In this document: positions 1-53,992 of the stretch, in pieces
Position numbering within the stretch: the stretch's first letter is position 1
How the letters are laid out: each line of letters starts with the position of its first letter
Assembly: GCA_014529615.1 (NCBI GenBank)
Contig: JAABVD010000002.1
Span: 1,750 to 55,741, forward strand
Direction: 5' to 3'
Length of the DNA stretch: 53,992 nucleotides
Source: Opitutia bacterium
GTDB taxonomy: Bacteria; Verrucomicrobiota; Verrucomicrobiia; Opitutales; UBA2995
The notes under the pieces: model-generated
What the model was told of the DNA's origin: nothing
The model's database searches: none
Seen by the model: only the letters and a program-made list of their open reading frames with translations
Position numbers and translations under genes: made by a program

Positions 1-77
<77 letters not shown>

Positions 78-220
78 CTGTGAATAAGGGGTTTACAGTT
101 TGTGGACAAATGGGACTTGCGGATGTGGTGAGACGGTAAAAAGTAAAGGTCGCCAAGGCGCACAGGGGCAATTTCGGTCCGTGTGCCCTGTGGGGGATCC
201 ATTGCTCCCGGTCCAGTCCA

Positions 221-3200
221 ATGTCCGCTACCAAAAACGAATTCGTCCACTTGCATTTGCATACTGATTACAGTCTGCTGGATGGAGCCTGCAGGATCGA
301 TCGATTGGCAGAAAGGGCAAAGGAATTGGGCATGCCGGCGGTGGCCATGACGGACCACGGCAATCTTTTCGGAGCCATCGATTTCTATAAGCCCCTCAAG
401 GGCGCCGGGTTGAAACCGATAATCGGCTGCGAGATCTACCTGGTGCACGATCACAAGATGGATGAGAAACCCCGCCGAAGGAGGAAGCGGACCGAGGACA
501 TAGGAGAATTGCCGGAGTATCGGGAATTGCAACCGGAGGAATTTCCCAAGCACCAGATTCACCACAAAACCGTGCTTTGTCGCGATTTCGAGGGATATCA
601 AAACCTGTCAAAACTGGTTTCCGAAGCCCATACGAAAGGACAATATTACAAACCACGCACGGACATGGAACGCCTGGCCGCCCACAGCAGGGGTTTGATC
701 GGGTTGAGCGGATGTATCAACGGGGTGGCCCCTCAGCACCTGCTCTACGGTAATTATGCGAAGGCCAGGGAGGTAACGGGGGAGTTCGTCGATATCTTCG
801 GCAAGGAAAACTATTTTATCGAACTCCACGATCACGGTCTTCAATTCCAAAGGAAAATTTTCCCGGGCTTGTTGAAGCTGGCTCGAGAATTCGACCTGAA
901 GGTGGTTTGCTCAAATGACGTGCACTACGTCAAAAAAGAGGACTGGCAGCCTCATGACGCGCTCCTCTGCATTCAAACCGGCCGGAAGCTGGCCGATGAC
1001 AATCGCATGAAGTACCCTTCCCGGGAGTTTTACCTGAAGAGCCGGGAGGAAATGCTGGAGGTTTTCCGGGAGGTGCCGGAATCGTTGGACAATACCCTGC
1101 TGGTGGCGGAAATGAGCGACCTGAAGATCCCCTTTGGCGGGAATCACTATCCGGTATTCGAAAAACCGGCGGAGGTATCGTTTCGGAAGGATCCGGACAA
1201 TTTCGACCGCATGCTGGAAATCTTCGTCTCGGAAAAGGAAAAGCTCAACCGGCAAAGCGGGACGGAGAACCCGGCCGAGGTGGACCGGTCCACCTTTGGG
1301 GCATGCCGCAATAACGGCCTCTTTCTTTTCGACCTGTGCAAAGGGGGGCTGAAGGAGCGTTACGGCATCGATTACGACCAAGTGCGAGGACCCGAGGCGG
1401 AAGCGCCCACCTCGGCGGAGGAAGGAAAGGGGGAAGCGCCCCCGGCCGAATCTCCGGAATTTGCCGCATTTCTTTGTTCGAAGCTGGAATACGAGTTGGC
1501 CATCATCGTGGGCACGGGATTTACCGACTACTTTCTCATTGTGTGGGATTTCATCGACTGGGCGCGGTCCCAGGGCATACCGATAGGCCCTGGGAGGGGA
1601 TCCGGGGCCGGAAGCCTGGTGTCCTTCGTGTTGAGGATCACGGATATCGAACCCCTGCGTTTCGGCTTGTTGTTCGAGCGGATGCTGAATCTGGCGCGCG
1701 TGTCTCCACCGGATTTCGACGTGGATTTTTGCATGCGGCGGCGGGATGAAGTGGTCCAATACGTGCGCGACAAATACGGGGAGGACGCCGTGGCCAACAT
1801 CATTACCTTTGGCAAATTCGGGGCCAAGATGGTGGTCCGCGATCTGGCCCGGGTGAACGATGTTCCCTACGCGGAAGCGGACCGGATGGCGCGGATGATC
1901 CCGGACGAACTCAATATTTCCCTGGAGGAATCGGTGGCAAAATCGGGAGAGTTGCGTGCGGAATTGGACAACAATCCGCTGGCGAGCTCCATTGTGGAGC
2001 AAGGTCAGGTCATCGAAGGGATGGTGCGCAATACGGGCAAGCACGCCTGTGGCATCATCATTGCCGATCAATCCATACACAACCTGATCCCGGTGACCAT
2101 GCAGGAGGGAGATTTGACCACTCAGTTTCCCAAGGGTCCGGTGGAGGACCTCGGCCTGCTGAAGATGGATTTCCTGGGATTGAAAACCCTGACGGTCATA
2201 TCCGACGCGCAGGAGAACGTCCGCCAAGCCAGGAACCTCCCGGATTTCGATATCGAAACCATCTCCCTGGACGATGCCAAAACCTTCGATCTGCTCAACA
2301 GCGGCGAGACTACGGGGGTATTCCAATTGGAGAGCGAGGGCATGCAATCGCTTTGCCGGCAAATCAGCCTGAGTTCCTTCGAGGAGATCATCGCCCTTAT
2401 CGCCCTCTACCGGCCCGGGCCGATGCAGTTCATTCCCCAGTTTGTCGAAGGGAAGAAGGATCCCTCCAGCCTGCGGGTTCCCCACCCTCTCTTGCAGGAT
2501 CTGGTGGGTGAAACCTATGGGGTGCTGGTCTATCAGGAACAGGTGATGGAGGCGGCCCGGATCATTGCCGGCTACACCTTGGAAGGGGCCGATATACTGC
2601 GCCGGGCCATGGGCAAGAAGATCAAATCGGTGATGGAGGCGCAAAAGGAGATCTTCGTCCATGGCGCCCGAATGCATAACGATATAGATGAGAGAACGGC
2701 CCTGGAAATTTTCGGCATCCTGGAAAAATTTGCCCAGTACGGATTCAACAAGTCGCACTCTGCCGCCTACGCGATTTTGAGTTATCGCACCGCCTACCTG
2801 AAGGCCAATTACCCGGTGGAATTCATGGCCGCGGTTCTTTCCAACGAACTGGGCAACGCGGACAAGGTGGCCCATTACATCGATGAATGCGCCGCCATGA
2901 AGGTAGCGGTCTTCGGGCCGGACATCAATATATCGCGGGAAAAGTTTACCCCGGTCATCGACACCGAGTCCGGACACGGGAGTATCCGCTTCGGATTGGC
3001 GGCCATCAAAGGCGTGGGTGACGCGGCCTCTCAAATGATCATTGCCAACCGGGAGGCGGAGGGTCCGTTTGAGGATTTCCATTCCTTCATGGACCGGGTC
3101 GACTCCAAGACGGTAAACCGGCGGGTTGTGGAATGCCTGATCAAATCGGGCGCGTTCGACGCTTTCGGGGAGGGCAGGCAAGCCCTGATGGAGGGGTTGG

Positions 3201-4072
3201 ACGTGGCTATCAGCGTCGCGGCCCAGCGTCAGCGCGACCGGGAACGCGGCCAGGAGTCCTTCCTGGACCTTCTGGGGGACCCCGATACTCTCAGCGGCAA
3301 CGGAAAGGGCATCGTTGTGAGCGAGACCGGGGATGGAGGGAAAATCCCTCAAATGCCCTTGGCGGAAAAGTTGCAATTTGAAAAGGAATTGCTGGGCTTC
3401 TACGTGTCGGGGCACCCCATGAGAGAGTTCGATGAACTGGCCCGGGACATAATCAGTTTTGATGCGGACAGGGCGAAGGAATTATCGGACCGGGCGACCT
3501 TCCGCTACTGCGGGGTCATTTCCAACGTGGTCAAAAAACTCTCGCGTCGGGATGACCGGCCCTGGGCCTTATTCAACATTTCCACCGAGTCGCACAATTT
3601 CAAGATGAACATGTTTGCCGAGGCTTTCGCAAGTTACGGACACATGTTGGTGGAAGGGAAAACTCTCGTGGCAAGTGGAACGGTAATAAACCGGGAAGCG
3701 GATGATCTGAGGTTTAGTGTGCGGGAGGTTTCCCCGCTTCGAAGCGCCATTCCCAAACTCATTCGGGAGGTGCGTTGGATCCTGAATGCGAAAGAAGACA
3801 CGGTGGATTTTCTACAAACCCTGCGCCGCGACCTGGATTCAAGGCGAGGGGGTAGCACGCGCTTGTTTATCGGCTTCCTTATTTCCGAAAATCAGGTGCT
3901 CTGGGGGGATATCGCCCCCGCCCTGACCTGGCTGGTTGAACCGAGGACCTTCACCGAGCTGAAAAACCATCCTTCGGTGGTTCAGGTCTCGACCACAACG
4001 GCTCCATTGGGGGAATTCGATTGGAACAACTCCTGGGAAGCGCCCAAGGGCGCGGGGAGAATGGTGGAGTGA
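221..4072 (+). CDS. dnaE: DNA polymerase III alpha subunit
   Basis: 1283-aa ORF with an ATG start. It has the N-terminal PHP motif [13 protein letters not shown] and the motifs [12 protein letters not shown] and [12 protein letters not shown] typical of DnaE. The last ~11 codons and the TGA stop lie inside repeat modules B and A. Confidence 0.98.
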
Positions 4073-4685
4073 TGGAGTGATGGAGTGATGGAGTGGTGGG
4101 GTGGTGGAGTGATGGGGAGGCGCGCTGGGGCGCGGGGGGAGAGGAGAGGACTCTCGCAAAGAGCGCATAGTAACGCAAAGATGGGGGAGATGCGCCCAAA
4201 AGCGCGAATGAGGAATTAGGAATTGGGGAGAGAGATCATGATCAGGATCACGATCAGGATCATGATTGGAGAGGGGGAGAGTTGCTGAGTTGCTGAGAGG
4301 GGAAAGTGTGTTTTTGCGCCTTTTGCGTTCTTTTGTGGCTATTTTTCCTATTTCCGATTGGCAGGTGGAAGTAGCTGTAGGAGCGGAATTATGCCGCGAT
4401 TTGGGTGAGGCTGTTTCGAGCAATCGCGGCGTAAAGCCGCTCCTACGTTTGAAAGCAGCCGAATATGTCTGCTCATCCCTTTGCGTCTCTTCGCGGGCTT
4501 CGCGAGAGTCTATTCCATAATCCTGTTCATCCTGTGCATCCATGTTTCACTTTGGAACCACCTGCCTCAGCAACTAAGCATCTTCGCATCTCTTATCCTT
4601 TGTGCCTCTGTGGTTAAAATGGGGAGAGAGGGGGGAGAGATCAGGATCATGATCACGATCAAGATCACGATTGGAGAGGGAGGGG
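4040..4685. repeat. Intergenic module mosaic R1 (B-A-B-J'-B-C-D-E-F-G-J-I-E'-K-D)
   Basis: Read directly from the sequence. The modules are (GGAGTGAT)n at 4063-4117 and GC hairpins at 4040-4054, 4119-4134 and 4192-4206. AATTAGG repeats lie at 4213-4226, (GATCAN)5 at 4234-4269 and (GAGTTGCT)2 at 4279-4297. The F block is at ~4307-4342 and the palindrome G at 4377-4446. J/I lie at 4478-4546, K at 4597-4622 and a second (GATCAN)5 at 4639-4674. The same modules recur at nine other loci. Confidence 0.85.
4377..4446. repeat. 70-bp nested palindrome (module G, REP-like)
   Basis: The arms are GTAGGAGCGGAATTATGCCGCGATT and AATCGCGGCGTAAAGCCGCTCCTAC. They are reverse complements except for the loops of an internal GCGG-N-CCGC mini-hairpin in each arm. 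Half copies lie at 10936-10960 and ~45731-45754. Confidence 0.8.
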
Positions 4686-4706
4686 TCCTGGCGGGAGGGT
4701 GTCGGG

Positions 4707-5279
4707 TTAACGGGAGTAGGCGTGACACAGGGCCACACCGGCCGCGTCGGCCTCGTCAAAAGCCAGGGCTTCGCCGAGGTCGAGCATTTGTTTAACGGTG
4801 TGGGCGATCTGATGCTTGCTAGCAAGGCCGTATCAAACGACCGCCTGCTTGATGCGCAATGGGGGGTACTCGAATACAGGCTTTTTCAGGGTAGCGGCGG
4901 CGGCGATAGCGGCGCCCCGGGCGGCTCCCAGGATCAGGGCGGTCTTGATATTTTGCACAAAAATGGTCTGTTCCAGGGCAACCGAGGTCACGGAAAATTG
5001 CTCAATCATTTCGCTGGTGGACTTGTAAATATAGGCTAGGCAATCCGGCATGGAAGCATTTGCTTTCATTTTCAAGGTGGCGCTTGCCAGGAGCTTCGGT
5101 GGCGAAACTTCCAAGGTTACCACGGCCAGGCCGGTAGCTCTCAGGCTCGGGTCGATACCCAAAATGACTCCGGAAGCTCGGCGGCGGGCCCGGCCGACAT
5201 TGGGGGCTTGGGCTTTTGATGGGGGCAACTTGCCAGCCAATTTCATGGCCCATAAATCGCGGGTAGACGGCTTTGGCAT
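4707..5279 (-). pseudogene. ruvC: Holliday junction resolvase RuvC interrupted by one in-frame TGA (4833-4835)
   Basis: The upstream part carries the RuvC motifs ILGIDPSLRATGLAVV, LEQTIFVQN and LRIKQAVV. After the TGA the same frame continues as YGLASKHQIAHTVKQMLDLGEALAFDEADAAGVALCHAYSR and ends at TAA (4707-4709). The TGA sits where RuvC proteins have the conserved Gly of VVG.G.A.K.Q. Confidence 0.8.
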
Positions 5280-5364
5280 TCGAGGGGAAGGTCAGGAGAT
5301 GAATAGGAAAAGGATGAGGCAACTATAGAGCACTGGACGGCTTATTCAAATTGAAATGGGTTAA

Positions 5365-5555
5365 GGCGCGCTGGGGCGCGCCAATTAGGAATTAGGAGGA
5401 GGAAAGGCACAAAGGCACAAGGGCACAAAGGGGGAAGCGCGCTGGGGCGCGGGGGGAAGGGAATGGTGGAGTGATGGAATGGAGGAGAGAGGGGGGAGAG
5501 AGATCAAGATCACGATCAGGATCACGATCAGGATCAGGATCAGGATTGGAGGGGA
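5365..5555. repeat. Intergenic module mosaic R2 (B-C-L'-B-A-D)
   Basis: The hairpin GGCGCGC-TGGG-GCGCGCC is at 5365-5382 and AATTAGG repeats at 5383-5396. GGAAAGGCACAAAGGCACAAGGGCACAAAGG lies at 5401-5431 and a second hairpin at 5437-5451. GGAGTGATGG is at 5465-5483 and (GATCAN)7 at 5502-5549. The B-C-L'-B block matches the reverse complement of 44519-44612. Confidence 0.85.
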
Positions 5556-5599
5556 GGGATGGATTGGTGAGGTTAAAACGCAAGGGTGGGAAATGCAGG

Positions 5600-6349
5600 T
5601 TAAAGGACGAGTTGCAGGCTGGCCAGAACGGTTATGGCCAAGGCAAACAGCTCAAATCCCTTCTGCGGAATATGGGCCAGGATGAAGCGACCCATTACAG
5701 CGCCGGCCAAAACGACCGGGATGATCTTCAGGCCGAACCAAAGGACTTCCGGAGTTACCACCTCGATGGACCAGAGAAAGGGAAACTTGAAAAGGTTGAG
5801 GAAGAGAAAGAACCAGGCTCCGGTGCCCATAAACTCCATCTTGGGCAGAGCCACGGCCAAAAAGAACAACATCATGACGGGGGCGGCCGAATTGGCCACG
5901 GTGGAAGTAAACCCGGCCAGCAGCCCGGTAATACCGATAAACCACCACGTATGGGGCAGGAGATCCGTTATGCCGCTAATCTTGAGGAAGTAGCTGCGGG
6001 CAATGTGTAAACTGACGAGGATCAACAGGCAAAACCCGATAAGCCTGCCCACGATCTCCTCATCGAGCCGGTCGAGCAGCAACCAGCCCGACAGGACCCC
6101 CACAATGGTCCAGGGAATGATGGGCAGGAGGTATTTCCAAACGGCGTGGCGGCGGAAAAAATAAAACGCGGCCCAATCCCCGATCATGAGGAGCATCAGA
6201 ACGAGACCGACGGACATCTTGGGTGGAAAAATCAGGGCGAATACGGCCACGGTGATGTTGGAGACCCCGAGCACTCCCCCTTTGGACAGTCCCACCAAAA
6301 AAGATCCGGTCAGGATCCAAAAAAGGATGGGTAAATCAAAAGGTTCCAT
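5600..6349 (-). CDS. TauE/SafE (TSUP) family anion exporter, membrane protein
   Basis: 249-aa, highly hydrophobic multi-TM ORF with an ATG start. The N-terminal LVGLSKGGVLGV and the repeated G-rich TM pattern are typical of DUF81/TauE proteins. Confidence 0.75.
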   Translation of the reverse strand: MEPFDLPILFWILTGSFLVGLSKGGVLGVSNITVAVFALIFPPKMSVGLVLMLLMIGDWAAFYFFRRHAVWKYLLPIIPWTIVGVLSGWLLLDRLDEEIVGRLIGFCLLILVSLHIARSYFLKISGITDLLPHTWWFIGITGLLAGFTSTVANSAAPVMMLFFLAVALPKMEFMGTGAWFFLFLNLFKFPFLWSIEVVTPEVLWFGLKIIPVVLAGAVMGRFILAHIPQKGFELFALAITVLASLQLVL

Positions 6350-6365
6350 GTCGTTGAGGAGACTC

Positions 6366-6528
6366 CCTAACCCACATTTCTAACAAATTTTCTACTGCGC
6401 TCCGAAATATCGGCACTGGTGGGGACTTCGCTGGATTCGCGTCTTTGCAGGGTGTCGACCCAGCTTCATCCGCGCCTCTGCCCGAAGCCCACACCAGCAC
6501 TTGTGAGAAATGCGGGCTAACCCGCGAT
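6366..6528. repeat. TIR-bounded ~160-bp interspersed element, copy 1 (MITE-like or structured RNA)
   Basis: It aligns over ~105 nt nearly base-for-base with 41396-41500 (core CTACTGCGCTCCG.AAT..CGGCACTGGTG.GGACTTCG.TGGATTCGCG.CTTTGCAGGGTGTCGACCCAGCTTC). The ends CCCACATTTCTAACAA and TTGTGAGAAATGCGGG are inverted repeats. Confidence 0.75.
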
Positions 6529-6568
6529 GCCGGGCCATGTGTGTCCGAAATAACGCACCGGTCAGGTC

Positions 6569-7648
6569 TCATTCCCTTTCCTCGAATTTTCCATCGGTTA
6601 CATGAAACACCTGCCATGAAACAGGCGATTCGACGGAGGGAATTGCGGTAGCGGCGGCCATTACCTGGACCGATTCTCCGACCGCTTTCCAGAAATTCGA
6701 TTTGCGCCGGTTGTCCAGTTCCTCCAGGATATCATCGGCTACAAGCACTGGAACCACCCCCGATACACGACGGAGGTATTGCAATTGAGCCAGTTTCAAA
6801 CTGATAACCATGCTTCGTTGCTGGCCTTCCGAGGCATAATCCCGCGCCATTTTGGACTCCAGATGAAAGGAGATATCATCGCGATGAGGTCCGTGCTGGG
6901 TTGATTTCAAGAGATGGTCTCTCTCCCGGTTTGCTTGAAACGATGCCAGGTAGTCCTCTGGAGAAGACGCCTCCAGGTCGGGCTTGTAATGGAGTTCCGG
7001 ATTCTCCCGGACGGGAGAGACAATCTGATATATCCGCTTCATCTCGGCGGCCAGTTTGGCCATTTCAGAGGCTCGGTGAGCGTGTAATCGAGCTGCCTTT
7101 TCCGCCAGCATCTTTTCAAACACGTCCAGCTCGGCGGGTTTCCCGTCTATTTTCAGAAGGGCATTTCGCTGATGCAGGAGTCGGTGAAAATCCCGCAGGT
7201 CGTCGTAATATTCCGCGTTTCCGGAAGCCAGGAGCAGGTTGAGCCATTGCCGCCGGACCCCGGGGGAACCGCGCAACAACTGGATATCCCGGCCACTGAG
7301 AACCACTACTGGGAAACGGCCGATGAAGTCGCGGAACCGGGTCACCTTTTTCCCGTCTACAACGACTTCCTTTCCCCGTCTCTTGAGGGTTATCCAAACC
7401 TCGGTCAGGTCGAAGCGTTCATCGGCCAGGCAGAAGGCCAATTTTGCTTCCCTGCAATCATGTCTGATCAAGGTCTTCCCATCCCGGGTGCGAAATGACC
7501 GCAAGGCAGTCAACAGGCCTACGGATTCCAACAGGTTTGTCTTACCCTGGGCATTGGGACCGGCCAAAAACTGAGTGCACCCATCCAGCTTGAGATCTGC
7601 AAACTCTATATTGCGGTAATTCTGCAGCTTGATTCGTGTGACCCGCAT
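6569..7648 (-). CDS. recF: DNA replication and repair protein RecF
   Basis: The protein starts MRVTRIKLQNYRNI and has the Walker A motif GPNAQGKTNLLE. The ABC-type signature region is QGQQRSMVISLKLAQ and the Walker B motif is VLVADDILEELD. The start is placed at the ATG at 7648; the ORF track extends it 13 codons further. Confidence 0.95.
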   Translation of the reverse strand: MRVTRIKLQNYRNIEFADLKLDGCTQFLAGPNAQGKTNLLESVGLLTALRSFRTRDGKTLIRHDCREAKLAFCLADERFDLTEVWITLKRRGKEVVVDGKKVTRFRDFIGRFPVVVLSGRDIQLLRGSPGVRRQWLNLLLASGNAEYYDDLRDFHRLLHQRNALLKIDGKPAELDVFEKMLAEKAARLHAHRASEMAKLAAEMKRIYQIVSPVRENPELHYKPDLEASSPEDYLASFQANRERDHLLKSTQHGPHRDDISFHLESKMARDYASEGQQRSMVISLKLAQLQYLRRVSGVVPVLVADDILEELDNRRKSNFWKAVGESVQVMAAATAIPSVESPVSWQVFHVTDGKFEERE

Positions 7649-7653
7649 TAATT

Positions 7654-8814
7654 TCAGACGGAAATTACCTCCGTTAAACCGTCGCAAGAGGCGTCTGGTT
7701 TGAGGGATTGCCAGGTTTCGAGAAAGGCCTCGGCCAGATCAGCCCAGGATTCCGGGCCGGTCTGCGGACCGGAACTTACGCGTATGGTTCGACGGGATTC
7801 CCCTCTGGTGAAATCCATGGCTCGCATGGTGGGAGAGCGACCGGTTTTGCCGGTGGCGCAAGCTGACCCGGTGGATACCTGAAATCCCTTTACATCCAAT
7901 TTGGTAACCCAGCGCAGGTTTTCGTATATCGGCAAAATGACAAAGGATGTATTGGGAAGACGAGGAGCCGATTTTCCGACGCATTTCAGGCCTGGAATCC
8001 CCCTGATAAGGCGGTCCTCGAAAACGTCCCGATGATCCTTTTGGGCCAACATCCCCTCCCGGTGCCGGTCGGCCCAACCCAGGGCCGCTACCATGGATAA
8101 AATTCCCGGGATGTTCTCGGTGCCTCCCCGCCGCCCCCCTTCCTGGGGGCCGCCGAAAACGGACCGAAAACCATACCAGTTTTCAGATAGAGCCAGGAAG
8201 CCCACTCCTTTTGGTCCTCCGAACTTGTGGCTGCATCCGACCAGGAAATCGCAATTATCAAACCGGTAATTCGGGCATTTCCCGAACCACTGGGAAGCGT
8301 CGCAGTGGTAGGCAACGCCATTTTCCCTGCATATCCGGCCAAGTCTGCCCCAGGGCTGGATGACACGGGTTTCGTTGTTGGCGGCCATGACGGAGACCGC
8401 GCCCGGACGACCAGCAGCCATAACGGCCCCGAGATGATCCACATCCAGGACACCTTCCGGGGAAACGGGCAGCAAATCCAGCCGCCCCTTGAAGAAATGG
8501 TTGGCCGGTTCCATGACGGAAGGGTGTTCGATAGCGGAAATAGCCAGACCCTTCTCCTGGGGAAGGATTTCGGCGAGGTAACGGATGACCGAGTTATTGG
8601 CTTCGGTAGCCCCGCCGGTGAACACCATGCCCGTCCCTTTTCCATGAAGGCGGTCGGCAAGATTTTCCCGGGCTGTGTCCAAGGCAAGGCGCACCCGGGC
8701 AGATACCTTGTAAGGGCTGGAGGGGTTGGCCCATTGGCCATCGACGGCATCGAACAGGGCGTCTTTTGCCGCCCTGTTCAGAGGGGTGGTCGAATTATAA
8801 TCAAAGTAGGTCAT
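7654..8814 (-). CDS. Cysteine desulfurase, class V aminotransferase (NifS/IscS-like)
   Basis: Motifs present are FDYNSTTP, GGATEANN, AIEHPSV, the PLP-lysine motif SHKFGGPKGVGFL, RGGTENIPGI and the catalytic-Cys region STGSACA. Confidence 0.9.
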   Translation of the reverse strand: MTYFDYNSTTPLNRAAKDALFDAVDGQWANPSSPYKVSARVRLALDTARENLADRLHGKGTGMVFTGGATEANNSVIRYLAEILPQEKGLAISAIEHPSVMEPANHFFKGRLDLLPVSPEGVLDVDHLGAVMAAGRPGAVSVMAANNETRVIQPWGRLGRICRENGVAYHCDASQWFGKCPNYRFDNCDFLVGCSHKFGGPKGVGFLALSENWYGFRSVFGGPQEGGRRGGTENIPGILSMVAALGWADRHREGMLAQKDHRDVFEDRLIRGIPGLKCVGKSAPRLPNTSFVILPIYENLRWVTKLDVKGFQVSTGSACATGKTGRSPTMRAMDFTRGESRRTIRVSSGPQTGPESWADLAEAFLETWQSLKPDASCDGLTEVISV

Positions 8815-8849
8815 CCCCTCCCTCCCGGGAAATGGTGGGCCAAACCGTT

Positions 8850-9668
8850 TCAGGGAATTCTCAGTTTCATTCCGACCTGGAGGGCATTCGGATTAGCCAG
8901 CAGATCACGATTGGCCTCATAGATCGAAACCCAGCGTTCGCGGGAACCATAAACTTTGGTACTGATTTTTAAGAGATTGTCTCCGGTTACAACGGTGTAA
9001 TACGCGGAAGTTGTTCGCCGGGTGGGGGATACCTCTCCCCGGCCGGGCAGGTCCCGTCGGGGAAGGGGAGCAACCCGCGCTTGAACGGTGTCCGCCGGGG
9101 TTTGGGTAGAGGAGGCGGGAGGTTGCGCTGCAATCTCCGCCTGCAACCTGGCTCTGAGGGCGTTGTTCTCACCATGGAGCCGGGCCAGGTCCTTTTTCAT
9201 GGCCAGGATTTCCCTGTCCTTTTGCTCGATCACATCCAGGAGGTCTATGCGATCGAATTCGGCATCGAGGAGGTTGGATGGAAAAGTGCGGGCGAATTCC
9301 TTCTTGGCGGTATTGATGAGATCCCGGACCAAGGGGGCCTGTTGGGAGCCCGGTTTGAACTTCAGGAATTGGCGAAAGTGGTAAATGGCCAAAATGGGGT
9401 CTTTGCTCTGTTCCAGGAAGAGCTGCCCCAGATAGAGGTGTGATTCGGGCGCGAGGGAATGGGTCTCGACCACTTTGAGAAAGGCGGTGAGGGCCTGGTC
9501 GTGCCGGCCTTGCCGGAGGTAGTCCTGCCCGCGCTTGTAAGCGGGCAAATCGACCTCCCGCACCACTTCCTCATTGAGCGGGCTGCACCCGCCCAGGGAC
9601 AAACCCAGAGCAACCAAAGCTCCCCAACCAATTTTCCTCAACACCTTGTTTTGGACGGCAGCGATCAT
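8850..9668 (-). CDS. LysM-domain lipoprotein with TPR-like N-terminal region
   Basis: The C-terminus has the LysM motif YTVVTGDNLLKISTKVYG...NPNALQVGMKLRIP. A signal peptide with lipobox LSLGGCS follows the ATG at 9668. The longer ORF-track start (9761) would overlap kdsD. Confidence 0.75.
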   Translation of the reverse strand: MIAAVQNKVLRKIGWGALVALGLSLGGCSPLNEEVVREVDLPAYKRGQDYLRQGRHDQALTAFLKVVETHSLAPESHLYLGQLFLEQSKDPILAIYHFRQFLKFKPGSQQAPLVRDLINTAKKEFARTFPSNLLDAEFDRIDLLDVIEQKDREILAMKKDLARLHGENNALRARLQAEIAAQPPASSTQTPADTVQARVAPLPRRDLPGRGEVSPTRRTTSAYYTVVTGDNLLKISTKVYGSRERWVSIYEANRDLLANPNALQVGMKLRIP

Positions 9669-9745
9669 TGCTGGAAGGTATTGCAGAGGAGACGGAATGA
9701 TGCAATCTAATCCATGTACAGGACCTGTAAAAATTCGTTTTTCAA

Positions 9746-10726
9746 GTGGATATTCAATCAATATTAAGGCGAGCCAGGAATTTTCTTAGTTTGGAGTCCC
9801 AAGCCATTCTCGACACAGCCGAGGGGTTGGATGAATCCTTTGCGCGGGTTGTGGCGGAGATTCAGGGGGCCCTCGACCGGCAACGGAAACTGGTATTGAT
9901 CGGCTTGGGGAAAAACGCGGGGATCTGCCACAAGCTGGTGGGGACATTCAACAGCACGGGGGTAAGCTCGGCTTTTTTAGATCCGGTCCAGGCCATGCAC
10001 GGTGATTTGGGGATGTGCCGGAGCGGAGATGTGGCCTTGATGGTGAGCAACAGTGGGGAAACCGGGGAAATCCTCCAACTGATATCCCTTCTGAAACGCA
10101 TGGGACTGAAAACGGTGGCATTTACCGGAAACAAGGGCAGCACCCTGGCAAGAAGTTGCGATTTCAGGCTGATTTATCGTGTCGAGGAGGAAGCTTGTCC
10201 GCTAAACCTGACTCCAACGGCGAGCACGACGGCGGCCCTGGCCCTGGGGGACGCCCTGGCCCTCGTCTCACTAGAAATGCGTCATTTCGGAAAGGAGGAT
10301 TTTGCCAAATATCATCCATCCGGAACCCTGGGAGCCGCCTTGATCCTGGGGGTGGAGGACATCATGCGAACGGGCAGGCGTCTGGCCAAAATAAATTCCG
10401 GAAAATCGGTGCAAGGGGCCATTGTGGAAATGACCCGGGCCAAAGCTGGCAGCATTGCCATTGTGGACGAGGACAACCGCTTATGTGGTATATTTACCGA
10501 TGCGGACTTGCGGAGAGCGATATTGAAAGACGCGGATGTCTTTGCCAAACCCATCGATGCGTTCATGACGCGGGACCCAAAAAAAGTGTCGTCCCATTCC
10601 CTGGCAGCCGAGGCCTTGAAGATGTTCGAGGACAATCAGATTGACGACATCCTGGTGGTGGATGAAGAAAACCGTCCGTTAGGGATTATCGACGGTCAAG
10701 ACCTCCCCAAACTGCGGCTCGTCTGA
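9746..10726 (+). CDS. kdsD: Arabinose-5-phosphate isomerase (SIS plus tandem CBS domains, KdsD/KpsF type)
   Basis: The SIS motifs GLGKNAGICHKLVGTFNSTG and SNSGETGEI are followed by two CBS-like repeats. The start codon is GTG. Confidence 0.88.
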   Translation: MDIQSILRRARNFLSLESQAILDTAEGLDESFARVVAEIQGALDRQRKLVLIGLGKNAGICHKLVGTFNSTGVSSAFLDPVQAMHGDLGMCRSGDVALMVSNSGETGEILQLISLLKRMGLKTVAFTGNKGSTLARSCDFRLIYRVEEEACPLNLTPTASTTAALALGDALALVSLEMRHFGKEDFAKYHPSGTLGAALILGVEDIMRTGRRLAKINSGKSVQGAIVEMTRAKAGSIAIVDEDNRLCGIFTDADLRRAILKDADVFAKPIDAFMTRDPKKVSSHSLAAEALKMFEDNQIDDILVVDEENRPLGIIDGQDLPKLRLV

Positions 10727-10775
10727 ACCTGTCCCGGGTACATTCGATATTCCTTTGTTTTTCAGAATATTTAAC

Positions 10776-11063
10776 CACAGATTTCACGGATGGGAACGGA
10801 TGGGAAAGTTCGTTAAGCTCACGAATTAGGAATTAGGAATTAGGAATTGGGAATGGATTAGAGTTTCTGAGTTTCTGAGTTGCTGAGATGGGAAAGTGCA
10901 TTTTAGCGCCTTTTGCGTTTTTTTGTGGCTAAAAAGATCGCGGCATAAAGCCGCTCCTACAGTGCTGCCCCATCCGTGTCCATCCGTGAAATCCGTGGTC
11001 AATTTTCCACCACTCCACCTCTCCATCATTCCCTTTCCCTTCTCTTCCCGCGCCCTTAGGCGC
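10776..11063. repeat. Intergenic module mosaic R3 (H'-C-E-F-G half-H-A'-B')
   Basis: H' at 10776-10804 and H at 10969-10998 are ~29-nt inverted repeats (about 26/29 matching). They bracket AATTAGG x4 (10823-10856), GAGTTTCT/GAGTTGCT x3 (10861-10887), the F block (10896-10931) and half of palindrome G (10936-10960). The C-E-F-G order is the same as in R1. Confidence 0.85.
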
Positions 11064-11481
11064 ATTCCCCCAGGCAGGTAACGGTGATTTGCCGATGGTG
11101 GGAGGCGACGCGGTGCTCCCAGAGGTAAAGGCCCTGCCAAGTTCCCAGGAGCAGTCGGCCCTGCAAAACAGGTATGGATTCCGAAGATCGGGTCAAGGCC
11201 ATCTTTATGTGACTGGGCATGTCGTCGGGACCTTCATAGGTATGGGTGAAATGGGGATCATCATCCGGCACCAGTCGATCCAGGAAATTTTCCAAATCCC
11301 TCCGAGCGGAAGGGTCCGCATTTTCCATCAGGACCAAGCTGCAACTGGTATGGCGACAGAAAGCGGTAATCTGGCCGGTTTGTAGGCGGGATGCCCTGAG
11401 CGCATTCCGGACAAAATGGGTAATTTCGTAAGTGCCCTTGCCGGAGGTTCTCAGAGTAAAGGATTCTTGGTGGACCTTCAC
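11056..11481 (-). CDS. yjbQ: YjbQ/UPF0047 family protein (secondary thiamine-phosphate synthase-like)
   Basis: Family motifs HTSCSLVLMENADP, EGPDDMPSHIK and GRLLLGTWQGLYLWEHR are present. The start is GTG. The last codons and the stop lie inside repeat module B'. Confidence 0.85.
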   Translation of the reverse strand: MKVHQESFTLRTSGKGTYEITHFVRNALRASRLQTGQITAFCRHTSCSLVLMENADPSARRDLENFLDRLVPDDDPHFTHTYEGPDDMPSHIKMALTRSSESIPVLQGRLLLGTWQGLYLWEHRVASHHRQITVTCLGECA

Positions 11482-11518
11482 ATGGCCCAGTCAAGGGCAG
11501 AAAACCCCGCCGCGCAAC

Positions 11519-12604
11519 TCAGGAAGGGGCTTCCCTGGGTGCGGAAGTTTCCTGGCTATCCGGGTCGACCTGGTCGACTTGGTCGACGGGGGTCTGGGCT
11601 TCAAGGGTGGGCGGGGCCTCCTCGGGCCGCTCGGTTACCTTTACCGTAACATCCTGCGAGACACCATTGCGGAATATCTGAATATCGAGAAACTGTCCGG
11701 CCCGGGCGAAGAACATGGCATTGCGCACATCGGAAATGGAATGGATGGGAAAGTCTCCCATCCGAACCAACACATCGCCCGTTCTCATATCCACTATGTG
11801 GGCAGGAGAGTTCGGAACGATTTCGGTGAGGTAAATCTGCCGCCCTTCCCGAATGGTGGAACGCACCCCGATTTCAATGCCGATCCAGCCCTTAATGAAT
11901 TTCCCCGCAAAAAGGAGGTCATCGCGCACCCGCAGAACGGCACGCGCGGGCAAAACATATCCGGACCCAACATCCGGAGCGGAAGCAACCAGAATGCCCA
12001 AAAAACGTCCGTTCAGGTCGATGACCGGGGCTCCCCCCTCCCCCAAATTGACCGGTTTATTGACCCGGATGTAAGTGGTGGCGAAATCCCGCTGGGCAAA
12101 ACTGGTTTCGTCCCCGGCCACCATGGTGAGAGATGGGGAGGGATCGAAATTCAAAGGACAGGAAATGACTACCACCATGGAACCGATCTGGGGTAATTGA
12201 TGATTGGCCTCGGGAATGAAAAATGAAAAATCACCGGGAAGAGTGCTGGCCTTGAGGAGGGCAAGATTGGTGGAAGGCTCCACCCCGACCAATTCGGCGG
12301 CATAATTGACCCCGCGGTAATCAATCCAACTGCGGTTGCTGTTCATGACCACGGAAGCATTGGCCAGGATATGGCCTTCGCGGCTGATAAAGCACCCCGT
12401 TCCCGATTTCAGGGCGTTTTGGAGATCTCCCTTTTCATCGTAGGTGCGATGCGCGGCCAGCACGCGGAAGACCCCCGTGGAGTTATCGGAATAAATATCC
12501 GTTATGCGCCGCTGAATAGCGCCAAATTCAGCATCGCCCTGGGGGAACAAGGGGTTGGGAACGAAGAGGAGGAGCACGGTAACCCCGAGAAGACGCCTGA
12601 TCAT
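11519..12604 (-). CDS. HtrA/DegS-like trypsin-fold protein with C-terminal PDZ; catalytic triad apparently substituted (pseudoprotease)
   Basis: It has a signal peptide, an S1C-like fold and a PDZ domain (GWIGIEIG...EIVPNSPA...GDVLVRMGD). By-eye alignment to the HtrA motifs gives TNxHVV -> ANASVV, DIAxLK -> NLALLK and GNSGGP -> GEGGAP. Confidence 0.75.
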   Translation of the reverse strand: MIRRLLGVTVLLLFVPNPLFPQGDAEFGAIQRRITDIYSDNSTGVFRVLAAHRTYDEKGDLQNALKSGTGCFISREGHILANASVVMNSNRSWIDYRGVNYAAELVGVEPSTNLALLKASTLPGDFSFFIPEANHQLPQIGSMVVVISCPLNFDPSPSLTMVAGDETSFAQRDFATTYIRVNKPVNLGEGGAPVIDLNGRFLGILVASAPDVGSGYVLPARAVLRVRDDLLFAGKFIKGWIGIEIGVRSTIREGRQIYLTEIVPNSPAHIVDMRTGDVLVRMGDFPIHSISDVRNAMFFARAGQFLDIQIFRNGVSQDVTVKVTERPEEAPPTLEAQTPVDQVDQVDPDSQETSAPREAPS

Positions 12605-12623
12605 CCTACGAGCCCTTTCCCTT

Positions 12624-13202
12624 CTAGAACCCGATCCTCTGACTGAGGGCGGCCGAAACGTAGATCGGAGTATCCCGACTTATGGTGTAGGAGACGTAGG
12701 TGGCCGGGGAGTCGCTATTGGACCGGATAGTGGGAGTGGGAAATTCTTGGGTATAGGTCGCTGTTTCGGGCAGTTTGGCGGGGATAACGTCCACCACAAA
12801 ACTGGCTGGGGCGCTGGATAAAGCCGGAATGAACACGGCTTCCCGGCGGGGTTGGGGCGGCAGGGCCGGTTCTCTCACGGAGGGTTCCATTTTGATCTCC
12901 GGGGTGGGCTGGGCCAGCGCAACCGTTTCAACAAAATCGCCTTGCGAAGGAGGATTGCCTCGATAATTCAGCAAAAAGACAAAAAGGACTAGGGCCAATC
13001 CGGAAAGGGGCACGAGCAACCGGCTGCGAGCCAGAATGAGTTGGGGCAGACGACTCCAAAAGGATTCCCTGACCATCACGGTCTGCAATTGCCGTTGCCG
13101 GAATTCCTTTTGAAATTGGTCCCAAAAAGCGGGATCGGGCCGCTCCGCTTTTTTAAGCTTGAGCAGGCCTTCCAAATTGATCTTGGGCGATTTTTGCGGC
13201 AT
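12624..13202 (-). CDS. Putative single-pass anti-sigma factor
   Basis: It lies immediately downstream of the ECF sigma gene, 6 nt after that gene's stop. It has a short cytoplasmic N-terminus, one TM segment (LLVPLSGLALVLFVFLL) and a Pro-rich periplasmic tail. It has no recognisable catalytic motif, so the call rests on context. Confidence 0.55.
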   Translation of the reverse strand: MPQKSPKINLEGLLKLKKAERPDPAFWDQFQKEFRQRQLQTVMVRESFWSRLPQLILARSRLLVPLSGLALVLFVFLLNYRGNPPSQGDFVETVALAQPTPEIKMEPSVREPALPPQPRREAVFIPALSSAPASFVVDVIPAKLPETATYTQEFPTPTIRSNSDSPATYVSYTISRDTPIYVSAALSQRIGF

Positions 13203-13208
13203 CAATTA

Positions 13209-13838
13209 TTAATCCAACCAATCTTGCAACTTCGCCTGCAGTTGTTTCTTGGCGTAGTGTAGGCGAGACCGAACCGTGCCGACGGAGCAATTCATGATTT
13301 CGGCAATTTCCTGGTGGGAAAGGTCATCTATTTCAAAAAGCACGATTACGGTTCTATGTTTAACTGACAAAGTTTGCAGTGCTTCGTTCAATTTATATTG
13401 CAATTCCTTGAGCAGGGCCGGTTTTTCCGTGCTGGATTTGGAGGAAAGGGCTTCGAGCACGTCGGTGGGGCAGGCTTCCTCGTGGAGGGTTTCGAAACTG
13501 AGGAAGCTCCTGAACCGGTTCTTTTTCAGGTGGGTCAAGGTGGTATTGACAGCGATCCGGTAGAGCCAGGTGAAAAAGGAGGATCTGGCTTTGAACCGGC
13601 CGATGGATTGAAAGGCTTTGATAAAGGTTTCCTGAGAGAGGTCGTAGGTATCCTCCTTATTGGAGGTGAGGTTGTAGATGACGGAGAACATGCGTTCCCG
13701 GTATTTGAGGACCAAATGATCGAATGCGGCTACATCCCCGGATTGAACCCGCCTGACCAGCAAGAGGTCGCCATCTCTCTCAGCTTGAACCTCAGGAGAG
13801 CTGATAAGGGTACGACCAATTGTCCGAGCGGGCGCCAT
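13209..13838 (-). CDS. ECF (group IV sigma-70 family) RNA polymerase sigma factor
   Basis: The region 2 motifs are AFDHLVLKYRERMFSVIYNL, DLSQETFIKAF and FFTWLYRIAVN. Region 4 has the HTH LSHQEIAEIMNCSVGTVRSRLHYAKKQL. Confidence 0.92.
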   Translation of the reverse strand: MAPARTIGRTLISSPEVQAERDGDLLLVRRVQSGDVAAFDHLVLKYRERMFSVIYNLTSNKEDTYDLSQETFIKAFQSIGRFKARSSFFTWLYRIAVNTTLTHLKKNRFRSFLSFETLHEEACPTDVLEALSSKSSTEKPALLKELQYKLNEALQTLSVKHRTVIVLFEIDDLSHQEIAEIMNCSVGTVRSRLHYAKKQLQAKLQDWLD

Positions 13839-13962
13839 GAAGAACGATGCTTTGCCCGAAAGACTGGAAAATCAACCCTAAAAGTGACTTGGCACGACCC
13901 TTGGGCAGCCGGATTCAAATTTTTTCCGGGAAATTGGGGCCATTGCCGGTGGGAGGGTGAAA

Positions 13963-14061
13963 TCAACCCCAAGTACGCTTCTTATGGCGATTTGCCCTGG
14001 AACGCTTGCGACGCTTGTGTTTGGCGATCTTTTTGCGGCGTTTTTTCTTAAGATTTCCCAT
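13963..14061 (-). CDS. 32-aa Lys/Arg-rich small protein resembling ribosomal protein bS22 (AURKAIP1/COX24-like)
   Basis: It is absent from the ORF track because it is under 60 aa. The sequence ATG...TGA translates as [32 protein letters not shown]. This matches the MGSxIKKRRKRMxKKKHRK pattern of bS22-type peptides. Confidence 0.55.
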
Positions 14062-14132
14062 GTAATTCAGTTCAAAACAAGGCGTGGAAAGTGGCTAATT
14101 TGCTGGGTGGAGTAAAGAACATTATGGAGAAA

Positions 14133-14924
14133 TTACCCGATAGCCAGGCCGGTCTTTCGCAGAAAATCGGCAAATCCCCGGGGCAAATCGGCTGCAACGG
14201 GGGTTTTTTCCTTCATTTGCGCCGGAAGATGCACTTCCCGTAGGAACAAGGCCAATCCTCGGATCCGGGACAAGGCGCGCCTGGCCCAGGTTGGTTCAAC
14301 CGTAGCCGGATCTACCCTGCCCAACCCATAGAGATCGTCCCCCAAGATGGGCAATCCCGACTCCGCAGCGTGTATGCGCACTTGGTGCAGGCGGGGATTC
14401 CTAGCCCTGGCCCTCCAGAGCAAATAGGGAGGCAGTTTCCCCAATTCGTCAAAAAAAGTGGAGGATTTCTTTCCTGTTTTTCGGGAAATAACCACCCTGT
14501 TTTCCCGGTGATGCCGTGCCACGGGCAAATGGCATTGGCGAGTAACCCGGTCCCAGGTTCCGGTGGACAACCCCCAAAAGGAAAAGGTGAATTGATCGGA
14601 GCCCAAGGCGTTGCGCCAATGGTCCGAGGCCTCCTTGTTCTTGGCGAAGATGGCCGGACCTCCAACCTCGTATTCCGGACCGGAAACGAAGTAGACTCCC
14701 TTTATTCCCAAGCGCTGAAGCTCCGGTTTTCCCCGGGTCAGTTGCGACTTGATTCCCAAAGTGAGATCGGGACACTCCGCGTGCCAGGGATGGGCGCGGG
14801 CCAGGAGATAGGGCGGCTTGTAGAGGGCAAACCAGTTTTTCCGGTTACGCAATAGAGGCAATCGGTAGGGTCCCGGCCCCAACAAACCCGGGGGAAACCC
14901 TATGAACTCGCCGGATCTCGCCAT
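14133..14924 (-). CDS. RluA-family pseudouridine synthase homologue with a degenerate active-site motif
   Basis: The C-terminal family motif RLHQVRIHAAESGLPILGDDLYG is conserved. At the position of HRLDxxTSGxxxxAK the sequence reads SGPEYEVGGPAIFAK, so the catalytic Asp appears to be Glu. Confidence 0.6.
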   Translation of the reverse strand: MARSGEFIGFPPGLLGPGPYRLPLLRNRKNWFALYKPPYLLARAHPWHAECPDLTLGIKSQLTRGKPELQRLGIKGVYFVSGPEYEVGGPAIFAKNKEASDHWRNALGSDQFTFSFWGLSTGTWDRVTRQCHLPVARHHRENRVVISRKTGKKSSTFFDELGKLPPYLLWRARARNPRLHQVRIHAAESGLPILGDDLYGLGRVDPATVEPTWARRALSRIRGLALFLREVHLPAQMKEKTPVAADLPRGFADFLRKTGLAIG

Positions 14925-14974
14925 AAAAACCCCGGTAGTCTCACTGGCTGGGAGGCCGGGTAAGCCGCTGGATC

Positions 14975-15232
14975 TCAGATAAAGATATACTTGGCGTAGG
15001 CGGATTTCATCCTCCTGGCGGCATTTCGATGGATGACTTTGGATTTTGCAGCTTTGTCCACAGCAGAGACAAATTGGATGGCGGCTTGTCTGGTGGCCTC
15101 GGCATCCCCGGAGGAAGAGGCTTGCATCACGATTTTACGCAAGGTCTTCAGGCGGGATTTAACGGCGCGATTGCGGGCGGTTTGCCGCACCGTCTTGCGG
15201 ATATTTTTTTTTGCCGAAGGGGTGGTGGCCAT
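14975..15232 (-). CDS. rpsT: 30S ribosomal protein S20
   Basis: The sequence MATTPSAKKNIRKTVRQTARNRAVKSRLKT...IHRNAARRMKS is typical of bS20. The start is placed at the ATG at 15232. Confidence 0.93.
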   Translation of the reverse strand: MATTPSAKKNIRKTVRQTARNRAVKSRLKTLRKIVMQASSSGDAEATRQAAIQFVSAVDKAAKSKVIHRNAARRMKSAYAKYIFI

Positions 15233-15302
15233 AGGGAAATTAAAGATGAAGGGGTGAAGATGAAGGGGCGGTTTCATCTGTCAAGCGTAATTTGGAGTCA
15301 GC

Positions 15303-15680
15303 TTTGGACCTCGTAAGCCGGATTCTGTCATCCCGAACGGGATGGGCATTCATTCATCTAACAAGCAACCTTGTTTCCCGCCAAGCGGGATGCGACACAC
15401 CCGGGACGATTGGGCGGACCACCCCGTCCCCTACTTTGTCTTGCACCGAATTGGGTTTATCCTGCCACCCCGGTTACCCGGGAGCGCGGTGAGCTCTTAC
15501 CTCACCTTTTCACCCTTACCCTTCGCGTTGCGCCGGGCGGTTTGTTTTCTGTGACACTGGCCGTCACCCTGAATTAAGGCAGGGCGCCCCCGTTTTCACG
15601 GGGAATTCCGTCCTGTGGTGTCCGGACTTTCCTCTCACATTGCAAAGAACCGAGCGAATGCCTGAAATCCAAAGCTAACT
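15303..15680 (-). ncRNA. rnpB: RNase P RNA, bacterial type A
   Basis: The reverse complement contains GAGAGGAAAGTCCGGAC, ACAGAAAAC, GGGTAAGGGTGAAAAGGTGAGGTAAGAGCTCACC and ACAGAATCCGGCTTAC. A 17-bp P1 stem forms between AGTTAGCTTTGGATTTC at the 5' end and GAGGTCCAAAGCTGACT at the 3' end. Confidence 0.93.
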
Positions 15681-16388
15681 CGCAAAGTAGACCAATCTTC
15701 CACAATTATGGCAGGTCGTCAACGCCACACCTTTGCGGGCTTTTTCCATTATTTCATTGGAAACCCGCAAATGGCACCCCAGACACTTCTGCATCTTCAA
15801 CCCCACCACCACGGGCAGTTTCATCCGGGCCGCCATGGGCCGGTAGGCTCTGAGATATGCAGGGTCGATATCACGGTCGGCCGATTGCAAGCGAAGGGCG
15901 GCATCCGCCAACCGGTTTTTCAAATCGGCCCTACGGTTTTCCAGCACGGCAATTTTTCGCTTAATCAGCTCGGTGGAGGAGGCGAGGGAGGCCTCTTGTT
16001 TTTTGTAGTTTTCGGTTTCGCTATCGATCTCCAGCATCAGGCCGATCTCCTCTTCCTCCCAATCGAGAATCTCTTTTTCCAGCCCTTCAATTTCGTGGAT
16101 CAAGGCTTGATATTCCTCATTTTTCTTTACCTGCAGTTGCTGGTTTTTGTAGCGCAGAATCTGCTCCTGAGCCACACCCACCCGGTTATCGAGGTCTTTG
16201 CGCGAGACTTCCATCTTCCGTAGCCTCGCTTTGGCATCGGCCAAGGTTTTTTCCTCAGCCTCAATAGTGTCCTGCAACCGTTTCACGTCGATCGGGATGG
16301 CCTGCAGGAGTTGCTCCAGATGGCGGACCTTTTGCTCGCAGGCCTGCAGGGCAAGCAGTTTTTCGATTTGCGGATTCAGGTGAGCCAT
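15675..16388 (-). CDS. Coiled-coil protein with C-terminal C4 zinc ribbon (COG1579/DUF164-like)
   Basis: A long heptad-rich region is followed by CLGCHLRVS...CHNCGRLVYF. The start is placed at the ATG at 16388; the ORF track uses a TTG at 16427. The TAG stop overlaps the 5' end of rnpB. Confidence 0.75.
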   Translation of the reverse strand: MAHLNPQIEKLLALQACEQKVRHLEQLLQAIPIDVKRLQDTIEAEEKTLADAKARLRKMEVSRKDLDNRVGVAQEQILRYKNQQLQVKKNEEYQALIHEIEGLEKEILDWEEEEIGLMLEIDSETENYKKQEASLASSTELIKRKIAVLENRRADLKNRLADAALRLQSADRDIDPAYLRAYRPMAARMKLPVVVGLKMQKCLGCHLRVSNEIMEKARKGVALTTCHNCGRLVYFAS

Positions 16389-16459
16389 GGCTTGTGCAAG
16401 TGTGTCGTCCCGGGAATAACCCGGCAATTATTTGTATAGGGAATTTCCGGGACGTCACA

Positions 16460-16873
16460 CTAAATGTAATACATATCCTCGCTTTCCTCGGGCAGGAAGG
16501 ATTCCAGGGTATAACTCTTGGTTTTTTCCGATAGGGTTTCCACTACTTCGGACCAAACTTTTGCAACACCCCGCCCCGACCAACCGTTCGGCGCGAGGTT
16601 GATAGCCAACAGCTCTCCCTCCATGATCGAGACGATATCAAACAGGGTTATTTGGGCCGGTGGTTTGGCCAAACGGTAACCTCCCTGCTTTCCCCGCCGA
16701 CTGATAATCAAACCCCCGTTGCGGAGGTCGTTGAGGATCTGAACCAGATAATTTGCCGGGATTTCCTCGAGCTCGGCCAACTCGTCGATTCGGGAAAAGG
16801 GCCTGCTGCCGTAGGATCGGCTCAACTGGGCCAAAACACGGCAGGCGTACTCGACTTTCAAGGAGAGTTTCAC
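16460..16873 (-). CDS. Rrf2 (BadM/IscR) family transcriptional regulator
   Basis: The sequence is MKLSLKVEYACRVLAQLS...IPANYLVQILNDLRNGGLIISRRGKQGGYRLAKP, a winged-helix Rrf2 signature. The start is GTG. Confidence 0.9.
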   Translation of the reverse strand: MKLSLKVEYACRVLAQLSRSYGSRPFSRIDELAELEEIPANYLVQILNDLRNGGLIISRRGKQGGYRLAKPPAQITLFDIVSIMEGELLAINLAPNGWSGRGVAKVWSEVVETLSEKTKSYTLESFLPEESEDMYYI

Positions 16874-16950
16874 CGGAAAGACAAAATCTTGAGATCGGTG
16901 CCCTTGTAAACAAAATAGGGAATCGGTATGGTTACGACGCCTCCAAAGTC
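16784..16950. repeat. Copy A of the duplicated rrf2 5' end / rrf2-gyrB intergenic / gyrB codon ~20-25 segment
   Basis: It aligns with 18629-18912 at roughly 85% identity. A 117-nt internal gap (18780-18896) is bounded by the GGTTA microhomology. Copy A ends 1 nt before the glpD stop codon. Confidence 0.85.
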
Positions 16951-16951
16951 A

Positions 16952-18529
16952 TCATTCCGGGAGGTAACCCCTGGCCAACGCATTGAACGCCCTCACCTGC
17001 TCTTCGACCCAGTCGTCGCCGTGACCCAGTTCGCGCGCCATGACGCGTGCAACGGCGGGCGCGGCCGCCACGGCCGCCCTCGCGTTGAGGAAGAGTGCGC
17101 GGGTTCGCCGCGCGAGCACATCGTCGAGCTGAACGGCCATCTCACTTTTCGCCGCCCACGCGGCTTGGCTCAACCGGTAGGGCAGGCTCGGATGCATGAG
17201 GCGCGTCAGGCGCTCGTCCTCAGCCTCCAGTTGGCGGATGGCTTCGGCGTCGCTACCGTACATCCTCCAGGGGTCGAGAATGTCTCGCCGGGTGGAATAG
17301 CCGTGCAGCCGCAGCCTCGCCGTGACCGAATGGGCGCTGGACAGGCGGCCCACTTCGGCGGCCCTACCGACCGCGTCCTGCGCGACCTTACGGCAGGTGG
17401 TCCACTTGCCGCCGGTGACGGTGACGAGTCCGCGCCGGGAGACACTCACGCTGTGGTCGCGCGACAGCGCCGCGGTATCCTGATCGGGACCGGATGCCGT
17501 GAGACCCCGCAACCCGGCCCAGGCGGAGAGGATGTCCGCACGCCTGATCGTTCGCGTGAGATAGCCCCCCGCATGGTCGATCAGGTAGTCCACCTCGGCC
17601 GCGCTGGGAATCGGTTCCTGCGAGGGCTCTTCCACCGGGATGTCGGTCGTCCCGATAAGCACGTGGCCGTGCCAGGGAATTGCGAAGAGGATGCGCCCGT
17701 CGTCGGTCGAGGGGACCAGCAAGGCCGTGCGGCCCGGTAGAAAGGCGTTGCTCACCACGATGTGTACGCCCCGGCTGAGCATGACCGAGGGAGCCAGGCG
17801 CGGTTCGTCCATCCGGCGCAGCGAGTCGGCGAATGGACCCGCAGCGTTGACCACCACCGCCCCGCGCGCGACCCACTCGTTTCCGCCGAGGAGATCCCGA
17901 ACCTCGACCCCCTTCACTTTCCCCCGCGCTTCGACCAACCCCACCACTTCCGCGTAGTTCAGCGCGACGCACCCCAGGTTGGCGGCGGTGCGGATGAAGG
18001 CCCATCCCAGGCGGGCGTCGTCGAACTGCCCGTCGTAGAAGAGGACGCCGCCACGGAGATGGTGGCTGTGTAGCGTCGAGAGGTGTTTGAGGGATTCGCG
18101 GCGGCTTACCAGGCGCGAGGAGCCGAGGTTCCGGCCCAAGGCCAGGGCGTCGTAGAGCTTGAGGCCCAGTCCGTACCATGGGCGCTCCCACCAGCGATAC
18201 GCCGGCACCAACAGCGGCAGGCTCCGGACCAGATGCGGCGCGTTGGCCCGGAGGCGGCGCCGTTCATCCAACGCGCGGTAGACGAGCCCGATCTGACCCT
18301 GACGGAGGTACCGGACCCCACCGTGGATGAGCTTGGTGCTGCGGCTGGATGTGCCGCTCGTGAAATCGCCGCGTTCCACCAGGAGGGTCCGGTAACCGCG
18401 CGCCGAGGCGTCGAGGGCGGTGGCGAGCCCGATGCAGCCTCCCCCGACCACGATGATGTCCCAGGAGCGCAACTGTGTTGCCCGGTCGAGCATGTAGCTG
18501 CGGGGAAGTGCGCGTAAGGATTCGGACAT
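16952..18529 (-). CDS. glpD: FAD-dependent glycerol-3-phosphate dehydrogenase
   Basis: It has the dinucleotide-binding motif DIIVVGGGCIGLATALDASARG and SGTSSRSTKLIHGGVRYL. The ATG is at 18529; the ORF track extends to a TTG at 18565. GC is much higher than in the flanks: sampled 60-nt lines give ~68-77% against ~47% in gyrB. Long shadow ORFs appear in other frames. Confidence 0.92.
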   Translation of the reverse strand: MSESLRALPRSYMLDRATQLRSWDIIVVGGGCIGLATALDASARGYRTLLVERGDFTSGTSSRSTKLIHGGVRYLRQGQIGLVYRALDERRRLRANAPHLVRSLPLLVPAYRWWERPWYGLGLKLYDALALGRNLGSSRLVSRRESLKHLSTLHSHHLRGGVLFYDGQFDDARLGWAFIRTAANLGCVALNYAEVVGLVEARGKVKGVEVRDLLGGNEWVARGAVVVNAAGPFADSLRRMDEPRLAPSVMLSRGVHIVVSNAFLPGRTALLVPSTDDGRILFAIPWHGHVLIGTTDIPVEEPSQEPIPSAAEVDYLIDHAGGYLTRTIRRADILSAWAGLRGLTASGPDQDTAALSRDHSVSVSRRGLVTVTGGKWTTCRKVAQDAVGRAAEVGRLSSAHSVTARLRLHGYSTRRDILDPWRMYGSDAEAIRQLEAEDERLTRLMHPSLPYRLSQAAWAAKSEMAVQLDDVLARRTRALFLNARAAVAAAPAVARVMARELGHGDDWVEEQVRAFNALARGYLPE

Positions 18530-18628
18530 TGGTGTGGTCGGCTGCTTCCTGAACTTGAGTTCCAAACGCCCCTATTGGGATGGCAATCGTCCTGTGGCGG
18601 CAATGGTGCGGACGCTAATCATCCGCCG

Positions 18629-21360
<2,732 letters not shown>

Positions 21361-21387
21361 TACCGAGCAAAACCCTATCCTTTCGCG

Positions 21388-23868
21388 ATGACTGTGGACA
21401 AAGAACGCCTTATACCGACCAGCATAACCGAAATCATGCAGTCGGCCTATATCGATTACTCGATGTCGGTTATCATAAGCCGGGCTCTTCCCGATGCCCG
21501 CGACGGATTGAAGCCGGTGCAGAGGCGGGTGCTCTACGCCATGTTTCGCGAGAGGTTACTCCACAACCGACCCTTCGACAAGTGTGCCGGCGTGGTGGGG
21601 GAGGTCCTGAAAAACTACCATCCGCACGGGGACATATCGGTTTACCACACCCTGGTGCGGATGGCCCAGCACTGGGTGATGCGTTACCCTTTGATTATCC
21701 CGCAGGGAAATTTCGGTTCCATCGATGGGGACCCGCCGGCCGCCTACCGATACACCGAGGCCAAACTTCAAGCCATGGCGGAGGATCTCCTTCGGGAAAT
21801 TGGCGAGGATACGGTGGATTTCGTTCCCAACTACAAGGAGAGCTCCACCGAACCAACCGTATTGCCGGCCGCCTTGCCCAACCTGCTCATGAACGGTTCC
21901 ACAGGAATTGCAGTAGGGATGACCACCAACATTCCTCCCCACAACCTGGGGGAACTGATCGATGCCGCATGTGCTATTATCGACAATCCCAACATATCCA
22001 TCGACGACATCCTGACCTACATACCCGGGCCCGATTTTCCCACGGGTGGCGCCATCGCAGGGAGTGAAGGCATCGAAAACTACATGCGCACGGGCCGCGG
22101 TATCGTCAGGGTAAAGGGAACGGTCGGGTTGGAGGATCTGAGTAGCGGGAAGCAACAAATCATTATTTCCGAGATACCTTATTACGTCAACCGCAGCTCC
22201 CTGGTCACCAAGATAGCCGAATTGATCAACAACAAGGTAATTTCCGAAATCAGCGACCTCAGGGATGAATCGGACGAGAACACCCGTATCGTGGTCGAAG
22301 TAAAACGGGGCGATTCACCCCGAGTGGTCATCAACAAGCTCTATAAGCATACCCAGCTCGAATCCAGCTTTGGCGCGATAATGCTGGCCTTGGTCAAACG
22401 CCGTCCCAAGCAGATGAATATCAAGGAGATGATCGAGTGTTTCATCGAGCATCGACGGGAAGTGGTGGCGCGGAGAACGCAATACCGCCTGAATAAGGCG
22501 GATGACCGGGCGCATGTACTGGAAGGGTACAAAATTGCCCTGAACAACTTGGATGATATCGTAAAAATCATCCGGGCATCCAGCAACCGTGATGCGGCAA
22601 GAGGGAGCCTCATGGCCAAATATCCCATCACGGAAAGGCAGACCAATGCCATCCTCGACCTGCGCCTTTACCAATTGACCGGATTGGAAAGGGAAATGAT
22701 CGAGGCCGAGTACATCAACCTCATCCAACTCATCGGGGAGTTGAAGCAGATATTGGATAGCGAATCGAAACTATTGTCCGTCATCAAGGAGGAGCTCATG
22801 GCGCTGAAGAAAAGATACCCCTCCCAGCGAAGGACAAAAATCCTCGAGGCGGAACGCGAGTTCAGAATGGAAGATATCATTGCCAACGAAGGCTGCGTCA
22901 TCTCGGTGTCGCACAGGGGCTTGATCAAACGAACGAGTGTTCGGGCCTATCGCTCCCAGAGAAGAGGGGGAAAGGGTGTCATCGGCTCGGGTTCCTACCA
23001 GGAAGACTTCATTGAACACGTTTTTACGGCAAACACGCACGACAACATCATGTTTTTCATGAACAACGGCAGGGTTTACGGGCAGAAGGTGTACGAGATT
23101 CCGGAGGGCACTCGCATCGCCAAGGGCCGTTCCATTGCCAATCTCCTGGAAATGCGGGCGGAAGAAAAAATCGCGTCCATGATCTGCGTTCCGGAATTTT
23201 CGGAAGAGTTGCACCTGGTCCAGGTCACCCGCAAGGGAGTAGTGAAGAAAACCAACCTGAAGGCTTACGCCAATTACCGGCGGGACGGGATCATCGGAAT
23301 CAAAATTGACCCGGGAGATCAATTGATCGACGTATTGCTCACCGACGGGGACAACGAAATAATTATCATTACCCAAAACGGTATGTCTATCCGCTTCAGG
23401 GAAACGGATTTGCGGGATCAGGGACGGGCCACCCGGGGGGTCAAAGGCATCACCCTGAAGAAAGGGGATTACGTGAACTCAGCCGTGGTGGAAGATCCCG
23501 GCGCCACCCTGTTGATCGTGGGTGAAAACGGGTTGGGAAAACGAAGCTATTTTGAAGACTACCGGCTGCAGACTCGCGGTGGAATCGGCGTCATAGCCAT
23601 TAAGACCTCCAGGGTAGCGGGGGCCCTGACCGTGAAGGAGGAGGATGAAATAATGATCCTCACCCTCAGCGGACAAGCCATCCGATCCCCGGTCAAGGAT
23701 GTTCGCGTGATCGGTCGCGCCACGCAGGGAGTTCGCCTGATGAACCTCGCCACGGACGACAAAATCGTGGCGGCGGCCAGAGTGGTGGATACCGAGGATA
23801 TCGACGAATCAGAGGAAGGCCAGGCGGCGGCGGAAAGTCCCGGAATAGATCATAAGAGCTCCAGTTGA
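21388..23868 (+). CDS. gyrA: DNA gyrase subunit A
   Basis: 826 aa. Motifs present are YSMSVIISRALPDARDGLKPVQRRVLYAM and HPHGDISVYHTLVRMAQ (the QRDR region). C-terminal beta-pinwheel repeats and an acidic tail follow. Confidence 0.98.
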   Translation: MTVDKERLIPTSITEIMQSAYIDYSMSVIISRALPDARDGLKPVQRRVLYAMFRERLLHNRPFDKCAGVVGEVLKNYHPHGDISVYHTLVRMAQHWVMRYPLIIPQGNFGSIDGDPPAAYRYTEAKLQAMAEDLLREIGEDTVDFVPNYKESSTEPTVLPAALPNLLMNGSTGIAVGMTTNIPPHNLGELIDAACAIIDNPNISIDDILTYIPGPDFPTGGAIAGSEGIENYMRTGRGIVRVKGTVGLEDLSSGKQQIIISEIPYYVNRSSLVTKIAELINNKVISEISDLRDESDENTRIVVEVKRGDSPRVVINKLYKHTQLESSFGAIMLALVKRRPKQMNIKEMIECFIEHRREVVARRTQYRLNKADDRAHVLEGYKIALNNLDDIVKIIRASSNRDAARGSLMAKYPITERQTNAILDLRLYQLTGLEREMIEAEYINLIQLIGELKQILDSESKLLSVIKEELMALKKRYPSQRRTKILEAEREFRMEDIIANEGCVISVSHRGLIKRTSVRAYRSQRRGGKGVIGSGSYQEDFIEHVFTANTHDNIMFFMNNGRVYGQKVYEIPEGTRIAKGRSIANLLEMRAEEKIASMICVPEFSEELHLVQVTRKGVVKKTNLKAYANYRRDGIIGIKIDPGDQLIDVLLTDGDNEIIIITQNGMSIRFRETDLRDQGRATRGVKGITLKKGDYVNSAVVEDPGATLLIVGENGLGKRSYFEDYRLQTRGGIGVIAIKTSRVAGALTVKEEDEIMILTLSGQAIRSPVKDVRVIGRATQGVRLMNLATDDKIVAAARVVDTEDIDESEEGQAAAESPGIDHKSSS

Positions 23869-24536
23869 TCCCGGGCATGGTCGGTCCCGCCCGGCTGGCT
23901 CCATTGGAGCAGTTGGGGCAAGGTAAGCGATTTTGCACCCTCGAAATTGTTCAGATTCCCGAGCAAAGCAGCCGAAGCCAGGGCGTCGTATGGGGCACAA
24001 TGGAAGGTCCTGCGCCGGGAGGGACACCATTGTTCGGCCCATCGGCTTAAAAGGCTTTCCAAATGAAACGATTGCACCAATTCGGACAGGCGGTAGGATT
24101 CCAGACCCGGGAAAAAGGAACGGTAGAGAGAGCAGGTATCCAACCAGGGACCCCAATCGATATCCATGGAATGGGTCATGAAATTGGGGCACAGGTTGGT
24201 GAATGGCCAAACGCTCTTGATAAGATTATTTTCGAAGCTGGCATTATGCGCGGCAAAGGGACCTTGAGCCCGTTTATCCCGAAACAGCTCCCAATCCGCC
24301 ACAAATAAATCCGCATCCGCGACATCTTCGTCGCGAATATTGTGAGTGGCGGTTTCCCAATGGGATATGGCGGCGGTGGACCGACATAAACGGGTGGACA
24401 GTTCGGTGACCTCGCCACCTGAAAGCCTCACCAACCCGTATTCCACTATTCCACTTTGGCGACTGCCTTCGAAATCCAGACAATAAATCGGGGATTGAGT
24501 CCAGGAAGATGCAGTGTTTCTACTTTCCTCTAACAT
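23850..24536 (-). CDS. DEDDh-type 3'-5' exonuclease (DnaQ/epsilon-like)
   Basis: Exo I is CLDFEG, Exo II is AHNASFE and Exo III is HCAPYDALASA. The start is placed at the ATG at 24536. The longer ORF-track extension to 25070 runs antisense through the IMPase-family gene and is rejected. Confidence 0.75.
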   Translation of the reverse strand: MLEESRNTASSWTQSPIYCLDFEGSRQSGIVEYGLVRLSGGEVTELSTRLCRSTAAISHWETATHNIRDEDVADADLFVADWELFRDKRAQGPFAAHNASFENNLIKSVWPFTNLCPNFMTHSMDIDWGPWLDTCSLYRSFFPGLESYRLSELVQSFHLESLLSRWAEQWCPSRRRTFHCAPYDALASAALLGNLNNFEGAKSLTLPQLLQWSQPGGTDHARDQLELL

Positions 24537-24584
24537 TCTATACTTCCCAATTAACAAGATCAGCGCCTTAAAGCCAACCCCAAG

Positions 24585-25349
24585 ATGGATACGGAAACTC
24601 TCATCCCGTTTATGGAAACACTCCTCGATCAAAGCGGAGCGGTTATTGAGCCGTATTTTTTCAACCGGGATTATTCGGTTGAGGTAAAGGCGGATGAGTC
24701 CCCGGTCACCCAAGTGGACAGGGAGGCGGAAACCTGTATTCGCACCCTCATAAGGAGGGAATTTCCCCACCATGGCATTGTGGGAGAAGAATTTGGAACG
24801 GAAAACGAAGGGGCGGAATACACCTGGGTAATCGATCCCATCGATGGAACCAAAGCCTTTATTACGGGAGTTCCCCTGTTCACCACCCTGATCGGCCTTC
24901 TCCACCGGGGCGAGCCGGTTTTGGGGGCCATCCATCAGCCATTGCTGAAGATAAGGTGCATTGGCGACAACAGAACTTGTCTTCTCAACGGGAAACCTAC
25001 CCGTTGCCGGTCGATTGCGAAGTTGGAGGAAGCGACAATGGTAAGCTCGGGTGTTCTGACGGCGGAGCAATATCAGAATGGCGCTCGTTTCGACGCCCTG
25101 ATCCGACGGGTGAACCTCTACCGCACTTGGGCGGACGGCTATGGCTACCTGTTATTGGCCTCGGGAAAGGCGGACATAGCGGTCGATCCGATCGTGCACC
25201 CCTGGGATGTATTCCCCGTTATCCCCGTGGTGCGGGGGGCCGGCGCCCGCGTCTCCGATTGGCAGGGCAACACCGATCGCTGGGAATCCTGTGTGGCGGC
25301 CAATCCCGGTTTGTTTGATCAGGTCATCGATGCCCTCAACGGCGATTGA
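24585..25349 (+). CDS. Inositol monophosphatase family protein (SuhB/HisN-like)
   Basis: It has the metal-binding motifs GEEFG and WVIDPIDGTKAF, and the C-terminal WD motif HPWDV. Confidence 0.85.
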   Translation: MDTETLIPFMETLLDQSGAVIEPYFFNRDYSVEVKADESPVTQVDREAETCIRTLIRREFPHHGIVGEEFGTENEGAEYTWVIDPIDGTKAFITGVPLFTTLIGLLHRGEPVLGAIHQPLLKIRCIGDNRTCLLNGKPTRCRSIAKLEEATMVSSGVLTAEQYQNGARFDALIRRVNLYRTWADGYGYLLLASGKADIAVDPIVHPWDVFPVIPVVRGAGARVSDWQGNTDRWESCVAANPGLFDQVIDALNGD

Positions 25350-26019
25350 CCCGGAGGATTTCGGTCTTTGCCCCGGCCACGGTTTCCGGCTCCAGAAATC
25401 CTCCAAAGGCCATACCGGGATAAACCAGGGATCGCTTTCCCAGAATCGTGCCCGGGTTCAAAACGGTGTTGCACCCCACTTCTGCTCCATCACCGACCAG
25501 CGCCCCCAATTTCCTCAATCCCGAGTTCACCTTGCCGCCCGGAAGGCTGACCCAAACCTCCTGCCGGTCCAGCCTGAGGTTGGAACAAATCACCCCCGCG
25601 GCAAGATGTGCCCCGTTACCGAGCACGGAGTTTCCCACGTAGTTGAAATGGGGGGTTTCCACGCGATTGAGCAAGAGCGACTCCTTGAATTCGCAGGAAT
25701 TCCCCAGGATGCACCCCTCTCCCACAATAACATTGCCGCGAATGAAAACGCCGGGGCGCAATTCGCTGCCAGCCCCGATGAAAGCGGGCCCGTGAATAAC
25801 GACATTGGGAGACAGCTTGACGGTGGGGTGCAGAAATACCTGACCCAGGACAACTGTTCCGGAAGGTAAATCAACCGGTGTGGAGACATGGGAAGCAAAA
25901 TCCGGACTTTCCAGGGCTTGCCCGATTTGCGGGATCCACGACCAAGGGGTATCGCCCGACTTGAAATACGACGGAAAGGGAAAATTTTCGGGAAGGGCGA
26001 ACAAGTCCTCCGCATTCAT
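25336..26019 (-). CDS. Left-handed beta-helix (hexapeptide-repeat) transferase-like protein
   Basis: Repeated [LIV]-G-x-x-x-x hexapeptides are present (IGAGSELRPGVFIRGNVIVGEGCILGNSCEF...VGNSVLGNGAHLAAGVI). The ATG at 26019 is chosen as the start. Confidence 0.65.
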   Translation of the reverse strand: MNAEDLFALPENFPFPSYFKSGDTPWSWIPQIGQALESPDFASHVSTPVDLPSGTVVLGQVFLHPTVKLSPNVVIHGPAFIGAGSELRPGVFIRGNVIVGEGCILGNSCEFKESLLLNRVETPHFNYVGNSVLGNGAHLAAGVICSNLRLDRQEVWVSLPGGKVNSGLRKLGALVGDGAEVGCNTVLNPGTILGKRSLVYPGMAFGGFLEPETVAGAKTEILRVNRR

Positions 26020-26164
26020 CCGGACCACCCAAAAGCCTAACCGAAGGCAATTCAACGGAAATGAAGGAAGTCCAGCGCCATTTGCCCGGATATCCTACAA
26101 AATCGGCCAGGGGGAGGGGAGACAGCCGAGGTAGAACTCCCCCACCCGTTCCGGGTCCAAAATT

Positions 26165-26241
<77 letters not shown>

Positions 26242-26473
26242 ACGGGAAAGAGGATGAATAATTTTCAAAATTCAATTCTGGGCAAGGCTATTTTTCAGGA
26301 TTTCATTTTTACGCCTTCCCTGCCCAATATTTGGGGCCAATCGAAAATACCCCTTGCTTTTCTTTTCTCAAACAGTAGCTTGACCTCCTTTTTGGGAGCC
26401 CACCCATTCATAAACATCAACAACTCAATATATTCTTCAGGGCATCACCCCCATTCAGATTCCCGCATTTGTA

Positions 26474-27319
26474 ATGAATTTAACTGTTAGGGACTTGCTG
26501 GACGCCGGAGTCCATTTCGGCCACCAAACCAAACGATGGAATCCAAAATCGAAACCCTTTGTTTTCGATCACCGCCATGGCATTTCCATTATCGATTTGG
26601 AGAAAACCTTCAACTGTCTGGAAAGGGCGACCGCATTTATGGAGGAAACGGTGGCCCAAGGTGGGAAAATCCTGCTGGTTGGCACCAAAAAGCAGGCCCA
26701 AGAGGTGGTTCGGGAGGCGGCTATTGCCACCGAAATGCCCTATTCCGTAAACCGTTGGCTAGGGGGCACCCTGACCAATTTCACCACCATTCTGAACAGT
26801 ATTTCCAAATACAGCGAATACCTGGGGATGGAATCAGACGGTTCCCTGGATAAACTTCCCAAGAAGGAAGCTTCCTTCATACGCCGTCAAATGAGCCGGA
26901 TGCATCGCAATTTCGAAGGTTTGATGGAAATGCCCGAACTGCCCGACGCCCTCTTTGTCGTGGACATAAAAAAGGAGGCCATTGCCCTGGCCGAGGCCAA
27001 CAGGCTGGGCATTCCGGTAATCGCCTTGGTGGATACCAATTCAGATCCCTCCACGGTCGAATACCCCATTCCGGGTAATGACGATGCGGTAAAGTCCATT
27101 CGCATTATTGTGGAAACCGTTATGGAAGCCATCCAGAACGGGGCGGTAAGGCGTGAAACCACCCGCACCCCACTGACATTCCTGGCCAATCCGGTAGCCG
27201 AAACATACTCCGAACAACTCGCGGCGGAAGCAGCCGCGAATATGGAGGAAATAACCGTTACCATCGATCCCGAATTGATGATGGACCAGGAGGGTCTCCC
27301 TCCCCGAGAAACATCCTGA
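26474..27319 (+). CDS. rpsB: 30S ribosomal protein S2
   Basis: The sequence LLDAGVHFGHQTKRWNPK...IIDLEKT...LLVGTKKQA...NRWLGGTLTNF is present. A C-terminal extension of about 50 aa follows. Confidence 0.96.
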   Translation: MNLTVRDLLDAGVHFGHQTKRWNPKSKPFVFDHRHGISIIDLEKTFNCLERATAFMEETVAQGGKILLVGTKKQAQEVVREAAIATEMPYSVNRWLGGTLTNFTTILNSISKYSEYLGMESDGSLDKLPKKEASFIRRQMSRMHRNFEGLMEMPELPDALFVVDIKKEAIALAEANRLGIPVIALVDTNSDPSTVEYPIPGNDDAVKSIRIIVETVMEAIQNGAVRRETTRTPLTFLANPVAETYSEQLAAEAAANMEEITVTIDPELMMDQEGLPPRETS

Positions 27320-27359
27320 GCCGGAGGAACCTTCAATAAATTATATTCAATAATACCCA

Positions 27360-27953
27360 ATGAGTGTGCAAATTTCTGCCAAACAGGTAGGCGAATTACG
27401 CCAAATGACCGGTGTCGGTTTAATGGACTGTAAGAAAGCCTTGGTGAAAAATGAGGGGGATATGGAAAAGGCCGTCATTTACTTGCGCAAAAAAGGCGCA
27501 GCCACGGCAGCAAAGAAAGCCGGCCGGGTTGCCCGCGAGGGCATAATCGAACAATACATCCACATGGGTGGAAAAGTTGGGGTATTGGTCGAATTGAATT
27601 GTGAAACCGACTTTGTAGCCAAGACCGACGACTTCAAGACCCTGGCCCGGGACCTCTGTCTGCATATCGCGGCGGCGAGTCCCGCCTACCTGACCCGGGA
27701 GGATGTTCCAGCGGAACAGGTGGCCAAAGAGCGCGATATTGCCTCTTCTCAGGCAGGTGCAAAGCCACCCCAGGTCATTCAAAAGATTGTCGAAGGGAAA
27801 CTGGACAAGTATTTCTCCCAGATCTGCATGTCGGACCAACCCTTTGTCAAGGACCCGGATAAAACCATCAAGGAACTGGTAACCGAAAAGATTGCCCAAT
27901 TGGGTGAGAACATCGTCATTCGCCGTTTTGCCCGGTTTCAGCTCGGGCAGTAG
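27360..27953 (+). CDS. tsf: Translation elongation factor Ts (short form)
   Basis: It has ISAKQVGELRQMTGVGLMDCKKAL (UBA-like N-terminus) and VLVELNCETDFVAKTDDF. It lies directly downstream of rpsB. Confidence 0.95.
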   Translation: MSVQISAKQVGELRQMTGVGLMDCKKALVKNEGDMEKAVIYLRKKGAATAAKKAGRVAREGIIEQYIHMGGKVGVLVELNCETDFVAKTDDFKTLARDLCLHIAAASPAYLTREDVPAEQVAKERDIASSQAGAKPPQVIQKIVEGKLDKYFSQICMSDQPFVKDPDKTIKELVTEKIAQLGENIVIRRFARFQLGQ

Positions 27954-27991
27954 AATTTGTGGGATAACCCGCTCAGGGCCGATGGAATAAA

Positions 27992-29437
27992 TTATCGGGT
28001 GCGAAGGCGCTGATTGCGGCAAGCGCGCTCAACCCGTTCGAGGTAATTCTCCACCGGAATGGTATATTCCAAATCCAAGGCGTCTTTCAATAGCGATACG
28101 GCGTCGCAATAGAGCCTGTCATCGACCAGGATCTGGGAATAATCGATGAGCACTTGACGCTTGAACTCGTCGTCACCCAGCTCAGTGGCCATTTCGAAGT
28201 ATGTACGGGCTTCTTCAAAGCTGTCGAGGGCTTCTTCTTCATTATCGGCGGCTCTCGATTTCCTGCTTTGGGAATGGTGGTATCTCGCCAGCAGGAGGAC
28301 GGTATCCTTATCTTCGGGATCAATATCCAAAATTTCTTCCAACAACTTGATGGCTATGGCCGAACCGCGTTCCAGGGCAATCGCCACCCTGGCTTCAAGG
28401 CGGAGCAGGCTCAGGTGATGTTCATCACTCAGGGTATCGGAAAATACCCGCCGAATGGTTTTAATGATGGTTTCGCCATTTGTCCAAAACCCGCGAGCGA
28501 TGACAATCTCGGCCGTCCTGACCGGTCGATCCTGATCCTGGGCCGGATCGAGTTCTATGGCATCCACATGAGCTTCGGTAGCCAACTCCAATTGATTCTC
28601 GTTCAGGTATATGTCGCCGAGACGACTCATGGTTTCATAGGTCGCCTGGCCCATGCGCCGAACGATTTCATAGTTTGCCGCGGCGTCCAGGGGTTGATCC
28701 AAGGCGATGAAGGAGTTGGCCTGAAGGATGAGGAAGTCCGACTGATCCTTGGTTTCTTCAGCCCGGGCGATCATTTCCTCGAAGAGGGAAATGGATTCCA
28801 AATGCTTTTCCTGTTTGAGCAAGGTGGAGGCCAGCCCCTTATACCAGTCCAGGGTATCGGGATCGGCCACGATAGCCTTTTTATAGGCGCTTTCGGATTC
28901 CAGGATTTTTTCCTGATTGAGGTAAATCATGCCCAGGAGGCCGAAGGTCCGGGCATCGTCCGACCCCAGTTGAGTGGCCTTGTTGAAGGCTCCGGCCGCT
29001 TTATCCCACGCATCTTTCTGCAAATGGCAATAGCCGATCAGTTTGTGCGCGGCTTGAAAGGTGGGCCATTTGAGGACGGCTCTGTTAAAATATCTCAGGG
29101 CCTGATCCAGGTTGTCCACCCGGTAAAAATGTAAGCCCAGGGTAAAATCGAGGGCCGCGCTGGCATCCCGTCCGATGGAGGACTGGAGATAAGCCAGGGC
29201 CCTGGCATCCTGCTTTTTTGCAATGAAGTCATGATAGGTTTTTAGAATCTCCTGTTCCTCCGACTTCACCGTGGGCAATTTGGCGCCCTGGGCCATCAAA
29301 TCCCGGTAGTATTCGTCGAAATATCCCGGTTTTCGCCAAAACCGCATGTCGACTTTCCCGGAAACCTGGATACAAAAACCCAGCGCAGTGAGGCCGCACA
29401 AGGTCAGACGAAATAGCGAATAACCGAAAGGATTCAT
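27992..29437 (-). CDS. TPR-repeat protein, terminal gene of TonB2-type module 1 (TtpD-like position)
   Basis: It has a signal-like N-terminus and many 34-aa A/Y/L-patterned repeats. It is the last gene of the DUF3450 / long ExbB / ExbB / ExbD / TonB operon. Confidence 0.7.
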   Translation of the reverse strand: MNPFGYSLFRLTLCGLTALGFCIQVSGKVDMRFWRKPGYFDEYYRDLMAQGAKLPTVKSEEQEILKTYHDFIAKKQDARALAYLQSSIGRDASAALDFTLGLHFYRVDNLDQALRYFNRAVLKWPTFQAAHKLIGYCHLQKDAWDKAAGAFNKATQLGSDDARTFGLLGMIYLNQEKILESESAYKKAIVADPDTLDWYKGLASTLLKQEKHLESISLFEEMIARAEETKDQSDFLILQANSFIALDQPLDAAANYEIVRRMGQATYETMSRLGDIYLNENQLELATEAHVDAIELDPAQDQDRPVRTAEIVIARGFWTNGETIIKTIRRVFSDTLSDEHHLSLLRLEARVAIALERGSAIAIKLLEEILDIDPEDKDTVLLLARYHHSQSRKSRAADNEEEALDSFEEARTYFEMATELGDDEFKRQVLIDYSQILVDDRLYCDAVSLLKDALDLEYTIPVENYLERVERACRNQRLRTR

Positions 29438-29442
29438 TTAAA

Positions 29443-30099
29443 TCAACGACGCAGGGAAAAGGAAAGAGGGAGGCGAACGCGGGTCTTCACTTTTCTGCCA
29501 TCCTTTTCACCCGGTTCGAACTTCCATTGGCGAACGGCTTTGATGGCATTTTCATTAAATTCCCGATTGGAGGATTTCGATACTCTGGGCCGTTTCACAT
29601 TCCCGAATTCGTCCACGATAAAGATCAAATGAACCTCTCCCTGGACGCGGTTACGTTTCAGTTCGGGAGGGTATTGCGGGCTGATCTTGACCAACGGAAT
29701 AGGCGGTTTATCGAGATCGGAAATTTCAAACACCATTTCATCGAAATTATCGGCGATATCAAATACCTGGACCGAAACACCGGAAGAACTCATTCCACCG
29801 TCTCCCGCGGTAAGGGCCATGTTGATCTGGTCCAGGGTCAATTGCTGTTCCTGCTTTTGCAATTCGATATCCTCCTCTTTCTCTTCTTCCTCTTCCGGCT
29901 TGGGAGGTTCGGGTGGAGGTGGAGGCGGGGGCTCGATTTGAATGCGGTTATTCTCCTCGTCCCTGTTCATATCGTCCAGGGAGGAGAAGATCTGAGTAAG
30001 GGGGAGGGCAATGAAAAGGGCCAGGGTGATAATCACGCCCAAAGGAAGGGAAAAGGAGAGGGAATTGCCCTGGTAATTCGAAGAGAAGACTTTTTTCAT
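29443..30099 (-). CDS. tonB: Energy transducer TonB
   Basis: It has an N-terminal TM segment and the Pro/Glu-rich linker EPPPPPPPEPPKPEEEEEKEE. The C-terminal TonB domain reads PQYPPELKRNRVQGEVHLIFIVDEFGNV...AIKAVRQWKFEPG. Confidence 0.9.
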   Translation of the reverse strand: MKKVFSSNYQGNSLSFSLPLGVIITLALFIALPLTQIFSSLDDMNRDEENNRIQIEPPPPPPPEPPKPEEEEEKEEDIELQKQEQQLTLDQINMALTAGDGGMSSSGVSVQVFDIADNFDEMVFEISDLDKPPIPLVKISPQYPPELKRNRVQGEVHLIFIVDEFGNVKRPRVSKSSNREFNENAIKAVRQWKFEPGEKDGRKVKTRVRLPLSFSLRR

Positions 30100-30136
30100 G
30101 GGGATATTGGATGTGGAAATTTGCCAACGGTGATGG

Positions 30137-30541
30137 TCACCGCATTTCGGAGGATATGCTGATTTTATTGGTTCGGCCCAGTTTGGCTTCGCCGATAACC
30201 CGGATGACCACCCCGGCGCTGGAATTTCTATCGACTTGCAAAATCACGGGCATGGGATCCCTGGCGTTCAATCGGCGAACAATGGGTCGAACGCCTTCCA
30301 CCCCGACTTCCTGGCCACCGTAAACCACCCGGTTGTTCCCGGTAATGGCGATCAAAATACTGTTCTTCTCCAAGGGAAGAAGGGTTTGAGTAATGGGCTT
30401 TTCGATGTCCACCCCCGGTTCCTCCACGAATACGGTGGTGACGATAAAGAAAATCAACAAGATGAAGACCATGTCGATCATGGGCGAAATGTTGATATCG
30501 CTCAGCTTTCCGCCTTCAGATAATGGTCTTCGTCCTTTCAT
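30137..30541 (-). CDS. exbD: Biopolymer transport protein ExbD/TolR
   Basis: The motif INISPMIDMVFILLIFFIV is followed by a periplasmic domain. Confidence 0.9.
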   Translation of the reverse strand: MKGRRPLSEGGKLSDINISPMIDMVFILLIFFIVTTVFVEEPGVDIEKPITQTLLPLEKNSILIAITGNNRVVYGGQEVGVEGVRPIVRRLNARDPMPVILQVDRNSSAGVVIRVIGEAKLGRTNKISISSEMR

Positions 30542-30551
30542 ACTCTAGGCA

Positions 30552-31193
30552 TTATCCGGATGGAGTAGCCGGGGAGGCGCCACCGGGAGATTTCTGATTC
30601 TTTTGTAACACGAGACTCTCTAGTCTGACAAGAAAAGCCGCATATTGATTCCTTTTCTTTTGAATCATGGCCACGAGCAGGTATCCCGGGATGGCGATTA
30701 CCAAACCGGTTTGAGTGGTAATCAACGCTTCGGAGATACCCTCGGCTACCAAGTCGATGGTTTTTCCGGAACCACTGGACAGGGCCTTGAAAGTGCTGAG
30801 CATTCCAATGACGGTTCCGAGCAATCCCAGCAGAGGCGCGACCGTTACCAGAATATTGAGAAACATCAACCGGGAGTCGACCACCGGAAGGGCGGCAGTG
30901 GAAATTTCCACAAAACGATTGCGCACCTCCTCGGTGGAATCGGCGCTTTCATCTCTGACATAAGAGATTATTTCGCCTACATGGCCCTCGCCCCTGGCGG
31001 GATCGTCGATCCACTTTTCGTATTGGGCTTCCGGCACCTTGTCATGGTTGCCCCGCCGGAAAAAGAGCATCATTTCCATGGCAGTGAAATAAATGATAAA
31101 GGCGAGGAAAACGAGGGGAACCATGACCCAGCCCCCGCTAAGCCAAACCTCGACGAAAGTCTCTATATTAAGTGCTTGGGCAAATATGACCAT
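30552..31193 (-). CDS. exbB: MotA/TolQ/ExbB proton-channel protein (short form)
   Basis: 213 aa. The conserved region is LLGLLGTVIGMLSTF...GISEALITTQTGLVIAIP. Confidence 0.9.
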   Translation of the reverse strand: MVIFAQALNIETFVEVWLSGGWVMVPLVFLAFIIYFTAMEMMLFFRRGNHDKVPEAQYEKWIDDPARGEGHVGEIISYVRDESADSTEEVRNRFVEISTAALPVVDSRLMFLNILVTVAPLLGLLGTVIGMLSTFKALSSGSGKTIDLVAEGISEALITTQTGLVIAIPGYLLVAMIQKKRNQYAAFLVRLESLVLQKNQKSPGGASPATPSG

Positions 31194-31205
31194 ACCGGCA
31201 TCTAA

Positions 31206-32603
31206 TCAGGTTCGTTGGGGCAATCCGTTAATAAAACCAACCGCGGTCCGCTCCATGCTCCCTAAAACGCTTTTGGACATGCGGGAGAGGAGGGCATGGA
31301 TGATGAGGGTGGGAATAGCGATAATCAATCCAAATTCGGTGGTAATGAGCGCCTCCGAAATCCCCGAAGACAATTGCCGGGCGTCACCGGTGCCAAAAAT
31401 GGTAATGAGTTTGAAGGTATTGATCATGCCGGTCACCGTTCCCAACAGACCCAGCAGGGGAGCGGTAGCGGCAGTAACGGCGATAAAAGGCAAAAAACGT
31501 TCCAGCTTGGGTTGCGTTCCCAACATCTGCTCGTAGAGGATTTCCTCGATAAGATCTTCCTCGGCATCGATACTCTCCATGGCAGCGGTCAACATCCTGC
31601 CACTGGGCCCCTTAACCCCGCGGGCAAATCTGAGGGCATCTTCTTTGTGACCGCTTCTGAGGTACTTCAGAATGGTCTCCAGATCCCCCGGGCTGGCCTT
31701 TTTCACGGACAGGAGTTCAATAACCTTGAATAGCGATATCAAGAACGCCACCAAGGCGAGGGTTAGAATGGGATACATCACCACCCCACCCTTATCGATG
31801 TGTTCAAAAAGCGTCTCCATCAAATTCAAGATGTCGAGGGCCTCATCGAGCTTTGAATCCAGAAACAAGATGCCGGAACCCGTTGTTGTGACGGCGGACA
31901 TGGCTTCCTCGGGAGCGCCTTCCACGCGAACCTGAAGGGGCCTCAGAACCAGAGGATTCACATCGACCAACCCCGCCGTTCCCCCTTGGGAAAACATTCC
32001 AATCGGCCCGACAATGGCGAAATTGCCTTGAACCAGATCACCACCTTCAACTTCGCACTCCCCTTCAAAGGTGTAACCGGCCACCATTTTCTCCAGGCGA
32101 CCGAGGGAAGCCTGCAGAACGGCCACTTGCATTTCATAACGTTCCCGCAAGGGGATTTCAGCATTGTCTTTGGCGTTGCGGGCTCGTTCCACCACATCGG
32201 AGTAGAGTTGAATCTCTCCCACGTGAAGGGCGTTGCCGAGGAATTCCTCGATATAATTCCCCAAGGCGGTGTGCAGGTAGTCGTTTTGCCGGGCCAGATC
32301 CGAATCCCTCTGTTCCAACTCCGCCTTGATGCGGTTTACGCCAGTGGCTTGCTCCACCACTTCATCGCGCTGATGGGTCAGCTCGATCTTCAGGTCCTCC
32401 AATTGATTGATTTCCTGGGCCAGTGGAATTTTTTTCTCGGCAATGTCGTTGCGAAGCTGGGCCAGTTCGGCCAGGACGCGCTCCAGATCGCCCTCGGTGG
32501 TTCGGGCGGCCGCATCGTAGTTTTGGGCCCCGGCATGGACGACCGAAAGCAACAGAACCAGGGTGATAAACGTTTTTGTGAACAATATCTTTTTCAGGAT
32601 CAT
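31206..32603 (-). CDS. Long MotA/TolQ/ExbB-family protein with ~250-aa N-terminal coiled-coil periplasmic domain (TtpC-like)
   Basis: The C-terminus reads PLLGLLGTVTGMINTF...GISEALITTEFGLIIAIP. The N-terminus has a signal peptide followed by a coiled coil. Confidence 0.85.
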   Translation of the reverse strand: MILKKILFTKTFITLVLLLSVVHAGAQNYDAAARTTEGDLERVLAELAQLRNDIAEKKIPLAQEINQLEDLKIELTHQRDEVVEQATGVNRIKAELEQRDSDLARQNDYLHTALGNYIEEFLGNALHVGEIQLYSDVVERARNAKDNAEIPLRERYEMQVAVLQASLGRLEKMVAGYTFEGECEVEGGDLVQGNFAIVGPIGMFSQGGTAGLVDVNPLVLRPLQVRVEGAPEEAMSAVTTTGSGILFLDSKLDEALDILNLMETLFEHIDKGGVVMYPILTLALVAFLISLFKVIELLSVKKASPGDLETILKYLRSGHKEDALRFARGVKGPSGRMLTAAMESIDAEEDLIEEILYEQMLGTQPKLERFLPFIAVTAATAPLLGLLGTVTGMINTFKLITIFGTGDARQLSSGISEALITTEFGLIIAIPTLIIHALLSRMSKSVLGSMERTAVGFINGLPQRT

Positions 32604-32616
32604 AGGTAACAGTCGG

Positions 32617-33396
32617 TTAGTCAGTCTCCTTTATTTCCACCGGAACATTGACGAATTCGGCCGGATGCCGGTTATCGGCGGCCAAAACGGCCAGGCCGAC
32701 CGCTTCCGCTATTTCGGGCCGATCCTGCCACACCCATCCTTTTCCTATGACCGGATACCCAAATCCGGCGTTTACTTGATTCTCATCAACAAAATAGGCT
32801 TGGCCAAAGCCGAGGTACAAGGTCTTCACTTCGAATATTTCGCCGTTTTCCTTCTCCCTCAGCTCGCTGCTGGGGGTTATCACTTTATTGAAATATTCGA
32901 CATTATTGAGCAGGGAAATGATATTCTGGATGCGGTCTCCCAAGGATACATCCAACTGGCGCCCGGAATCGGGATCGGGAATGCGCCGCAATTGTGTGGC
33001 AACCTTTTCCCGGAACACGGCGGGGAAAATCGTGGAGAGTGCAAGTATTCGCTTTTCGAAACCCGGCACCGCCTGCCTGATTACTTCGATGGCCTGTTCC
33101 TGGGTCGCAATACTTTGGCTGAACTCATTTTGTTCGCTATCTGCAGTGGTCATTTCCATCATGGAATCGGCCACGGCCTTGCGAAGACCTTCAATTTCGA
33201 TCTTCAGGAAGGTTATGTCGTCGTTCAGTGTTTTTTCTTCCGCCAGCCACTGGGTTCTTTCCTCGGCCAGAACCCGGCGCGCCTCCACCCACTTTTCCAG
33301 GGTCGAACGAGCCGCGGTCAAAACCTCGGCTCCCATCAGGGAGGAGGATCCACAGACGGTTAAGGCCAATATTAGAGCTACCTTTCCTATCTTCAT
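32617..33396 (-). CDS. DUF3450-like periplasmic coiled-coil protein (TtpB-like position)
   Basis: It has a signal peptide and a coiled coil. The C-terminal block YLGFGQAYFVDEN...GWVWQD...PAEFVNVPVEI is shared with the paralogue at 36739-37503. Confidence 0.7.
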   Translation of the reverse strand: MKIGKVALILALTVCGSSSLMGAEVLTAARSTLEKWVEARRVLAEERTQWLAEEKTLNDDITFLKIEIEGLRKAVADSMMEMTTADSEQNEFSQSIATQEQAIEVIRQAVPGFEKRILALSTIFPAVFREKVATQLRRIPDPDSGRQLDVSLGDRIQNIISLLNNVEYFNKVITPSSELREKENGEIFEVKTLYLGFGQAYFVDENQVNAGFGYPVIGKGWVWQDRPEIAEAVGLAVLAADNRHPAEFVNVPVEIKETD

Positions 33397-33436
33397 GTCA
33401 GGATTGTTTTAATGGCATGTTGAAATTCATATGGGT

Positions 33437-34879
33437 TTAGTTCCGCACCGCCCTGTAGACATTTCTGACCCCCACCAGGTAATCCTCCACGTGGTCCAGC
33501 GGTTGTACGTCCTGAGCTCGCTCCAAAGCGCGCACCGCTTCCCGGTACTGCTCCACGGCGACGAGCGCCTTGCCGTGATGATAGTAGGCTTTGGCTTCAA
33601 AATCGCGAAGGTTTTGGGCGCGCTCATAAAGGAATTCCGCCTTCTCGAAATTCCCGCCTTGCGCGTAATAGTCCGCCAACATGATCAGAACATCTCCGTC
33701 CAGGGGGTTTTCCACCACCATCGATTCCAGAAGGGGCACGATGGACTTGGACATGTTGTTGCCAGCGGCCTGGATCTTCGCATTCAACTTGCGAACGACA
33801 AAGGCCATTTTGCTGTCCAGGCTGTTTCCGTAACTGCGATTGATTTCGGTCAACACCTCGGCGGCGGCATCGTAAAACCCAGCGTCGATCAGGTCGGCAG
33901 CCGCTTCGATGGGCTTCTCCACGTTCAAGCGACCGCGGGCCAAAATGGCTTCCTTATACACACCCAGAGCAGCCTCTATGAAACCATTCTCCACGTAGAT
34001 ATCGCCCAAGGTGATCAGGTTTTCCGCCGAAATGGATCCCATGCGCCTGAGCACTTCGTAATTGGAAGCGACGTGGAGTTTTTCCCCCAGCCCCAGATAC
34101 GCCTCCGCCTGCAGTTCCCAATACTCGGTCTCCTGGGGATTCTTTTCGATCAGCGTTTCAAACAACCAGGTGGCGTCCTTGTATTTGCGCTGGAATAAAA
34201 TACTTTTGGCCAACCCGAACTCCCAGGCCTCGTTTTGCACCTCGTAGATCAGGGCGGATCGATAGGAGGTCTCCGAGGCGATAAACTGCTCATTTTCAAA
34301 GAAAAGGTATCCGAGAATGCCGAAAATATTCTTGTCCACGGCTCCAAGTTTGACCGCAGTTGTAAAATGCTCCCGCGCTTTGGCCTCGTTTCCGAGTTGG
34401 AAGTAAAGGAAGCCGAGGTTTTCGTGTGCTCTCAGAAAATCCTTGTGTTTCCTTGTGGCTGCCTGGTAGTGCCGAACCGCCTCCGGCAAATTCCTCTCCT
34501 GATAGGCAAAATTGCCCAGGATCATATGGAAGGTGGCGTTGGATCCCTCCTCCGCGGCCTTGGAGGCGAGAGAAGCCCGCGCCTCTTGCCGATTGGTCTG
34601 CATCAGGGTGGAAAATTCTTCCAAGAAGGTCTTATCGGTTGGGGACAGGCGCGGTTCCACCGTAATGCGAGGGGAATAGGTTCCAATAAACCGTTCGACA
34701 AAATCGGGGTCAGACCAGAAATCCGTTTGCTGCCTCTGGGCTTCCGAACGCGTTGTCAGCGCGCATACAACGGTGAAAATCAAAAGGGCCTGTGGTAATG
34801 TTTTGAAGGGGCGTAACATGAGATTTGCCATTAATCTGCCTGTGAGGGAAAGGGGGGGAAGAGGGCGAAAATGGGACAT
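33437..34879 (-). CDS. TPR-repeat protein, last gene of TonB2-type module 2
   Basis: Multiple TPR repeats are present. The ATG at 34879 is chosen because it follows the ExbD stop directly, and a signal-like segment follows it. The ORF-track start at 34939 would overlap exbD by 53 nt. Confidence 0.7.
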   Translation of the reverse strand: MSHFRPLPPLSLTGRLMANLMLRPFKTLPQALLIFTVVCALTTRSEAQRQQTDFWSDPDFVERFIGTYSPRITVEPRLSPTDKTFLEEFSTLMQTNRQEARASLASKAAEEGSNATFHMILGNFAYQERNLPEAVRHYQAATRKHKDFLRAHENLGFLYFQLGNEAKAREHFTTAVKLGAVDKNIFGILGYLFFENEQFIASETSYRSALIYEVQNEAWEFGLAKSILFQRKYKDATWLFETLIEKNPQETEYWELQAEAYLGLGEKLHVASNYEVLRRMGSISAENLITLGDIYVENGFIEAALGVYKEAILARGRLNVEKPIEAAADLIDAGFYDAAAEVLTEINRSYGNSLDSKMAFVVRKLNAKIQAAGNNMSKSIVPLLESMVVENPLDGDVLIMLADYYAQGGNFEKAEFLYERAQNLRDFEAKAYYHHGKALVAVEQYREAVRALERAQDVQPLDHVEDYLVGVRNVYRAVRN

Positions 34880-34886
34880 GGGATTT

Positions 34887-35312
34887 CTAATTGGAGCCGG
34901 AGAGGCTGATAATACCTGCCCCGCCGAGGCGTGCTTCATCCATTATTCTGACGACCAGCCCGGCATTGGCGGCATCCTCGGCTTCAACCAGAACTGGGGC
35001 ATCCCTGTCCTTTTGCAAGACTTGGCCGACCCTGGGACGGACCGATTCAATGCTTATAGCTTCGGTTGCTCCGGCCTCCTTGTAATAGATCTGGTTATTC
35101 TTATCCACCAATATGGTTACCGATTCCTTATCCTCATCGCGTTCATCCCTGATATCCGTCGCCTCAGGCTTTTCTACTCGGAAACCGGATTCTTCGACGA
35201 AAACCGTGGTTACGATAAAGAAGATGAGCAGAATGAACACCATATCAATCATCGGGGAGATGTTGATATTGTTTTGATCATCATCTGCACCGAGCGACTT
35301 TCTGTTTTTCAT
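34887..35312 (-). CDS. exbD: Biopolymer transport protein ExbD/TolR (paralogue)
   Basis: The sequence NISPMIDMVFILLIFFIVTTVFVEE is identical at protein level to the 30137-30541 copy. The DNA has diverged at synonymous sites. Confidence 0.9.
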   Translation of the reverse strand: MKNRKSLGADDDQNNINISPMIDMVFILLIFFIVTTVFVEESGFRVEKPEATDIRDERDEDKESVTILVDKNNQIYYKEAGATEAISIESVRPRVGQVLQKDRDAPVLVEAEDAANAGLVVRIMDEARLGGAGIISLSGSN

Positions 35313-35327
35313 GAGAGCGAGGTGTAA

Positions 35328-36707
35328 TCAGGTTTTTCCGGGTAGTCCGTTGATGAATCCAATGGCGGTTCGCTCCATGCTTCCGAGCACTCCTTTGGCC
35401 TTCCGGTGGAGGAGGGCGTGGCAGATCAAGGAAGGAATAGCCACAATCAATCCAAATTCGGTGGTAATCAATGCCTCGGAAATACCAGTGGAGAGGGATT
35501 TTGCATCACCTGTTCCAAAGATGGTGATCAATTTGAAGGTGGTAATCATTCCGGTAACCGTCCCCAAAAGCCCGAGCAAGGGCGCGGTTCCGGCGGTTAC
35601 GGCAATAAAGGGGAGGAAGCGTTCCAGTTTCGGTTGGGTGGTAATCAATTGTTGGTAGAGAATTTCCTCCACCTGGTCTTTGTCCCGGTCGGCATTTTCC
35701 ACCGCGGCGGTCAACAACCGGCCCACCGGACCCCCAATTTTCTGAGCGTATTCCAAGGCGCCCTTCCGGTCGCCCTCATTCAGGGTCTTGATAATATAGC
35801 TGAGGTCCTTGGGCCGGGCTCGGCGGACCCCGGAGATTTCTATGAACTTGAAAATGGCGATGAGCAGCGCAATACCGGCCAGTCCCAGAATGAAGTAAAT
35901 TACCTTTCCCCCTTTCTGGATAACTTCCAGAACGGTGTCTTTGGCAGCTTCCACCTGCACGGCCGAACCCAGAGTGACATCGATGGGAATGGACCCAGTC
36001 CCATCCTGGGAAAACTCTGATATGAGCAAATCGTATTCTTCTCCCAGGCTGATGGTGGTGGGTTGGGAGGAGCCAAACTCCCGCGTGGCGATACCGGAAG
36101 CGTTATTTTCGGGGCTGGAAAAGAAATAAATCGGACCCAGGACCGAATAGGTGCCCTCCTCCAATAAACCTCCCGGCAGGACACCTCTTCCGGAAAACTG
36201 GTGTCCGCCAACAATATTTTCCAGGCGCGTGATGGCCGCATTCAGGACCTGCAATTGAGTGTTGAACCGATCTGCCGCGGAAAGGTTGATATCCTCTATG
36301 GCAAGTTTGGCATCTTCGACCTGTTCAGCATAATGCTGCTGTTCGCTTACGTGAAGCCGGTTGTCGAAAGCGCGGATGTATTCACCCATGAGACTGGTCA
36401 AATAAGCGTTCTCGTCTTTGCGCGCCTCCACATCATTTTCCAGAGACCTCAGGTCGCGGTCCGTATTGTCGCGGCGGCGCAAAATACGGCCCAGATCCGC
36501 CCTCAGTTCGAAGGCGCGGTCTTTCAGCCGGCGCTCCTCGGCTTCCAGGGGCTGACGTTGCATGACAATTTGCTCTTCCAGGGCCTCCAACTGATCACCG
36601 GCCCGTTCGAGATCGGATCTGGCGCTTGAGGCAACCTGTTCAAAGGATTGGGCGCTGGAGGATATGGCGGCAAAAAACCCCAGCAGGGCAGTGAAGATGC
36701 TTTTCAT
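35328..36707 (-). CDS. Long MotA/TolQ/ExbB-family protein (TtpC-like paralogue)
   Basis: Over the C-terminal ~120 aa it is about 85% identical by eye to 31206-32603 (QPKLERFLPFIAVTAGTAPLLGLLGTVTGMITTFKLITIFGTGDA). The N-terminal coiled coil has diverged. Confidence 0.85.
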   Translation of the reverse strand: MKSIFTALLGFFAAISSSAQSFEQVASSARSDLERAGDQLEALEEQIVMQRQPLEAEERRLKDRAFELRADLGRILRRRDNTDRDLRSLENDVEARKDENAYLTSLMGEYIRAFDNRLHVSEQQHYAEQVEDAKLAIEDINLSAADRFNTQLQVLNAAITRLENIVGGHQFSGRGVLPGGLLEEGTYSVLGPIYFFSSPENNASGIATREFGSSQPTTISLGEEYDLLISEFSQDGTGSIPIDVTLGSAVQVEAAKDTVLEVIQKGGKVIYFILGLAGIALLIAIFKFIEISGVRRARPKDLSYIIKTLNEGDRKGALEYAQKIGGPVGRLLTAAVENADRDKDQVEEILYQQLITTQPKLERFLPFIAVTAGTAPLLGLLGTVTGMITTFKLITIFGTGDAKSLSTGISEALITTEFGLIVAIPSLICHALLHRKAKGVLGSMERTAIGFINGLPGKT

Positions 36708-36738
36708 GGCAAAATGTTAAGACCTTTCCAAAGGGGTG

Positions 36739-37503
36739 TTAGATTTCCACTGGCAAAACGACGAACTCCGCGGGAATCTCATTATTGTAAACCCTGATCA
36801 TCCTGCTGATGGGATCGATCAAGGTTGGATCATCTTCCCAGGTCCAGCCGGATTCCTTGGTTACCGTGCCGTATCCGGCTACACCTTTGTCCCGGTTTAC
36901 GTAATATGCCTTGGCCAAACCGATATAAAATACCTCGACCGATATGTTTTGACCCTCAATTTCACGCACTTCGGTCAAGACCTGAATCCCATTGTTGAAC
37001 ACTTCAATCTGGTTGAGCAGCCCCACGATGTTCTGCATCCGTTCTCCCAAACTGGCCTTGATCCTGTTTTCCGGAATATTCCGGTCGGGTATGCGTTTGG
37101 TCAGGCGATTCAGATTCTCCCTGTTATCCCGTGGAAGCGCGTTAACCAGAATCAGCACACGTTGCTCCAAATTGCGAATGGTTCCAGCCACCACGGCTGA
37201 GGCCTCCTTTAATTCTTCGATTTCCCCATTGAGGCGAATCCGGTCCCTTTCCGCTTGGGTAGACTGGTCTTCGGTGGCTCTGATCCGCTCCTGCAAAAGG
37301 GAAATTTCCAACTTCGCCAGCTCAATGGCATCCAGCAAAGACTGCTTTCTTACCAACCAGGAGGCCCGCTTGTCGGCGATATCCTGGCGGGCCGATACGA
37401 GTTCCTGAAATACTTTGCGGGTTTCCTCGAGTTGTGACTGCCCCCAACTGAGCGGAACCAGACATAGGGACAGGGTTAGTAAGGTAAATATTGTCCTGAT
37501 CAT
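36739..37503 (-). CDS. DUF3450-like periplasmic coiled-coil protein (paralogue)
   Basis: It has a signal peptide (MIRTIFTLLTLSLCLVPLSWG), a coiled coil, and the C-terminal block YIGLAKAYYVNRD...GWTWED...PAEFVVLPVEI. Confidence 0.7.
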   Translation of the reverse strand: MIRTIFTLLTLSLCLVPLSWGQSQLEETRKVFQELVSARQDIADKRASWLVRKQSLLDAIELAKLEISLLQERIRATEDQSTQAERDRIRLNGEIEELKEASAVVAGTIRNLEQRVLILVNALPRDNRENLNRLTKRIPDRNIPENRIKASLGERMQNIVGLLNQIEVFNNGIQVLTEVREIEGQNISVEVFYIGLAKAYYVNRDKGVAGYGTVTKESGWTWEDDPTLIDPISRMIRVYNNEIPAEFVVLPVEI

Positions 37504-37728
37504 GAAAAGAGTCAAAAGGCTCCAAGTTAAGGAAAAACCAAATCCGTGTATAGATTTTTTTAAAATTAAGGGGGCGGAGGAGGGTTAATCCTTTTTTCTG
37601 CCCGTTTTGACAAGGAAATAATTGAAACAAAATTGTAACAGACCCTGGACTCAACAGAAGGGATAGGGAGTTCGGCTCAACCCTTTTGCCCTTGACCAAG
37701 GCTGGCTTGAGCCCGACCAATTATCCCC

Positions 37729-38481
37729 ATGAAGGGACCCCTCCGAACCGCAATTCTGGTGCCCGCGCGATTGGCCAGCGCGCGATTCCCGGAAAAACTG
37801 CTCCACCCCATAAAAGGCAAAAGCCTCATCCTTCACGTGGCGGAACGCATCCGCGATCAAGGGCCCGAATACCCGCTGGTTTTTGCCGTGGACGACCCTC
37901 GCCTGGCCCGCGAAATTGAATCGGGGGGATTTGAATACCTCATGACTTCAAAGGACCACCCCAGCGGCACCGACCGGTTGGCGGAAGCCAATCGCACCTT
38001 GAAGGCCGATTACGTCATTAACATCCAAGGTGATGAACCCCTGGTTAGCCGGGATCAGATAATTATGTTGGGAAACCGGGTCGAGGGAGGGGCGGACATG
38101 GCGACTTTGGCCACCGTTATCAGGAAAAGGGAGGACTTTGCCGATCCAAACCAGGTCAAAGTGGTCCTGGATCAAACCGGCCATGCCCTCTACTTTTCCA
38201 GGTCGTCCATCCCCTTTTTCAGCGCCGCGGGGGGAAATCCCGACTCGAACGACTTGGCCCCAGCCCTCTGCTACCGCCACTTGGGCATGTATGCCTACAA
38301 AGCAACCTTTCTGGAGAAGCTTTCCAACCTCCCCCCTACCCGATTGGAGCAACTGGAACGGTTGGAGCAATTGCGGGTTTTGGAAAACGGACACAAAATA
38401 GCGGTGGGCATTACTTCCGATCCATCCATCGGCATCGATACGCTGGCCGATGCGGCCCGCTTTGAGCGTCAACTCCCCTGA
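37729..38481 (+). CDS. kdsB: 3-deoxy-manno-octulosonate cytidylyltransferase (CMP-KDO synthetase)
   Basis: Motifs present are [35 protein letters not shown] and HLGMYAYK. Confidence 0.92.
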
Positions 38482-39635
38482 ACGGCATATTTCGCCACCA
38501 TTTGGTAAAAATCATCAAATAGCGGGTCGGAATCATGAGGTCCGGGCGACGCTTCCGGGTGATACTGCACCGAAAACACGGGCAATTCCTTGTGCCTGAG
38601 CCCCTCCACCGTTTCATCGTTCAAATTGATCTCGGTCACAACCGCGCCCCGGTTTTCCAATTCGGCCCGAGTGGAGGCAAAACCGTGGTTCTGGGAGGTA
38701 ATCGAGACTTTGCCCGTCTCCAGATTCTTGACCGGCTGGTTGCCGCCCCGGTGGCCGAACTTCAACTTGAAGGTTCGCGCGCCCAACGCGTGGGTAATCA
38801 TCTGATGACCCAGGCAGATTCCAAAAGTGGGCAATTGTTGGATCATTCGCGAGACGGTCCGATGCACATAGTCGACCGCGGCAGGATCCCCCGGTCCATT
38901 GGATAAAAACACTCCGTCAGGCCGCCGCTCCAGCACCGCTTCAGCCGGAGTATTTGCCGGCACCACCTCGACCTCAAACCCATGATGACGCAGTTTGCGG
39001 AAAATATTGTATTTGGCCCCCAAGTCGAAGGCCACCACCCGGTAGAGAGGCCGGTCCAGATGGGGAGGCTGCAATCGGGTGCCCTTTACGGTGAAGGGGA
39101 CAGTGTCCTTCCCGGATTCGTCCCATTGGAACGATTCCTTGCAGGAAACCTCCTTCACGTAATCAACTCCGACCAAGCCGGGCCAACTTCTGGCTTTTTC
39201 AATCGCTTCATCGTCACCGATACCTTGGGTTGAAAGGCAGGCTTTGAGCGCACCGTGAACGCGCAACCTCTTGGTGATCGTTCGCGTATCCACCCCGGAC
39301 AACCCTGGAATGCCCTGCCGGGCCAAATAGCCGGCCAAATCCTCCCGGCTCCTCCAATTGCTGGTGGCAGGACTCAGGTCCCTTACCACAAATCCCAGAA
39401 CTTTGGCCCCATCCGATTCCTCATCCTCGGGATTAATGCCGTAATTCCCGATCTGGGGCGCCGTCATGGTGACGATCTGGCCAAAATAGGATGGATCGGT
39501 CAGGATTTCCTGGTAACCGGTCATACTGGTATTGAAGACGCCCTCTCCGGAAACGGTCCCCGTGGCCCCGAAGGCCGTCCCGCGAAAAATGCTTCCGTCC
39601 TCGAACGCTAAAACTCCAGAACCTGAGACCGACAT
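38469..39635 (-). CDS. carA: Carbamoyl-phosphate synthase small (glutaminase) subunit
   Basis: Motifs present are [25 protein letters not shown] (catalytic Cys), SQNHGF and [13 protein letters not shown]. Confidence 0.96.
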
Positions 39636-39704
39636 TAGCGATCTAGCAAAAGAGCCGAAGCACGGCCTGCAATCTAATTCTCACCGCCACCTGCCTCGAG
39701 ACGG

Positions 39705-40105
39705 AATGATGGAGTGGTGGGGAGAGGGAGTGATGGAGTGTTGGAGTGTTGGGGAGAATTGGGAGTGGATGGCTCTCAATCGTGATCTTGATCATGATCC
39801 TGATCGTGATCTCTCACCCTCATTCCTGAATCGCTCCTTTGGCGCATTCCCCTCTCCCTCCCTCACTTTGTGCCTTCCCTGTCACGCCGTAGACCATCGG
39901 CGGAGGCGGATGTGCCCCTGTGCCTTTCTCCCTCCTTTTGTGTTTTTTGTGCCCTTTGTGGTTATTTATCCGTGTTCATCCGTGGAATCCGTGGTTTCTC
40001 TCCCATTCTTTTTTCTCTTCTCCCTCTCTGTGCTCTGTGGCCTCTGTGGTTAAAATGCGGAGATTGGAAGAGAGATCACGATCAGGATCAGGATTGGAGA
40101 GAAAA
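39705..40105. repeat. Intergenic module mosaic R4 (A-D'-B'-L-H-K-D)
   Basis: GGAGTGATGG-type octamers lie at 39705-39760. An inverted (GATCAN)5 array has GATC at 39784, 39790, 39796, 39802 and 39808. GTGCC(T/C)(T/C)T octamers are at ~39868-39960, CCGTGTTCATCCGTGGAATCCGTGG at 39969-39993 and CTCTGTGCTCTGTGGCCTCTGTGGTTAAAATG at ~40026-40057. A (GATCAN)3 array is at 40074-40097. Confidence 0.85.
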
Positions 40106-40207
40106 GGGATGAACCACAGATAAAAGGGATAGCCGAAACTATTGGATTCGATTTGCCTTTTCCATCCTCATGGGCAGCCTCTCCCAAAACCAACAAAACT
40201 CGAATTC

Positions 40208-41389
40208 ATGGCCTCAAAGAAAAACGCTCCCTATTGGTTTCAGGGTCAGGGAATCTGGTCCGACCTGCCGGAAGACTATTGGAATAACTGGGGATGGCAA
40301 TTGCGGAACCGCATTACCACCCTGCAACAATTGGAGTCCCATATGACCCTCACCGAACAGGAGAGGAAGGGATGCCAATTCGCCAATCAAAAACTCGCTC
40401 TGGCCATCACGCCCTACTTTTTCAACCTGATCGACCGGGAAGACGAGGACTGCCCCATACGCAAGCAGGTGATTCCCCGGGGCGACGAAATGACGGTGGC
40501 CCCCTGGGAGTCCGTGGATCCCCTGGGGGAAGACAGCCACCTGGTCGTGCCGGGTCTGGTCCACCGCTATCCCGACAGGGTGCTCTTCCTGGTTACCGAC
40601 CGCTGCGCCGCCTACTGCCGCTATTGCACCCGCAGCAGAATGGTCAGCAATAGCCAGGGATACGATTTCCATCCCAAGATCGAGGAGGCTTTCGATTACC
40701 TGGAATCCAACAAGAATATTCGCGACGTCCTGATCAGCGGCGGCGATCCCCTCCTGCTCTCCGATAACAAGATCGATCGCCTCCTGGGACGGCTTCAACA
40801 AATTGAGCACATTCAATTTATCCGGATCGGATCGAGAATTCCCGTTTTTCTTCCCCAAAGAATTACTCCGGCGCTTTGCCAGATTCTAATCAAGCATGAA
40901 CCTGTATGGATGAGCATACACGTCAATCATCCGCGCGAATGCACCTGGGAGTTGAAAGAGGCATGCGGCAGGCTGGCCAGGGCCGGTGTCCCCCTGGGAA
41001 ACCAATCGGTTTTACTTAAAGGGGTGAACGATGATATCGAGACCATGAAAGACCTGGTCCATCGGCTACTGCAAATGCGGGTCAGGCCCTACTACCTCTA
41101 CCAACTCGACAGCATTACCGGAAGCAGCCACTTCAAGGTGGATATTGAAAAGGGAATTGAAATAATTCGGGGTCTCCAGGGCCACACTTCCGGCTACGCT
41201 GTTCCACAGTACGTGATCGACGCGCCCAAGGGTGGTGGAAAAATTCCCATCAACCCCAATTACGTGGAGCGCGTCTCAAAAGATGAAATCGTCCTGAAGA
41301 ATTTTGAAGGAAAATTATTCCGTTATGCCACCGAAACCTCACCGGATTGCCAGCAACCCGACTCCTTTCCAGCCGAGTTGTTTGCCTGA
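40208..41389 (+). CDS. KamA-family radical SAM aminomutase (lysine 2,3-aminomutase-like)
   Basis: It has the CxxxCxxC cluster motif CAAYCRYCTRS and the motifs ISGGDPL, RIGSR and PYYLYQLD. The ATG at 40208 is chosen as the start. Confidence 0.88.
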   Translation: MASKKNAPYWFQGQGIWSDLPEDYWNNWGWQLRNRITTLQQLESHMTLTEQERKGCQFANQKLALAITPYFFNLIDREDEDCPIRKQVIPRGDEMTVAPWESVDPLGEDSHLVVPGLVHRYPDRVLFLVTDRCAAYCRYCTRSRMVSNSQGYDFHPKIEEAFDYLESNKNIRDVLISGGDPLLLSDNKIDRLLGRLQQIEHIQFIRIGSRIPVFLPQRITPALCQILIKHEPVWMSIHVNHPRECTWELKEACGRLARAGVPLGNQSVLLKGVNDDIETMKDLVHRLLQMRVRPYYLYQLDSITGSSHFKVDIEKGIEIIRGLQGHTSGYAVPQYVIDAPKGGGKIPINPNYVERVSKDEIVLKNFEGKLFRYATETSPDCQQPDSFPAELFA

Positions 41390-41395
41390 TTGGTC

Positions 41396-41536
41396 CCTCG
41401 CCCGCATATCTCACAACTCTTCTACTGCGCTCCGGAATCCCGGCACTGGTGCGGACTTCGTTGGATTCGCGACTTTGCAGGGTGTCGACCCAGCTTCTCG
41501 TGACGAATTTTGTGAGAAATGCGGACTAGCCCGCAG
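41396..41536. repeat. TIR-bounded interspersed element, copy 2
   Basis: It begins 7 nt after the kamA-family stop codon. Its ends are GCCCGCATATCTCACAA and TTGTGAGAAATGCGGAC, inverted with 15/17 pairing. The core is nearly identical to 6385-6470. Confidence 0.75.
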
Positions 41537-41554
41537 GGCAGTATGGAGGGGAAA

Positions 41555-41634
41555 GGGAGTGGTGGAGTGATGGGGAGAATTGGGAATTAGGGGAAAGAGA
41601 TCACGATCAGGATCACGATCACGATCAAGATAAC
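41555..41634. repeat. Intergenic module mosaic R5 (A-C-D)
   Basis: The sequence reads GGAGTGGTGGAGTGATGGGG, then GAGAATTGGGAATTAGG. A (GATCAN)5 array follows with GATC at 41599, 41605, 41611, 41617 and 41623. Confidence 0.85.
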
Positions 41635-41737
41635 GGGAATGATTACGGGGGTGTAAAGGGTAACCGGAACTTGGCAGGGGATTGACCAGAGCAATCTTTA
41701 GTGGATATTTTGCATTTGGAATGCAAAATATGGAGTC

Positions 41738-42961
41738 ATGAATTCACTTTATATCCATCGCTCTCTGGAATCGGTCCTCATAAAGGCGACATCCGAGTTT
41801 CCCGCCGTGATCCTGACTGGACCGCGGCAATCAGGCAAGACGACTCTGCTGAAATATCTTTTCCAAAAGCGTTTCAGCTATATATCTTTGGAGTTGCCGG
41901 ATGTTCGCGCGGCCGCAGCGGAGGACCCGCGCGGATTCTTGAAGCATTACCCCCCGCCAGCCATTTTCGATGAGGTGCAGTACGCCCCCGAGCTGCTTCC
42001 CTATATCAAGGAAATAATCGATCAGGACCGAGGCAGAAGCGGTCAATACCTGTTGACCGGCTCGCAGAATCTGTTGCTGGCGGAGAAGGTGACCGAGTCT
42101 TTGGCCGGACGCGCGGCCATCCTGCGCCTGTTACCGCTTTCGAAGCGTGAGGCGGAGGGACGGCCAAGTATCGATCTCGCTTGGGAAGGCAACTTCCGGG
42201 CCTCATCGCCAACCTCATTTTCTTTTGACAAACTGTGGAGGAACTTCCTTCGAGGCGGCTACCCGGAGCTTGCAACCCAACCCAACCGGAACATCTCCCT
42301 ATGGCATGCGAGTTACATCCAGACCTACCTGGAACGTGATGTGCGGACGCTTCGGCAGGTCGGCGACCTTACTCAGTATCAGAATTTCCTTCGTTTGCTG
42401 GCAGCCCGAAGTTCTCAGCTTTTCAACCTGACAGAAGTCGCCCGGACCCTCGGGGTTGCGGTCAACACGGTTAAAGCCTGGCTTTCCGTGCTTGAGGCCA
42501 CCTATCAGGTAATTGTGCTGCGCCCCTACTTCGCCAACGTCGGGAAGCGACTGGTAAAGACCCCGAAAGTGTATTTTACCGATACTGGCACACTTTGCTA
42601 CCTGGCGGGTCTCAAGGACCCCGAACATGCTGCATCCGGTCCCATGGGTGGCGCTATTATGGAAACAGCTGTGCTCTCGGAAATTCTCAGGACATTGACA
42701 CATCGGGGGATGGACCCGCAAATCTACTTTTGGCGGACCACGGCGGGAACGGAGGTCGATTTTGTGGTCGAGACCTCGGGTGGGTTGGTCCCCATCGAGG
42801 TCAAGCTGTCCGCCACACCGCGACCAGCCATGGCTGCAGCCATCAAGACATTTCAAGGTGACATGGGAAGCAAAGCAATGGCCGGATACGTGGTGCATCC
42901 CGGTGATATAGGCCTGCCCCTGGGTCCCAGCGTTACCGCACTGCCTTTCGCCAACCTTTGA
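41738..42961 (+). CDS. AAA-type ATPase with C-terminal DUF4143-like domain
   Basis: Walker A is GPRQSGKTTLL and Walker B is AIFDEVQY. The length and layout are typical of the AAA_14/DUF4143 family. Confidence 0.8.
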   Translation: MNSLYIHRSLESVLIKATSEFPAVILTGPRQSGKTTLLKYLFQKRFSYISLELPDVRAAAAEDPRGFLKHYPPPAIFDEVQYAPELLPYIKEIIDQDRGRSGQYLLTGSQNLLLAEKVTESLAGRAAILRLLPLSKREAEGRPSIDLAWEGNFRASSPTSFSFDKLWRNFLRGGYPELATQPNRNISLWHASYIQTYLERDVRTLRQVGDLTQYQNFLRLLAARSSQLFNLTEVARTLGVAVNTVKAWLSVLEATYQVIVLRPYFANVGKRLVKTPKVYFTDTGTLCYLAGLKDPEHAASGPMGGAIMETAVLSEILRTLTHRGMDPQIYFWRTTAGTEVDFVVETSGGLVPIEVKLSATPRPAMAAAIKTFQGDMGSKAMAGYVVHPGDIGLPLGPSVTALPFANL

Positions 42962-43085
42962 GGTTTGGCCCCCTTCGGATCCTCAAAAAGGAAATTGTTG
43001 AAAAAGGGTGGATTCGCAGCCAGCTTGGTAATTCAACCAAGGTATTGAGGAAGAAAGCCTTGGATCTCATCGCCTACCTGCCCCA

Positions 43086-44351
43086 ATGATATCCACCAAC
43101 CTGGAATTTTTTTCTGCTATCGAGGTCCAGGAAAAGGACCAGACCACCCATGATTTCGTATCATGGATTGAAAATTTCAATGCGTTTGGCACATCGACCC
43201 GGACCTACCGCATCCACGTGGGAAAACAACCGGTCCCCGTCTACGTCAACGAATTCTGGACTTCAAAGCAACGGGCGGCACACAGCCTGCACGAAGTTTC
43301 CTATCGGGCCTGCTTCAAGCCGCAGTTGCCCAGGTTTTTCATAGACCGGTTGACCACTGAAGGAGATACTGTCCTGGACCCTTTCATGGGCCGAGGCACC
43401 ACCCTGATCGAGTCGGTTCTAAGAAATCGTTTTGCCGCAGGTTGCGACGTAAATCCTCTCAGCAGAATAATTTGCGGCCCGAGATTAAACCCGCCTGGCA
43501 TGTCCCTGATTGCTTCCCGTCTGAATAAATTGAATTGGGACTTCAATGGGGAGGTCCCCGAGACATTGAAAGTCTTCTACCATACGGAAACGCTCCGGGA
43601 ACTGTGCGCTCTTCGCAGTTATTTTCATAAGAAGGGAAACGAGGCGGATGCCACCGACAATTGGATTCGGATGGTCGCCACCAATCGCTTGACGGGCCAT
43701 TCAAAAGGTTTCTTTTCCGTTTATACCCTCCCTCCCAATCAAGCTGTATCAGCAGAAAGGCAGCGACAAATCAACGCCAAGCGGGACCAGGTTCCCGACT
43801 ATCGAAACGTCGAAGAACTCATCTTGAAAAAGAGCAAGTCACTCCTGAGGGACATATCGCTTGGGGATCTGGGCCGATTTTCAACTTACGGCAGAAAGAG
43901 CAAAATCGTCATAGGATCCGCCCAGGAAGTGGAGGGAATCGGGCGGGGGTCCGTTTCACTGGTGGTAACGTCTCCCCCATTTCTCGATGTGGTCGATTAC
44001 GCCCGGGACAACTGGCTGAGGTGCTGGTTCAACCACATAGATCCCGGCGCTATTCCAATCTGGATTTTGAGGAATATCGAGGCCTGGAGCAACGCCATGA
44101 CACAGGCATTCAGACGGATGTTCGTCTTACTGAAAAAGGGGGGATACGTCGCCTTCGAAGTGGGAGAAGTGCGCAATGGAAAAGTCAACCTCGAGGACCA
44201 CGTAATCCCAGCGGCGGAGCGGGCGGGATTGATCCCGATATTGGTGCTCATAAATGATCAGGCCTTTACCAAGACCTCAAATTGCTGGGGAGTATCCAAT
44301 CTGAAGAAAGGAACCAACACCAACCGCTTCGTCCTCCTGAAAAAACCTTAA
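43086..44351 (+). CDS. SAM-dependent DNA (N4-C or N6-A) methyltransferase; no restriction partner visible
   Basis: YRACFKPQLP...DPFMGRGTT (the SAM-binding region) is at aa 72-106 and the catalytic-type motif TSPPF at aa 295-299. No nuclease-like ORF is adjacent. Confidence 0.7.
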   Translation: MISTNLEFFSAIEVQEKDQTTHDFVSWIENFNAFGTSTRTYRIHVGKQPVPVYVNEFWTSKQRAAHSLHEVSYRACFKPQLPRFFIDRLTTEGDTVLDPFMGRGTTLIESVLRNRFAAGCDVNPLSRIICGPRLNPPGMSLIASRLNKLNWDFNGEVPETLKVFYHTETLRELCALRSYFHKKGNEADATDNWIRMVATNRLTGHSKGFFSVYTLPPNQAVSAERQRQINAKRDQVPDYRNVEELILKKSKSLLRDISLGDLGRFSTYGRKSKIVIGSAQEVEGIGRGSVSLVVTSPPFLDVVDYARDNWLRCWFNHIDPGAIPIWILRNIEAWSNAMTQAFRRMFVLLKKGGYVAFEVGEVRNGKVNLEDHVIPAAERAGLIPILVLINDQAFTKTSNCWGVSNLKKGTNTNRFVLLKKP

Positions 44352-44361
44352 AGGTGGGGGG

Positions 44362-44612
44362 GAGCGCCCAAGGGCGCGAGGAGAAGGGTGGAGTGATGGA
44401 ATGAGGGAGTGTTGGAATGATGGAGAGAGAGGAGAGAGATCACGATCAGGATCACGATCAAGATCAAGATTGAGGGTCAACCGTGTAACCCGTGGTTATT
44501 CCCTTTCCCCTCTCTTCCTGTGCCCTTGGACGCTTCCCCACTTTGTGCCTCTGTGCCTTTGTGCCTCTGTGCCTTTCTCCCCCCTAATTCCTAATTCGCG
44601 CCCTTGGGCGCT
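44362..44612. repeat. Intergenic module mosaic R6 (B-A-D-...-L-C'-B')
   Basis: GCGCCCAAGGGCGC at 44364-44377 and its complement GCGCCCTTGGGCGC at 44598-44611 bracket the element. Inside are GGAGTGATGG octamers and a (GATCAN)5 array (GATC at 44438-44462 in 6-nt steps). GTGCCTCT/GTGCCTTT octamers lie at ~44545-44575, followed by CCTAATT repeats. Confidence 0.85.
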
Positions 44613-44619
44613 TTCCCCA

Positions 44620-45642
44620 TCAGAGCAGGTAGTTCACAGCGAGGAAGACCAGGTATATCCCGAGCAGCGATGCTCCCACCCATCGTTGCAAGCTGTCCTT
44701 TCCCAGAAAAATCCCGATCCTGAACACCACCAGCACCAGCAGCATAACCGGGAAGTGGACGCTGAAAAAATCGGTGGGCACCGAAAGACCGCCGCGCGTA
44801 ACGGCAGCAGCGCTACCCGCTACGAACAGCACGTTGAGAATATCCGCCCCGATCACATTGCCGATGGCCAAACCACCCTGGCCTTTGCGGATGGAGGTCA
44901 AAACCGTAGCCAATTCCGGAAGTGAAGTTCCAAAAGCCACCAGCGAGGCCGCGATGACACTTTGGGGAACGCGAAGTCGATGAGCCAGCTCCTCAGCACA
45001 GGAAATCAATATTTTGGAGGAGAGAAAGATCAGTCCAACGGCAAAAGCCATCAGGAGGAGATCTTGGATCAGCACACCCAAAATTTCCTTCGATTCACCT
45101 TCCGGTTTCTGCGCCTCTGCCGCCGCAATGCCGAACCGATAACTCCAATAGAAATATACCACCAACAAAACCACCAGGATCACTCCGGCCCACTGGGGCA
45201 GGTTTCCACCTCTTGCAAAAATCGAATTCAGGTGCGAATAGGGCAGGCAAAACAGGACCAGAAGGAGACCGGCTCCGACTTGAATCCACCCTTGCCGGTT
45301 TACAATTCTGCGGTCCAGGGGCAAGGGGGCGACGAGAGCTCCCAGTCCCAAAATGAGCCCGGTGTCACAAATAATGGATCCCACAGCGTTCCCCAGGGCC
45401 AAACCGGGGTTGCCGTTCAGCGCGGCCAGGACCGATACGGAGGCCTCCGGCAAGGTCGTACCCAAACTGACAATGGTCGCTCCGATCAGCATGCTGGGAA
45501 TCCCGAGGGACTGCGATATTTCAACCGCCTTGCCCACAAAAAGGTCCGCGGCCCTGGCCAAAACAAAAACGAGTCCAGCCAATACGATGAACAGGACAAT
45601 GGTCGACTGACCGCCGAAAAACTCCTCCATAGCGCTCTCCAT
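44620..45642 (-). CDS. CaCA-family sodium/calcium antiporter (YrbG-like)
   Basis: Two alpha-repeat signatures are present, GNAVGSIICDTGLILG and GNVIGADILNVLFV. The protein is a 10-TM-like hydrophobic profile. Confidence 0.85.
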   Translation of the reverse strand: MESAMEEFFGGQSTIVLFIVLAGLVFVLARAADLFVGKAVEISQSLGIPSMLIGATIVSLGTTLPEASVSVLAALNGNPGLALGNAVGSIICDTGLILGLGALVAPLPLDRRIVNRQGWIQVGAGLLLVLFCLPYSHLNSIFARGGNLPQWAGVILVVLLVVYFYWSYRFGIAAAEAQKPEGESKEILGVLIQDLLLMAFAVGLIFLSSKILISCAEELAHRLRVPQSVIAASLVAFGTSLPELATVLTSIRKGQGGLAIGNVIGADILNVLFVAGSAAAVTRGGLSVPTDFFSVHFPVMLLVLVVFRIGIFLGKDSLQRWVGASLLGIYLVFLAVNYLL

Positions 45643-45697
45643 TAAAAGCCCAGAAACCTACAGTTTTCCGGCCCTTTGCAAAGGGGAAAAAGCGTAA

Positions 45698-46035
45698 GGC
45701 GCGCTGGGGGCGCCTTGCGCCTCTCCCCAATCGGGGGATAAACCCCCTCCTACAGCTAAAAACCACCATTCTTCAGCCATTTTTTCGATCACGATCACGA
45801 TCAAGATCAAGATCAAGATCAGGATTGAGAGCCAACCTGTCCTGCCGTGGAAAGAAATCAGTGGCTAGGGGTTAGTGGCGAGAAATAAAGGAGGGCGGAC
45901 ACTCACTGTCTGCGTGCGGTAACCCACAGGTAGGCTGTCCTCCATTGCCCTTCTCCCCCATTCCTAATTCCTAATTCCTAATTCGCGCCCGTGGGCGCCT
46001 TCATCTGTGGTTATTCTTCTCTCTCTCAGCAACTC
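45698..46035. repeat. Intergenic module mosaic R7 (B-G half-D-unique ~125 nt-C'-B'-K-E')
   Basis: GGCGCGCTGGGGGCGCC is at 45698-45714 and ATCGGGGGATAAACCCCCTCCTACAG at ~45731-45756. A (GATCAN)6 array has GATC at 45787-45817. CCTAATT x3 is at 45961-45982, GCGCCCGTGGGCGCC at ~45985-45999 and CTGTGGTTATTCTTCTCTCTCTCAGCAACTCC at 46004-46035. The last ~75 nt are also the 3' end of the SRAP gene. Confidence 0.85.
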
Positions 46036-46683
46036 CGGATCATCGTTGCGGACGCTGTTCACCCTAGCGCTGACCACACGTTGCTCGAAGGGTCCCGCAT
46101 GGGAACTGCGCACCAGGTCGAGCAGTCGGGGCGTCGGGGACGCCGGATCGAGCCAATCATCAAATTGGTTCGGATCGAGGATGGCCGGTTGTCGATGGTG
46201 TATGTGGACCAGTTCGGCCGAGGCTTTAGTGGTAATTATGGTGAAAGATTCCAGAACTTCCCCACTCTTCTCCCAGCGCTCCCACAGTGCGGCAAAAGAC
46301 AGAGGAGATCGGCCCGCAAGTCTGAGGAAATAGGGCTGCTTGACGCCCCCGGCACGTTTCCACTCGAACCAACCATCCGCCGGCACCAGGCACCGACGGG
46401 AGCGGAAGGCAGCGCGGAACGAAGGTTTTTGGTGAACGGTCTCCGACCTTGCATTGATGATGCGAGAGGCGCTTCCGAGGTCCTTGGCCCAATAGGGAAC
46501 CAATCCCCACCTCAGCAGGCCCACCACGCGGTTCCCCTTCTCATCGAGCCGGCAGGCCGCGAAGTCCTGTCCCGGGGCGCCGTTGTAGCGGGCCTGGACC
46601 TTGGGAGGGGGTTCAGGTTCCTTGGAGCTATAGAGATCGTGAATCTCACGCCAAGTCAGTTTTTGTGTGAAACGGCCGCACAT
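45964..46683 (-). CDS. SOS response-associated peptidase (SRAP/YedK family), abasic-site processing protein
   Basis: It has the N-terminal catalytic MCGRF and the motifs RYNGAPGQ, WGLVPYW, INARSETV and LVPADGWFEWK. The C-terminal ~24 aa (ELLRERRITTDEGAHGRELGIRN) are encoded by repeat modules. Confidence 0.9.
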   Translation of the reverse strand: MCGRFTQKLTWREIHDLYSSKEPEPPPKVQARYNGAPGQDFAACRLDEKGNRVVGLLRWGLVPYWAKDLGSASRIINARSETVHQKPSFRAAFRSRRCLVPADGWFEWKRAGGVKQPYFLRLAGRSPLSFAALWERWEKSGEVLESFTIITTKASAELVHIHHRQPAILDPNQFDDWLDPASPTPRLLDLVRSSHAGPFEQRVVSARVNSVRNDDPELLRERRITTDEGAHGRELGIRN

Positions 46684-46725
46684 GTGTCACTTGGTTAGTT
46701 GACCATTTAAAATTAAACAGGATGG

Positions 46726-46957
46726 GGAGGCGCGCTGGGGCGCGCCCCTTTGCGTCCATCGCGAGCTTTGCGAGAGTCTATTCCATAATTCTGTGCATCC
46801 TGTGCATCCATGTTCCATTCCTAATTCTTAATTCGCGCCCCTGGGCGCCTTCCCATCCGTGTTCATCCGTAGATTCCGTGGTTTCTCTCCCATCCAATTT
46901 TCCCTTCTCCCTCTCTGTGCTCTCTGGGTCCTCTGTGGTTATTCTTCTCCCTCTCAG
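46726..46957. repeat. Intergenic module mosaic R8 (B-J-I-C'-B'-H-K)
   Basis: GGCGCGCTGGGGCGCGCC is at 46729-46746, J/I (CCTTTGCGT...GCGAGAGTCTATTCCATAATTCTGTGCATCCTGTGCATCCATGTT) at ~46747-46813 and CCTAATT repeats at ~46819-46832. GCGCCCCTGGGCGCC is at ~46834-46848, CCATCCGTGTTCATCCGTAGATTCCGTGG at ~46853-46881 and CTCTGTGCTCTCTGGGTCCTCTGTGGTTATTCTTCTCCCTCTCAG at ~46913-46957. Confidence 0.85.
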
Positions 46958-46967
46958 GGTCGACCCG

Positions 46968-47390
46968 TTAGCCGAAGATCTTCTTATCGGCTGAGAAACG
47001 CCCTGGACCGGCCGCAAGGAAGACCATGCAAAGGCACAAATAGATGGCGGCAAGTTCGTAGGAACCGCCTGCCTTGGAGACGAAGGGATCGCCCATAATA
47101 ATGGCGTGCATGTACACGGCCACCAACATGGTGGAGGCGATACCCAAGGAGGACAGGGGCACCAACAAACCAAAGACCAAGCAGAGCCCGCCACCGAATT
47201 CGGAGAGGGCGGCCAGGGCTTGCAAGGCTCCGGGAGCGAAAGCGTCCGGCCCCATCCAACCAAAGGGGTTCTGAATCTTGGGCCAGCCATGGTAGACGAA
47301 AGCCAAGCCGGCCACTACCCTCATCACGAGGAGCGCGCCGTCTGTACATAGGTTATGGTTGGTGACGATAAAACATTTTTTTAACTTCAT
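46968..47390 (-). CDS. DoxX-family membrane protein
   Basis: LLVMRVVAGLAFVYHGWPKI and four hydrophobic segments are present. The ATG at 47390 is chosen as the start. Confidence 0.75.
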   Translation of the reverse strand: MKLKKCFIVTNHNLCTDGALLVMRVVAGLAFVYHGWPKIQNPFGWMGPDAFAPGALQALAALSEFGGGLCLVFGLLVPLSSLGIASTMLVAVYMHAIIMGDPFVSKAGGSYELAAIYLCLCMVFLAAGPGRFSADKKIFG

Positions 47391-47738
47391 GGGCAACAGC
47401 TTTACAATGGGTTGACAGATGGTGGATGCGTCCTTCCGACGTATCCCAGGATCGATAATAGGCTGTGCAATTGCCCTGCCCTCTAGCAAGTGGTTTCTTT
47501 GCGCATTTTCCGCAGGTAAATGCTGCAGAAAGAAGTCTTTCCCTTTTGTTGGTTGTGCTTCAGGCCGACCTCACGGTGGGAAAGGCCAAGATCAGCTTCT
47601 CGGACGATGCGGGGAATGCCGCAAACAAGATTTCCCTTGGAATTGATGGGGAAAACCGCTTTACGCTTTTACCAAATGGGAGAGGGTTATACTTTGGGAG
47701 GCAAAACAAGACTTCCACAATCTCACCTAAAGGCCGTC

Positions 47739-49058
47739 ATGGTTAAAATCCGTATCATTCTTCTGCTTTTTTCCGCCGCCACGGTTTATGCCAACGAATA
47801 TCACCGTGCCGCGGTGGACCGCGCTCCCCAAAAAATTCCCGATCGGATTGTCCTCAACTGGTCGGGAGATCCCGCCACCACGGCCTCGGTGACATGGCGC
47901 ACCGATGCGAGCATCACAACAGCCGAAGGTCAGATTGCAGAAGCCGACGCCTCACCCAACTTCATCACATGGGCCAGAGGGGAAGAGGCGCGCACCGAAA
48001 AATGGAAACGCTCTGGAAACGTGGCCCATTTCCATTCGGTCACCTTCACCGGTCTAAAACCGGACACCCTCTATGCCTATCGGGTGGGCAGCGGCGATAT
48101 CTGGAGTTCCTGGTATCAGTTTCGCACGGCCTCTGCCAAACCGGACGATTTCACCTTCATCTACCTCGGCGATTCCCAAAACAATCTGCTCGCCCTTTGG
48201 TCCCGCACCATCCGGACCGCAGTTTTGGACGCGCCCCATACCGATTTCCTCCTCTACGCGGGGGACCTCGTCAATCACGCCAATATGGATAGCGAGTGGC
48301 ACGAATGGTTTGAGGCCGGGGGCTGGATCCATGCAAAGATCCCCAGCATTCCTTCCCCGGGGAATCACGAGTACGAAAACGATCCGGATACGGACGAACG
48401 CCGCCTCTCCACTCTATGGCGTCCGCATTTCACCCTGCCCGAAAATGGCCCCGAAGGCTTGGCCGAAACCACCTATTTCACAGACTATCAAGGCGCTCGC
48501 ATCATATCGCTCAATTCCTGTGAACGGCATCTGGAACAGGCAGCCTGGTTGGAAAAAACGCTCCAGGACAACCCCAATAAATGGACCATTATCACCTTCC
48601 ACCATCCGGTCTTTTCGGCCTCGGAAGGCCGCGATAACGCAGACCAACGCAAAGCGTGGAAACCGATTTTCGACAAATATGCGGTGGACCTGGTGCTGCA
48701 AGGGCACGACCATACCTATGCCAGGGGAAACAACATCGGGAGCGGTGTGAGCGTGCGGGATGCGACCATGGGCACGGTCTACGTAGTATCGGTGAGCGGC
48801 CCCAAGCAATACAAACTGGGACAAACCCGCTGGATGACCCGAGTCGGGGAAAATACCCAGCTCTATGAAGTCATCACCGTCTCAGGAGATACCATTCCCT
48901 ACCGCGCCATGACGGCTGTGGGCGTACTCTACGATGCTTTCGAACTGGTAAAACAGATGGGCAAACCCAACAAACTGATCGAGCGCGCCTCTCCATCCCC
49001 CGAACGCCGATGGGAAAATACCCTGAAAAAGAAGGACGAGGATGCCACGGTGTTTTAA
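47739..49058 (+). CDS. Secreted calcineurin-like metallophosphoesterase (purple acid phosphatase-like)
   Basis: The signal peptide is MVKIRIILLLFSAATVYA, followed by an Fn3-like N-domain (ASVTWRTD). Metal ligands are GDSQNN, GDLVNHAN, GNHEY, HHPVFS and GHDHTYAR. Confidence 0.85.
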   Translation: MVKIRIILLLFSAATVYANEYHRAAVDRAPQKIPDRIVLNWSGDPATTASVTWRTDASITTAEGQIAEADASPNFITWARGEEARTEKWKRSGNVAHFHSVTFTGLKPDTLYAYRVGSGDIWSSWYQFRTASAKPDDFTFIYLGDSQNNLLALWSRTIRTAVLDAPHTDFLLYAGDLVNHANMDSEWHEWFEAGGWIHAKIPSIPSPGNHEYENDPDTDERRLSTLWRPHFTLPENGPEGLAETTYFTDYQGARIISLNSCERHLEQAAWLEKTLQDNPNKWTIITFHHPVFSASEGRDNADQRKAWKPIFDKYAVDLVLQGHDHTYARGNNIGSGVSVRDATMGTVYVVSVSGPKQYKLGQTRWMTRVGENTQLYEVITVSGDTIPYRAMTAVGVLYDAFELVKQMGKPNKLIERASPSPERRWENTLKKKDEDATVF

Positions 49059-49098
49059 GAAAGGATTTGAACACACCAGACTTCAACACCATCGCCCC

Positions 49099-49995
49099 AT
49101 GAAACCACTCCTCGCACTGTTCTTGGCACTTTGCCTGCAATCGACTCTTTCGGGTCAGGCGAACAAAGGTCGCGTTCTTCCCGAAGGTGTTGTGGTGGAA
49201 AGAGATATTGTCTACGAGCGCGTGGGCGACCGGGAACTTCCCTTGGATTTGTACCGGCCTGCCGACACCCGGGAACCTCTACCCTTGGTCATATGGGTTC
49301 ACGGAGGAGGTTGGCGCAAAGGGAGCAAGGAGGGGATCAGAAATTGCGTGGGTGTCCTGAACCACGGTTATGCCCTGGCTTCGGTCGAATACCGTCTCAG
49401 CGGGGAGGCGATATTCCCCGCCGCCATCGAGGACTGCAAGGCGGCGGTAAGTTTTCTCCGGCTCAACGCGGAGCGTTATGGCCTGGATCCGGAGCGGTTC
49501 GGGGCCTGGGGATCCTCGGCCGGGGGACATCTCGTGGCACTACTTGGCGCGACCAACGACGTGGATGATTTCAACACCCACCCGATTACGGAAAAGGCCT
49601 CTCCCGCCGTTCAGGCCGTCTGCAATTGGTTTGGGCCAACCGACTTTCTCCGCATGAACGATGTCCCGGGAAGAATCGATCACGATGCCCGCGACTCGCC
49701 CGAATCGCTCTTCCTCGGAGGACCCATCCAGGAAAACAAACATTTGGCCCGGAAAGCCAATCCGATCACCTACGTCTCTCCTTCGGATCCCCCCATGCTC
49801 ATAATGCATGGGGATAAGGATGCCGCCGTTATCTTTAATCAGAGTGAACTGTTGGCGGCTGCCTTGGAGAAGGCAGGAGTTCCCCACCGGTTGCACAAGG
49901 TTGTCAATGGCGGCCACGGATTTGGGGGAGCGGACGAAAGTAGAGAGGCCCTGTTCGAGCGCGTTCTCAGTTTTTTCAACGAGGAACTGAAATAG
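49099..49995 (+). CDS. Secreted alpha/beta-hydrolase (carboxylesterase/lipase-like)
   Basis: It has a signal peptide, the oxyanion motif VHGGGW, the nucleophile elbow GSSAGGH, and late Asp/His residues (HGDKD...GGHGF). Confidence 0.82.
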   Translation: MKPLLALFLALCLQSTLSGQANKGRVLPEGVVVERDIVYERVGDRELPLDLYRPADTREPLPLVIWVHGGGWRKGSKEGIRNCVGVLNHGYALASVEYRLSGEAIFPAAIEDCKAAVSFLRLNAERYGLDPERFGAWGSSAGGHLVALLGATNDVDDFNTHPITEKASPAVQAVCNWFGPTDFLRMNDVPGRIDHDARDSPESLFLGGPIQENKHLARKANPITYVSPSDPPMLIMHGDKDAAVIFNQSELLAAALEKAGVPHRLHKVVNGGHGFGGADESREALFERVLSFFNEELK

Positions 49996-50109
49996 CGGAG
50001 CAAGGGGCGCTGTGCGACACTGGGCTCCGGAGTTTAACGCCGTTGGCGTAATAGCCAAATGTTTGAATCGGTTGATCGGGCCAATAGATGGGCTCTTTGG
50101 CAGGCCCAT

Positions 50110-50176
50110 AATCGTGATCTTGATCTCTCTCCTTTTCCCCAATTCCTAATTCCCAATTGGCGCGCCCCAGCGCGCC
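50110..50176. repeat. Intergenic module mosaic R9 (D'-C'-B')
   Basis: The sequence is AATCGTGATCTTGATCTC (2 GATC), then CCAATTCCTAATTCCCAATT, then GGCGCGCCCCAGCGCGCC at 50159-50176. This is the reverse complement of the B-C-D order seen in R1. Confidence 0.85.
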
Positions 50177-50209
50177 TTTGCACCCCATACAGGGTTCAAA
50201 GATGGACAG

Positions 50210-50294
50210 TGGTGCCCAAGGGGGGACTCGAACCCCCACGCCGTTAAGCACATGAACCTGAATCATGCGTGTCTACCAATTTCACCACCTGGGC
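50210..50294 (-). tRNA. tRNA-Leu(CAG), type II, CCA encoded
   Basis: In the reverse complement the acceptor is GCCCAGG/CTTGGGC, the anticodon arm is CATGA-TTCAGGT-TCATG and the T arm is GGGGG-TTCGAGT-CCCCC. A long variable arm is present, followed by ACCA. Confidence 0.92.
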
Positions 50295-50351
50295 ATTCAC
50301 AAGAAGCCGGCAATTGCACATTTCAATCGAACATTTGCCAAGTCCAAAAAT

Positions 50352-50412
50352 GGGGAGGCGCCCGAGGCCGCCTCCCCTCTCCTTCTCTGTGCTCTCTGCG
50401 ACCTCTGTGGTT
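50352..50412. repeat. Intergenic module mosaic R10 (B-like hairpin-K)
   Basis: GGAGGCG-CCCGAGGC-CGCCTCC is followed by CTCTGTGCTCTCTGCGACCTCTGTGGTTA. Confidence 0.8.
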
Positions 50413-50502
50413 AGTTCATGCTGAGGGCGCCTTGGGTGGATGCGAATCCAGCAAAAAGAATTTTACTGGATAAGAAATAGGCCTGCCTTCATCTTCGAAT
50501 CC

Positions 50503-52182
50503 ATGAAAAGGAGCGGTTTTTTCGCAGGATTGACCCCTTTTATCCTCCTGGGTCTGACAGCCGGATGCGGACCTAAATTTAAGGATGTGGAAAGAGCTCA
50601 AAGGGAGGGCATACTGTTGCGGGGAAATAGTACCGAACCCGAAACACTCGATCCCCACGTCGCCACCGGGGTACCTGAAAACCAGATCATCTCCTGTTTG
50701 ATCGAAGGTTTGATTGCCTACCATCCCAATGACGACACCGCCATCGAATACGGCATGGCCGAACGGTTTGAGACCAATGCGGCCGGGGACGTTTACACCT
50801 TTCACTTGCGCGACGCCAAATGGACCAATGGGGATGCCGTAACGGCGTGGGATTTCGATTACAGTTATCGGCGGATACTGACTCCGGAATTGGGAGCGGA
50901 ATATGTCAGCATGCTATTCGTCATCAAAAATGCCCAACGCTATTTCGAGTCGCGGGTCACACCCAAACCGGGGGAACAACCGCTGCCGTGGGAAGAGGTC
51001 GGCCTGAAGGTCTTGGAGGATAAAACCCTGGAAATTACCCTCACTGGCCCCATGCCCCATTTCCCCCTCATGCTCAAACACTACTCCTGGTTCCCGGTAA
51101 ATCCCCGAACGATTGAAGCCCACGGGGGCATGACCAATCGGGATGGACAATGGTTTGCCGCAGGCAACTTTGTGGGCAATGGCGCTTTCCGCCTGAAATC
51201 GTGGAGGACCAACCAAATCCTGGAAGTGGAAAAAAACCCGGACTACTGGGATGCCGACAGGGTCAGGTTGAACGGCATTCGTTTCTTTCCCGTGGAAAGC
51301 GCGGACACGGAAGGGCGGATGTTCAAGGCCGGTCAACTCCACCTCACCGATAATGTGCCCCTTCATGAAATCCCCATCTACCGGCAAAAGTTGCCCCACC
51401 TGATACGAACAGATCCCTACCTGGGCACTTATTTTTACCGGATAAATCTAACGCGGGAAGGGCCGTTGCAGGATGTCCGGGTGCGCCGGGCCCTGGCCCT
51501 GTCCATCGACCGGGCTTCCCTGGTCGACAACGTTCTGAAGGGCGGTCAGACTCCGGCCCTCTTTTACGTGCCCCGCGGAATTCCCGGATATGCCCCAAAG
51601 GATTTTCTCCGTTTTGATCCGACCGAAGCACAGCGTCTCATGGCGGAAGCGGGTTATCCCGGGGGAAAGGATTTTCCCGTTTTGGAGATCCTCTACAACA
51701 CCCGGGAGGAGCACAAAACCATTGCCGAAACCATCCAGCAGATGTGGAAGCAAACCCTCGGCATTAACCTGAGACTCCACAACCAGGAATGGAAGGTCTA
51801 CCTCGACGCACAATCCAATTTCGAATACGATATCGCCAGGGCCGGGTGGATCGGGGACTTCGTGGATCCCTACACCTTCCTGGAAATGTTTACCACGGGT
51901 AATGGGAACAATGATACCGGATGGTCAAATGAACGCTACGATGGGTTGATTGCCAGCTCCATCCGGACCGGCCAGACCTCAAAACGTTTCGCCCTGCTGG
52001 AGGAGGCCGAATCCATTCTCATGGATGAACTCCCCATCATTCCGATCTATATCTATACCAAAACCATCCTCCTGCATCCCGCCGTGAAAAACTGGAATCC
52101 CAAGCTGCTGGACAACCGCAATATGAAATATATCTGGCTGGAGGAGGGCCCAACCCAGCCGCAAGCGTCAAAATTGTATTGA
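50503..52182 (+). CDS. ABC transporter substrate-binding lipoprotein, family 5 (OppA/DppA-like, peptide/nickel)
   Basis: It has a lipoprotein signal with LLGLTAGC, the size and motifs of SBP family 5 (WTNGDAVTAWDF, NPDYWD), and sits upstream of two permease genes. Confidence 0.88.
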   Translation: MKRSGFFAGLTPFILLGLTAGCGPKFKDVERAQREGILLRGNSTEPETLDPHVATGVPENQIISCLIEGLIAYHPNDDTAIEYGMAERFETNAAGDVYTFHLRDAKWTNGDAVTAWDFDYSYRRILTPELGAEYVSMLFVIKNAQRYFESRVTPKPGEQPLPWEEVGLKVLEDKTLEITLTGPMPHFPLMLKHYSWFPVNPRTIEAHGGMTNRDGQWFAAGNFVGNGAFRLKSWRTNQILEVEKNPDYWDADRVRLNGIRFFPVESADTEGRMFKAGQLHLTDNVPLHEIPIYRQKLPHLIRTDPYLGTYFYRINLTREGPLQDVRVRRALALSIDRASLVDNVLKGGQTPALFYVPRGIPGYAPKDFLRFDPTEAQRLMAEAGYPGGKDFPVLEILYNTREEHKTIAETIQQMWKQTLGINLRLHNQEWKVYLDAQSNFEYDIARAGWIGDFVDPYTFLEMFTTGNGNNDTGWSNERYDGLIASSIRTGQTSKRFALLEEAESILMDELPIIPIYIYTKTILLHPAVKNWNPKLLDNRNMKYIWLEEGPTQPQASKLY

Positions 52183-52231
52183 GAAAGCGGCCCGTGATCG
52201 GTGTCTTCCTGGGTAGGGTTTCCGGCCACAG

Positions 52232-53233
52232 ATGTTTAGATTTATCCTCATTCGGCTCCTTCAACTCGTCCCGGTATTGTTGGTTATCATCACCTTGACC
52301 TTCGTCCTGGTCAGGAGCGTGCCGGGCGGGCCCTTCAGCGCCGAGCGCAAGGTATCGGAGCACGTCCTGGAAAAACTGAACGAACATTACGGCCTGAACG
52401 ACCCGCTATATATTCAGTATTTCAACTATCTGAAGAACATCTGTCCCAAAAAGTTGAACCCGTCCGCTTTGGCGGATTTCGATCTCAAGGAAGGTCTGGG
52501 CATCGACCTGGGGCCTTCTTTCCGTTACGAAGGGCGAACCGTCAACGAACTCATAGCCGAATCGTTTCCCGTTTCCTTCGAACTGGGGGCTTACGCCCTG
52601 TTTCTGGCCCTGCTCATCGGGATTCCGGCGGGGACGCTGGCGGCGCTGAAAAAAAATACCCTCCTGGATTACATTCCCATGTCTTCCGCTATGATGGGTA
52701 TCTGCCTGCCGTCTTTTGTCCTGGGTCCGTTATTCGCTTTGGTATTTGGCCTGTGGCTGGACTGGTTTCCCGTTTCGGGATGGCAGTCGCCGGGTGGATT
52801 TTCCTGGGCCGATGACCTGCCCTACAAAATCCTGCCAGCCATGACCCTGGGAATTTTCTACGCCGCCGGTCTGGCCCGGTTGACCCGCGGGGGCATGCTC
52901 GAAGTACTGAACCAGGACTACATTCGCACGGCGCGGGCCAAGGGCCTGAGCAGTTTTGTGGTGACCGTCAAACACGCCCTGCGCGCGGGATTACTGCCCG
53001 TCATTTCATACTTCGGCCCGGTGGTGGCGGGCGTGCTTTCCGGCTCCTTTATCATCGAAATGATTTTCCAGATCCCGGGCCTCGGTCGTCACTTCATCAA
53101 CGCGGCCAATAACCGCGATTACACCCTGGTCCTGGGAACGGTTCTCTTCTACGCCACCCTGATCATTCTGCTCAATCTCATCGTGGATGTCATCCTGGTC
53201 CTGATGAATCCCAAACTGAAATTCGACAAGTGA
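52232..53233 (+). CDS. ABC transporter permease (OppB/DppB-like)
   Basis: The N-terminus is MFRFILIRLLQLVPVLLVIITLTFVL. The EAA-type loop is YIRTARAKGLS...ALRAGLLPV. Confidence 0.92.
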   Translation: MFRFILIRLLQLVPVLLVIITLTFVLVRSVPGGPFSAERKVSEHVLEKLNEHYGLNDPLYIQYFNYLKNICPKKLNPSALADFDLKEGLGIDLGPSFRYEGRTVNELIAESFPVSFELGAYALFLALLIGIPAGTLAALKKNTLLDYIPMSSAMMGICLPSFVLGPLFALVFGLWLDWFPVSGWQSPGGFSWADDLPYKILPAMTLGIFYAAGLARLTRGGMLEVLNQDYIRTARAKGLSSFVVTVKHALRAGLLPVISYFGPVVAGVLSGSFIIEMIFQIPGLGRHFINAANNRDYTLVLGTVLFYATLIILLNLIVDVILVLMNPKLKFDK

Positions 53234-53992
53234 GCGCCCCCTCCACCAACCGGGAAGAAGCCGTCTTCCAAGGGGAGAGTTTTTCGCTCTGGGATGACGC
53301 CTGGCGGCGGCTCACCCAAAACAAGCTGGCCCTGGGCGGCCTGGTATATTTTGTCATCCTGGCCGCCCTCTGCTTTTCATCCCCCATCATAGCCTGGTTG
53401 ACGGGTCTGAGTTACCAGGAACAGGACTTGGCGCTGGGGGCCACCCCCCCTTCCCTCGCCCACTGGTTCGGCACCGACGACCTCGGACGCGACCAATTGA
53501 TCCGTTGCCTCTATGGCGGCATGGTGTCGATCGGGGTGGGGATCGCCGCTACCTGCGTCTCCATCGTGATTGGGGGGGCCTACGGATCGATTGCCGGATA
53601 CGCGGGGAGAAAGACGGACGCGGCCATGATGCGGATCGTCGATATTCTCTATTCGCTCCCCTTTATCATCTTCGTCATCCTGCTGACGGTCTACTTTGGC
53701 CGAAACATCTTCCTGCTCTTTGTGGCCATCGGTTGCGTGGAATGGCTGACGCTTTCCCGAATCGTCAGGGGTCAGGTGCTGCACCTGAAAGTTCAACAGT
53801 TCGTAGAGGTGGCCAGAACCCTGGGATCGAAAGAAAAAGACATCATATTAAAGCATCTCTTTCCCAATGTTCTCGGACCGGTCATCATCTATTCCACCCT
53901 GACCGTTCCAGGCGTCATGCTGCTCGAGTCGGCCCTGAGTTTCGTCGGTTTGGGGGTCCAACCGCCCATGAGCAGTTGGGGATCCCTGATCA
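53230..53992 (+). CDS. ABC transporter permease (OppC/DppC-like), 3'-truncated by the window edge
   Basis: The GTG start overlaps the upstream TGA (GTGA). The translation contains HWFGTDDLGRDQLIRCLYG and MRIVDILYSLPFII, and FVEVARTLG marks the EAA-type loop region. The frame is still open at position 53992. This ORF is absent from the ORF track. Confidence 0.85.
   Translation, partial: MSAPSTNREEAVFQGESFSLWDDAWRRLTQNKLALGGLVYFVILAALCFSSPIIAWLTGLSYQEQDLALGATPPSLAHWFGTDDLGRDQLIRCLYGGMVSIGVGIAATCVSIVIGGAYGSIAGYAGRKTDAAMMRIVDILYSLPFIIFVILLTVYFGRNIFLLFVAIGCVEWLTLSRIVRGQVLHLKVQQFVEVARTLGSKEKDIILKHLFPNVLGPVIIYSTLTVPGVMLLESALSFVGLGVQPPMSSWGSLI

Follow-up and report, generated by a model that had tools for sequence, protein, structure and literature searches.

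Probable lineage-specific mosaic repeats in the intergenic DNA of an uncultured Opitutales bacterium

Among described bacterial repeats, the REP/BIME elements of Escherichia coli and other Enterobacteria resemble the intergenic loci analyzed here in that they are extragenic and dense, consist of palindromic units with conserved linkers, lie near gene 3′ ends, and differ between strains in copy number. The present loci differ from BIMEs in being composed mostly of short-period tandem arrays instead of alternating REPs, in containing a hairpin (module B) without a GTAG or CGTC tag, and in the very strong polarity of their nonpalindromic parts relative to the upstream gene. In Neisseria, NIMEs are repeat blocks bounded by dRS3 inverted repeats. 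As in NIMEs, the loci form large intergenic mosaics of interleaved families, with short palindromes bounding blocks (here B...B, as B-C-L'-B) and apparent reshuffling by recombination, but there is no sequence relation, and to our knowledge neither micro-array content nor 3′-end polarity has been described for NIMEs. The STRR arrays of heterocystous cyanobacteria are tandem heptanucleotides dispersed in intergenic DNA, as are the (AATTAGG)n arrays found here; however, phylum and units are different, and here a GC hairpin is fused to the heptamer array, which occurs together with arrays of 6-, 8-, and 9- to 10-mers. The BOX element of Streptococcus pneumoniae has the structure boxA-(boxB)n-boxC with a variable number of internal units. 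With BOX and MITEs the loci share a modular structure, long hairpin folds and, in locus R3, a MITE-like size and terminal inverted repeats of 29 nt, but no target-site duplication or parent transposon was seen, and there are many more module types in variable order.

GTAG-tagged REPs and REPINs are known from Pseudomonas (GTAG-1) and were reported to be abundant in Opitutus terrae (PMC3733652, where NIMEs are mentioned as well). Module G of the present loci has the stem, the taaa loop, and the TCCTAC(AG) of these elements, and likewise occurs outside genes as single copies or as inverted doublets with the GTAG ends outward. It differs from them in being one of ~12 modules and in being built, together with fixed partners, into longer blocks (F-spacer-REPIN and REP-linker-(GATCAN)n).

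The window, i.e., the whole stretch of DNA that was analyzed, comprises 53,992 nt of contig JAABVD010000002.1 from an uncultured Opitutales bacterium. It belongs to the Verrucomicrobiota, whose genome architecture has been little studied. We consider it probable, at roughly 60%, that the ten loci of the window are copies of lineage-specific interspersed mosaic repeats of the BIME/NIME type. They bear on the question of whether such repeats are selfish DNA only or also shape transcript ends and antisense transcription.

Layout and building blocks of the mosaic loci

Inspection of the window sequence confirmed the presence of modules in all ten loci of the original prediction (10/10). The bounds were corrected for R3, which is bounded by inverted H copies, and for the starts of R4 (~39698) and R5 (~41540), and a truncated copy of a further repeat family, M, which adjoins R9, was added. 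The loci, with B denoting the GC hairpin, C (AATTAGG)n, D (GATCAN)n, and A the C-free (GGAGTGAT)n array, are arranged as follows.

R1, 4040-4685, between dnaE (+) and ruvC (−): B 4040-4053, (GGAGTGAT)n 4065-4115, B 4120-4135, (AATTAGG)n 4206-4224, (GATCAN)n 4234-4266, (GAGTTGCT)n 4279-4297, F 4316-4341, REPIN 4375-4448, J-I 4477-4549, K ~4590-4617, purine linker and (GATCAN)n 4621-4671
REPIN in R1, 4375-4448: inverted GTAG-tagged REPs, GTAGGAGCGG..GCCGCGAT and ATCGCGGC..CCGCTCCTAC, with GTAG ends outward
R2, 5365-5555, between ruvC (−) and TauE (−): B, (AATTAGG)n, (AAAGGCAC)n, B, A, purine linker, (GATCAN)n; short allele
R3, 10774-11063, between the SIS/CBS gene (+) and the UPF0047 gene (−): inverted H copies 10774-10802 and 10971-10999 around C, E, F, and one REP (10939-10960); then an inverted A array and B hairpin 11043-11056
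R4, 39698-40105, between carA (−) and the radical-SAM gene (+): A array, inverted D array, L, H-K block 39968-40052, D array
R5, 41540-41635, downstream of the radical-SAM gene and the N repeat: A, C, and D arrays
R6, 44362-44612, between the methylase gene (+) and Na_Ca_ex (−): B, A, purine linker, D; then pyrimidine linker, decayed B, L, inverted C, B
R7, 45698-46035, between Na_Ca_ex (−) and SRAP (−): B, REP-linker-(GATCAN)n block 45728-45830, unique DNA, inverted C array, B, K
R8, 46726-46957, between SRAP (−) and DoxX (−): B, J-I block, inverted C, B, H-K block
Truncated copy of family M, 50007-50076 (−): adjoins R9; full length ~95 nt with three hairpins
R9, 50110-50176: inverted D, C, B; on the minus strand B-C-D, starting 35 nt downstream of tRNA-Leu
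R10, 50352-50412, between tRNA-Leu (−) and the SBP_5 gene (+): GC hairpin 50352-50377, K

The SRAP reading frame crosses K and B of R7 and ends in the C array. The H'/H copies (29 nt) bound R3, without a recognized target-site duplication, and form the outer stem of its predicted fold (z = −3.3); the entire R6 region is predicted to fold into one long imperfect hairpin (z = −5.45). Family M is multicopy in Opitutales metagenome-assembled genomes (MAGs).

A pattern annotator found 58 module matches in the window, all of them within the ten loci and outside coding sequence, which bears out the claims that the loci share a small vocabulary and that the modules are noncoding. The loci total 2,555 nt, or 4.7% of the window (~5% had been predicted), and of the 22 gaps that measure 50 nt or more, 9 contain mosaics, which account for 2,442 of the 6,038 nt of intergenic DNA (40%). 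The 14-mers recurring more than 200 nt apart covered 2,582 nt, clustered at the ten loci, compared to 174 to 402 nt in five shuffles.

Three kinds of building blocks were distinguished: short hairpins of G+C only (module B); GTAG-tagged REP palindromes, often in inverted doublets, i.e., REPINs (module G); and units of 6 to 10 nt in arrays of 2 to 13 copies (A, C, D, E, L, H, I, K, F, J, and the purine linkers). TRF detected micro-arrays with periods of 6 (GATCAN), 7 (AATTAGG), 8 (GGAGTGAT, GAGTTGCT, GTGCCTNT), and 9 to 10 nt (H, I, K). Arrays with a period not divisible by 3 were found at ~2.4 to 3.9 times the density of control loci, a supportive but weak difference.

The original prediction assumed ~12 free-standing short modules. 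The shared vocabulary stands, but the unit size does not: the units that recur are composite blocks of 70 to 230 bp with unique linker sequence rather than free modules of 10 to 30 nt. These blocks are B followed by (AATTAGG)n; B followed by (GGAGTGAT)n, a purine linker, and (GATCAN)n; REP-linker-(GATCAN)n; J-I; H-K; and F-spacer-REPIN. Copies aligned over 73 nt at 90% identity for J-I, 87 nt at 90% for H-K, 115 nt at 77% for B-A-D, and 141 nt at 91% for F-spacer-REPIN, and the REP-linker-D block of the window aligned with that of another species (L047) over 91 nt at 86%. Permutation also showed an enrichment of neighbor pairs (observed/expected): B>C, 9/1.8; G>D, 5/1.15; B>A, 4/0.8; and G−/G+, 4/0.37. 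Block alignments (J-I, H-K, B-A-D) and permutation thus agree with the prediction that modules are shuffled between loci while neighbor pairs recur. Of 49 C arrays, 19 are preceded by a perfect G+C stem of 5 bp or more, compared to 2.5% at random positions, and seven stem types occur; the hairpin structure of B is kept while its stem sequence changes. The palindromic units B and G recur with conserved partners, yet the mosaics are mostly tandem arrays and B does not alternate regularly.

Module G, previously described as a nested palindrome, is indeed palindromic, but this description was incomplete, as G is an inverted pair of GTAG-tagged REPs. Each REP is an imperfect palindrome with an unpaired terminal GTAG (4377-4398, 4425-4446, and 10939-10960; GTAGGAGCGG..GCCGCGAT). 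Its layout matches the REP consensus of Pseudomonas putida, TTCGCGGGtaaaCCCGCtCCtaCaggg (TCGCGGN-taaa-NCCGCTCCTAC), and is nearly identical to that reported for this species (PMC11585281). G−/G+ doublets are present in the window (R1) and in the related sequences L047, L059, L078, and L123, and extragenic singletons occur as well; among the genome fragments examined, the 54-kb window has ~4 copies and the 88 kb of MAG loci have ~13. By its sequence, module G can be assigned to the GTAG-tagged REP/REPIN superfamily. Neither the flanking genes of the window nor the 10 open reading frames (ORFs) adjoining REPs in the MAG loci include a RAYT or other transposase gene. The latter 10 are ordinary housekeeping genes or encode a PIN-domain toxin; the L117 ORF between two REPs encodes a PIN-domain protein. 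The lack of a transposase or RAYT gene in the sequences examined counts against the interpretation as mosaic repeats, although a single-copy gene may be located in another part of the genome.

Variation between strains and relatives

Strains of 98 to 99.6% identity were compared over 84.6 kb of alignment. The mosaics contained 39 indels in 6.7 kb, compared to 7 in 77.9 kb elsewhere (0.09 per kb), which is a 64-fold-higher density. Every indel that was read consisted of whole repeat units of 6, 7, 8, 11, 12, 16, or 24 nt, such as those of 8, 11, and 12 nt within the arrays of R1 and of 6 and 16 nt in R6, and the A array of R5 had ~3, 7, and 13 units in three strains. Such gain and loss of units between near-identical strains is consistent with replication slippage. 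Substitutions accumulated at the neutral rate: the mosaics had 8.2 per kb, compared to 7.7 for third codon positions and 7.4 for the remaining intergenic DNA.

As their unit number changes between close strains, the mosaics behave as VNTRs, with arrays located mostly 3′ of genes. In the window, ~40% of the intergenic DNA belongs to a single repeat system, which is also the chief source of length differences among co-occurring strains; such loci will fragment short-read assemblies and complicate strain-resolved metagenomics, but could serve as high-resolution strain markers.

At R2, L123, L124, and L125 carry a long allele with an extra multimodule block of ~390 bp (B-C-E-K'-F-REPIN-H-C'-B-K-linker) between two D arrays, and the flanks of the short allele correspond to the left flank of D1 plus the right flank of D2. 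This presence or absence of a block between direct repeats of a shared module is consistent with recombination or slippage between the D arrays. Two points weigh against the interpretation as mosaic repeats: neither target-site duplications nor clean empty sites were observed, and the R2 polymorphism, the only one of a block and bounded by D arrays, is equally well explained by deletion. Locus R4 is missing altogether from the orthologous gap of the relatives L121 and L122. Orthologous gaps at 94 to 95% protein identity contain different modules; those of R6 and R7 in L135 and L132 have other modules, with the B-C anchor and the promoter-proximal 60 nt remaining in place. The module content of orthologous gaps turns over within a genus-level clade.

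If the loci are mosaic repeats, their arrays would grow by replication slippage and recombination would reshuffle multimodule blocks. Copy-and-paste or ectopic gene conversion may carry composite blocks into new gaps, the REP part presumably being moved in trans by a RAYT-type Y1 transposase, and tolerance of the elements would be confined almost entirely to 3′ gene flanks and to one orientation.

Polarity at gene ends

The original prediction missed the polarity of the mosaics and treated orientation as free, which it is not. For 19 of the 20 non-D modules closest to a gene 3′ end, the sense strand was the purine-rich one (p = 4e-5); modules abutted gene ends 20 times at the 3′ side and 4 times at the 5′ side. 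Five C-free runs of 54 to 70 nt were all located in mosaics, and the longest in shuffles was 45 nt. D arrays tend toward the opposite orientation (six of seven at 3′ ends), and the modules of R2 are antisense to both flanking genes. Two other causes were rejected: overextension of ORFs through pyrimidine-oriented arrays, as all modules within called genes lie in spurious ORFs spanning mosaics, and three-frame stop codons, as (CCTAATT)n has TAA in all frames and C arrays are nevertheless polar.

Given the polarity and the 20:4 preference for 3′ ends, a role at gene ends cannot be dismissed from the mixture of convergent, tandem, and divergent contexts alone, as had been done for terminators and promoters. 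The earlier dismissal holds for canonical terminators with a hairpin and a U tract: terminator-like sites in the window were only slightly more numerous than in shuffles (13 versus 10.1 ± 3.4 and 23 versus 14.7 ± 3.9), and the mosaics are not canonical intrinsic terminators. The promoter scan gave no meaningful enrichment either. Only two B-type hairpins of the window were flagged with a U tract (50377-50352, − strand, and 45716-45696, − strand), so that it is position and polarity that point to a possible polar role at transcript 3′ ends. Located 0 to 35 nt past the stop codon, the B hairpin may form a transcript 3′-end structure, either as an exonuclease barrier or as a noncanonical terminator, in analogy to E. 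coli REPs, which act as 3′-end structures.

A reading that starts from this asymmetry sees in the mosaics polar functional elements of the 3′ flank that act as directional insulators or as GGA-rich sense arrays binding a CsrA-type protein; we regard it as rather unlikely. As insulators, they would yield a sense RNA with a GC hairpin followed by G/A-rich, C-free arrays and an antisense RNA with a C-rich, G-free stretch of 50 to 70 nt and the hairpin just before the gene. The latter has the composition of a Rho loading site plus pause hairpin, and antisense or read-through transcription would be stopped from entering genes. As binding platforms, the GGA-rich sense arrays UGGAGUGA, UAGGAAUU, CAGGAUCA, CACGGAUG, and ACAGGAUG would resemble the GGA motif of the CsrA consensus. 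The 19:1 polarity argues for functional elements, as does the fact that each arm in convergent gaps follows its own gene, by which the bias tracks transcription and not replication. The restriction of long C-free runs to mosaics and the retention of the B-C anchor position at orthologous gene ends despite changing stem sequences point in the same direction. Against this stand the neutral-rate substitutions, the wholesale replacement of modules between close lineages, the antisense placement of R2, and the opposite bias of the D arrays. Still more doubtful is the specific proposal that the mosaics are directional insulators (or recruiters of RNA-binding proteins) whose 19:1 polarity was selected and whose slippage-prone arrays are cheap self-renewing tracts.

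The polarity also weighs on the interpretation as mosaic repeats, as the strong orientation bias and the consistently C-free sense strand represent more order than purely selfish or neutral DNA predicts. The opposite orientation of the D arrays and the fact that nearly every module is itself a micro-array lie outside what that interpretation accounts for. With its fusion of GC hairpin and heptamer, its vocabulary of almost only micro-arrays, and its near-absolute orientation rule at 3′ ends, the system represents a testable case.

Distribution and remaining explanations

Matching mosaics were present in 12 independently assembled contigs of the same population, obtained from several samples and assemblers and including one long-read assembly, and the vocabulary was also found in three Opitutales MAG species. 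Non-D modules gave three stray pattern matches in 768 kb of other phyla and were otherwise absent there. In the scan of genome contigs, (GATCAN)x4 occurred in many unrelated phyla among the matches listed, so that D alone is not lineage specific; at least 11 (GATCAN)x4 loci were among the matches listed for three related Opitutales MAGs. A cyanobacterial origin, which GATC-rich arrays and heptamers might suggest, was rejected, as photosynthesis genes are missing from the window and its modules are shared with Opitutales MAGs only. The vocabulary common to several species, together with the shared unique, nonrepetitive sequence and the enriched neighbor pairs, counts in favor of mosaic repeats.

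Searches in other collections were negative. The Rfam search proposed in the original prediction gave no match of any mosaic to a covariance model at gathering score or E ≤ 1, the R1 query had no match in plasmid and phage collections, exact-protein look-ups for the methylase and P0003 gave no match, and a literature search on repeat elements of Opitutales returned no paper. The loci have no regular repeat-spacer pattern of the CRISPR type, and a Pfam or NCBIfam scan revealed no cas genes among the larger ORFs of the window.

It is improbable that the loci are arrays of DNA-binding sites, with H, I, K, F, and J (three 9- to 10-bp units) and (GATCAN)n bound by a nucleoid-associated, replication-related, or methylation-related protein that organizes the chromosome. 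The units share a core CAC(A/G)(G/A)A, with starts such as TTAACCACA, one mismatch from the DnaA box TTATCCACA. Their lengths are near one helical turn, the D arrays have a GATC site every 6 bp, and the window includes a gene for a DNA methylase. However, unit number varies freely between strains, the sequences drift neutrally, and a double-stranded site predicts no polarity relative to gene direction. GATC elsewhere in the window is unremarkable (observed/expected, 1.41), and the idea that GATC is avoided or special in the genome was rejected on the basis of this ratio.

Independent births of microsatellites in each gap, without dispersal and with convergence driven by composition, would agree with the slippage of arrays and with the presence of (GATCAN)n in many unrelated phyla among the matches listed, but are very improbable, being already contradicted by copies that share nonrepetitive flanks and linkers over 70 to 141 nt and by identical units with identical neighbors across species. 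An artifact of assembly or sequencing confined to contig JAABVD010000002.1 is refuted by the mosaics in 12 contigs of other assemblies and in three MAG species and is next to impossible; the feature that could suggest it, a run of 76 C residues at the start of the window, is itself an artifact.

Module content and composite blocks of the mosaics

The original prediction had described a shared vocabulary of short modules at ten intergenic loci of the window (R1 to R10), and on reading the sequence every one of these loci was found with its modules and at its coordinates. Tandem Repeats Finder (TRF) gave arrays with periods of 6 (GATCAN), 7 (AATTAGG), 8 (GGAGTGAT, GAGTTGCT, GTGCCTNT), and 9 to 10 (modules H, I, and K), which confirmed that most modules are themselves micro-arrays. 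Sequence covered by 14-mers recurring >200 nt apart amounted to 2582 nt, compared to 174 to 402 nt in shuffled sequence, and was concentrated at the ten loci. In a pattern search with 13 module definitions, 58 of 58 matches in the window fell within these loci and none in coding sequence. The loci make up 4.7% of the window (predicted, roughly 5%). They account for 2442 of the 6038 nt between its genes (40%), and of the 22 gaps that measure 50 nt or more they occur in 9. All five C-free runs of 54 to 70 nt lie in mosaics; the maximum after shuffling was 45 nt. Outside the mosaics, the window strongly avoids CTAG (observed/expected, 0.07) and GTAC (0.19) and is enriched in AATT (1.97).

The individual modules had been taken as the recurring unit. 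An all-against-all comparison showed that the recurring stretches are longer and include unique linker sequence.

Composite blocks shared between loci (modules, length, identity)
J-I: 73 nt, 90%
H-K: 87 nt, 90%
B-A-linker-D: 115 nt, 77%
REP-linker-(GATCAN)n: 91 nt, 86% (R7 of the window versus a locus of another species)
F-spacer-REPIN: 141 nt, 91%

The predicted recurrence of neighbor pairs was borne out when oriented pairs in the window and 11 loci from Opitutales metagenome-assembled genomes (MAGs) were compared with permutation expectations: B>C was observed 9 times versus 1.8, G>D 5 versus 1.15, B>A 4 versus 0.8, and G-/G+ 4 versus 0.37, and the pairs C>E, E>F, and J>I were likewise enriched. 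Of 49 (AATTAGG)n arrays, 19 directly follow a perfect stem of G+C only, 5 bp or longer, compared to 2.5% of random positions. As these stems are of at least six types (GGCGCC, GCGCGC, GCGCC/GGCGC, GGCGCGC, and others), the hairpin is retained and its sequence is variable. Modules H, I, K, F, J, and L each consist of about three copies of an 8- to 10-mer with the core CAC(A/G)(G/A)A on the purine strand, as seen by eye and in part by TRF, and they may be diverged relatives of each other.

Module G, ATCGCGGC-(a)taaa-GCCGCTCCTAC(AG), is of an already known kind, the GTAG REP/REPIN. It has the layout, the loop, and the GTAG tag on the other strand in common with the Pseudomonas putida REP consensus, TTCGCGGG-taaa-CCCGCtCCtaCaggg (PMC11585281), from which it differs by one compensated stem change. 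Inverted doublets of G whose GTAG ends face outward, i.e., REPINs, are present in R1, three MAG loci (L047, L059, and L078), and the strain contig L123. GTAG-tagged REPs have been reported to be highly abundant in Opitutus terrae (Di Nocera et al., PMC3733652). Among the ORFs next to REPs in the MAG loci no transposase was found. In the MAG locus L117, a 141-aa PIN-domain (VapC-like) ORF at 3109-3534 (-) is flanked by two inverted REP copies and holds the spot where a RAYT gene would sit in other genomes.

Variation between strains and distribution

An artefact confined to one contig had been set against the finding, and the mosaics were present in all 12 independently assembled contigs retrieved by exact-protein look-ups, which are 98 to 99.6% identical to the window, come from several samples, and include one long-read contig. 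In 84.6 kb of strain-to-window alignment, the mosaics (6.7 kb) contained 39 indel events, or 5.8 per kb, and the remaining 77.9 kb contained 7, or 0.09 per kb, 6 of the latter 7 representing one indel in an unrelated repeat. Mosaic arrays change by slippage: all indels read comprised whole units of 6, 7, 8, 11, 12, 16, or 24 nt, and the A array 3' of the radical-SAM gene (R5) has ~3, 7, and 13 units in three strains. Substitutions in the mosaics are neutral: the mosaics have 8.2 per kb, third codon positions 7.7, the rest of the intergenic sequence 7.4, and second codon positions 2.1.

Block indels between shared modules were also observed. In the strain contigs L123, L124, and L125, the ruvC/TauE mosaic (R2) carries an extra ~390-bp block, B-C-E-K'-F-REPIN-H-C'-B-K-linker, between two D arrays (D1 and D2). 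Only one D array is present in the window, L128, and L129, and it is flanked on the left by sequence matching the left flank of D1 and on the right by sequence matching the right flank of D2. This polymorphism is most simply explained by recombination or slippage between two direct D arrays, an insertion being also conceivable.

Turnover between relatives is rapid. Over 15 kb, L121 (~85 to 88% protein identity) is devoid of modules, and the gap between its radical-SAM gene and carA measures 228 nt versus 507 nt in the window; L122 (~88% protein identity) is without the mosaic of this gap (R4) and has diverged modules at the methylase/Na_Ca_ex site (R6). In the SRAP to Na_Ca_ex gap of L132 and L135 (94 to 95% identity), the hairpin-plus-heptamer anchor directly after the stop codon, with an altered stem, and the promoter-proximal 60 nt are kept, and all sequence between them is different. 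The gap of L135 equivalent to R6 contains H', a hairpin, and an M-type element in place of the R6 modules.

The genes around the mosaics are ordinary chromosomal ones (among them dnaE, ruvC, recF, gyrB/gyrA, carA, the ExbB/ExbD/TonB cluster, RNase P RNA, and two tRNAs), and named homologues of the Na/Ca exchanger belong to Opitutales and Verrucomicrobia MAGs. Plasmid and phage collections contained no match to the mosaics, nor did Rfam, even at E ≤ 1. A scan of a genome collection for (GATCAN)x4 gave, among the matches listed, hits in many phyla, so D arrays alone are not lineage-specific; three different Opitutales MAG species supplied 11 of the listed loci, and there the other modules were present too. 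In 768 kb from other phyla, selected for D, only D and three stray module matches were found. A metagenome scan for the hairpin/heptamer-array junction yielded 13 more contigs (51 to 65% G+C) in which it adjoins other short-period arrays, e.g., (GGTTCAG)n and (ATTTCGG)n, and the hairpin-plus-array style is therefore broader than one clade. Five metagenome contigs from other lineages (L136, L137, L142, L147, and L148; one labelled human gut) have a longer conserved context around (AATTAGG)n, ...GAATGAAAGCTYTGCGCGAATTAGGAATTAGGAAT..GAAGGTGGCGGCTTYGCCGCGAATATATATG.., with neighboring short tandem arrays including (GGTTCAG)n and (AGTCACN)n, which points to a wide occurrence of hairpin-plus-heptamer repeats among related phyla.

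Polarity at gene 3' ends and proposed origin of the mosaics

For the polarity count, genes of the window, L132, L135, and the 11 MAG loci were called crudely, from a minimum ORF length of 150 aa. Of 20 non-D modules nearest to a gene 3' end, 19 had a purine-rich sense strand (binomial p = 4e-5), and modules abutted 3' ends 20 times versus 4 times for 5' ends. With all modules including D, the orientation split at 3' ends was 23:9; D arrays show the opposite tendency (at 3' ends, 6 of 7), and the whole of R2 is antisense to both neighbors. The distance between stop codon and B hairpin is 0 to 35 nt. In the case of dnaE and SRAP, the reading frame enters the mosaic and ends in A and C arrays; ORF over-extension was checked and does not account for the bias. 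In convergent gaps each mosaic arm follows its own gene. Polarity thus tracks gene direction and not replication direction, and this arrangement accounts for the predicted folds of R6, one long imperfect hairpin (z = -5.45), and of the SIS/CBS-UPF0047 locus R3, where inverted H ends pair (z = -3.3).

We consider it probable (about 0.6) that the loci form a lineage-specific interspersed mosaic repeat system of the BIME (Escherichia coli) or NIME (Neisseria) type. The shared composite blocks, slippage, block indels between shared modules, rapid turnover, and neutral substitution rates are the observed part of this reading. Dispersal would occur by copying, with a RAYT-type enzyme moving the REP part and another mover the remaining blocks, and by analogy with E. 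coli REPs the B hairpin may act at transcript 3' ends. Several points speak against it: neither a transposase nor target-site duplications were found, U tracts are present at only two of the window's B hairpins, and the polarity and C-free composition are more ordered than selfish DNA predicts. An explanation in which the strand asymmetry itself is the function is the main rival, if a rather unlikely one: either an antisense RNA that is C-rich, lacks G, and has a terminal hairpin would stop antisense or read-through transcription in a Rho-type manner, or GGA-rich sense arrays would serve as a platform binding a protein. Arrays of DNA-binding sites (improbable), independent microsatellite births (more so), and an artefact (scarcely credible) are poorly supported or refuted. 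Apart from the GTAG REP/REPIN component, what is already known of a BIME/NIME-type system is its overall kind, mosaic intergenic repeats, from other phyla; as far as Rfam and the searchable literature show, the new features are the module vocabulary, the fusion of a GC hairpin with a heptamer array, a composition almost entirely of micro-arrays, the proportion of intergenic DNA occupied, and the strict 3'-end polarity.

Other repeats and genes

Further features of the window and comparison sequences (coordinates, strand, description)
Window 1-76: run of 76 C at the start
Window 4707-5246 (-): ruvC, in-frame stop at codon 138 (...KQAVV*YGLAS...)
Window 6364-6530 and 41394-41550, L033 1140-1330, L121 5115-5300: repeat N (~190 nt, TTCTACTGCGCTCCGGAATCCCGGCACTGGTGCGGACTTCG...GTGAGAAATGCGGACTAGCCCGC)
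Window 16784-16937 / 18629-18782: 154-nt direct duplication, 88% identity
Window 16952-18565 (-): glpD-like FAD oxidoreductase gene, immediately upstream of gyrB
Window 41738-44351: AAA_14/DUF4143 ATPase and N6_N4 DNA methylase genes, between the radical-SAM gene and Na_Ca_ex
Window 50007-50076 (truncated), L033 4440-4610, 4700-4850, 6915-7060, and 7060-7170, L075 3380-3500, L078 1265-1400, L117 2650-2800, L135 about 2155-2250: repeat family M

Family M (~95 nt, three hairpins: ACGCCAACGGCGT, CCCAGCGTCGCG.AGCGCACGCTGGG, and GAACCCCAACGGGGTTC) is multi-copy in Opitutales MAGs, often adjoins B-C units, and had no convincing Rfam match. Repeat N, without an Rfam match, lies 3' of two genes and is shared by different species; compared to the other strains, each of its window copies is missing 27 or 48 nt of internal sequence able to form a hairpin. 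An uncharacterised small RNA or a 3'-UTR element are possible identities of repeat N.

The C run, at a contig end, almost certainly arose as an artefact of sequencing or assembly. The ruvC gene is intact in L123 (GYGRAS), so that the stop in the window reflects a sequencing error or else a pseudogene specific to the strain. The glpD-like gene, surrounded by the direct duplication and a repeated GGTTACGACGCCTCCAAA, lies within a 1-kb stretch of 68.8% G+C, compared to ~55% elsewhere, and looks like an inserted foreign gene with target-region duplication. The ATPase and methylase genes, missing in L121 and present in L122 and L135, are a small variable island that is possibly defence-related.

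Follow-up and report, generated by a model that had tools for sequence, protein, structure and literature searches.

The window, by which we mean the whole 53,992-nt stretch analyzed here, is a segment of bacterial chromosome that carries housekeeping genes (dnaE at 221–4072, ruvC, tauE, gyrB, gyrA, rpsB, and carA), and its only Rfam matches at the gathering score are the RNase P RNA and two tRNAs. The window also holds runs of GATC at exact 6-nt spacing, formed by head-to-tail copies of a hexameric unit, GATCAN, in which N is a free base. Reading of the sequence combined with counting of GATC gave nine such arrays of 2–7 units, with 43 GATC sites in total, which agrees in number and position with a preliminary description of this DNA. 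All arrays are intergenic, the “ORFs” that cover some of them being short artefacts in repeat DNA. The arrays are as follows.

4234–4269, plus strand: (GATCAN) array, five GATC sites and a terminal GATT; N string T, G, C, G, (T)
4639–4674, plus strand: (GATCAN) array, five GATC sites and GATT
5502–5549, plus strand: (GATCAN) array, seven GATC sites and GATT; between tauE and ruvC
39777–39813, minus strand: (GATCAN) array, five sites, run from 39784; in the divergent carA/LAM spacer
40074–40097, plus strand: (GATCAN) array, three sites and GATT
41599–41634, plus strand: (GATCAN) array, five sites and a degenerate GATAAC unit
44438–44473, plus strand: (GATCAN) array, five sites and GATT; just 3′ of the methyltransferase gene
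45787–45828, plus strand: (GATCAN) array, six sites and GATT; second flank class, with TTTTTTC upstream and GATTGAGAGCC downstream
50110–50127, minus strand: (GATCAN) array, two sites, run from 50116; 3′ of tRNA-Leu

The triple-GATC pattern GATCNNGATCNNGATC has 25 matches in the window, compared with 0.01 expected from dinucleotide-preserving shuffles, and Tandem Repeats Finder lists the larger arrays with periods of 6 and 12. The sole additional phased pair of GATC sites, at 28528, is intragenic and a chance pair. As a word, GATC occurs 322 times in the window, against a Markov expectation of 342; counting inside and outside the arrays placed 277 sites outside them, which is the expected frequency. 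An Rfam search of positions 3900–5700 at E ≤ 1 gave no credible match, leaving the arrays without a known RNA family.

The preliminary description also held that the arrays share their flanks, and this is largely true of the window. A GAGA-type linker lies 5′ of seven of the nine arrays and a terminal GATT unit closes eight; the deviations are on the 5′ side of 45787 (TTTTTTC), 41599, and 40074 (both variants) and on the 3′ side of 41599, which ends in GATAAC. Flank statistics were then taken over 114 arrays from the window and related genomes. GAGA is found directly 5′ of 66% of these, a second class with TTTC accounts for 13%, and a GATT unit follows directly 3′ in 76%. A GC palindrome lies within 120 nt of the array on the 5′ side in 39% and on the 3′ side in 4%, and the 120-nt flank is at least 65% purine on the 5′ side in 54% and on the 3′ side in 10% (background 6.4%); because the fetched loci were chosen for having an array, densities and co-occurrences in them are biased upward. 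The typical order from 5′ to 3′ is a GC hairpin, (GAATTAG)n or (GGAGTGAT)n, a GGGGAGAGA linker, (GATCAN)3–8, and GATT. Hence, the array is typically the 3′-terminal module of a polar, purine-rich composite.

The mosaics around the arrays are built from (GGAGTGAT)n, (GAATTAG)n, (AAAGGCAC)n, (GAGTTGCT)n, and CCACAGAGG-type units, together with GC-rich palindromes and a REPIN-like doublet. In the window, the linkers and neighboring modules are placed as follows.

5484–5501, plus strand: G-rich GA linker (GGGGAGAGA type), directly 5′ of an array
4225–4233, 4621–4640, 44422–44437, and 50126–50132 (minus strand): further GGGGAGAGA-type linkers
4206–4226, plus strand: (GAATTAG)-like heptamer array, 5′ of a GATC array
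5382–5395, 10823–10850, 41577–41590, 44584–44597 (minus strand), 45957–45984 (minus strand), and 50139–50159 (minus strand): further (GAATTAG)-like arrays
4066–4097, plus strand: (GGAGTGAT)-like octamer array, the first unit of which supplies the dnaE stop codon
5460–5475, 39703–39750, 41556–41571, 44390–44429, and 11009–11032 (minus strand): further (GGAGTGAT)-like arrays
5403–5426, plus strand: (AAAGGCAC)-like octamer array; others at 39912–39927 (minus strand) and 44545–44576 (minus strand)
5365–5382, unstranded: GC-rich palindrome GGCGCGCTGGGGCGCGCC, with very high summed word depth
4040–4053, 4120–4133, 5437–5450, 44364–44377, 44598–44611, 45699–45713, 45985–45998, and 50159–50176: related GC palindromes
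4377–4446, unstranded: REPIN-like doublet, GTAGGAGCGG...CGCGATT / AATCGCG...CCGCTCCTAC, 74 nt, with 25-nt arms and 20 nt between

The doublet consists of GTAG-headed hairpins whose arms are 88% complementary, and there are about 35 copies among the fetched loci. The features that define REP/REPIN elements, namely a GTAG head, an imperfect palindrome, an inverted doublet, and a high intergenic copy number, are thus found in this neighboring hairpin and not in the GATC array. Taken as a whole, the surroundings have the make-up of a BIME-like mosaic, with extragenic palindromes and other short motifs present in many copies and in variable arrangement.

To place the arrays phylogenetically, we scanned one genome per species for GAGAGATCANGATCANGATCANGAT, which yielded 61 loci. 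Fifty-seven of these come from Opitutales bacterium MAGs, with CBDCNU01 alone contributing 46, and the flanked motif gave only 15 single matches in 241 million metagenome records. This concentration in the Opitutales, together with the rarity of metagenome matches, indicates that the arrays are a lineage-specific, genome-wide family. The summed contig word depth is about 300–740x for the arrays compared with 4–7x for unique DNA, which suggests roughly 60–100 array equivalents per genome; depth rises to 1,200–4,900x over the GAATTAG, palindrome, and AAAGGCAC modules. Contigs encoding a TauE identical to that of the window were found in ENA metagenome assemblies and in a JGI record prefixed PetF, and the public runs that contain window DNA include ones labelled sponge metagenome; no RNA run contains this DNA. 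Verrucomicrobial symbionts of the sponge Petrosia ficiformis are on record (PMC12648040). Searches for proteins identical to the exchanger, the methyltransferase, or P0003 found none on record.

Orthologous comparison beyond the strain level was made for two regions, L036 and L202. L036, one of the 61 loci, is orthologous to the 3′ end of the window at 91–97% identity and matches it exactly over the tRNA-Leu gene and the flanks next to it; its arrays are at different places, with none at the 50116 site. L202, about 85% identical, has no GATC array in the syntenic 20 kb, where the window has six, and holds a few of the other modules. In L203, L204, and L205 (84% and 67% protein identity, GC 0.46–0.50), there are essentially no modules and no arrays, the one exception in L203 being a single CCACAGAG match. 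The mosaic has recently expanded in an Opitutales lineage represented by a few genomes from sponge metagenomes. Since the arrays are not at the same positions in more distant relatives, they are young and labile, which argues against conserved, locus-specific regulatory roles. Such turnover fits the behavior of REP-, BIME-, and MITE-like repeats.

Change can be followed directly between strains, which we defined by an identical TauE or by 99.0–99.8% DNA identity. The array at 5502 has seven sites in the window and eight in L067 and L068; in L062–L064, the same locus holds two arrays, one with six sites and a degenerate one with five or seven, separated by about 460 bp of other modules. The array at 4234 has five sites in the window and three in L064, a 12-nt step. 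The array at 4639 is stable at five sites in L062–L064 and L067; beside it, an 11-nt CCCCTCTCTCC unit is present in one or two copies, with variation also in run X3.

Toward the other end of the window, the comparison is with L071. There, the 39784 array has one core change (GATC to GAAC) and the 40074 array is identical. The 41599 array differs in unit order, with GATAAC at unit 4 rather than at unit 6. Both the 44438 and the 45787 arrays have one unit fewer than in the window, the latter with two additional changes, both at position 6. The 50116 array and its linker form a clean 29-nt indel, absent in L072.

Window and L071 differ over 12.5 kb by 61 substitutions (0.49%), which are ninefold enriched inside the arrays (five in about 126 nt; Fisher p = 3.6e-4). 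Of indels exceeding 1 nt there are five, and every one changes the units of a repeat module, as does a 16-nt (two-unit) indel in a (AAAGGCAC)-like array at 44540. The (GGAGTGAT)-like octamer arrays differ in unit number between strains as well, and the (GAATTAG)-like array at 45957 has three units in one strain and four in another. The arrays are therefore VNTRs in the strict sense that strains have different unit numbers at one and the same locus, as the preliminary description had expected (5502, 4234, 44438, and 45787). They are non-coding and change by unit gain and loss, by unit shuffling, and by array-bounded indels. The block of about 460 bp between the two arrays of L062–L064 has no full-length copy elsewhere. 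We considered it as a mobile unit and rejected this, as it is a patchwork of independently distributed modules; such a patchwork, with no full copies, points to recombination between modules and not to one defined transposon.

Unit statistics were calculated from interior units only, allowing up to two core mismatches. Positions 1–5 (GATCA) vary by 0.9–4.6%, and position 6 is C in 35%, G in 29%, A in 23%, and T in 13% of units. The A after GATC is fixed in 97–99.8%, while the base before GATC is random. The sixth base is also random in order, the probability of finding the same base being 0.270 in adjacent units (0.280 ± 0.025 in shuffles) and 0.279 at a lag of two units (0.281 ± 0.031), and the N strings are almost all unique among array copies. 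The preliminary description had read an alternation of C and G into this position, giving a 12-mer; such alternation is visible in a few arrays of the window, but it is not a family-wide property, and we reject the 12-mer periodicity as not significant. The contrast between near-saturation at position 6 and 1–5% variation at the other five positions argues, at the level of sequence statistics, for constraint on GATCA, and a pentamer that is nearly invariant beside a random sixth base would point to a sequence-specific reader of GATCA. Site-specific hypermutation of position 6, or copying with that base left unspecified, would look identical.

As a control, we used (GATCAN)n arrays from unrelated viral and metagenome contigs. 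In these, neighboring units are identical in 0.92 of cases, a single N is used throughout in 83 of 121 arrays, and open frames are present in 91 of 121. The viral-contig matches are thus unrelated, homogeneous, and mostly coding microsatellites, and a phage origin was rejected. A coding repeat of Asp-His/Gln was likewise rejected: an open frame spans only 11 of 92 arrays, and the lack of ORFs, together with the fact that GAT is never replaced by GAC in the units, indicates that the arrays are not coding. Folding into hairpins or cruciforms was dismissed as well, as the single strands fold weakly (dG −3.5 to −7.7 kcal/mol, z −3.6 to +0.1), with the strongest folds confined to arrays in which N is T, the rarest base.

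The control bears on the simplest account of the arrays, that they are plain neutral microsatellites in which a GATCAN seed was expanded by replication slippage, with neither reader nor selection. Unit number does change between strains in steps of 6 and 12 nt, and the copy-number classes fall off roughly geometrically (44 arrays with three units, 31 with four, 22 with five, five with six, and two with seven), both of which slippage would produce. However, slippage also makes neighbors identical, and here neighbors have N in common no more often than by chance (0.27 versus 0.28, compared with 0.92 in the control); decay, moreover, would strike all six positions equally. With a sixth base that is random in both identity and order, plain hexamer slippage is ruled out, and we regard neutral microsatellites as a very improbable explanation overall. 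The preliminary description had conceded that simple slippage, with no conserved flanks elsewhere in the genome, might account for the GATC density; this does not apply, as flanks are conserved family-wide and neighboring units are unlike. Conservation of the 5′ linker and the 3′ GATT at some hundred unlinked sites indicates that whole modules share a common origin.

With respect to genes, 88 arrays could be assigned to a spacer type: 34 lie in convergent, 21 in divergent, and 33 in tandem spacers. Convergent spacers are enriched (34/88 versus a 21% baseline, p = 2e-4), and no rule of orientation or distance relative to genes was found among the 88 arrays. Neighboring arrays point the same way in 32 cases and in opposite directions in 26. 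A strictly polar element of the KOPS or Chi type was rejected, the correlation of array orientation with coding GC skew being weak (Spearman 0.35, p = 0.006; 29 concordant versus 18 discordant loci).

These distributions weigh on the idea of a cis-regulatory or RNA-level element, which might serve as a phase-variable promoter spacer, as a terminator or mRNA-stability element, or, when transcribed, as a platform for an RNA-binding protein. With its phasing, its asymmetry, and a free base as spacer, the motif resembles the sites of ring-shaped RNA-binding proteins. Variation in unit number would alter spacing, and two arrays of the window lie 50–150 nt upstream of start codons and are co-oriented with the gene, 39784 toward carA and 40074 toward LAM. 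Multi-site binding of an RNA-binding protein to the transcript has also been proposed for the TAACTGA repeats of Beggiatoaceae (PMC4679880). Against this, orientation and distance to genes are not fixed, 39% of the arrays are in convergent spacers, which have no promoter, and positions are not conserved at about 85–95% identity. Promoter and terminator scans showed no enrichment of promoter-like or terminator-like sites at the arrays, which also lack an Rfam match. We consider a regulatory role of this kind improbable.

The gene next to the 44438 array encodes a methyltransferase, the only one in the window.

43086–44351, plus strand: accessory DNA methyltransferase, 421 aa; motif I VLDPFMGRGTT, motif IV SPPF

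In this protein, VLDPFMGRGTT precedes SPPF by about 190 residues, PF01555 is matched in the motif-I part only, and the structural relatives, N4-cytosine enzymes and a putative modification methylase, are weak. N4-cytosine enzymes typically carry SPP[FY], and Dam-type enzymes have DPPY or NPPY; we take the SPPF of this protein to be the N4-cytosine-type motif. The methyltransferase and its AAA_14/DUF4143 neighbor are absent from the syntenic regions of L203 and L204 and present in L202. Since L202 has no arrays in that region, the methyltransferase does not track the arrays.

The preliminary description had raised the possibility that the arrays are targets of Dam-type methylation read by proteins such as SeqA and MutH, with a speculative link to this enzyme. 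In its full form, this would make the arrays an epigenetic platform, methylated at GATC by a Dam-type or other methyltransferase, perhaps the 43086–44351 enzyme, and bound by a reader of (hemi)methylated GATC, with roles in sequestration, replication timing, or switching. Forty-three GATC sites in about 330 nt, exactly phased and with a conserved core, would suit such a platform, as would the adjoining methyltransferase gene at 44438. In addition, the most common core variant is C to T at the C of GATC, which, like the GATT ends, would fit cytosine methylation followed by deamination. The unit itself speaks against it. A palindromic reader (Dam, SeqA, or MboI type) recognizes GATC irrespective of its flanks and so does not explain a unit in which the following A is fixed and the preceding base is free. 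The local enzyme, with its SPPF motif, partial PF01555 match, and weak structural relatives, is an accessory gene that occurs in L202 without arrays over 20 kb, and GATC outside the arrays shows no departure from expectation. SeqA and MutH are not known outside some Gammaproteobacteria. Neither the Dam/SeqA/MutH reading nor the proposed link to the methyltransferase is thus supported, and we hold an epigenetic platform to be of low probability.

We also considered a small mobile element, in which linker, array, and GATT, or the whole composite, would be moved by a strand-specific, GATCA-recognizing enzyme, for instance a REP-associated tyrosine (HUH) transposase, the pentamer being conserved since only intact copies propagate. 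The composite is indeed polar with a GC hairpin at one end, GTAG-headed REPIN-like doublets occur in the same mosaics, the array and linker at 50116 come and go as a clean 29-nt indel, and close relatives have insertions at different sites. Enrichment in convergent spacers is typical of REP- and MITE-like elements, and an asymmetric motif would fit single-strand recognition. However, no transposase gene was found in the window, most genes of which were covered, no RAYT (Y1/HUH transposase) was present among the scanned window genes or the strain-locus annotations, and no target-site duplications or terminal inverted repeats were found for the modules. The nearly unique N strings are also unlike those expected from a recent burst, and the 460-bp block is assembled from independently distributed modules. 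We judge a mobile element of this type rather unlikely.

The reading that we prefer, with a probability of roughly 60%, is that the arrays are one module of a lineage-specific, recently expanded intergenic short-repeat mosaic comparable to BIMEs and STRRs, in which GATCA is probably read by a putative factor. New copies would arise when modules of linker, array, and GATT are copied and pasted into existing mosaics or recombine into them, and copies would then change by slipped-strand mispairing and by recombination between arrays. The copy-and-paste step is deduced from the shared flanks and the indels. GATCA might be read by a sequence-specific factor on one strand, as ssDNA or RNA, or asymmetrically on the duplex; candidates would be a host protein that binds or modifies DNA, or else the enzyme by which the modules are propagated. 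A stronger version, that the arrays are selected as multi-site platforms for a strand-asymmetric GATCA reader (a nucleoid protein, an ssDNA- or RNA-binding protein, or a modification enzyme), we regard as unlikely, although it is worth stating: if true, such platforms would be a new genome-wide cis-element system in sponge-symbiont Opitutales, with a strength tuned site by site through rapid changes in unit number.

A mosaic of this kind is closest to two groups of known repeats. Like the BIMEs and REP/REPIN elements of E. coli and Pseudomonas, the Opitutales mosaics are extragenic and present in high copy number, combine GC palindromes and short motifs in changing order, are overrepresented at the 3′ ends of genes and in convergent spacers, turn over rapidly between strains, and include GTAG-headed REPIN-like doublets. 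Classical BIMEs, however, lack tandem arrays of 6–8-nt units, and the phylum here is Verrucomicrobiota. The second group comprises the cyanobacterial STRR heptamers and the 6–9-nt intergenic SSRs (PMC4692102), which likewise form hundreds of short intergenic arrays per genome, with 2 to about 26 units, an excess in non-coding DNA, variable unit number, and a degenerate unit position; an abundant example with a degenerate position is GGGNATC in Xanthomonas and Nostoc (PMC4692102). The neighboring GAATTAG heptamers are themselves similar to cyanobacterial STRRs. The GATCAN arrays differ in that the unit is 6 and not 7 nt long, in having no G-tracts and no G-quadruplex rationale, in having no preferred unit number, where a four-unit bias has been reported for 6–9-nt intergenic SSRs (PMC4692102), and in being one module of a polar composite of several families. 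They are not STRRs as such, these being heptamers of cyanobacterial genomes and the arrays being hexamers of an Opitutales genome.

Other comparisons are more distant. The TAACTGA repeats of marine Beggiatoaceae, Cyanobacteria, and Bacteroidetes (PMC4679880) are also lineage-restricted intergenic arrays of an asymmetric short unit, with 2–6 or more copies at more than 100 sites per genome and proposed protein binding (PMC4679880). They mostly lie a few nucleotides upstream of start codons (PMC4679880), whereas GATCAN arrays have no fixed position or orientation. The Dam/SeqA clusters of E. coli (oriC, the dnaA promoter, pap, and agn43) share a local GATC density far above background, but a genome has few of these, at irregular spacing and conserved positions, and they are read as palindromes, as opposed to the exact 6-nt phasing, asymmetric unit, about a hundred copies per genome, and non-conserved positions seen here. 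Contingency-locus SSRs share unit-number polymorphism between close strains of a host-associated bacterium. These, however, usually consist of homogeneous 1–7-nt units in the ORFs or promoter spacers of specific surface or restriction-modification genes, while GATCAN arrays have one heterogeneous position and occur in all spacer types, most often between convergent genes; none was tied to an ORF or to the promoter elements of a specific gene. In the literature searched, we found no description of GATCAN arrays or of such mosaics in Verrucomicrobiota.

The arrays thus look like a fresh example, in Verrucomicrobiota, of the known abundant intergenic short repeats and not like a Dam/SeqA methylation system. 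Abundant families of 6–9-nt intergenic repeats are known from cyanobacteria, xanthomonads, and Beggiatoaceae, and the present one extends them to another phylum and to an uncultured, sponge-associated bacterium, in which strain-level long-read assemblies already capture the repeats in the act of changing. The interest lies chiefly in the contrast between a fixed pentamer and a free base and in the directly observed strain-level turnover, with no support for new methylation biology; dense GATC alone does not indicate Dam-type biology. A fixed asymmetric pentamer next to a random sixth base would suggest a specific reader that is open to isolation. On the practical side, the mosaics break short-read assemblies of this lineage, create spurious ORFs, and could be used as strain markers.

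One intergenic mosaic of short repeats, at 10786–11060, is devoid of GATC arrays. It consists of CACGGATGG, four GAATTAG heptamers, three copies of GAGTTTCT, half a REPIN, and GGAGTGAT, and it has about 70 nt (GAGTTGCTGAG...TTTTGTGGCTA) in common with the stretch at 4279–4345. The other modules have thus spread independently of the GATC arrays. Across the Opitutales loci retrieved, the REPIN-like element represented here has approximately 35 copies.

4377–4446, also 10940–10965: REPIN-like element of 74 nt, a pair of GC hairpins with GTAG heads, inverted relative to each other

The repeat mosaic downstream of dnaE begins within the 3′ end of the gene (4040–4073), where the palindrome GCGCCCAAGGGCGC occupies the last codons and the TGA stop codon (4070–4072) belongs to the first GGAGTGAT unit.

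The locus of the array at 5502–5549 is split in three close-strain contigs, and in one of these (L062, at about 11240–11290) the second array carries two GATC>GCTC changes, which represent either rare decay of the repeat core or errors in a low-coverage assembly. In the window's own copy of the neighboring ruvC gene, four clustered substitutions create a premature stop, yielding a product of 148 aa compared with 179 aa for the intact protein. The intact gene is present in four close-strain contigs (L062–L064 and L067) and in three public sequencing runs containing DNA of the window (X1–X3); the truncated version reflects either an error in the assembly or a pseudogene confined to this strain.

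About 4740–5279, minus strand: ruvC, with the substitution cluster at 4821–4835

Relative to the window, another close-strain contig, L071, has an indel of 48 extra nucleotides near position 41497, downstream of the aminomutase gene and outside the short-repeat modules. This contig and the more distant relative L202 both contain an accessory gene pair, which in the window separates the Na/Ca exchanger gene from the lysine-2,3-aminomutase gene and which is absent from the syntenic relatives L203 and L204.

41738–44351: accessory two-gene insertion encoding an AAA_14/DUF4143 ATPase and an SPPF-motif DNA methyltransferase

Tetranucleotide counts over the whole window showed strong under-representation of CTAG (15 observed versus 38 expected) and GTAC (37 versus 99), and over-representation of TCGA (301 versus 235). 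A restriction system might account for the avoidance of GTAC. A 1-kb stretch holding a GlpD-like gene has 69% GC, compared with about 55% for the window, and may be of foreign origin.

16952–18565, minus strand: GlpD-like FAD oxidoreductase gene (DAO and DAO_C domains)

Finally, the 76 consecutive C residues at 1–76, directly upstream of dnaE, are in all likelihood an artefact of sequencing or of the contig end, not a biological feature.

Follow-up and report, generated by a model that had tools for sequence, protein, structure and literature searches.

In the 53,992-nt stretch of DNA of a sponge-associated Opitutia bacterium that was analysed as a whole (the window), a GC-rich glpD gene lies between rrf2 and gyrB, and its arrangement probably reflects a single old entry of a Longimicrobiales glpD at the join of a host duplication of about 700 bp, followed by decay that differed between lineages and by later losses. 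How the DNA was integrated is no longer visible in the majority of inferred transfers of bacterial genes; the integration event could be reconstructed here because at least five genomes keep different decaying pieces of it. The source genome (G000) is a MAG of 387 contigs with about 54% GC, and it was compared with the other genomes of the genus (G001 to G006), with further congeners and with a second strain (contig L027), which comes from another sample and was assembled independently.

The left side of the locus is formed by the gene of a CdsZ-like Zn-ribbon coiled-coil protein (ZnRib; 15675..16427, minus strand; Pfam Zn_ribbon_9 and NCBIfam CdsZ-like matches) and by an intact rrf2, encoding an Rrf2-family regulator of 137 aa (16460..16873, minus strand; Pfam Rrf2, 3.5e-27; TIGR00738), and the right side by an intact gyrB (18838..21360, plus strand; Pfam gyrase B domains). 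The wider neighbours include rnpB, rpsT and the gyrB/gyrA pair. Between rrf2 and gyrB, glpD (16952..18529, minus strand, 525 aa) is preceded by a 47-nt leader 5′ of its ATG (18530..18576, minus strand) and by a 52-nt filler (18577..18628) found only in G000 and in the second strain. Two direct repeats of 154 nt, 88% identical, enclose this segment: copy A (16784..16937) holds codons 1-30 of rrf2 and 64 nt of the rrf2-gyrB intergenic region, and copy B (18629..18782) holds the same codons as a decaying rrf2′ stub together with intergenic sequence. The stub is read as an ORF of 48 codons inside and adjoining copy B (18572-18718, minus strand) and is adjoined on the gyrB side by the full divergent rrf2/gyrB intergenic region, located by direct reading at 18719..18837 and sharing 93% identity with the empty site of G003. 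This region presumably serves gyrB on the plus strand, and its minus strand now reads into the rrf2′ stub and then into glpD.

The repeat structure extends into gyrB by a 21-nt scrap (16930..16950, plus strand), which corresponds to gyrB codons 19-25 approximately, matches their source at 18892-18912 in 20 of 21 positions and is identical in the second strain. Copy B carries GGTTA motifs at 18775 and 18892, separated by 117 nt; in copy A the motif occurs once, at 16930. The scrap, which abuts the stop codon of glpD, is joined to the intergenic copy at a GGTTA microhomology, the site of a 117-nt deletion. The original prediction had described diverged direct repeats around glpD, the 117-nt loss from copy A between GGTTA motifs and a gyrB remnant next to the glpD stop, and each of these was recovered, the remnant with a match of 21 nt. 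The filler replaces the part of the duplicate that would run from the second ZnRib copy (ZnRib′) to rrf2 codon 31; its similarity to rrf2 and ZnRib does not rise above chance (570 of 1,000 shuffles attained its local alignment score of 9), and the G000 genome contains no second copy of it.

The glpD product is firmly assigned, from its predicted protein, to the GlpD/GlpO family of FAD-dependent glycerol-3-phosphate dehydrogenases/oxidases, with Pfam matches over its full length to DAO (PF01266, 1.9e-56, residues 36-390 of the ORF counted from a TTG) and DAO_C (PF16901, 4.5e-20). The assignment is made at the family level and not to an exact substrate or electron acceptor, since the NCBIfam scores fall under the equivalog cut-offs (best match PRK12266, 267 bits against 360 bits). 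The TTG, at 18565, was rejected as the start codon, the true start being the ATG at 18529. The leader, within which the rrf2′ stub ORF terminates, is common to G000, G004, G005 and L109 and is unlike the donor, and its boundary CCCCTATT is the same in all carriers.

The glpD ORF has a GC content of 0.6825, well above the genome-wide average (0.5416, sd 0.027; z 5.3), and it represents the genome maximum, since no window of the same size (1,578 bp; 5,368 windows across the genome) reached it. In sliding windows, GC was 0.67-0.70 over 17050-18550 and 0.47-0.57 on either side. The compositional contrast first proposed for this segment was thus borne out, whereas the flat value of about 47% given for gyrB was not, the gene varying between about 0.47 and 0.56. 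Long shadow ORFs do exist in the segment, as had been noticed; six were searched and matched no Pfam family, leaving glpD as the only real ORF. The third-position GC (GC3) of the glpD copies is 0.80-0.84 (0.84 in G000), which lies below the donor clade (0.86-0.93) and above host genes (0.64), and among polarised glpD substitutions 135 are GC-to-AT and 20 AT-to-GC, with 39:7 on the shared stem alone. The GC3 of glpD therefore fell from about 0.9 to about 0.82, drifting towards host composition. By codon position, the identity of glpD between carriers is 92.6/94.5/80.4%, which indicates purifying selection.

In a maximum-likelihood GlpD tree (LG+C20), the four copies from the Opitutales genus formed one clade (support 100/99), nested in a Gemmatimonadota clade of Longimicrobiales (stem 100/100, subclade 99/96), while 15 verrucomicrobial GlpDs branched elsewhere; those of the same family or order are only 42-49% identical to the protein studied here. 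The donor-type locus in genome L028 has 65-73% GC, and homology of glpD to Longimicrobiales DNA begins at about nt 16-19 of the ORF and ceases within about 10 nt of the stop codon. As judged from these limits, the foreign DNA is the ORF alone, without donor flanks. On its phylogeny, glpD is a xenolog from Longimicrobiales (Gemmatimonadota), and the tree nesting, the fall in GC3 and the GC-to-AT bias together argue for one old cross-phylum transfer, shared with further species of the genus. Horizontal acquisition, as originally predicted, was thereby supported.

The rrf2-gyrB locus was also compared among relatives. Both junctions, the repeats, the scrap and the filler are present in L027 with scattered SNPs (3 in 311 nt at the left junction and about 20 in 481 nt at the right one), and the support for the junctions comes from such independent assemblies rather than from raw reads. 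At the same site and in the same gene order, glpD was found in L109, L110/L111, G004 and G005. Three of the seven genus genomes (G000-G006) carry it, and it is absent from the uninterrupted rrf2-gyrB site of G001, G002, G003 and G006; in the core-flank tree G000 groups with G003 (support 100) and then with G001 and G006, all three empty, and the outgroup G002 is empty too. The identity of glpD is 89.0% between G000 and G004 and 90.1% between G000 and L109, with flanks at 83-89.5%. Between G004 and G005, glpD differs by 7.4% and the flanks by 3-8%, so the ratio of glpD to flank divergence is not constant, which may be due to recombination or to misassembly of G005. JGI metagenome contigs were scanned with two exact patterns and gave no match; the second pattern (CTCGAG...) misses even G000 (CTTGAG).

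The carriers also revealed a duplication larger than that seen in G000. Decayed copies of the ZnRib 5′ end sit upstream of glpD in G004, G005 and L109: the spacer of G004 retains 106 nt from the 3′ end of rrf2 (E 4e-22) along with the ZnRib 5′ end (E 2e-7), that of G005 a ZnRib 5′ piece, and L109 a duplication remnant of 225 nt at 81% (E 1.5e-52) plus the rrf2 3′ end (E 3e-14). On account of these remnants, the original duplication is reconstructed as about 700 bp, from about codon 10 of ZnRib to codon 25 of gyrB, its reach into gyrB being represented by the one 21-nt scrap of G000 and the second strain. A candidate gyrB-start scrap beside the glpD stop of G004 (ATGTCCA...) was dropped, having no significant BLAST match. 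The predicted duplication of the target therefore stood, whereas its extent of about 284 bp did not hold for the original event. Relatives carrying an ordinary-GC glpD at this site without duplication, which would have spoken against the prediction, were not found: the carriers combine a GC-rich glpD with decayed duplication remnants, and the closest relatives have clean empty sites. In G001, rrf2 is truncated, with codons 1-47 abutting the Zn-ribbon start; this could be a retained copy-B stub, which would point to a former duplication, or, equally, a plain deletion.

From these data the following history can be proposed. A promoter-less, ORF-sized fragment of Longimicrobiales glpD would have entered an ancestor of the Opitutales genus once, before the G000 lineage split from that of G004, G005 and L109, and would have been fixed at the join of the direct duplication running from ZnRib through rrf2 and the intergenic region into gyrB. 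The ancestral order would have been ZnRib, rrf2, intergenic region and gyrB′, then glpD, then ZnRib′, rrf2, intergenic region and gyrB, with breakpoints inside genes, including the essential gyrB, and every host gene keeping one intact copy. In this arrangement, glpD would lie behind the second copy of the rrf2 promoter and co-directional with rrf2, and could be expressed for that reason. The minus-strand order is intergenic copy B, rrf2′ stub and glpD, with the duplicated intergenic region as a putative glpD promoter; a consensus scan for sigma-70-like promoters and terminators found none on the intergenic minus strand that defined it. Regarding the mechanism, the fragment ends were most likely joined by illegitimate, microhomology-based recombination to staggered positions on sister chromosomes; in a two-step variant, insertion into the Zn-ribbon gene might have been followed by homology-facilitated repair. 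The original junctions are too decayed for microhomologies to be read.

The redundant halves would then have decayed along lineage-specific lines. The G000 lineage would have lost 117 nt of the gyrB′ stub between the GGTTA repeats, and its second rrf2 would have been cut to 30 codons plus the filler, while G004 and L109 would have retained ZnRib′ and the rrf2 3′ end instead. Purifying selection would have kept glpD as its base composition moved hostward. In G003, G001 and G006, glpD was most likely lost by recombination between the flanking repeats, which would restore a clean rrf2-gyrB site. Vertical descent with loss thus needs three independent precise losses, and this counts against the best explanation.

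The single copy of G003 bears on these losses. It matches copy A in 55 of 56 positions on the left and 85 of 98 on the right, and copy B in 50 of 56 and 91 of 98, respectively. In copy A, only G004/G005 have the same C at 16832 and 16896, and only G003 the same T at 16817; in copy B, T at 18685, G at 18688 and AA at 18720-18721 (register 16840, 16843 and 16875-6) are shared only with G003, and its left part has 5-6 changes found in no other genome. The G003 copy is therefore an A/B mosaic and implies a crossover between the repeats, the direction of which is not given by the mosaic. It is accordingly possible, if rather unlikely, that the common ancestor of G000 and G003 was empty and that the G000 lineage later received the cassette from an unsampled congener, as the right part of copy A, glpD and the left part of copy B, either through a homologous double crossover or through Campbell-type integration of an excised circle by a single crossover. 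The nesting of G000 among three empty-site relatives agrees with such a re-acquisition, as do the states shared only with G004/G005 in the right part of copy A, those shared only with G003 in the right part of copy B, and the coincidence of both switch points at about 16817-16832, which a single crossover predicts. However, the reverse reaction, a loop-out in G003, predicts an identical mosaic. Because the divergence of glpD from its counterparts in G004 and L109 is similar to that of the flanks, only an unsampled lineage within the G000 clade could have been the donor, and no such lineage is known; losses elsewhere would still be needed, giving more events overall.

The original entry might instead have been a Campbell-type integration, in which a circle carrying about 700 bp of host ZnRib-rrf2-gyrB DNA and the foreign ORF was inserted by one homologous crossover. 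The insertion-duplication architecture, with direct repeats of one host segment around the insert, is what this would produce, and the present sequence fits both this route and staggered end-joining; it nevertheless appears improbable, since a prior chimeric circle with a bare foreign ORF joined to host DNA at both ends is required, which merely shifts the illegitimate joins one step back, and no plasmid, phage or integrase remnants occur at the locus. Decidedly doubtful is a reading of the repeat-flanked glpD as an integrase-free cassette mobilised by recombination. If true, a RecA-type crossover between copies A and B would excise a circle of glpD plus one hybrid repeat, which could re-enter the empty rrf2-gyrB site of any congener by the reverse single crossover; repeated excision and re-integration among co-resident sponge symbionts, and not only loss, would then account for the patchiness and for the agreement of the A/B switch points between G000 and G003.

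A chimeric assembly in which foreign DNA links two strain variants, which had been offered as the alternative, can be given almost no credence: the MAG is fragmented into 387 contigs and the 12% difference between the repeat copies is one that two strains could show, but the architecture of L027 is identical and comes with SNPs of its own, glpD occupies this site in four more congeners, and copy B has changes that are absent from every single-copy genome. Equally hard to credit is a native, vertically inherited verrucomicrobial glpD with high GC due to selection or local bias, for which only the presence in three species of the genus speaks, since the gene nests in Gemmatimonadota, differs strongly from its same-family and same-order counterparts, shows a strong GC-to-AT bias and is missing from four congeners, the outgroup among them. 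The locus was not accepted as a transposon, an integron or an integrase-type island, since it has no defining feature of any of them; as predicted, there is no transposase and there are no terminal inverted repeats, and the repeat search found no inverted repeats at the segment boundaries.

The single entry at a duplication join can be compared with known systems. Promoter capture by tandem duplication is described, in the summary given by PMC11111574, for Salmonella his (Anderson & Roth 1978), for the Cit+ rnk-citT case of the E. coli long-term experiment (Blount 2012) and for the activation of transferred genes (Li & Bock 2019). The cases share a direct host duplication without long homology, a join that puts a promoter-less gene behind a host promoter, and redundant, unstable copies; they differ in that the captured gene there lies inside the unit and is duplicated, whereas here a single foreign ORF lies exactly at the join. 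Here only host DNA is duplicated, and, unlike laboratory promoter capture, the structure is ancient and decayed, and the expression of glpD is presumed. As in laboratory illegitimate recombination, non-homologous DNA was integrated without transposase, integrase or att site, with joins in genes at short or no homology. The usual outcome of such integration is that recipient DNA is replaced or deleted, whereas here the recipient segment was duplicated. Campbell-type insertion-duplication likewise places an insert between direct repeats of one host segment and is reversible by loop-out, which fits the clean empty sites and the G003 mosaic, but the present case has no circular vector and no replication or integration functions, and its cargo is one bare ORF. 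Genomic islands, IS/composite transposons and integron cassettes also show compositionally atypical accessory genes of patchy distribution; unlike them, this locus has no tRNA target, integrase, transposase or terminal inverted repeat, and its flanking repeat is no short target-site duplication but at least 154 nt of host genes. A general repeat search found no structured, attC-like repeat at the 3′ end of glpD.

The process itself is ordinary horizontal gene transfer and reveals no new kind of system; it is a new case of a known process with a well-preserved history. A bare foreign ORF became fixed, without any machinery of mobile elements, where the two copies of a host duplication meet; the duplication spared the host genes by leaving an intact copy of each, and it presumably also supplied a host promoter. 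The locus thereby offers a natural counterpart to laboratory work on illegitimate recombination and duplication-mediated promoter capture, and such an insert brings, in its flanking repeats, its own means of clean loss. It also documents gene flow from Gemmatimonadota to Verrucomicrobiota, and the names of several donor-clade MAGs (SB06xx, RHO and APA bins) may point to sponge microbiomes. Glycerol kinase was found in all seven genus genomes, and the transfer would fill the step from glycerol kinase to DHAP, with function assigned by family, in a genus otherwise without this enzyme.

The metabolic ORF glpD, which encodes a GlpD-type flavoprotein, was acquired once, long ago and across phyla, and became fixed at the join of a duplication; the finding is real. 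Gene and family calls placed glpD (16952-18529, minus strand) between rrf2 (16460-16873, minus strand) and gyrB (18838-21360, plus strand), after which gyrA comes next. It was verified by sliding windows that GC over glpD reaches 0.67-0.70 versus 0.47-0.57 on either side, and none of the 5,368 same-length windows genome-wide (mean 0.5416, sd 0.027) attained the 0.6825 of the ORF (z 5.3), in agreement with the GC excess noted in the original prediction. The long overlapping ORFs also reported within the segment are present and gave no protein family match; they are shadow ORFs, as GC-rich DNA is expected to give. The flanking direct repeat was recovered by repeat search, with 16784-16937 (copy A) matching 18629-18782 (copy B) over 154 nt at 88%, and with a 20/21-nt match between 16930-16950 and 18892-18912 accounting for the gyrB piece. 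Copy B holds two GGTTA motifs 117 nt apart whereas copy A is collapsed onto a single one, which bears out the proposed 117-nt loss between microhomologies; inverted repeats were searched for at the segment boundaries and none was found, consistent with the reported lack of TIRs.

The source genome (G000) comprises 3.41 Mb in 387 contigs, the present contig being C384. Its second GC peak (0.68) falls in an ORF of 710 aa that lies at the end of a contig (C190:6872-9004, minus strand) and has an autotransporter-like C-terminus; a further GC-rich import or binning contamination may account for it. On the left flank, a full-length bacterial class A RNase P RNA (15299-15673, minus strand; 223.5 bits) lies between rpsT and the stop codon of a Zn-ribbon gene (ZnRib, 15675-16427, minus strand), and is the best-conserved stretch of that flank within the genus (93-99% identity). 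Additionally, copy A contains a sigma-70-like site (TTGAGA, 16 nt, CAAAAT; 16889-16916, plus strand) that corresponds to the promoter region on the gyrB side, is orphaned there and is now directed into the 3′ end of glpD; this predicted site could provide antisense transcription of the gene.

Beyond the genus, all close GlpD relatives (69-82% identity) belong to Longimicrobiales/Gemmatimonadota, and the locus surrounding an 80%-identical Longimicrobiales homolog has 65-73% GC throughout. Verrucomicrobial GlpDs, even from the same family and order, share 42-53% identity with the G000 protein. The phylogenetic check suggested in the original prediction, a maximum likelihood tree of 51 sequences (LG+C20), resolved the four sequences of this Opitutales genus as a single clade (100/99) nested inside the Gemmatimonadota clade (long stem 100/100, subclade 99/96), with the remaining verrucomicrobial sequences all placed elsewhere. 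This topology indicates that glpD was transferred once, with Gemmatimonadota as donor and Opitutales as recipient.

Longimicrobiales DNA homology starts about 16-19 nt into the glpD ORF and ends at most about 10 nt before the stop codon, and the first five codons together with a 47-nt leader (18530-18576) are common to all carriers and unlike the donor; therefore, the import was essentially a bare ORF, slightly truncated at its 5′ end. In G000, the glpD stop codon abuts a 21-nt gyrB piece (codons ~19-25), which is preceded by duplicated rrf2-gyrB intergenic sequence. Going upstream from the leader, a 52-nt filler comes first, then an rrf2 stub of 30 codons, the whole intergenic region and finally gyrB, which is intact. 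The right-hand copy in G004, a second carrier genome, comprises the first ~10 codons of ZnRib (E 2e-7) together with ~106 nt from the 3′ end of rrf2 (81%, E 4e-22), followed by an internal deletion and then by the intergenic region and gyrB. The third carrier, G005, has kept the ZnRib piece, and the congener contig L109 carries 225 nt over the ZnRib start and the ZnRib-rrf2 spacer (81%, E 1.5e-52), then the rrf2 3′ end (E 3e-14). Combining these non-overlapping remnants allowed a direct duplication of about 700 bp to be reconstructed for the ancestor. It would have begun at ZnRib codon ~10, spanned rrf2 plus the intergenic region and ended at gyrB codon 25, glpD occupying the join point; its gyrB end is based on one scrap, present in G000 and in a second strain (contig L027). 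In G005 (L021 4145-4747 and 6326-6898) and L109, 300-600 bp of repeat-rich DNA lie on each side of glpD, with GATCAC hexamer arrays, GGTCAGT/TATCAGT tandems and GAAAGAG runs, which look like the mosaic intergenic repeats of the genus colonising a decaying duplicate. The G005 gyrB (L021 6899-9566) is broken into two overlapping ORFs of 371 and 609 aa, and a TGA occurs within its extended glpD frame; both are likely consensus errors in the assembly, which may inflate G005 divergences.

Both duplication breakpoints are intragenic, one of them within the essential gyrB, and after the duplication each gene retains one intact copy. In the simplest route, the two ends of a linear fragment would have been joined illegitimately to staggered positions on sister chromosomes; in a two-step alternative, the fragment would first have inserted into ZnRib, and wild-type DNA would then have taken part in a homology-facilitated illegitimate repair. 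The same product would arise if a chimeric circle had entered by a Campbell-type crossover. Judging from gene order, the duplication would have provided glpD with an upstream duplicate of the rrf2 promoter region, the gene reading in the same direction as rrf2, ZnRib, rnpB and rpsT; a consensus promoter scan found no minus-strand promoter. Such an outcome would follow the same logic as promoter capture by tandem duplication, as outlined in PMC11111574 and the works cited there, and would match illegitimate integration during transformation (refs 41 and 50 in PMC8116780). However, here one foreign ORF fills the join point, and promoter use is putative.

A tree of 1.8 kb of flanking core DNA grouped G000 with G003 (100% support), then G001 and G006, with G004/G005 and G002 most distant. 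The comparison of relatives that had been advised revealed duplicate remnants in the carriers and a clean, contiguous rrf2-gyrB site in the non-carriers G003, G001, G006 and G002. In a site table of the 154-nt repeat, copy A has the derived states C at 16832 and 16896 in common only with the left copies of G004/G005; T at 16817 occurs only in copy A and G003, and T, G and AA at the equivalents of 16840, 16843 and 16875-6 only in copy B and G003. Since G003 matches copy A at 55/56 left-part positions but at just 85/98 right-part positions, versus 50/56 and 91/98 for copy B, its single copy follows copy A up to a switch between 16817 and 16832 and follows copy B from there rightwards. This mosaic is the signature of a single crossover between the repeats. 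Because glpD co-diverges with its flanks and the distant carriers share the integration, vertical descent appears most economical, with probable loop-out losses via the repeats in G003, G001 and G006. Loop-out run backwards, in which an excised circle would have re-entered the G000 lineage, would leave the same mosaic and is considered less likely. In G001 (L024, equivalent of 16430-16740), only rrf2 codons 1-47 persist, fused 16 nt from the ZnRib start; rrf2 appears dispensable in this genome, and the remnant could be a copy-B stub left after loop-out or a simple deletion.

A protein search detected a 98%-identical GlpD on the 61.7-kb contig L027 from a different ENA assembly, with the same gyrB-glpD (308 nt) and glpD-rrf2 (78 nt) spacing, and base-by-base alignment recovered each junction and each repeat copy, along with the 52-nt filler and the gyrB scrap. 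This contig has private SNPs relative to G000 (3 over 311 nt at the left junction and about 20 over 481 nt at the right one) and, therefore, represents a different strain, independently assembled. GC-rich glpD was also found between rrf2 and gyrB, in the same orientation, in four more cases: G004, G005, L109 (a contig labelled 46x) and L110/L111 (short-read contigs). The chimeric assembly raised as an alternative is thus rejected on the basis of independent assemblies, and the locus is no assembly artefact. The original description holds in every element, its reading of horizontal acquisition with target duplication being supported and extended by the GlpD tree, composition and duplicate remnants in relatives. 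Each process concerned (horizontal transfer, promoter capture through duplication, and loss through repeats) is already known; the value of this locus, which still holds datable remnants of how glpD arrived, is an unusually complete natural record of the three acting together.

Opitutales glpD has a GC3 of 0.80-0.84, compared with 0.86-0.93 for the closest genes of Longimicrobiales and 0.64 for the host (sd 0.05; 957 long ORFs). When glpD substitutions were polarised with four Longimicrobiales outgroups, GC-to-AT changes outnumbered AT-to-GC changes by 135 to 20; the shared stem already shows the bias (39:7), as does each later branch and, consequently, amelioration began before the carriers diverged. 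Identity of glpD (89.0% for G000-G004, 90.1% for G000-L109) is close to that of flanking core genes (83-89.5%), and its distribution by codon position (92.6/94.5/80.4%) indicates purifying selection. Glycerol kinase scored above the TIGR01311 cut-off in 7/7 genus genomes, among which the GlpD enzyme of this lineage is found in carriers only; therefore, GlpD fits an existing pathway. Its NCBIfam scores fall below equivalog cut-offs; assignment to the family is firm, and the exact activity is putative. G004 (C3:2301684-2304817) and G005 (C10:437082-440216) also carry a second glycerol kinase adjoining a 34%-identical GlpD/GlpO-like gene, a paralogous module not present in G000. In the outgroup species G002, two pieces of another glpD (C1:4332376-4333020; residues 31-144 and 484-535, 50-56% identity) occur some 25 kb away from rrf2-gyrB and are probably a pseudogene from a different glpD lineage.
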